Positions 1-18,628 of a stretch of 18,628 nucleotides of DNA are shown in pieces. A program made the position numbers and the translations under genes. The DNA is from Ignavibacteria bacterium. Its GTDB lineage: Bacteria; Elusimicrobiota; Endomicrobiia; PHAN01. The notes under the pieces are model-generated. The model was not told the DNA's origin. It saw only the letters and a list, made by a program, of their open reading frames with translations, and ran no database searches. The stretch is from contig JBGFRZ010000070.1 of the NCBI GenBank assembly GCA_041694835.1, forward strand, positions 1 to 18,628, given 5' to 3'. Within the stretch, counting starts at the first letter, position 1. Each line of letters opens with the position of its first letter.

Positions 1-70
1 GGCACTTGTATCTACCGTCTTTAAGCCTCCATGCCCAACAGTGAGAACATTGGGGACATTGTCGTTTCAC
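1..70 (-). mobile_element. 5' end of probable IS1595-family transposase (N-terminal Zn ribbon), runs off the window edge
   Basis: Manual translation of the minus strand from GTG at 70 gives MKRQCPQCSHCWAWRLKDGRYKC. The CPxC...W.L.DGR.KC pattern resembles IS1595-type Zn-ribbon N-termini. Not in the ORF track because it is too short. The element end may lie near position 99 (GGACTAAAATTATGCT on the minus strand). Confidence 0.6.
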
Positions 71-147
71 AATGTCTTATTTTAGCATAATTTTAGTCCG
101 TTTTCTTTGGCTATTACCTTATTCTTTGGCACCCCCTTTAATAGCTA

Positions 148-1092
148 TTAAAATCTCAGATTTTTGTTTTTCAGCCCTTTTGAAGTGAATATTTTACCAC
201 CATTGTCGACAACGATACACTCGGCGTTTTTCTGATTTTCAATCAATTTCAATCCATGTTTTGTGCCAAGAACGAAAACTGCGGTAGCGAGCGCGTCGGC
301 GAGCATGCAGCTGTCAGATATAACACTAACGCTCATTAATTCGTCAGCGGGATATCCGGTCTTTGGGTTTATTATGTGATGATATCTCTTCCCGTTTTTT
401 ATGAAAAATCTCTCGTAGTCGCCGCTTGTCACTATACTTTTGTTTTTTAAGGTTAGTATACCCAGAAGTCCATCTTTCTTTCTTGGATGTTGAATTCCTA
501 TCTTCCAGTATTTGTTTCCGAATGCCCGAATATCGCCGCCTGCGTTGACAATCCCGGTTTTAACTCCGTTTTTTTTGAGCGTTTCGACGGCTTTGTCGAC
601 GGCATATCCTTTCGCAAATCCCCCGAGATCTATGCGGACACAAGAATCTTTCAGCAGGGTCCCGTCGGCCAGAGATATTTTCCGATAGCCCGTATTTCGA
701 AGTTTGTATTTTATTTCATCGTTGGTCGGTATTTTATTTTGTTCCTTTATGTCCCATAATTTCACAAGGGGAAAAATTGTCAAATCGAACACCCCCTCCG
801 AAATGGAAGAAATGCCGATGGAAAACAGGATTAAATCGCGTGTCTCACCGTCCACTTTGATTTCTTCAGATTTCGACGAGTTTATTCTAAAAACTTCCGA
901 GCCCTCTTTGTGAGCGCTGAATTTCTTGTCGATGCGCTCCATTTCGTCAAAGGCCTTTTTAACAGCGCTTCCGTGTCGCGCGTGAGTTTTTATCTCAACG
1001 ATTGTGTCCATGATTATTTTCGAATCGGAGGTTGTCATCTGCTCGCCGCATCCGGAAAAAATAATCAGCGTTAAAAGAAGCGGAATATACAT
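148..1092 (-). CDS. apbE: FAD:protein FMN transferase (ApbE family lipoprotein)
   Basis: Lipobox-like IIFSGC; ApbE motifs IDLGGFAKGYAVD, VNAGGDI, TSGDYERF, YHHIINPKTGYP, ADALATA; adjacent to the rnf operon, whose RnfD and RnfG need covalent FMN. Confidence 0.95.
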   Translation of the reverse strand: MYIPLLLTLIIFSGCGEQMTTSDSKIIMDTIVEIKTHARHGSAVKKAFDEMERIDKKFSAHKEGSEVFRINSSKSEEIKVDGETRDLILFSIGISSISEGVFDLTIFPLVKLWDIKEQNKIPTNDEIKYKLRNTGYRKISLADGTLLKDSCVRIDLGGFAKGYAVDKAVETLKKNGVKTGIVNAGGDIRAFGNKYWKIGIQHPRKKDGLLGILTLKNKSIVTSGDYERFFIKNGKRYHHIINPKTGYPADELMSVSVISDSCMLADALATAVFVLGTKHGLKLIENQKNAECIVVDNGGKIFTSKGLKNKNLRF

Positions 1093-1112
1093 AATTTTTG
1101 GTGCGGAAGTAT

Positions 1113-1134
1113 TGAATCCCGCTAACGGGATGAA
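1113..1134. repeat. 14-bp palindromic mini-element (TCCCGCTAACGGGA) flanked by TGAA direct repeats
   Basis: TGAA(1113-1116)-TCCCGCTAACGGGA-TGAA(1131-1134). CTAACGGGATGAA (1122-1134) is identical to 11072-11084. Confidence 0.6.
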
Positions 1135-1226
1135 GTGAGGTTTTTCAACGGTATCAGTGTATCAAAAATTTGACATACAAATCAAAAAGACGCACAGTCA
1201 GATTTTGCATGATTTGATTCGACGGG

Positions 1227-1255
1227 TTGACTATTTTTTAAATAAATTGTATAAT
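1227..1255 (+). promoter_or_regulatory. sigma70-type promoter for the rnf operon
   Basis: TTGACT (1227-1232), 17-bp spacer, TATAAT (1250-1255); ends 12 nt before the rnfC ATG at 1268. Confidence 0.75.
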
Positions 1256-1267
1256 TTTTTCCGGTTT

Positions 1268-2584
1268 ATGGGAAAAGTTAGTTTAAGTTTTTCAGGCGGT
1301 GTTCATCCTCCCGAAAACAAATCAACAGCGGCCGAAAAAATAATTGAAATACCGCTACCAAAAAGGGTCATAATACCTCTGATACAGCATGTTGGCAGTC
1401 AGTCAAAACCGCTCGTGTCTGTCGGCGATGTCGTAAAGAGGGGTCAGAAAATAGCCAGCCCCGGCGGGGACGTATCTTCATCCATTCACTCATCAATTTC
1501 GGGAAAAGTTTCAGCCATTGTTCCGTGGATGCATCCTGTCCTATTAAAACCGTCTGAATCTATAATTATAGAATCTGACGGCGAGGATGTTTCCGAAGCG
1601 CCGCAACTAAACTTCTCCGATTACGTAAGACATTCGAGAGACGAGCTTAAAAAATTCATAATGGAATCCGGCATCGTCGGACTTGGTGGGGCGTGTTTCC
1701 CGACTCACATAAAGCTCTCGCCTCCAAAGGGGACGGAAATCGATTATCTCATCTTAAACGGTTGCGAGTGCGAACCATATCTTACCTGTGACGATGCGCT
1801 CATGAAGGAAAAAGCAAAAGAAATAATTGAAGGTATTAAGGCGACAATGTTCATTCTTGACGCTTATCAATCTATAATTGCCATAGAGGAAAACAAAAAG
1901 GAAGCAATAAAAACACTCAAAGAAATAGCTTTTAATGAACCCAACATAACAGTTTTGCCGCTTCCCGTGAAATATCCCCAAGGCGCCGAAAAGCAACTCA
2001 TCAAAGCGACCACCGATAGGGAAGTGCCGACGGGAGGATTGCCTTTTAATGTGGGCGTCGTTGTCCAAAATGTCGCAACCACTTATGCGATTTTCAACGC
2101 TATAAAAAATGGAATTCCTCTCTATGAAAGAGTTTTAACTGTAAGCGGAGATGCAGTCAAAACCCCCGGGAACTACAAAGTTAGAATAGGAACGCTTCTC
2201 TCTGAACTTTTGGATTTTTGCGGCGGTGTCGACGAATCAATATCTAAAATTGTGACGGGCGGTCCTATGATGGGTCTTGCTCAGGGCTCCCTTGAGGTTC
2301 CTGTAGTCAAAGGAATATCCGGCGTTCTGTGTATGAATGATTTACTTTCGTCGGAGTTTCTAAACTGCATACGATGTTCAAAATGCGTCATGGTCTGTCC
2401 GATGAATCTGCTCCCGAACATGCTCAGCGTTTATGCGGAAAAAGAACTCTATAGTAAAACGCAGGATTATTATCCGCTTGATTGCATAGAATGCGGATGC
2501 TGCTCCTATGTGTGTCCTTCAAAACGCCCGATAGTTGCACAGATAAAATTGTCCAAGGCATATTTATGTTCAAAAAAAACCTGA
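1268..2584 (+). CDS. rnfC: Rnf electron transport complex subunit C
   Basis: FSGGVHPPENK N-terminus, GIVGLGGACFPTHIK, NGCECEPYLTCD, KYPQGAEKQLI, GGPMMG and two 4Fe-4S motifs (CIRCSKCVMVCP, CIECGCCSYVCP). Start moved from the ORF-track GTG 1157 to ATG 1268 because the promoter lies in between. Confidence 0.95.
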   Translation: MGKVSLSFSGGVHPPENKSTAAEKIIEIPLPKRVIIPLIQHVGSQSKPLVSVGDVVKRGQKIASPGGDVSSSIHSSISGKVSAIVPWMHPVLLKPSESIIIESDGEDVSEAPQLNFSDYVRHSRDELKKFIMESGIVGLGGACFPTHIKLSPPKGTEIDYLILNGCECEPYLTCDDALMKEKAKEIIEGIKATMFILDAYQSIIAIEENKKEAIKTLKEIAFNEPNITVLPLPVKYPQGAEKQLIKATTDREVPTGGLPFNVGVVVQNVATTYAIFNAIKNGIPLYERVLTVSGDAVKTPGNYKVRIGTLLSELLDFCGGVDESISKIVTGGPMMGLAQGSLEVPVVKGISGVLCMNDLLSSEFLNCIRCSKCVMVCPMNLLPNMLSVYAEKELYSKTQDYYPLDCIECGCCSYVCPSKRPIVAQIKLSKAYLCSKKT

Positions 2585-3501
2585 GCGTTTCGCCCGCTCC
2601 TCACATACACAGCGGCATGAGTGTTACGAAAGTCATGTGTGATGTAATAATAGCGTTAGTTCCGGCTGTTGCTGCATCGGTCTATTTCTTCGGCTATTAT
2701 GTAATTTTGATAGTCGTTGTTTCTGTGGCGTCTTGCACTTTATCCGAATATGTTTGGCAAAAGCATGTAATAAAGACTCCTTCATCCGTCGGAGATATGA
2801 GCGCCGTTTTAACTGGATGTCTGCTGGCGCTTACCCTTCCTCCGACTTTACCTCTTTGGCAGGTTGCCGTCGGTGGATTTTTCAGCGTTATCTTCGCGAA
2901 ACAAGTTTTTGGAGGCATTGGTCACAACCCTTTCAATCCTGCTCTTATGGGCAGGGCGTTTTTGCAGATTGCATGGCCGAAAGAGATGATTACATGGCTC
3001 ACTCCGCACAACTTGTCTATTACTTCAGCAACACCACTTGAAGCATCAAAACTTAACCAAACGCCTCTTCCGTCATATTCGGATTTATTTTTTGGGAATG
3101 TGTCGGGAAGTTTGGGAGAGACATCGGCATTTGCGATTCTTATTGGGGCGGTTTATCTCATATTCCGCGGGCAGATTAAAATGACGATACCTCTTTCGTA
3201 TATTGTTGGCGTGGCGATGGTTTCAGCAGCTTACGGTAAAGATGTTTTATTCCAACTGCTTGCCGGGGGTTTAATGCTTGGCGCATTTTTTATGGCGACG
3301 GATCCTGTGACCGCTCCAACGACCAAAAAGGGAATGTTTATTTTCGGCATCGGTTGCGGTCTTCTTACCGCTCTGATAAGATTCAGGGGTGGTTTTCCCG
3401 AGGGTGTTTGTTTTTCTATTCTTATAATGAATATGACCGTTCCCATAATAGACAGATTGACGATACCAAAGCCGTTTGGATTTAGGAAAAGGGCTCAATG
3501 A
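2566..3501 (+). CDS. rnfD: Rnf complex subunit D
   Basis: SPAPHIH start, KQVFGGIGHNPFNPA, FMN site TSATPL, GSLGETS, FFMATDPVT, PEGVCFSILIMN; ATG 2566 overlaps the rnfC end. Confidence 0.95.
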   Translation: MFKKNLSVSPAPHIHSGMSVTKVMCDVIIALVPAVAASVYFFGYYVILIVVVSVASCTLSEYVWQKHVIKTPSSVGDMSAVLTGCLLALTLPPTLPLWQVAVGGFFSVIFAKQVFGGIGHNPFNPALMGRAFLQIAWPKEMITWLTPHNLSITSATPLEASKLNQTPLPSYSDLFFGNVSGSLGETSAFAILIGAVYLIFRGQIKMTIPLSYIVGVAMVSAAYGKDVLFQLLAGGLMLGAFFMATDPVTAPTTKKGMFIFGIGCGLLTALIRFRGGFPEGVCFSILIMNMTVPIIDRLTIPKPFGFRKRAQ

Positions 3502-3505
3502 ATTG

Positions 3506-4033
3506 ATGAATAAACCGAACTATTTCAAGTATGGTTTTACATTGTTTATTGTCTGTGCGATTTCTGCTCTTGGCGTGACATTTGTTTATTTAAACACAAA
3601 AACGGAGATTATAAGAACTCAAGAGTTGAGAATTAAGCAAATGCAAAAAAAGTTGCTTCCCTCAGCCACATCGTTTATGGAAATTACAAAAACCATCACA
3701 GAGTGCTTTGATGAACATGGAAATTCGATTGGGCACATTGTTTTTGAAAACCCTCAAGGCTACGGCGGATTAATAGAGATGGCTGTCGGTATTGATAAAA
3801 AAAGGGAAATCGTCGGGCTCAAAATCCTGAAACACAAAGAAACGCCGGGACTTGGAACAAGAGTTTTTAGAGATGATTTTCTCGGAGCATTTTTGTCGCT
3901 TGGAACAACTGAACAGATATTTCTTAAAAAAGATGACCCAAGAGGCATAATAGACGCTATTACCGGGGCTACTGCCACCTCAAGAGCCGTAACGCAAGGC
4001 GTCAGAGAGGCAGTGGAAAAAGTGAAAGAGTGA
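3506..4033 (+). CDS. rnfG: Rnf complex subunit G (FMN-binding)
   Basis: Single N-terminal TM helix, GYGG, HKETPGLG, flavinylation motif DAITGATATS. Confidence 0.92.
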   Translation: MNKPNYFKYGFTLFIVCAISALGVTFVYLNTKTEIIRTQELRIKQMQKKLLPSATSFMEITKTITECFDEHGNSIGHIVFENPQGYGGLIEMAVGIDKKREIVGLKILKHKETPGLGTRVFRDDFLGAFLSLGTTEQIFLKKDDPRGIIDAITGATATSRAVTQGVREAVEKVKE

Positions 4034-4168
4034 AAAAGTAGCAGTCGCATTGTTATGCGATGTCGTTGAGATTGAATTGCTATTCGCCAAATTCCTATTC
4101 GTGATTCGTGGCTCGTTGTTCGTGGTTTGTTTCCTCCAGTCACCGGTCACAAGCCACTAGTCACCAAT
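4012..4168. repeat. Repeat-rich rnfG-rnfE spacer: 8-mer array over the rnfG stop, small hairpin, and inverted 7-mer array element (copy A)
   Basis: AGTGGAAAA-AGTGAAAG-AGTGAAAA-AGTAGCAG (4012-4044); hairpin TCGCAT-TGTT-ATGCGA (4045-4060); TTCGTGA TTCGTGG CTCGTTG TTCGTGG (4098-4125), core, CAGTCAC CGGTCAC AAGCCAC TAGTCAC (4137-4164). Confidence 0.8.
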
Positions 4169-4171
4169 ATT

Positions 4172-4831
4172 ATGTTAAAGAAAACACTTTTGAACGGCAT
4201 AATTGAAGAAAATCCGATAATGATTCTTATGATAGGGCTCTGCCCTGTCCTCGCATGCTCCTCTAGCGCTACCGATGCTCTCGGTATGGGGGTTGCTGCG
4301 ACTTTTGTCCTTTTATGCTCGAATATAATGATATCTATGGTAAGAAAACTAATCCCGGATGAGATACGAATTCCTATATTTATAGTTGTAATAGCGACAT
4401 TTGTTACGATAGTAGACTATGTTTTGCAGGGATATTTCCCCTCGCTTAGTACGAGTTTGGGAGTTTTTGTGCCGCTTATTGTTGTAAACTGCGTCATACT
4501 TGGTCGAGCGGAGGCGTTCGCATATAAAAATTCAGTTTTTCTCTCAGCTCTCGACGGAATTAGTATGGGAATCGGCTTTACGCTCGGGATTGTGGTTCTT
4601 GGCATTTTTAGAGAGTTTCTTGGCAGCGGCACACTATTTAATATCCAAACATTCATGAAAAATCCCGCCACGCTCTTCATTCTCCCTCCGGGAGCGTTCA
4701 TAGGCATAGGAATCCTTGTCTCGCTGTGGCAGTATCTCAAAAAATCAACCGCATCTGCAAAGGCATCACCCTGCCAAAGTTGTGGTATGGCGGCCGTGTG
4801 TTTCAAAAATAACTCAAGGGGAAGCAAATGA
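4172..4831 (+). CDS. rnfE: Rnf complex subunit E
   Basis: ENPIMILMIGLCPVLA, IRIPIFIVVIATFVT, PLIVVNCVILGRAEAFA, LPPGAF. ATG 4172 chosen because the upstream ORF extension is translated repeat DNA. Confidence 0.95.
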   Translation: MLKKTLLNGIIEENPIMILMIGLCPVLACSSSATDALGMGVAATFVLLCSNIMISMVRKLIPDEIRIPIFIVVIATFVTIVDYVLQGYFPSLSTSLGVFVPLIVVNCVILGRAEAFAYKNSVFLSALDGISMGIGFTLGIVVLGIFREFLGSGTLFNIQTFMKNPATLFILPPGAFIGIGILVSLWQYLKKSTASAKASPCQSCGMAAVCFKNNSRGSK

Positions 4832-5418
4832 ATTTTCTCAATTTATTTTCAATATTCCTCGGCGCCCTTCTCATAAATAACATAATACTGATGAGATTTA
4901 TCGGGCTTTGCTCTTTTTTTGGCGTCTCGGACCGCCTTAAAAACTCATTCGGGATGAGCGCCGCAGTGTTTTTCGTTATGACGCTTGCCACTATCGTCAG
5001 TTGGCCGGTTTATCAGTTTGTTTTAAAGCCGCTTAACGTAGAATTCTTGAGAACGGTTTCCTTCATATTGATAATCGCATCGTTAGTCCAGCTCGTGGAG
5101 ATTTTTATGAAAAAATACTTTAAACATTTATATAGAGCGCTCGGAATTTATCTTCCTCTCATCACCACAAACTGCGCGATACTTGCTGTTGCTTTTCTCA
5201 ACATTGATTATAAATACACCATATTAGAGGCAATTGTTTATACATGGGGCGTCGCTGCCGGATATACTCTGGCGATAATTCTGTTTGCCTCGGTCAGGGA
5301 GCGACTTGTTTTGGCCCCGATACCTAAATTTATTGAGGGTTATCCCGTGGTTTTATTTACGGCGGCAATGATGTCCATAGCATTTATGGGTTTTACGGGA
5401 CTCTTCGGAATAAGATGA
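4828..5418 (+). CDS. rnfA: Rnf complex subunit A
   Basis: NNIILMRFIGLCSFFGVS, FILIIASLVQLVE, LGIYLPLITTNCAIL, MSIAFMGF; ATGA overlap with rnfE. Confidence 0.95.
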   Translation: MNFLNLFSIFLGALLINNIILMRFIGLCSFFGVSDRLKNSFGMSAAVFFVMTLATIVSWPVYQFVLKPLNVEFLRTVSFILIIASLVQLVEIFMKKYFKHLYRALGIYLPLITTNCAILAVAFLNIDYKYTILEAIVYTWGVAAGYTLAIILFASVRERLVLAPIPKFIEGYPVVLFTAAMMSIAFMGFTGLFGIR

Positions 5419-5419
5419 T

Positions 5420-6223
5420 ATGGAAACATTGATAAACGGCATTGTGTTTTTAGGTGGGGCGGGACTTCTTTTCGGATTGGGTTTAAGTTATGTGGCGAGA
5501 AAATTTGCAACGCCCCTAAACCCTATCGAGGAATCCCTCATAAAAATCCTACCCGGCGCAAATTGCGGGGCGTGTGGATTCCCGGGTTGTGGTGCATATG
5601 CTGAATCACTTGCAGTTGGTCAGAGTGAACCCGGCAGGTGTCCTGTAATATCTCCGGAAGTCAATAAAGATATCTCAAAGATTCTCGGAAAAGAGATTTT
5701 TGAAACTGGCAGAAAAACAGCGGTTATATTTTGTGGAGGTGGACTGAACTGCAAGGATAAATTTTCATACGACGGCATATATGATTGCGCCATAGCTTCG
5801 AATTATTTCGGCGGCGAGAAGGAATGCGAGTGGGGATGTCTCGCCTTTGGGACATGCTCAAAGGTCTGTGCTTTTGGGGCGATTACATGGGAAAAAGGAA
5901 AGGTCCCGGTTATTGATATAGATAAATGCACCGCGTGTGGATTATGCGTGAAGGCCTGTCCAAAAAAAATAATACACCTTCAAAAGTGTCAATTCAACTT
6001 TCATATAATGTGCTCCTCGCGGGATAAAGGTGCGAGAGTAAGGCAGATATGCAAGCCCGGCTGCATCGGATGCGGCATTTGTGTGAAAATATGTCCGAAA
6101 AATGATATAATGATGGAAAACAATCTGGCGTCTATGAAATACAACGTCTGCGACAACTGTGGTTTTTGCGAGCAGAAATGCCCGACAAAAAGTATTGTCA
6201 AAAATAAGAAGTTTGAGAGTTAA
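5420..6223 (+). CDS. rnfB: Rnf complex subunit B (polyferredoxin)
   Basis: N-terminal TM helix, LPGANCGACGFPGC, multiple CxxCxxCxxxCP motifs. Confidence 0.95.
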   Translation: METLINGIVFLGGAGLLFGLGLSYVARKFATPLNPIEESLIKILPGANCGACGFPGCGAYAESLAVGQSEPGRCPVISPEVNKDISKILGKEIFETGRKTAVIFCGGGLNCKDKFSYDGIYDCAIASNYFGGEKECEWGCLAFGTCSKVCAFGAITWEKGKVPVIDIDKCTACGLCVKACPKKIIHLQKCQFNFHIMCSSRDKGARVRQICKPGCIGCGICVKICPKNDIMMENNLASMKYNVCDNCGFCEQKCPTKSIVKNKKFES

Positions 6224-6360
6224 AGAGTTTAGGAATTAGAGAGTTGAAGAAAGTGGGTAGTGAGCGGCGGCTTGTGGCTGGATGAAACAAACCACGAACA
6301 ACAAGTCACAAGCAACGAGCCGCGGGCGAACTCCTCAACTCCGAAACCGCACAACTCTTA
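6212..6360. repeat. Nested inverted tandem-repeat cassette: 8-mer arms enclosing the 7-mer element (copy B)
   Basis: Left 8-mers TTTGAGAG TTAAAGAG TTTAGGAA TTAGAGAG TTGAAGAA (6212-6251). Inner GTGGGTA GTGAGCG GCGGCTT GTGGCTG, then GATGAAACAA, then ACCACGA ACAACAA GTCACAA GCAACGA GCCGCGG (6253-6325). Right 8-mers AACTCCTC AACTCCGA AACCGCAC AACTCTTA (6329-6360). Confidence 0.85.
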
Positions 6361-6363
6361 ATA

Positions 6364-6437
6364 ACGCACACCGACTGATTTGTTCAGGGTTCCCCTATTT
6401 TACATCGGGGCCTGGACGGATATGACAGCGGTGGAGG
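6364..6437 (+). ncRNA. rpsB 5' leader (t44-type ribosomal protein S2 autoregulatory RNA)
   Basis: Pattern CACAC...GGGT..CCCC...GGGG...GTGGAGG upstream of rpsB. Stems CACCG-A-CTG/CAG-CGGTG (6369-6377/6426-6433), GTTCAGG/CCTGGAC (6382-6388/6411-6417) and CCCC/GGGG. Confidence 0.8.
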
Positions 6438-6485
6438 AAGCCGTCGCCTCATCGGCGGTAGGCAAAAAACAAAGGAGGAAGTTGT

Positions 6486-7289
6486 ATGGTTAACATTTCG
6501 ATGAAAGCGTTGCTTGAAGCCGGAGTTCATTTCGGCCACCAGACAAGAAGATGGAATCCGAAGATGACCAGGTATATCTTCGGAGCCAGAAAGCTTACCG
6601 GTGGGAAGGACGCCATTCACATCCTTGACCTGCAAAAGACAGTGAAGGAACTCAAAAAAGCCACTAAGTTTGTGCGAGACGAATTGTCCGCTGGTAAAAG
6701 CATACTTTTCATAGGGACAAAAAAGCAGGCCGCTTCGGTAGTGAAAGAAGAAGCTATTAAGTGTGGTGCATTTTATGTCGTGGAAAGATGGCTTGGCGGA
6801 ACACTCACCAACTTTGAGACTCTCAAAAAGTCGCTGCAGAAATATCAGCAGCTTAAGAATATGAAAGACGGCGGTATATTCGATAAACTTTCAAAAAAAG
6901 AAGCGTCGCGCAGGAATAAAGAGCTTCTTAGATTCGAAAAATATCTTGAAGGCATAAAGGATATGGATGAAATTCCGGGATTGGTTTTTATCGTCGACCC
7001 CCACGAGGAGTCGACGGCGGTGTCAGAAGCGAGAAGACTTCATATTCCGATAGTCGCTATCTGCGACACGAACTGTGACCCGGAGTTGGTAGATTACCCG
7101 ATTCCGGGCAACGACGACGCGATAAGATCGATACAGCTTTTCTGCTCGATAATAGCATCTTCCGTTCTTGAAGGAAAAGATATTGCTCAGAAAAAGAAAG
7201 AGAACGCTCATGAATCGGCTGAGTCATATCTTCCGTCCGAAGAAGTGGCGTCGAGTCATAGGGAAATTCCAGTTGATTTGGAGAAGTAA
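6486..7289 (+). CDS. rpsB: 30S ribosomal protein S2
   Basis: LLEAGVHFGHQTRRWNPKM, RWLGGTLTNF, DTNCDP, IPGNDDAIRS; AGGAGG Shine-Dalgarno upstream. Confidence 0.99.
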   Translation: MVNISMKALLEAGVHFGHQTRRWNPKMTRYIFGARKLTGGKDAIHILDLQKTVKELKKATKFVRDELSAGKSILFIGTKKQAASVVKEEAIKCGAFYVVERWLGGTLTNFETLKKSLQKYQQLKNMKDGGIFDKLSKKEASRRNKELLRFEKYLEGIKDMDEIPGLVFIVDPHEESTAVSEARRLHIPIVAICDTNCDPELVDYPIPGNDDAIRSIQLFCSIIASSVLEGKDIAQKKKENAHESAESYLPSEEVASSHREIPVDLEK

Positions 7290-7303
7290 AATCCCGTGCC
7301 ACC

Positions 7304-7530
7304 AACCGCAGAGAAGTCCCGATACATGAGATTATTGAAAAAGTTCTTCTACCACACAAGACGCAAAGAAAAATGAGGACCTCACAGAGAAATTACCGAC
7401 GAAGATGTGAGTTTTGTGTTATTAAAACTCCGAACCACGAAGACACGAAACAATCCCCCTTTATTATTTTTCGTGATTTCTAACTTTCGCGCTTTCGCGG
7501 TAAAGGTTTTTCTCTGTGAACTTTGCGGTT
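7304..7530. repeat. Multi-level nested inverted repeats in the rpsB-tsf spacer
   Basis: AACCGCAGAG (7304-7313)/CTTTGCGGTT (7521-7530); TCACAGAGAAA (7382-7392)/TTTCTCTGTGA (7509-7519); ACCACGAAGACACGAAA (7434-7450) facing the 8-mer array TTTCGTGA TTTCTAAC TTTCGCGC TTTCGCGG (7469-7500). Confidence 0.7.
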
Positions 7531-7552
7531 AAAAATATCATAGGAGATATAA

Positions 7553-8152
7553 ATGGCTACAATAGAAAACATTCAGAAACTAAGGCAACTCACCGGAGCA
7601 GGAATAGTCGAGTGTAAAAAAGTCCTTCAAGAAACCCGCAATGATATTGAGAAAGCGGTCGAACTTTTGAGGAAAAAGGGTCTCGCCCTCGCCGACAGGA
7701 AATCATCAAGGACAACGAAAGAAGGATTGATAAGCTCCTACATACACGTCGGGTGCAAGCTCGGAGTGCTCGTCGAAGTGAACTGCGAAACCGATTTTGT
7801 GGCGAGGAATGAAGACTTCCAGAAACTCGTCAAGGAAATCGCGATGCAGATAGCTGCGTCGAATCCTCTCTGGATAAAAAAAGATGACGTCCCTGAAGAA
7901 ATGGTCGAAAAAGAGAGGGAGATATACAGACAACAGCTCAAAGACGAAAAGAAACCCGAAAATGTGATTGAAAAAATACTCCCCGGAAAACTCGACAAAT
8001 TCTATTCACAGTTTTGCCTTCTGGAACAGCCGTATATAAGAGACGCATCCGGCAAAAAAAAGGTCGGCGACCTTATAACGGAAGCGATAGCGAAGACAGG
8101 CGAAAATATAGTGATTAAAAAATTTGCGAGGTTTCATCTCGGCGAAGAATAA
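7553..8152 (+). CDS. tsf: Translation elongation factor Ts (short form)
   Basis: LRQLTGAGIVECKK, EVNCETDFVA, AMQIAASNP, GENIVIKKFARF; TAGGAG SD at 7541-7546. Confidence 0.98.
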   Translation: MATIENIQKLRQLTGAGIVECKKVLQETRNDIEKAVELLRKKGLALADRKSSRTTKEGLISSYIHVGCKLGVLVEVNCETDFVARNEDFQKLVKEIAMQIAASNPLWIKKDDVPEEMVEKEREIYRQQLKDEKKPENVIEKILPGKLDKFYSQFCLLEQPYIRDASGKKKVGDLITEAIAKTGENIVIKKFARFHLGEE

Positions 8153-8848
8153 ATGAAACGCAACAGAATACTTCTCAAACTCTCGGGAGAATCACTTGCT
8201 GGAAAATCGGGGCCGATAGATCTCGTTTCGCTCGACTATATCACCTGCGAATTGAAATCTGTCGCAGGGCTGGCCGAAATAGGTGTAGTCGTGGGTGGTG
8301 GGAACATCTGGCGTGGCGCGAGAAAAAACACGATAGCAAGGGTTCCGGCGGATTTTATAGGAATGTACGCCACAATACTCAACGGCTTAGCGTTGAAGGA
8401 GATGCTTAATAATTCCGATATAAAATCTGAAGTATTTTCGGCTGTCGGTTCCGGCTACGGGCTCAACACGGACTCGCCCGAGCTTTCGAGGAAGTGTCTG
8501 TCAGAAGGAAAAGTCGCAATCTTTGTCGGTGGCACGGGGCATCCTTATCTGACCACGGATACGGCCGCTGCTTTGAGAGCGCTTGAGACAGGGGCTCATC
8601 TTCTGGTCAAAGCAACACAGGTCGACGGAGTGTACGACTCTGATCCGAAGAAAAACCCGACGGCGAAGATATACAAAGTTCTGTCATACGACGAGGCACT
8701 TGGCAGGAAGCTTGAGATTATGGACACATCGGCGTTTTCTCTGTGTAGGGACAACGATCTACCGATAATAGTTTACAACTTCTACAAAAAGGGTTCTCTT
8801 AAGAAAATAATCGCCGGCGAAAGAATCGGAACGATAGTCTCGGTATGA
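8153..8848 (+). CDS. pyrH: UMP kinase
   Basis: RILLKLSGESL, VVGGGNIWRG, GGTGHPYLTTDTAAALRA, VDGVYDSDP. Confidence 0.97.
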   Translation: MKRNRILLKLSGESLAGKSGPIDLVSLDYITCELKSVAGLAEIGVVVGGGNIWRGARKNTIARVPADFIGMYATILNGLALKEMLNNSDIKSEVFSAVGSGYGLNTDSPELSRKCLSEGKVAIFVGGTGHPYLTTDTAAALRALETGAHLLVKATQVDGVYDSDPKKNPTAKIYKVLSYDEALGRKLEIMDTSAFSLCRDNDLPIIVYNFYKKGSLKKIIAGERIGTIVSV

Positions 8849-8909
8849 GCGGCCGCTTCATCGTAGCGACAACCATTTAGAAATCAGAAGGATTTCATAG
8901 GAGGTTTTT

Positions 8910-9467
8910 ATGGATCCAAAACAGATAATTGTCCGATGCGAAGAACTGATGAAAAAAACCGCTGAAAAGCTGCGAAGCGAGTTTGCATCGATAAGAACCG
9001 GGAGGGCATCGGCGGCCATACTTGACGGAATAAAAGTGGAGTCATACGGTTCAATGATAGCAATAAATCAGCTCGCCGCCATAAACATACCGGAGCCAAG
9101 AACTATAGAGATAAAGCCGTGGGATCCGTCGCAGATACCTGCCATAGAAAAGGCGCTCCTCAAATCCGAGCTTGGTCTTACTCCCCAGAACGACGGAAAA
9201 ATTATCCGCCTTTCCATTCCCTCTCTGACGCAGGAAAGGCGAAAGGAGCTCGTCAAAATAGCTCACAAAACCGCCGAGGAATTCAGAGTTGCTGTAAGAA
9301 ACGAAAGAAGGGATGCCGTAGAAAAGATTAAAAAACTTGAAAAGGAAAAAGCGATATCCGAGGATTTGAGAAAAAAATATGAAAGCGACATCCAGAAATT
9401 GACAGACGCCCATATAAAAAAGATAGACGAGTTGCTTTCCCTGAAAGAAAAAGAAATCATGCAATGA
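8910..9467 (+). CDS. frr: Ribosome recycling factor
   Basis: IRTGRAS, LGLTPQNDG, LTQERRKELVK, VRNERRDA, KEKEIM; AGGAGG SD at 8899-8904. Confidence 0.98.
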   Translation: MDPKQIIVRCEELMKKTAEKLRSEFASIRTGRASAAILDGIKVESYGSMIAINQLAAINIPEPRTIEIKPWDPSQIPAIEKALLKSELGLTPQNDGKIIRLSIPSLTQERRKELVKIAHKTAEEFRVAVRNERRDAVEKIKKLEKEKAISEDLRKKYESDIQKLTDAHIKKIDELLSLKEKEIMQ

Positions 9468-10138
9468 ACATTCCAAAGCATGTAGCGATAATAATGGACG
9501 GCAACGGCAGATGGGCCAAAATGCGAGGGTTGCCCCGGCCGATGGGTCACAGAGCGGGGATACGGACGGTAAAAAAAATCATCAAATGCGCCAGTGAAAT
9601 CGGAATAAATATACTGACGCTCTACGCTTTTTCAACGGAAAACTGGGCGCGTCCTAAAGGGGAGATAAAAACTCTTATGACTCTTTTGAAGCAATTTATA
9701 AAAAAAGAAGCCGTCGCCCTTAAAAAAAACAATGTAAAGGTGAATGTTTTGGGGGAGATATCGCCTATTCCGGCAAGAGCCGAGGTGGAAAAGTTGATAG
9801 AAGAAACCAAAGAAAACACGGGTTTGCTCCTGAATATAGCTCTTAACTATGGCGCCAGACAAGAGATAATAAGGGCTGTGAATAAAATCATCGCCGAAGG
9901 AATAAAAAATGTCGACGAAGAAACTTTTGCCGATTATTTATATACGAAAGGCATGAGCGATCCCGAACTTCTCATAAGAACTTCGGGCGAGATGAGGATT
10001 TCGAATTTTCTGCTTTGGCAGATAGCGTACTCCGAAATATATGTGACAAAAACTCTTTGGCCGGATTTCGAAAAAAAAGATCTTCTTGAAGCGATATCAG
10101 ATTACAATAAAAGAGAACGACGTTTCGGCGGCATATGA
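9464..10138 (+). CDS. uppS: Undecaprenyl diphosphate synthase (isoprenyl transferase)
   Basis: PKHVAIIMDGNGRWA, YAFSTENWAR, IRTSGEMRISNFLLWQ, RERRFGG. Confidence 0.98.
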   Translation: MNIPKHVAIIMDGNGRWAKMRGLPRPMGHRAGIRTVKKIIKCASEIGINILTLYAFSTENWARPKGEIKTLMTLLKQFIKKEAVALKKNNVKVNVLGEISPIPARAEVEKLIEETKENTGLLLNIALNYGARQEIIRAVNKIIAEGIKNVDEETFADYLYTKGMSDPELLIRTSGEMRISNFLLWQIAYSEIYVTKTLWPDFEKKDLLEAISDYNKRERRFGGI

Positions 10139-10956
10139 TTCTTCCGAGGATACTTACGGCTGTTATAGGCATACCTTTAGTAATACTCTCCGTCTACTGG
10201 GGCGGTGTGCCATATTTTATTCTTGTAAGCGGCATTCTATTGTTTTCTCTGCGGGAGTTTTTTTTAATTTCGAAAAAAGCGTCTTACAACCCCCACACGG
10301 TTTTGGGGATTATTCTCGGCTATCTATTTTTCGTTTCGATATTTCTTTCTTCCACTTCCTTTAGCCAGAAGGCGGATCATCAACTGGTCCCGATGGTTAT
10401 AACTGTGATTCTGTTCGTCGTTATTCTAATTGAGATTTTTAAAAAAACTCCGCAGAAAGCCATCGAAAGAATTGGAATAACTTTCCTTGGGATTTTTTTC
10501 ATTCCATGGGCGTTTGCGCATCTGGCCAGGATTTACTATCTCAAACCGTATGGCATGGAGCTTGTGTATTTTCTGTTTCTGGTCATATGGGTTTTGGACA
10601 CGGCGGCATATTTCTTCGGGATAAAACTCGGGAAACGCAAACTCGCCGAATCGATCAGTCCCAAAAAATCGACAGAAGGATTTCTCGCTGCAATTATATC
10701 TGCTTCTGTGGTTTCACCTATCCTCTCGGGATTTTTTCTCAAATCTTATCTTGGTGTAGTTGAAAGCGTTTTGCTGGGGTTTTTCATCGCAATCTTCGGT
10801 CAGTTTTCCGACCTTGCCGAATCGCTGATAAAAAGAGACGCTAACATTAAAGATTCGGACATACTTCTTCCCGGTCACGGCGGCATGCTCGACAGATTCG
10901 ACTCGTTTCTTTTCACCGCCCCTCTTTTGTATTACTACATAGTGTTCTTCAAATGA
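10135..10956 (+). CDS. cdsA: Phosphatidate cytidylyltransferase
   Basis: Polytopic membrane protein with DTAAYFFG, ISPKKSTEG, DLAESLIKRDANIKDS, PGHGGMLDRFDS. Confidence 0.97.
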   Translation: MILPRILTAVIGIPLVILSVYWGGVPYFILVSGILLFSLREFFLISKKASYNPHTVLGIILGYLFFVSIFLSSTSFSQKADHQLVPMVITVILFVVILIEIFKKTPQKAIERIGITFLGIFFIPWAFAHLARIYYLKPYGMELVYFLFLVIWVLDTAAYFFGIKLGKRKLAESISPKKSTEGFLAAIISASVVSPILSGFFLKSYLGVVESVLLGFFIAIFGQFSDLAESLIKRDANIKDSDILLPGHGGMLDRFDSFLFTAPLLYYYIVFFK

Positions 10957-10957
10957 A

Positions 10958-11080
10958 CCCCGTTAGAGATACGCTTTTCCAACTCAAGAGTGATAGTTAT
11001 GATGACTGGAGGTAAATAAAGTTTGTCAGGCAAAATTGCAGATGGCACGTCCCGACAACTCGGGACTATCTCTAACGGGA
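10958..11080. mobile_element. 123-bp MITE-like element with terminal inverted repeats and target-site duplication
   Basis: Perfect 13-bp inverted repeat CCCGTTAGAGATA (10959-10971)/TATCTCTAACGGG (11067-11079); flanked by TGAA at 10954-10957 and 11081-11084; no coding capacity. Confidence 0.8.
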
Positions 11081-12213
11081 TGAAAAATATAGTTTTGCTT
11101 GGCTCCACGGGTTCAATTGGACAGAACGTCTTAAACGTAGTCCGTTCTCATCCGCAGAAATTCAGAATTATAGCCCTTGCCGCAGGGGGCTATTCGGAGT
11201 GTTTGCAAAATCAGATACGCGAATTTAAACCGGAGTTTGTTTCCGTCTCCGACTCCAGCACTCTACCTCCAAAAGTTTCTGGAGGGATAAAATGTCTGGC
11301 TGGGATCGAAGGATTAAAAAAACTGGCGTCGCTCAAGTCGGCGGATATTGTCTTCATATCCGTCGTTGGTATGGTAGGGATTCATCCGCTCGCTGCGGCG
11401 ATTTCAAGCAACAAAAAAGTTGCACTCGCAAACAAGGAATCGCTTGTAATAGCGGGTGAGTGTATAAACCAGTTATTAAAGTTGAATAAATCTGCAAAAA
11501 TAATTCCCGTAGATAGCGAGCATTCGGCGATTTTCCAGTGCCTCGAAGGAAACAAAAAAAAATACATCAACAGAATAATCATAACCGCTTCGGGCGGGGC
11601 GTTGTATGGTAAAAAAATAAATTTCCGAAAAATTACGGTTGAAGAAGCGTTAAGGCATCCCACATGGAAAATGGGAAAAAAAATAACCGTCGATTCCGCG
11701 ACTCTTATGAACAAGGGGCTTGAGGTAATCGAAGCTCACGCGCTTTTCGGCATACCCTATGAAAAAATAGATGTTTTGATTCATAAACAGTCGATACTCC
11801 ATTCAATGATTGAATTTATCGATGGGTCAGTGCTCGCACAGATGTCACCCGCTGATATGAGTTTCGCTATTCAGTACGCCATGGGTTATCCCGAAAGGTT
11901 GGGAACGAAACTCGGACGCCTGGAACTCCAAAAAACGAAAAGGCTCGATTTTGAAAAGCCGGATTTCTCAAAGTTCCCATGCTTTAATCTGGCTGTAGAT
12001 GCTGGAAAATCCGGGGGTATAATGCCCGCTGCCATGAATGCGGCGAATGAAATCGCTGTGAACTCTTTTCTTAGTGGAAAAATAAAATTCGGAAAGATAC
12101 CGGAAATAATATCAAGTACGATTTCTAAAATCAAAAACAAACAAAAGCCGACGCTTGACGACATACTTGAAGCCGACTTTTTATCACGAAAAATTGCAGA
12201 GGAGATGATATGA
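11080..12213 (+). CDS. dxr: 1-deoxy-D-xylulose-5-phosphate reductoisomerase
   Basis: MKNIVLLGSTGSIG, LANKESLV, PVDSEHSAIFQ, HPTWKMGKKITVDSATLMNKGLEVIEA, NAANE. Start at ATG 11080, because the ORF-track extension is MITE sequence. Confidence 0.98.
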   Translation: MKNIVLLGSTGSIGQNVLNVVRSHPQKFRIIALAAGGYSECLQNQIREFKPEFVSVSDSSTLPPKVSGGIKCLAGIEGLKKLASLKSADIVFISVVGMVGIHPLAAAISSNKKVALANKESLVIAGECINQLLKLNKSAKIIPVDSEHSAIFQCLEGNKKKYINRIIITASGGALYGKKINFRKITVEEALRHPTWKMGKKITVDSATLMNKGLEVIEAHALFGIPYEKIDVLIHKQSILHSMIEFIDGSVLAQMSPADMSFAIQYAMGYPERLGTKLGRLELQKTKRLDFEKPDFSKFPCFNLAVDAGKSGGIMPAAMNAANEIAVNSFLSGKIKFGKIPEIISSTISKIKNKQKPTLDDILEADFLSRKIAEEMI

Positions 12214-13247
12214 TTGTGATTTTTTTGGTTATTGTGGCAATAGGCATAGTAATATTCGTGCACGAGCTTGGACATTTCATAGTCGCAAAAAAATCAGGCA
12301 TAAAGGTCGAAAAATTTTATTTGGGTCTCGGACCGGAAATTTTTGGAGTCACATTTGGCGAAACCAGATACGGTTTGGCGGCTATTCCTATAGGCGGCAT
12401 GGTAAAACTTTCAGGGGAAGAGATGAAAGACGAAAAACCCAAAGAGGGTGATTTCTTCTTTCAGCCATGGTACAGAAGGATTTATGTAGCTTTGGCCGGC
12501 TCCGTGATGAATCTTTTTCTCGCTGTATTTTTATTTTTTCTGGCAGTTTTCATATGGGGTATTCAAAAGCCCTCGGAAGAAGCTATGATAGGGGATTTGA
12601 ACGAAAATTTTCCCGCATATAAATCCGGCATTCAGAAAAATGATTTGGTCATCAAACTTGATAATACAGAAATCAAAAACTGGAAGCAGATGGCCGAGTA
12701 TATTCACGCAAGGCCCGAAAAGAATGTCAGAATAACGGTAAAACGCGGAGAAAAAGAACTGAACTTCAAGATGAAAACGGCAAAAGATCCCGTTAACAAC
12801 ATAGGGCTGATAGGCGTCACTCCAAGCATGATAACACAAAAAATAGGTTTATTAGATTCACTGAAGTTTGGAATTAACCAGTCAATCCTTTGGAATTATA
12901 TGACGGTGAAGTATCTTTTGGAAAGGATAATCAAGTTGCAAAAACCCGAGCTCTCGGGCCCCGTCGGTATAATTCAGATTATGAGCAAAACGGCGAAAAC
13001 CGGGATGGATAATTTTCTATTCATCGTAGCTATAATCTCAAATTCTCTCGCTCTCTTTAATCTCTTTCCAATACCTCTTCTCGACGGCGGGCACATATTT
13101 TTATTTGTGATGGAGGGTATCTTAAAGAGACCGCTCGACAAAAAGTTTGTTGAAAAGGTGAATATCATAGGACTTGCCATAATAATCTCCATATTTTTGT
13201 TCGCCACATACAGCGACTTAGTAAGAATATCCGTTGGTCCGAAATAA
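12210..13247 (+). CDS. rseP: RIP metalloprotease RseP (site-2 protease, single PDZ)
   Basis: HELGH zinc motif, IPIGGMVKL, AGSVMN, PDZ segment, NLFPIPLLDGGH. Confidence 0.95.
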   Translation: MIVIFLVIVAIGIVIFVHELGHFIVAKKSGIKVEKFYLGLGPEIFGVTFGETRYGLAAIPIGGMVKLSGEEMKDEKPKEGDFFFQPWYRRIYVALAGSVMNLFLAVFLFFLAVFIWGIQKPSEEAMIGDLNENFPAYKSGIQKNDLVIKLDNTEIKNWKQMAEYIHARPEKNVRITVKRGEKELNFKMKTAKDPVNNIGLIGVTPSMITQKIGLLDSLKFGINQSILWNYMTVKYLLERIIKLQKPELSGPVGIIQIMSKTAKTGMDNFLFIVAIISNSLALFNLFPIPLLDGGHIFLFVMEGILKRPLDKKFVEKVNIIGLAIIISIFLFATYSDLVRISVGPK

Positions 13248-13259
13248 AAGGATGAGAAC

Positions 13260-14333
13260 GTGTATACAAGGTTAAAGACAAAAAAAATCTTCATAGGGAA
13301 TCTTTCGATTGGAGGCGGCGCCCCTGTGATAGTTCAGACGATGACAAAGACCGACACCGCGGATGTCAGAGCGACCGTAAATCAGATAAAACGCCTTGAG
13401 AGAATCGGCTGCGAAATAATCCGGGTCGCCGTGCCGGATATGACAGCCGCAAAAAAACTTTCGCTCATAAAGAAAAACATAAAAATTCCTCTCGTTGCCG
13501 ACATCCATTACGACTACAAACTCGCTCTCGAGTCGATAAAACAGGGCGCAGACAAGATCAGGATAAATCCCGGCAATATGCCGAAGGAGAAGACGAGGGA
13601 AGTAATAAAAGCGGCGAAAGGTGCTGGAATTCCCATAAGGATAGGCGTGAATGTCGGCTCTCTACGCTCCGCCCACTCCCCGGAACTTGACTCCTATAAA
13701 AAAGCTGGCATGATAGTTTCAACTGCCCTTGAGCACATAAAAATGATGGAGGACATGGATTTTACCGACATAGTCGTGTCGCTGAAATCTTCGGACGTTC
13801 TTACTACGATAAAATCCTACGAGATGTTTGCTGAAAAGAGAAATTATCCCTTGCATATAGGCATCACGGAGTCAGGTCCCCCGGGGATAGGTACGATAAA
13901 ATCCACCGTCGGGATTGGTGTGTTGTTGTATCGGGGTCTCGGAGACACATTGCGCGTTTCCCTTACGTCCGAGCCGGAGAAAGAGGTTGTTGAAGGATAT
14001 CTGATACTCCAGTCTCTGGGATTGAGGAGCCGTGGATTTGATATTATATCGTGTCCGACATGTGGAAGATGCGGCGTTGACTTGATAAAAATAGTTGAAG
14101 AATTTGAAAGAAAAATAACTCATCGCTTATCGCACATTTCTCATCGCTCGCAACCAATAAGGGTAGCGATTATGGGATGCATAGTCAACGGGCCTGGTGA
14201 GGCGAAAGACGCTGACATTGGAATAGCCGCAGGCAAGAATGAGGGGCTTTTATTCAAAAAAGGGAAGCCGATCAAAAAAATAAAACCTGCCGAATGGGTG
14301 AAAGCACTGATGAAGGAAGTCGCCAGTTTATGA
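13260..14333 (+). CDS. ispG: (E)-4-hydroxy-3-methylbut-2-enyl-diphosphate synthase
   Basis: PLVADIHY, RINPGN, IRIGVN, PLHIGITESG, GDTLRVSLT, SCPTCGR, MGCIVNGPGEA. Confidence 0.98.
   Translation: MYTRLKTKKIFIGNLSIGGGAPVIVQTMTKTDTADVRATVNQIKRLERIGCEIIRVAVPDMTAAKKLSLIKKNIKIPLVADIHYDYKLALESIKQGADKIRINPGNMPKEKTREVIKAAKGAGIPIRIGVNVGSLRSAHSPELDSYKKAGMIVSTALEHIKMMEDMDFTDIVVSLKSSDVLTTIKSYEMFAEKRNYPLHIGITESGPPGIGTIKSTVGIGVLLYRGLGDTLRVSLTSEPEKEVVEGYLILQSLGLRSRGFDIISCPTCGRCGVDLIKIVEEFERKITHRLSHISHRSQPIRVAIMGCIVNGPGEAKDADIGIAAGKNEGLLFKKGKPIKKIKPAEWVKALMKEVASL
14119..14153 (+). repeat. In-frame 7-mer tandem array inside ispG
   Basis: CTCATCG CTTATCG CACATTT CTCATCG CTCGCAA, spanning the codons for THRLSHISHRSQ. 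Confidence 0.65.
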
Positions 14334-14788
14334 AACATATATATTTAACAAAAGAAGGTATGGAAAAACTCAAAGGGGAACTCTCAAGCTTAAAAGAGAG
14401 ACGACCTCAGATGGTAAAACATCTCGAAGAAGCGCGGTCACTCGGCGACCTCAGGGAGAACGCAGAGTATCACGCGACGAAAGAGGCGCTCCTCAAGCTC
14501 ACAAAGAGAATTGCCGATATTGAAGATAAAGTCAAAATCGCTCGGGTCATCGAAAAAGTTTCAAACGACACCGCACTCATCGGAGCCGTCGTTCACGTCA
14601 AGAATCTGAACTCTGGCGACGAGTTTAAGTATCAATTAGTGGATCCCGAGGAAGTTGACATAGATTCCGGCAAGATATCTATAAACTCTCCGATAGGTTC
14701 TGGGCTTTTTGAACACAAAGCCGGAGAAACTGTAGAGATAGAAGTTCCATCCGGCACACTGAAACTAACGATAATCAAGATAGAATGA
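14330..14788 (+). CDS. greA: Transcription elongation factor GreA
   Basis: YLTKEGMEKLKGEL, ARSLGDLRENAEY, ISINSPIG; ATG 14330 forms an ATGA overlap with the ispG stop. Confidence 0.96.
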   Translation: MKHIYLTKEGMEKLKGELSSLKERRPQMVKHLEEARSLGDLRENAEYHATKEALLKLTKRIADIEDKVKIARVIEKVSNDTALIGAVVHVKNLNSGDEFKYQLVDPEEVDIDSGKISINSPIGSGLFEHKAGETVEIEVPSGTLKLTIIKIE

Positions 14789-16512
14789 AATACTCAAAAC
14801 TCTTCATACCAACTCTTAAGGAATCTCCCGCTGATGCGGATAATGTCTCGATAAAACTTATGCTCCGCTCGGGAATGGTCAGAAAACTTTCTTCGGGAAT
14901 TTACGAGTGGCTTCCTTTGGGATTAAAAGTCTTAAAAAAAGTTGAAAATATTATTCGTGAAGAAATGAACAAAATAGACGGCCAAGAGGTGTGGCTTCCT
15001 ATTTTGCAGCCGAGAGACCTTTGGGAAGAAACCGGCAGGTGGGGTGTCTATGGGAAAGAACTTTTCCGTCTGAAAGACAGGAAGGAGTCGGATTTCTGCC
15101 TCGGACCAACGCATGAAGAAGTCATAACCGACATTGTCCGAAAAGACGTTCGCTCCTACAAAGAACTTCCGTTAATGTTATATCAGTTTGGAATAAAATT
15201 TCGCGACGAGATCCGCCCGCGTTTTGGAGTAATGAGAGCGCGGGAATTTTATATGAAAGACGCGTATTCTTTTCACGCTACCGAAGATGATGCCGAAAAT
15301 TACTATCATAAGGTTTACAACGCTTATAAAAAAATCTGTGAGCGGTGCGGATTTAAATATCGCGATGTTGAAGCTATAACGGGTGCTATCGGTGGAAAAT
15401 TTTCTCACGAGTTTATGGTTCTTGCCGAGACGGGAGAAGAAGTCATTGCGCATTGCGACTGCGGCTATGGGGCGAATGTAGAAAAAGCCGAATGTGTTCG
15501 TTACGAGCCACGAGCCATGAGCCACGAGCCACTAACCACCAAAGAAATTCACACGCCCAAAATGAAAACCGTAGAGGAAGTCGGCGCTTTTCTAAAATTG
15601 CCTTCAAGTCAATTCATAAAAACACTTGTTTACATCGCAAACAATGTGCCATATATTGTTTTGGTCAGGGGCGATTGCGAAATCAACGAATCAAAACTTG
15701 CTCAGCATCTTGGCGTGGCGGAAGTTGAACTTGCGCCCGCTGAGATTGTTCAAAAAATAACTGGTGCGGCTCTCGGATTTGCCGGCCCCGTCAATCTACC
15801 GTCTTCTGCAAAAGACATAAAAATTCTTGCAGATTACTCGGTTGAAAATATAGAAAACGGCGTCTCCGGCGCAAATAGGAATGATTACCATTTAGTAAAC
15901 ATTACTATTTACAGGGATTATACTCCGTCTGAAATTCTTGATTTAAGATGCACAAAGGAAGGGGATATCTGCCCGAAGTGTAAAAGAGGCAAACTTCAGT
16001 TTTCGCGGGGAATTGAAATAGGACACACTTTTAAACTTGGCAAAAAATACTCAGAGTTACTAAATGCGACTTTTCTTGACTCTGACGGAATGGCAAAACA
16101 TTTCATAATGGGATGCTATGGCATTGGCGTCTCAAGAATTATAGCGGCAGCGATAGAGCAAAACAACGACAAAGACGGCATAATCTGGCACCTGAACATC
16201 GCACCCTTTCAGGTTGTAATATCGCCCGTCGATTATGCCGATGAAAGAATCCGCGCCGCATCATATAAAATCTACAACGAACTACTTTCCAACAACATAG
16301 AAGTTCTCCTCGACGACAGAGACGAGCGCGCGGGGATAAAATTCAAGGATGCTGACCTCTTGGGAATCCCTTTAAGAATTACGGTGGGGAAGAAAAAACT
16401 AAATGAAGGCAAAGTAGAACTCAAACTCCGTAAAGAATCTTCCGCAAAAGACATTCCGCTCGAATCCGCAACACAAAAAACCATAAAAATTCTTTCTGGG
16501 ATTATTGATTAA
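14785..16512 (+). CDS. proS: Proline--tRNA ligase (bacterial type with INS editing domain)
   Basis: LGPTHEEVIT, KFRDEIRPRFGVMRAREF, GFAGP editing domain, GIEIGHTFKLG, MGCYGIGVSR, LLDDRDER. Confidence 0.99.
   Translation: MKYSKLFIPTLKESPADADNVSIKLMLRSGMVRKLSSGIYEWLPLGLKVLKKVENIIREEMNKIDGQEVWLPILQPRDLWEETGRWGVYGKELFRLKDRKESDFCLGPTHEEVITDIVRKDVRSYKELPLMLYQFGIKFRDEIRPRFGVMRAREFYMKDAYSFHATEDDAENYYHKVYNAYKKICERCGFKYRDVEAITGAIGGKFSHEFMVLAETGEEVIAHCDCGYGANVEKAECVRYEPRAMSHEPLTTKEIHTPKMKTVEEVGAFLKLPSSQFIKTLVYIANNVPYIVLVRGDCEINESKLAQHLGVAEVELAPAEIVQKITGAALGFAGPVNLPSSAKDIKILADYSVENIENGVSGANRNDYHLVNITIYRDYTPSEILDLRCTKEGDICPKCKRGKLQFSRGIEIGHTFKLGKKYSELLNATFLDSDGMAKHFIMGCYGIGVSRIIAAAIEQNNDKDGIIWHLNIAPFQVVISPVDYADERIRAASYKIYNELLSNNIEVLLDDRDERAGIKFKDADLLGIPLRITVGKKKLNEGKVELKLRKESSAKDIPLESATQKTIKILSGIID
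15500..15541 (+). repeat. In-frame 6x 7-mer tandem array inside proS
   Basis: GTTACGA GCCACGA GCCATGA GCCACGA GCCACTA ACCACCA = 42 bp, spanning the codons for RYEPRAMSHEPLTT. Confidence 0.85.
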
Positions 16513-16536
16513 AAAACTAATTTTCAGGACACCGGG

Positions 16537-16742
16537 ATGGCAATTAAAAAGAGTCGATTATACAGTTCAATTTGGAATTACGAGATGGAATGGACGCATC
16601 AGAGTACAAGGATTATGTCCTTGTGCTTCTTTTTGTGCGTTATGTCTCAGATAACTACCCGGGGAAGAAGGATGAGATTGTTGTTGTCCCCGAAGGCGGC
16701 AGTTTGGGCGCTCTCGTTAAACTTAAGGGCAAAACAAATATC
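16537..16742 (+). pseudogene. hsdM: Type I restriction-modification M subunit N-terminal remnant (frameshifted, truncated)
   Basis: One frame gives MAIKKSRLYSSIW. After a shift near 16575, another gives ELRDGMDASEYKDYVLVLLFVRYVSD...VPEGGS...LKGKTNI. Together these match the familiar HsdM N-terminus (MAIKKS.LYSS.W..CDELRGGMDASQYKDYVL). No methyltransferase core follows. Confidence 0.85.
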
Positions 16743-16831
16743 TGCTGCTTTAAGAGCGGACAAGAGGGCTCCGGGAGAATAGAAACAAAAAAACACAGTT
16801 GGGCAGGGTATGATTGTCAGGAGGTGTGTGT

Positions 16832-18301
16832 ATGATAAACAAAATATCACTTATAACCATTTTTTTAATTTTTAGCATGAATAAATTGGCAGTGGCAAGA
16901 GATGTTCGTTCGCCTGCGGTTGCAGGAAGTTTTTATCCCGGTTCTCCGTCGGAGTTAAGAGAGATGGTGAATGATTTTTTAAGAAAAGTAATCCCAAAGA
17001 AAATTGAAGGAGAGATTATCGCTCTAATTGTTCCTCACGCTGGATTTGTTTTTTCAGGGGAAGTTGCCGCTTATTCTTACAAGCAATTGGAAGGAAAACA
17101 TTTTGACACGGTTATTTTGCTCGGCGACAGTCACCGTGTCAGATTTTCCGGCGTTTCCGTTGGAAACTATTCCGCGTATCGTTCTCCATTAGGAGATGTT
17201 CCGATAGACAGAGATTTGGTAAATAAACTAATTAAAGAAAACCCCCAAATAAAATTTCATCCACAGGCACATCAACCAGAGCACTCTCTTGAGGTGCAAC
17301 TACCTTTTTTACAGACGGTGCTTAAAGATTTTAAACTTGTGCCAATCATAATGGGTGAACGTAGTTTGGAAACCTGTAAAATTTTGGCTGATGCACTCAT
17401 AAAACACACAAAAGGCAGAAATGTTCTTTTTATTGCATCTACGGATTTATCTCACTTTCATTCTTATGCTCGTGCGACAGAAATTGACAAAAGAGCGATT
17501 GCCACAATGAAAAAATTGGACGGAAAGTTGCTTTTTCAGGGACTTGAAGAAGAAAAATATGAACTCTGTGGCGGCGCTGCTACGGCAACTACAATGATAG
17601 TTGCTCAAAGATTGGGCGCCAAACAATCTATGCTACTAAAATATGCCAATTCAGGAGATGTGCCTTTAGGAGATAAATCCCGCGTAGTTGGTTATGCATC
17701 AATGATGCTCACTACTCAAACAAAGGAGAAGCGGACAGGGATAGAATCATTTCAACCTTTGGATGAGAAAGCACAAAGACATCTTATTAGAATTGCCCGT
17801 CAATCTATTCAGGGATATGCGACAACAGGGGCAACTCCAAAATTTGAACCACAAGATTTAAAAGTGTTAAATGAAAGACGAGGCGTGTTCGTCACTATTT
17901 ACAAAGATGGAAGAATGCGCGGTTGTATCGGCACACACACATCTGACGTCCCGCTTGTACAACAGGTTGCTCGCACCGCTATTGATGCGGCATTTTTTGA
18001 CAGACGATTCCCTCGTCTTACACCAGGAGAAGTTAATGATATAAAAATAGAACTTTCAGTGTATCTTTCCGGCTTAGTCAAAATAAACGATATTAGTCAG
18101 TACGAAATAGGTAGACATGGAATCATTATGAGAAAGGGTAGACAAGGAGCAACTTTTCTTCCCAAAGTCCCTGTTGAGCAGGGCTGGGATAGAAAAGAAA
18201 CATTAGAACAACTCTGTCGGAAAGCGGGACTGCAACCTGATGTCTGGAGAGACAAAGATGTGGAGTTTTATATTTATTCAACCCAGGTTTTTGGTGAATA
18301 A
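16832..18301 (+). CDS. AmmeMemoRadiSam system protein B (MEMO1-like) fused to protein A (AMMECR1-like)
   Basis: MEMO motifs VRSPAVAGSFYP, PHAGFVFSG, EHSLEVQLPFLQ, ASTDLSHF, LCG, VVGY. AMMECR1 motifs RGVFVT, MRGCIG, DRRFP, GRHG, ATFLPKV..EQGW, LCRKAG. AGGAGG SD at 16819-16824 supports ATG 16832. Confidence 0.92.
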   Translation: MINKISLITIFLIFSMNKLAVARDVRSPAVAGSFYPGSPSELREMVNDFLRKVIPKKIEGEIIALIVPHAGFVFSGEVAAYSYKQLEGKHFDTVILLGDSHRVRFSGVSVGNYSAYRSPLGDVPIDRDLVNKLIKENPQIKFHPQAHQPEHSLEVQLPFLQTVLKDFKLVPIIMGERSLETCKILADALIKHTKGRNVLFIASTDLSHFHSYARATEIDKRAIATMKKLDGKLLFQGLEEEKYELCGGAATATTMIVAQRLGAKQSMLLKYANSGDVPLGDKSRVVGYASMMLTTQTKEKRTGIESFQPLDEKAQRHLIRIARQSIQGYATTGATPKFEPQDLKVLNERRGVFVTIYKDGRMRGCIGTHTSDVPLVQQVARTAIDAAFFDRRFPRLTPGEVNDIKIELSVYLSGLVKINDISQYEIGRHGIIMRKGRQGATFLPKVPVEQGWDRKETLEQLCRKAGLQPDVWRDKDVEFYIYSTQVFGE

Positions 18302-18352
18302 AATGGCAATCGTGAAAATACAATAAATTTTTTTAGTGAAAAATAACTGAAT

Positions 18353-18511
18353 ATGAAAAATGAAAAAGTGAGTTGGTTGGAAACGGCGAAAAAAAAGCTC
18401 CTACATATCAACGATACACCAGAAAGAATTGCTTTAGGGTTTAGTGTTGGAGCGTTTATCGGGATATTTCCTACTTTTTATCTTGGTGGAATTTTAACCA
18501 TTGCATTGTGA
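18353..18511 (+). pseudogene. Truncated DUF2062-like membrane protein (52 aa)
   Basis: Manual translation MKNEKVSWLETAKKKLLHINDTPERIALGFSVGAFIGIFPTFYLGGILTIAL*. DTPERIALGFSVG.FIG.FP is typical of DUF2062 N-termini, and the family is normally much longer. Confidence 0.7.
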
Positions 18512-18628
18512 GAGTGTTGAAAAAGTCAGTATTTAGCAAAGCCAGCGCCATTTAGCCGGTAGGTTTAGCAATTTATGTTTGAAAAATTGCTGACAGTTCT
18601 TTCAATTTCTGAATTTTCTCTCAAACTT
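18510..18628. mobile_element. Possible IS terminus interrupting the DUF2062-like gene
   Basis: GAGAGTGTTGAAAAAGTC begins exactly where the DUF2062-like frame stops and resembles IS5/IS1182-type terminal inverted repeats. The other end and the transposase are not visible. Confidence 0.4.

Follow-up and report, generated by a model that had tools for sequence, protein, structure and literature searches.

The closest published system to the element described here is that of the Ssn nucleases and their SRM repeats (Chenal et al, 2025, Nat Commun; PMC11893778). According to the accessible text of that paper, single-domain GIY-YIG Ssn nucleases cut single-stranded DNA beside hairpin repeats that flank their own genes, and the architecture of the Ssn gene was likened by its authors to that of an insertion sequence. 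The window analyzed in the present study, which is the whole stretch of DNA of 18,628 nucleotides, carries between the genes cdsA and dxr an element whose wider family has several features in common with that system as described there, namely, a single-domain GIY-YIG protein of about 90 residues, a gene bracketed by a repeat, and gene-less copies numbering from tens to hundreds in each genome. However, the Ssn/SRM repeats described there are self-contained hairpins of 20–50 nt, whereas two arms lying 60–280 bp apart bound the unit here. Furthermore, the accessible text of PMC11893778 shows no transposition and reports no target duplications, empty sites, MITE derivatives, or insertion at stop/start junctions, and the term "target site" has no occurrence in it. 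Full-text literature searches gave no account of prokaryotic GIY-YIG units that have inverted ends, duplicate their target, or give rise to MITEs, the Ssn paper alone being close (its supplementary data may list members), and COG2827, YhbQ, and UPF0213 were not found in the accessible part of PMC1564403. A widespread family of nuclease-bearing elements of about 275 bases has, apparently, gone undescribed. We show here that a member of a repeat family, having its ends in common with such nuclease-bearing units, has been inserted in the cdsA/dxr overlap with a target duplication and with a matching empty site in a relative. The explanation as a whole, that this segment is a MITE with the ends of GIY-YIG units, moved by a nuclease acting in trans and bridged by a translation relay, is in our judgment quite probable.

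In the window, perfect 13-bp inverted ends (13 of 13 positions complementary) bound a 123-bp element between the cdsA stop and the dxr start, as summarized in Table 1. Reading from the 3' end of cdsA, ATGAA (10953-57) is followed by C, CCCGTTAGAGATA, and a 95-base interior, after which come TATCTCTAACGGG and, from 11080 onward, ATGAAAAAT, and TGAA is present on either side of the element. Both cdsA and dxr are intact despite the insertion; three DXP reductoisomerase Pfam domains were identified in dxr, the DXP_reductoisom domain starting from residue 4 of the protein read from the ATG at 11080. The essential operon that carries the insertion is the pyrH-frr-uppS-cdsA-dxr-rseP-ispG cluster. The identity of the window copy to its two siblings is only 75%, which indicates that the insertion is old.

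Table 1. Features of the cdsA/dxr junction and of the inserted element (positions in the window).
Feature	Position	Strand	Remarks and basis
cdsA	10135..10956	+	273 codons plus stop; Pfam CTP_transf_1, E 7e-58; TGA at 10954-10956 inside left duplication copy
Left ATGA: cdsA stop plus former dxr start, now an orphan ATG opening putative relay ORF a	10953..10956	+	G001 empty site has a single ATGA
Putative relay ORF a, 20 codons (MNPVRD...), from orphan ATG through left repeat to TAA at 11013-15	10953..11015	+	Sequence; MNPVR opening in nuclease-bearing copies
Left copy of 4-bp target duplication, TGAA	10954..10957	.	Sequence, G001 empty site, family flanks
123-bp non-coding element (MITE), terminal bases C (10958) and A (11080)	10958..11080	.	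Absent at orthologous G001 site
Left terminal inverted repeat, CCCGTTAGAGATA	10959..10971	.	11-base core 97-100% conserved at both ends of 59 nuclease-bearing elements
GGAGG (11008-12), then TTG (11023-25) in dxr frame	11008..11025	+	Possible alternative start, +19 residues; GGAGG absent from sibling copies
Putative relay ORF b, 13 codons (ending ...LSLTG), across right repeat	11042..11083	+	TGA overlaps dxr ATG as ATGA; ATG of ORF b is ATA in sibling copies
Subterminal 7-bp hairpin (GTCCCGA, CAAC loop, TCGGGAC) adjoining right repeat	11049..11066	.	Kept in two sibling copies
Right terminal inverted repeat, TATCTCTAACGGG	11067..11079	.	Codes for C-terminal L-S-L-T-G in nuclease-bearing relatives
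dxr	11080..12213	+	377 codons plus stop; first base of ATG is last base of element
Right copy of 4-bp target duplication, TGAA	11081..11084	.	Sequence, G001 empty site, family flanks

The preliminary description had proposed that a MITE-like insertion occurred in an ancestral cdsA/dxr ATGA overlap, its duplication keeping the cdsA stop and rebuilding the dxr start, and had suggested looking for the empty site in relatives. The comparison with G001, a genome of the same family but another genus, bears this out: its junction is a plain ATGA overlap with no element, and this empty site, the one site on which the empty-site evidence is based, corresponds letter for letter to what remains of the filled site once the element and a single TGAA are taken out. 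The cdsA/dxr genes also overlap as ATGA in G018 and G006, so that, of the 9 relatives that could be evaluated (20 of 29 loci could not), 3 have such an overlap, and a DNA search of G001 and G002 for a second empty site, that of two purM-flanking copies, found none. The five other ATGA junctions pointed out earlier are likewise present, at frr/uppS (9464), uppS/cdsA (10135), dxr/rseP (12210), ispG/greA (14330), and greA/proS (14785). The course of events indicated by the filled and empty sites is that a 123-bp non-autonomous element entered the ancestral overlap with duplication of TGAA, the left copy of which preserves the cdsA stop, while the right copy, together with the last base (A) of the element, rebuilds the dxr ATG.

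The genome of the window (G000; a 97%-complete assembly of 1.9 Mb in 89 contigs) contains many copies of the repeat. The 9-mer core has 63 occurrences on one strand and 53 on the other, compared with 5.6 expected per strand, and ACCCCGTTAGA occurred 42 + 29 times, compared with 0 + 1 for a reversed control. The left and right ends formed 64 pairs, most of them 51–121 bp, from which 47 non-redundant copies were obtained by excluding 12 hairpins of 27 bp, one pair spanning 1487 bp, 2 pairs that were nested, and 2 copies whose flanks were identical. As the preliminary description had anticipated, other copies carry target duplications: exact 4-bp direct repeats flanked 18 of the 47 (TAAA in 8, TGAA in 4, TTTA in 2, and CGGA, CTCG, TTCA, and TTGA in one each), a number reached in 0 of 5000 shuffles (mean 4.9, maximum 13), and a 5-base extension of the inverted repeat was exact in none of the 47. 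A 5-bp duplication (ATGAA) was considered and rejected, the fifth base matching in 6 of the 47 copies versus 18 for the 4-mer and the copy at C71:27223 having G on the left and A on the right. Because of the low number of fifth-base matches, we favor a 4-bp TGAA duplication with terminal bases owned by the element (C at 10958 and A at 11080). The target preference, which had been given as (A)TGAA, needs to be widened to T-N-N-A, TGAA accounting for only 4 of the 18 exact repeats. A host ORF of at least 80 codons ends within the 4-bp flank in 8 of the 47 copies, compared with 3.7% of all T[AG]AA sites (P = 3e-4).

The motif is distributed patchily in the class, with at least 6 matches in only 7 of 122 genomes: 71 in G000, 130 in G118, 42 in G120, 22 in G114, 12 in G043, and 6 each in G010 and G119. 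There were none in G001 and G002, the two nearest relatives of G000, and at most 3 in each of the other 113 genomes of the class. Four of the seven motif-rich genomes (G000, G118, G114, and G043) had no nuclease homolog above 49% identity.

A nuclease ORF between the same ends, one of the kinds of partner that the preliminary description had suggested looking for, was found in other genomes and in many phyla, but was absent from G000. In G120, G119 (two copies), and G010, an ORF of 85–90 amino acids lies between these ends, with a fragment in G013. This ORF matches the Pfam GIY-YIG family PF01541 (E 3e-17; 63.1 and 50.5 bits versus a cut-off of 22.6), which is its one Pfam domain (residues 3–69). 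GIY-YIG nucleases are characterized by two tyrosine-containing motifs, an arginine, a histidine/asparagine, and a glutamate; the motif columns Y-x-Y, Y-T-G, R-K-R, H-N, and Y-Y-E-A are invariant in the 4 sequences and at least 95% conserved in 59. Its nearest solved relatives are the UPF0213 members 1ZG2 (the best, E 7.8e-7) and 1YWL, and in NCBIfam the only match, to TIGR01453 (group I intron endonuclease), stayed below threshold, with 25 bits versus a cut-off of 56. A scan of genome contigs revealed 538 relatives, and both ends were present in 68 of the best 80 loci among them (64–78% identity), 44 of these 80 being from Patescibacteria and the rest from at least 8 other groups, as labelled in the records. 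The complete units at those 68 loci are 271–285 bp, with the nuclease of about 87 amino acids as the sole ORF. In 59 copies, the 11-base core was 97–100% conserved at both ends, compared with a median protein identity of 71%. The bases that the MITE has in common with these units number only about 14–18 per end; their interiors are unrelated, alignment having given no convincing homology beyond the ends.

Exact 4-bp repeats were found in 14 of 60 non-identical nuclease-bearing copies (0 of 5000 shuffles reached this). The nuclease ORF spans the unit from end to end, its last codons being the right inverted repeat and its stop being the T[GA]A of the flank. The start is often the duplicated host ATG, and the stop overlaps the rebuilt host ATG. 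The left flank contains a start codon in 18 copies; in 11 of them this codon is in frame through the repeat into the nuclease, and in 13 the duplicated host ATG gives the opening MNPVR. Most neighboring ORFs run in the same direction as the nuclease, by 33 to 7 on the upstream side and by 27 to 5 on the downstream side. In 24 of 60 nuclease-bearing copies, the terminal base is where a host ORF of 60 codons or more begins, and it is in these copies of other phyla that the association with start codons is strong; in G000, only 2 of 47 copies occupy a stop/start overlap, and about 123 [AG]TGAA overlaps still carry no element. About a third of the nuclease units and most of the sampled copies in G118, G119, and G120 have a left TT[TC]A and a right T[GA]AA, which is an extended inverted repeat rather than a duplication. 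The right end is T[GA]AA in 44 of 60 nuclease units, and this constancy would be explained by insertion beside a specific tetranucleotide, as in an IS200/IS605-like model, where the right tetranucleotide is part of the element and insertion takes place behind a similar one. Such a model fits the filled/empty pair of the window equally well, whereas copy-specific repeats such as CGGA, CTCG, TTGA, and TGAG are unlike IS200/IS605 and REP/RAYT elements.

A second aspect of the window copy is how translation may proceed across it. The RNA fold of the element has an energy of −45.3 kcal/mol (z −4.5), and 0 of 200 shuffles folded as well, which agrees with the earlier proposal that the initiation region of dxr lies in a stem. 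In the mRNA, the ends would pair in a 13-bp stem, the foot of which would join the cdsA stop and the dxr start. However, the uncoupling of dxr translation, which had been proposed at the same time, is doubtful because two short ORFs, a and b, cross both arms of the hairpin, ORF b stopping on the dxr ATG. These ORFs look like a relay rather than an interruption of dxr translation: ribosomes could restart at the orphan ATG and, in reading ORF a, melt the left arm, and ORF b, or the TTG at 11023, could then hand them to the dxr start. The features of this relay are known from one copy only, and the window copy may have acquired compensating translation signals. The ORF finder places the dxr start at TTG 11023, and such element copies can thus produce spurious N-terminal extensions in annotation.

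We infer that the GIY-YIG nuclease is the mobilizing enzyme. Supplied in trans, it would recognize CCCGTTAGAGA ends, as duplex or as hairpin in single-stranded DNA, and cut at their outer edge, insertion then occurring at T-N-N-A sites with a 4-base stagger; this cutting geometry is part of the same proposal. The joining of DNA is not a known activity of any GIY-YIG enzyme, and for the Ssn enzymes cutting is all that has been demonstrated. We tentatively suggest, as an idea that falls just short of being probable, that the protein of about 87 residues is the transposase of a previously unrecognized class of prokaryotic element, which at about 275 bp would be the smallest self-contained transposable unit. 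Having no start or stop of its own, the unit would land on ATGA-type overlaps or start codons, where the 4-bp duplication supplies the start (left ATG) and the stop (right TGA) and rebuilds the host start, and it could in this way ride in essential operons of at least nine bacterial phyla, shedding gene-less miniatures including the cdsA/dxr copy. If the nuclease does move the units, GIY-YIG enzymes would join the DDE, HUH, serine, and tyrosine enzymes as a bacterial transposition chemistry, in a system small enough for complete dissection. ATGA is the commonest junction in compact genomes, and a duplication there would both repair the stop and start of the host and supply the translation signals of the element, which would explain how a selfish element resides inside essential operons.

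In G000 itself, no nuclease of this subfamily was found (best E 0.018), and the Pfam GIY-YIG search returned only a 438-aa frame and two truncated remnants, all of a different family. The long left-right pairs of G000, considered as autonomous copies, were rejected, as they contain purM, gatA, or no long or nuclease-like ORF. The family in G000 is probably a relic population of about 50 copies because the nuclease is no longer in the assembly, and the window copy is, for the same reason, an orphan MITE. One alternative is an ordinary MITE derived from a classical DDE-transposase insertion sequence that makes 4-bp duplications, with the small GIY-YIG gene as a passenger. DDE transposition is recognized by terminal inverted repeats combined with a short duplication at the target, strand transfer is not a known activity of GIY-YIG enzymes, and the nuclease is missing in four of the seven motif-rich genomes. 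Yet a search of three Pfam families in the 97%-complete assembly found no transposase ORF between these ends in G000 (PF13701 was absent, and PF01609 matched no more than a fragment on C46, with 22 bits), and the one rve (PF00665) gene, on C42, has no motif nearby. In addition, at 68 of the best 80 loci, the 271–285-bp unit holds the nuclease alone, and a passenger role is disfavored because this sole ORF has its reading frame fused to both ends. We therefore regard a DDE origin as unlikely.

A different possibility is that the repeats are recognition sites kept by the host, as has been proposed for NTS and SsnA in Neisseria, and spread by recombination or replication slippage, the cdsA/dxr copy being a by-product. 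The published Ssn protein is, in the accessible text, a single-domain GIY-YIG protein of about 94 amino acids whose gene has its own flanking repeats, with hundreds of copies per genome (PMC11893778), and the partner here is also a single-domain GIY-YIG protein. However, the published SRM search motif matched 0 of 68 nuclease units (within 60 bp on either side) and was not found in the window element; in G000, it had 9 matches versus 3–8 in shuffles. Host-kept sites are also at odds with the copy-specific 4-bp direct repeats and the clean empty site, and with the patchy occurrence of the family in close relatives and its near identity from phylum to phylum. Moreover, G000 has the repeats without the nuclease, and therefore no host function of a repeat-nuclease pair can operate there. 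Such an origin is, on this evidence, quite improbable.

A REP/REPIN-type palindromic repeat moved by a RAYT (Y1 HUH transposase) could be suspected from the one Y1_Tnp protein of G000 (C41:8754-9464, 48.5 bits) and from G118, which is the richest in the motif and also tops the class in Y1_Tnp matches (15). Nevertheless, the inverted repeat around the G000 gene, of 21 bp, is its own and is unrelated, the exact motif lies near 0 of 10 Y1_Tnp loci examined (in G000, G118, G120, G114, and G119), Y1_Tnp occurs in 45 of 122 genomes, including the motif-free G001, G002, G012, and G121, and Y1 transposition proceeds without the target duplications that are seen here; a RAYT partner is thus largely refuted and is very improbable. 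A native regulatory hairpin of the operon (an attenuator or processing site), which the strong fold (z −4.5) between two co-transcribed genes might suggest, is refuted by the plain ATGA overlap at the orthologous G001 junction and by the dozens of copies in unrelated contexts, the whole window moreover having no Rfam match at gathering thresholds, and its probability is negligible.

The mobile element that we propose can be compared with several known systems besides Ssn/SRM. Correia/NEMIS elements of Neisseria are thought to derive from a transposase-encoding insertion sequence and duplicate TA. The element described here has in common with these MITEs the absence of a gene, inverted repeats, a duplication, many intergenic copies, and a long mRNA hairpin; it differs in that its gene-bearing relatives encode only a GIY-YIG nuclease, in the 4-bp T-N-N-A duplication, and in ends that are readable in frame. 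Mycobacterial interspersed repetitive units (MIRU) are tandem direct repeats. They resemble the window copy in their intercistronic position and in short ORFs that overlap the flanking stop and start, so that coupling is passed on, but they have no inverted ends, target duplication, or nuclease partner. The GIY-YIG homing endonucleases (I-TevI and phage seg genes) likewise represent selfish nuclease genes that spread between genomes. These enzymes are two to three times larger, have separate DNA-binding domains, and are copied into one cognate allele by repair; unlike the units here, they have no inverted ends, duplications, or gene-less miniatures. IS200/IS605 and REP/RAYT elements use HUH Y1 rather than GIY-YIG enzymes and make no target duplication. 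What the family described here has in common with them is a small nuclease, hairpin ends, possibly a single-stranded DNA substrate, and a specific tetranucleotide, and they are discussed as an analogy in the accessible text of PMC11893778.

The preliminary description proposed that a gene-less mobile element with terminal inverted repeats (MITE) had entered the ATGA overlap of cdsA and dxr, and the junction layout that it gave was reproduced in the sequence, as tabulated below. The operon genes were assigned by Pfam as pyrH, frr, uppS, cdsA, dxr, rseP, ispG, greA, and proS, and the ATG beyond the right arm was taken to be the natural dxr start because the first Dxr domain (Pfam) begins at residue 4 of the protein read from it. 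The five further ATGA junctions listed were all present in the window, and the overlaps of the ATGAA type at 9464-9468 (frr/uppS), 14330-14334 (ispG/greA), and 14785-14789 (greA/proS), in the same operon, are unoccupied.

Features of the cdsA/dxr junction and of the inserted element (window positions)
Feature	Position	Remark	Source
3' end of cdsA, then ATGAA	10953-57		sequence
cdsA stop TGA	10954-56		ORF list
Terminal C of element	10958	after ATGAA
Left 13-base arm CCCGTTAGAGATA	10959-71		sequence
Element interior	between left and right arms	95 bases	sequence
Right arm	11067-79	exact reverse complement of left arm; then ATGAAAAAT
dxr start ATG	11080		ORF list
ORF a (short relay ORF)	orphan ATG (former dxr start) 10953 to TAA 11013-15	20 codons; same M-N-P-V-R-D opening as nuclease units
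GGAGG, then TTG	11008-12; 11023	TTG in dxr frame
ORF b (short relay ORF)	11042-11083	13 codons; ends ...L-S-L-T-G; TGA overlaps dxr ATG

A DNA search with the junction region in 41 genomes (the genome of the window, G000, and 40 relatives) recovered the orthologous site in two genomes, both of the same family as G000. The end of cdsA and the start of dxr share a single ATGA in G001, where the sequence is exactly what remains of the window junction once the element and one TGAA are taken out, and the overlap is replaced by TAA and a 30-base spacer in G002. This spacer (locus L031) is G+C-rich, and in G012 (L043) the spacer of this junction measures 108 bases and contains a small hairpin; both may be footprints or insertions of other elements. 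The cdsA/dxr overlap was also surveyed at the loci of 29 relatives by a simple Dxr N-terminal motif, which was lacking in 20 and made 9 evaluable. Among these 9, the ATGA overlap was found in three (G001, G018, and G006), a 1-base overlap in one, and a spacer in four, and the ninth was G002, which the script scored from an upstream GTG. With the overlap present in these three relatives and target duplications present in other copies, as described below, the proposal holds, and the feature is a real, cleanly documented MITE insertion in an ATGA overlap.

The 9-base core of the element occurred 63 and 53 times on the two strands of G000, compared with 5.6 expected per strand. Pairing of left and right cores, with at most one mismatch in total and within 1.5 kb, yielded 64 pairs, from which 12 hairpins of 27 bp, one pair of 1487 bp whose cores simply lie on either side of gatA, two nested pairs, and two identical-flank copies were dropped, leaving 47 copies with the flank pattern T-N-N-A, C, element, G, T-N-N-A. 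The genome-wide tabulation of duplications suggested in the preliminary description indicated an exact 4-bp direct repeat outside the terminal C and G in 18 of the 47 copies, a number reached in none of 5000 shuffles of the right flanks among copies (mean 4.9, maximum 13). The repeats were TAAA (8), TGAA (4), TTTA (2), and CGGA, CTCG, TTCA, and TTGA (one each), and many further copies matched at three of four positions. Because the fifth flank base agreed in only 6 of 47 copies, the duplication is read as 4 bp and the terminal C/G (or T/A) as part of the element; reading the four flank bases as an extension of the inverted repeat fitted 0 of 47 copies. The right terminal base of the window copy is A, which makes ATG, and that of the copy at C71:27223 (contig 71) likewise makes ATG, before a 267-codon ORF, with G to the left of its TGAA. 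Two sibling copies of the window's 121-bp subfamily, at C71:30731-30853 and C71:31857-31979 (L002), bracket purM in direct orientation, one of them at the purM stop codon; only 3 of their 123 positions differ between the two, both are 75% identical to the window copy, and they look like the outcome of a local hop or duplication. The 27-bp hairpins (12 sites, e.g., C44:8122-8148, C73:2083-2109, and C84:116781-116807) consist of two 9-base cores and a 9-base loop, and 10 of them head a different, longer conserved repeat (at least ~120 bp), with a left flank ending in ...GGCATTCAC or the close variant ...GACATTCAC and a right flank continuing as GCAAGGAG or GTAAGGAG...CACGAAAG...

A target preference for (A)TGAA, by which the element could enter operons at stop/start overlaps, had also been proposed. 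Using crude stop-to-stop ORFs of at least 80 codons as host ORFs, we found a stop within the 4-bp flank in 8 of 47 copies, against a background of 3.7% among all T[AG]AA sites (binomial P = 3e-4), and a start on the terminal base in 4 of 47, which was not above the 8.4% null. Both occurred at two copies, that of the window and C54:39002, and nearly all of the ~237 [AG]TGA overlaps between long frames in G000 (123 with A next) are unoccupied, indicating that overlap targeting is allowed in G000 but is not the rule.

To place the family in its class, ACCCCGTTAGA was counted in all 122 genomes, with the reversed pattern as a control (0-2 matches per genome). The counts were 130 in G118, 71 in G000, 42 in G120, 22 in G114, 12 in G043, and 6 each in G010 and G119; G001 and G002 had no match, and none of the other 113 genomes had more than 3. 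The motif-rich genomes represent different families, which points to horizontal spread. Among copies sampled from these genomes, two units of ~280 bp in G120 and G119 have the same ends as the window element and carry one 87-93-codon ORF each, on one strand, with proteins matching Pfam GIY-YIG (E 3e-17 and 3e-13). The right inverted repeat codes for the last residues, L-S-L-T-G, and the nuclease stop is T[AG]A of the flank; the nearest solved structures are UPF0213 members. In a class-wide protein search, close homologs (62-73% identity) were limited to two in G119, one each in G120 and G010, and a fragment in G013; in every case, the motif lies ~20 bases upstream of the start. A broad scan in which each species was represented by one genome, with four aligned proteins as the query, matched at least 606 stretches, of which at least 538 were confirmed. 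The best 80 of these at least 538 loci (64-78% identity) belonged, by record title, to Patescibacteria (44), Omnitrophota (7), Desulfobacterota-like groups (7), Planctomycetota (5), Elusimicrobiota (3), Clostridia (2), Nitrospirota (2), three other named groups (1 each), and unclassified bacteria (7). A scripted search found both ends in 68 of the 80, ten others being rejected by the ORF filter and two having no right end; the 68 units measure 271-285 bp, three outliers aside, and the 11-base core is 97-100% conserved at both ends, at a median protein identity of 71% (59 copies). A profile search of 1.84 billion cluster representatives gave 10,002 relatives at E 0.001, 2,301 at 1e-10, and 19 at 1e-30. 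Separately, distant small GIY-YIG ORFs (31-44% identity) in G044, G039, G118, G003, G039, and G114 (L096, L097, L099, L100, L117, and L118, respectively) end within or directly before a sequence like the 5' part of a tRNA, of which a near-copy lies upstream, which suggests a branch of the family inserting into tRNA genes with a roughly 20-base duplication.

Flank statistics were obtained from 60 nuclease units with non-identical flanks. The terminal pairs were C..G in 29 and T..A in 25, and exact 4-bp repeats occurred in 14 (shuffle mean 6.5; 14 reached in 0 of 5000), 11 of them TGAA. The right flank was TGAA in 32 and TAAA in 12, the terminal base and two flank bases formed ATG in 25 and GTG in 11, and a host ORF of at least 60 codons began at the right terminal base in 24. 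In 18 units, the left flank held a start codon at the position of the window's orphan ATG; this ran in frame through the left repeat (M-N-P-V-R...) to the nuclease in 11, opened a frame of 6-7 codons that closed 1-8 bases before the nuclease start in 4, and was irregular in 3. From this arrangement of start frames and flank stops, the duplicated ATGA provides the unit's own start and stop, with the host start rebuilt. Long neighboring ORFs were mostly co-directional with the nuclease (33:7 upstream and 27:5 downstream). In about one third of the units, and also in most copies sampled from G118, G119, and G120, the left flank is TT[TC]A and the right flank T[GA]AA, which is an extended inverted repeat and not a duplication. 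Either selection for the nuclease stop may maintain the right tetranucleotide, or this tetranucleotide may be carried along by the element, as in IS200/IS605; the right TGAA of the window would then belong to the element. Real duplication, at least for some members of the family, is favored by copy-specific repeats such as CGGA, CTCG, TTGA, and TGAG. Tandem copies in L079 (G120:C18:105300-105548) and L076 (G118:C4:35580-35800) have a common 5-6-base junction, e.g., ...GGG GTCAC CCC..., which may be informative on the cutting geometry.

The window copy has only ~14-18 bases at each end in common with the nuclease units. Its GGAGG and the ATG of ORF b (window 11008-11044) are in neither sibling and, as only a suggestion from three compared sequences, may be compensatory changes after insertion. 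As had been proposed, the dxr initiation region falls in a potential stem: in the predicted RNA fold (-45.3 kcal/mol, z -4.5), the two ends pair over 13 bp, and the dxr ATG lies at the 3' foot of the resulting stem. This stem would be melted by a ribosome that terminates at the cdsA stop or translates ORF a, and we infer a translation relay across the element.

An ORF between the same ends, sought in the preliminary description as a candidate autonomous partner, exists in other genomes as the nuclease but was not found in G000, where the best match to the nuclease query had E 0.018; as the assembly is 97% complete in 89 contigs, its absence is likely, not proven. The Pfam GIY-YIG model matched one 438-aa frame in G000 and two truncated remnants of 44-47 codons on contig C7. 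These remnants (C7:21399-21494 and C7:22934-23056; L203 and L204) keep only the first ~33 codons and each lie between the arms of another inverted repeat, ATCCCGCACCTA...TTTGTAT, whose right arm codes for a C-terminal Q-Y-K-V-G-A-G, as in a longer G002 homolog (L102); they look like internally deleted copies from a second family that combines a nuclease with inverted ends. A close nuclease homolog was also absent from G118, G114, and G043 in the class-wide protein search, and this absence from motif-rich genomes is the main weakness of reading the nuclease as the transposase. Mobilization of the family by a RAYT, a Y1 transposase linked to REP repeats, is improbable: G000 does carry a RAYT-like 237-codon Y1_Tnp gene (C41:8754-9464; L060 1416-2173), but this gene is flanked by its own perfect 21-bp inverted repeat unrelated to the element, the motif was absent from all 10 Y1_Tnp loci inspected, which came from five genomes, and Y1_Tnp is present in 45 of 122 genomes whether or not they contain the motif. 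Searches of G000 with three Pfam transposase families gave no DDE candidate, and Rfam gave no match in the window. Taken together, the window copy is an orphan from a widespread family of nuclease-associated elements, and we infer that the nuclease mobilizes these elements.

The literature searched held no account of the nuclease units as mobile elements, and the family appears not to have been described in print. Among published systems, the Ssn family comes closest; its members are single-domain GIY-YIG nucleases of ~94 aa (CDD cd10448; PMC11893778). The phrase "target site" does not occur in the text of that paper, and an IS-like architecture of Ssn genes is raised by the authors only as a hypothesis (PMC11893778). 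The hairpin-repeat motif of that system, SRM, matched 0 of the 68 nuclease units. Ssn nucleases are described there as cutting single-stranded DNA beside hairpin repeats that flank their own genes (PMC11893778).
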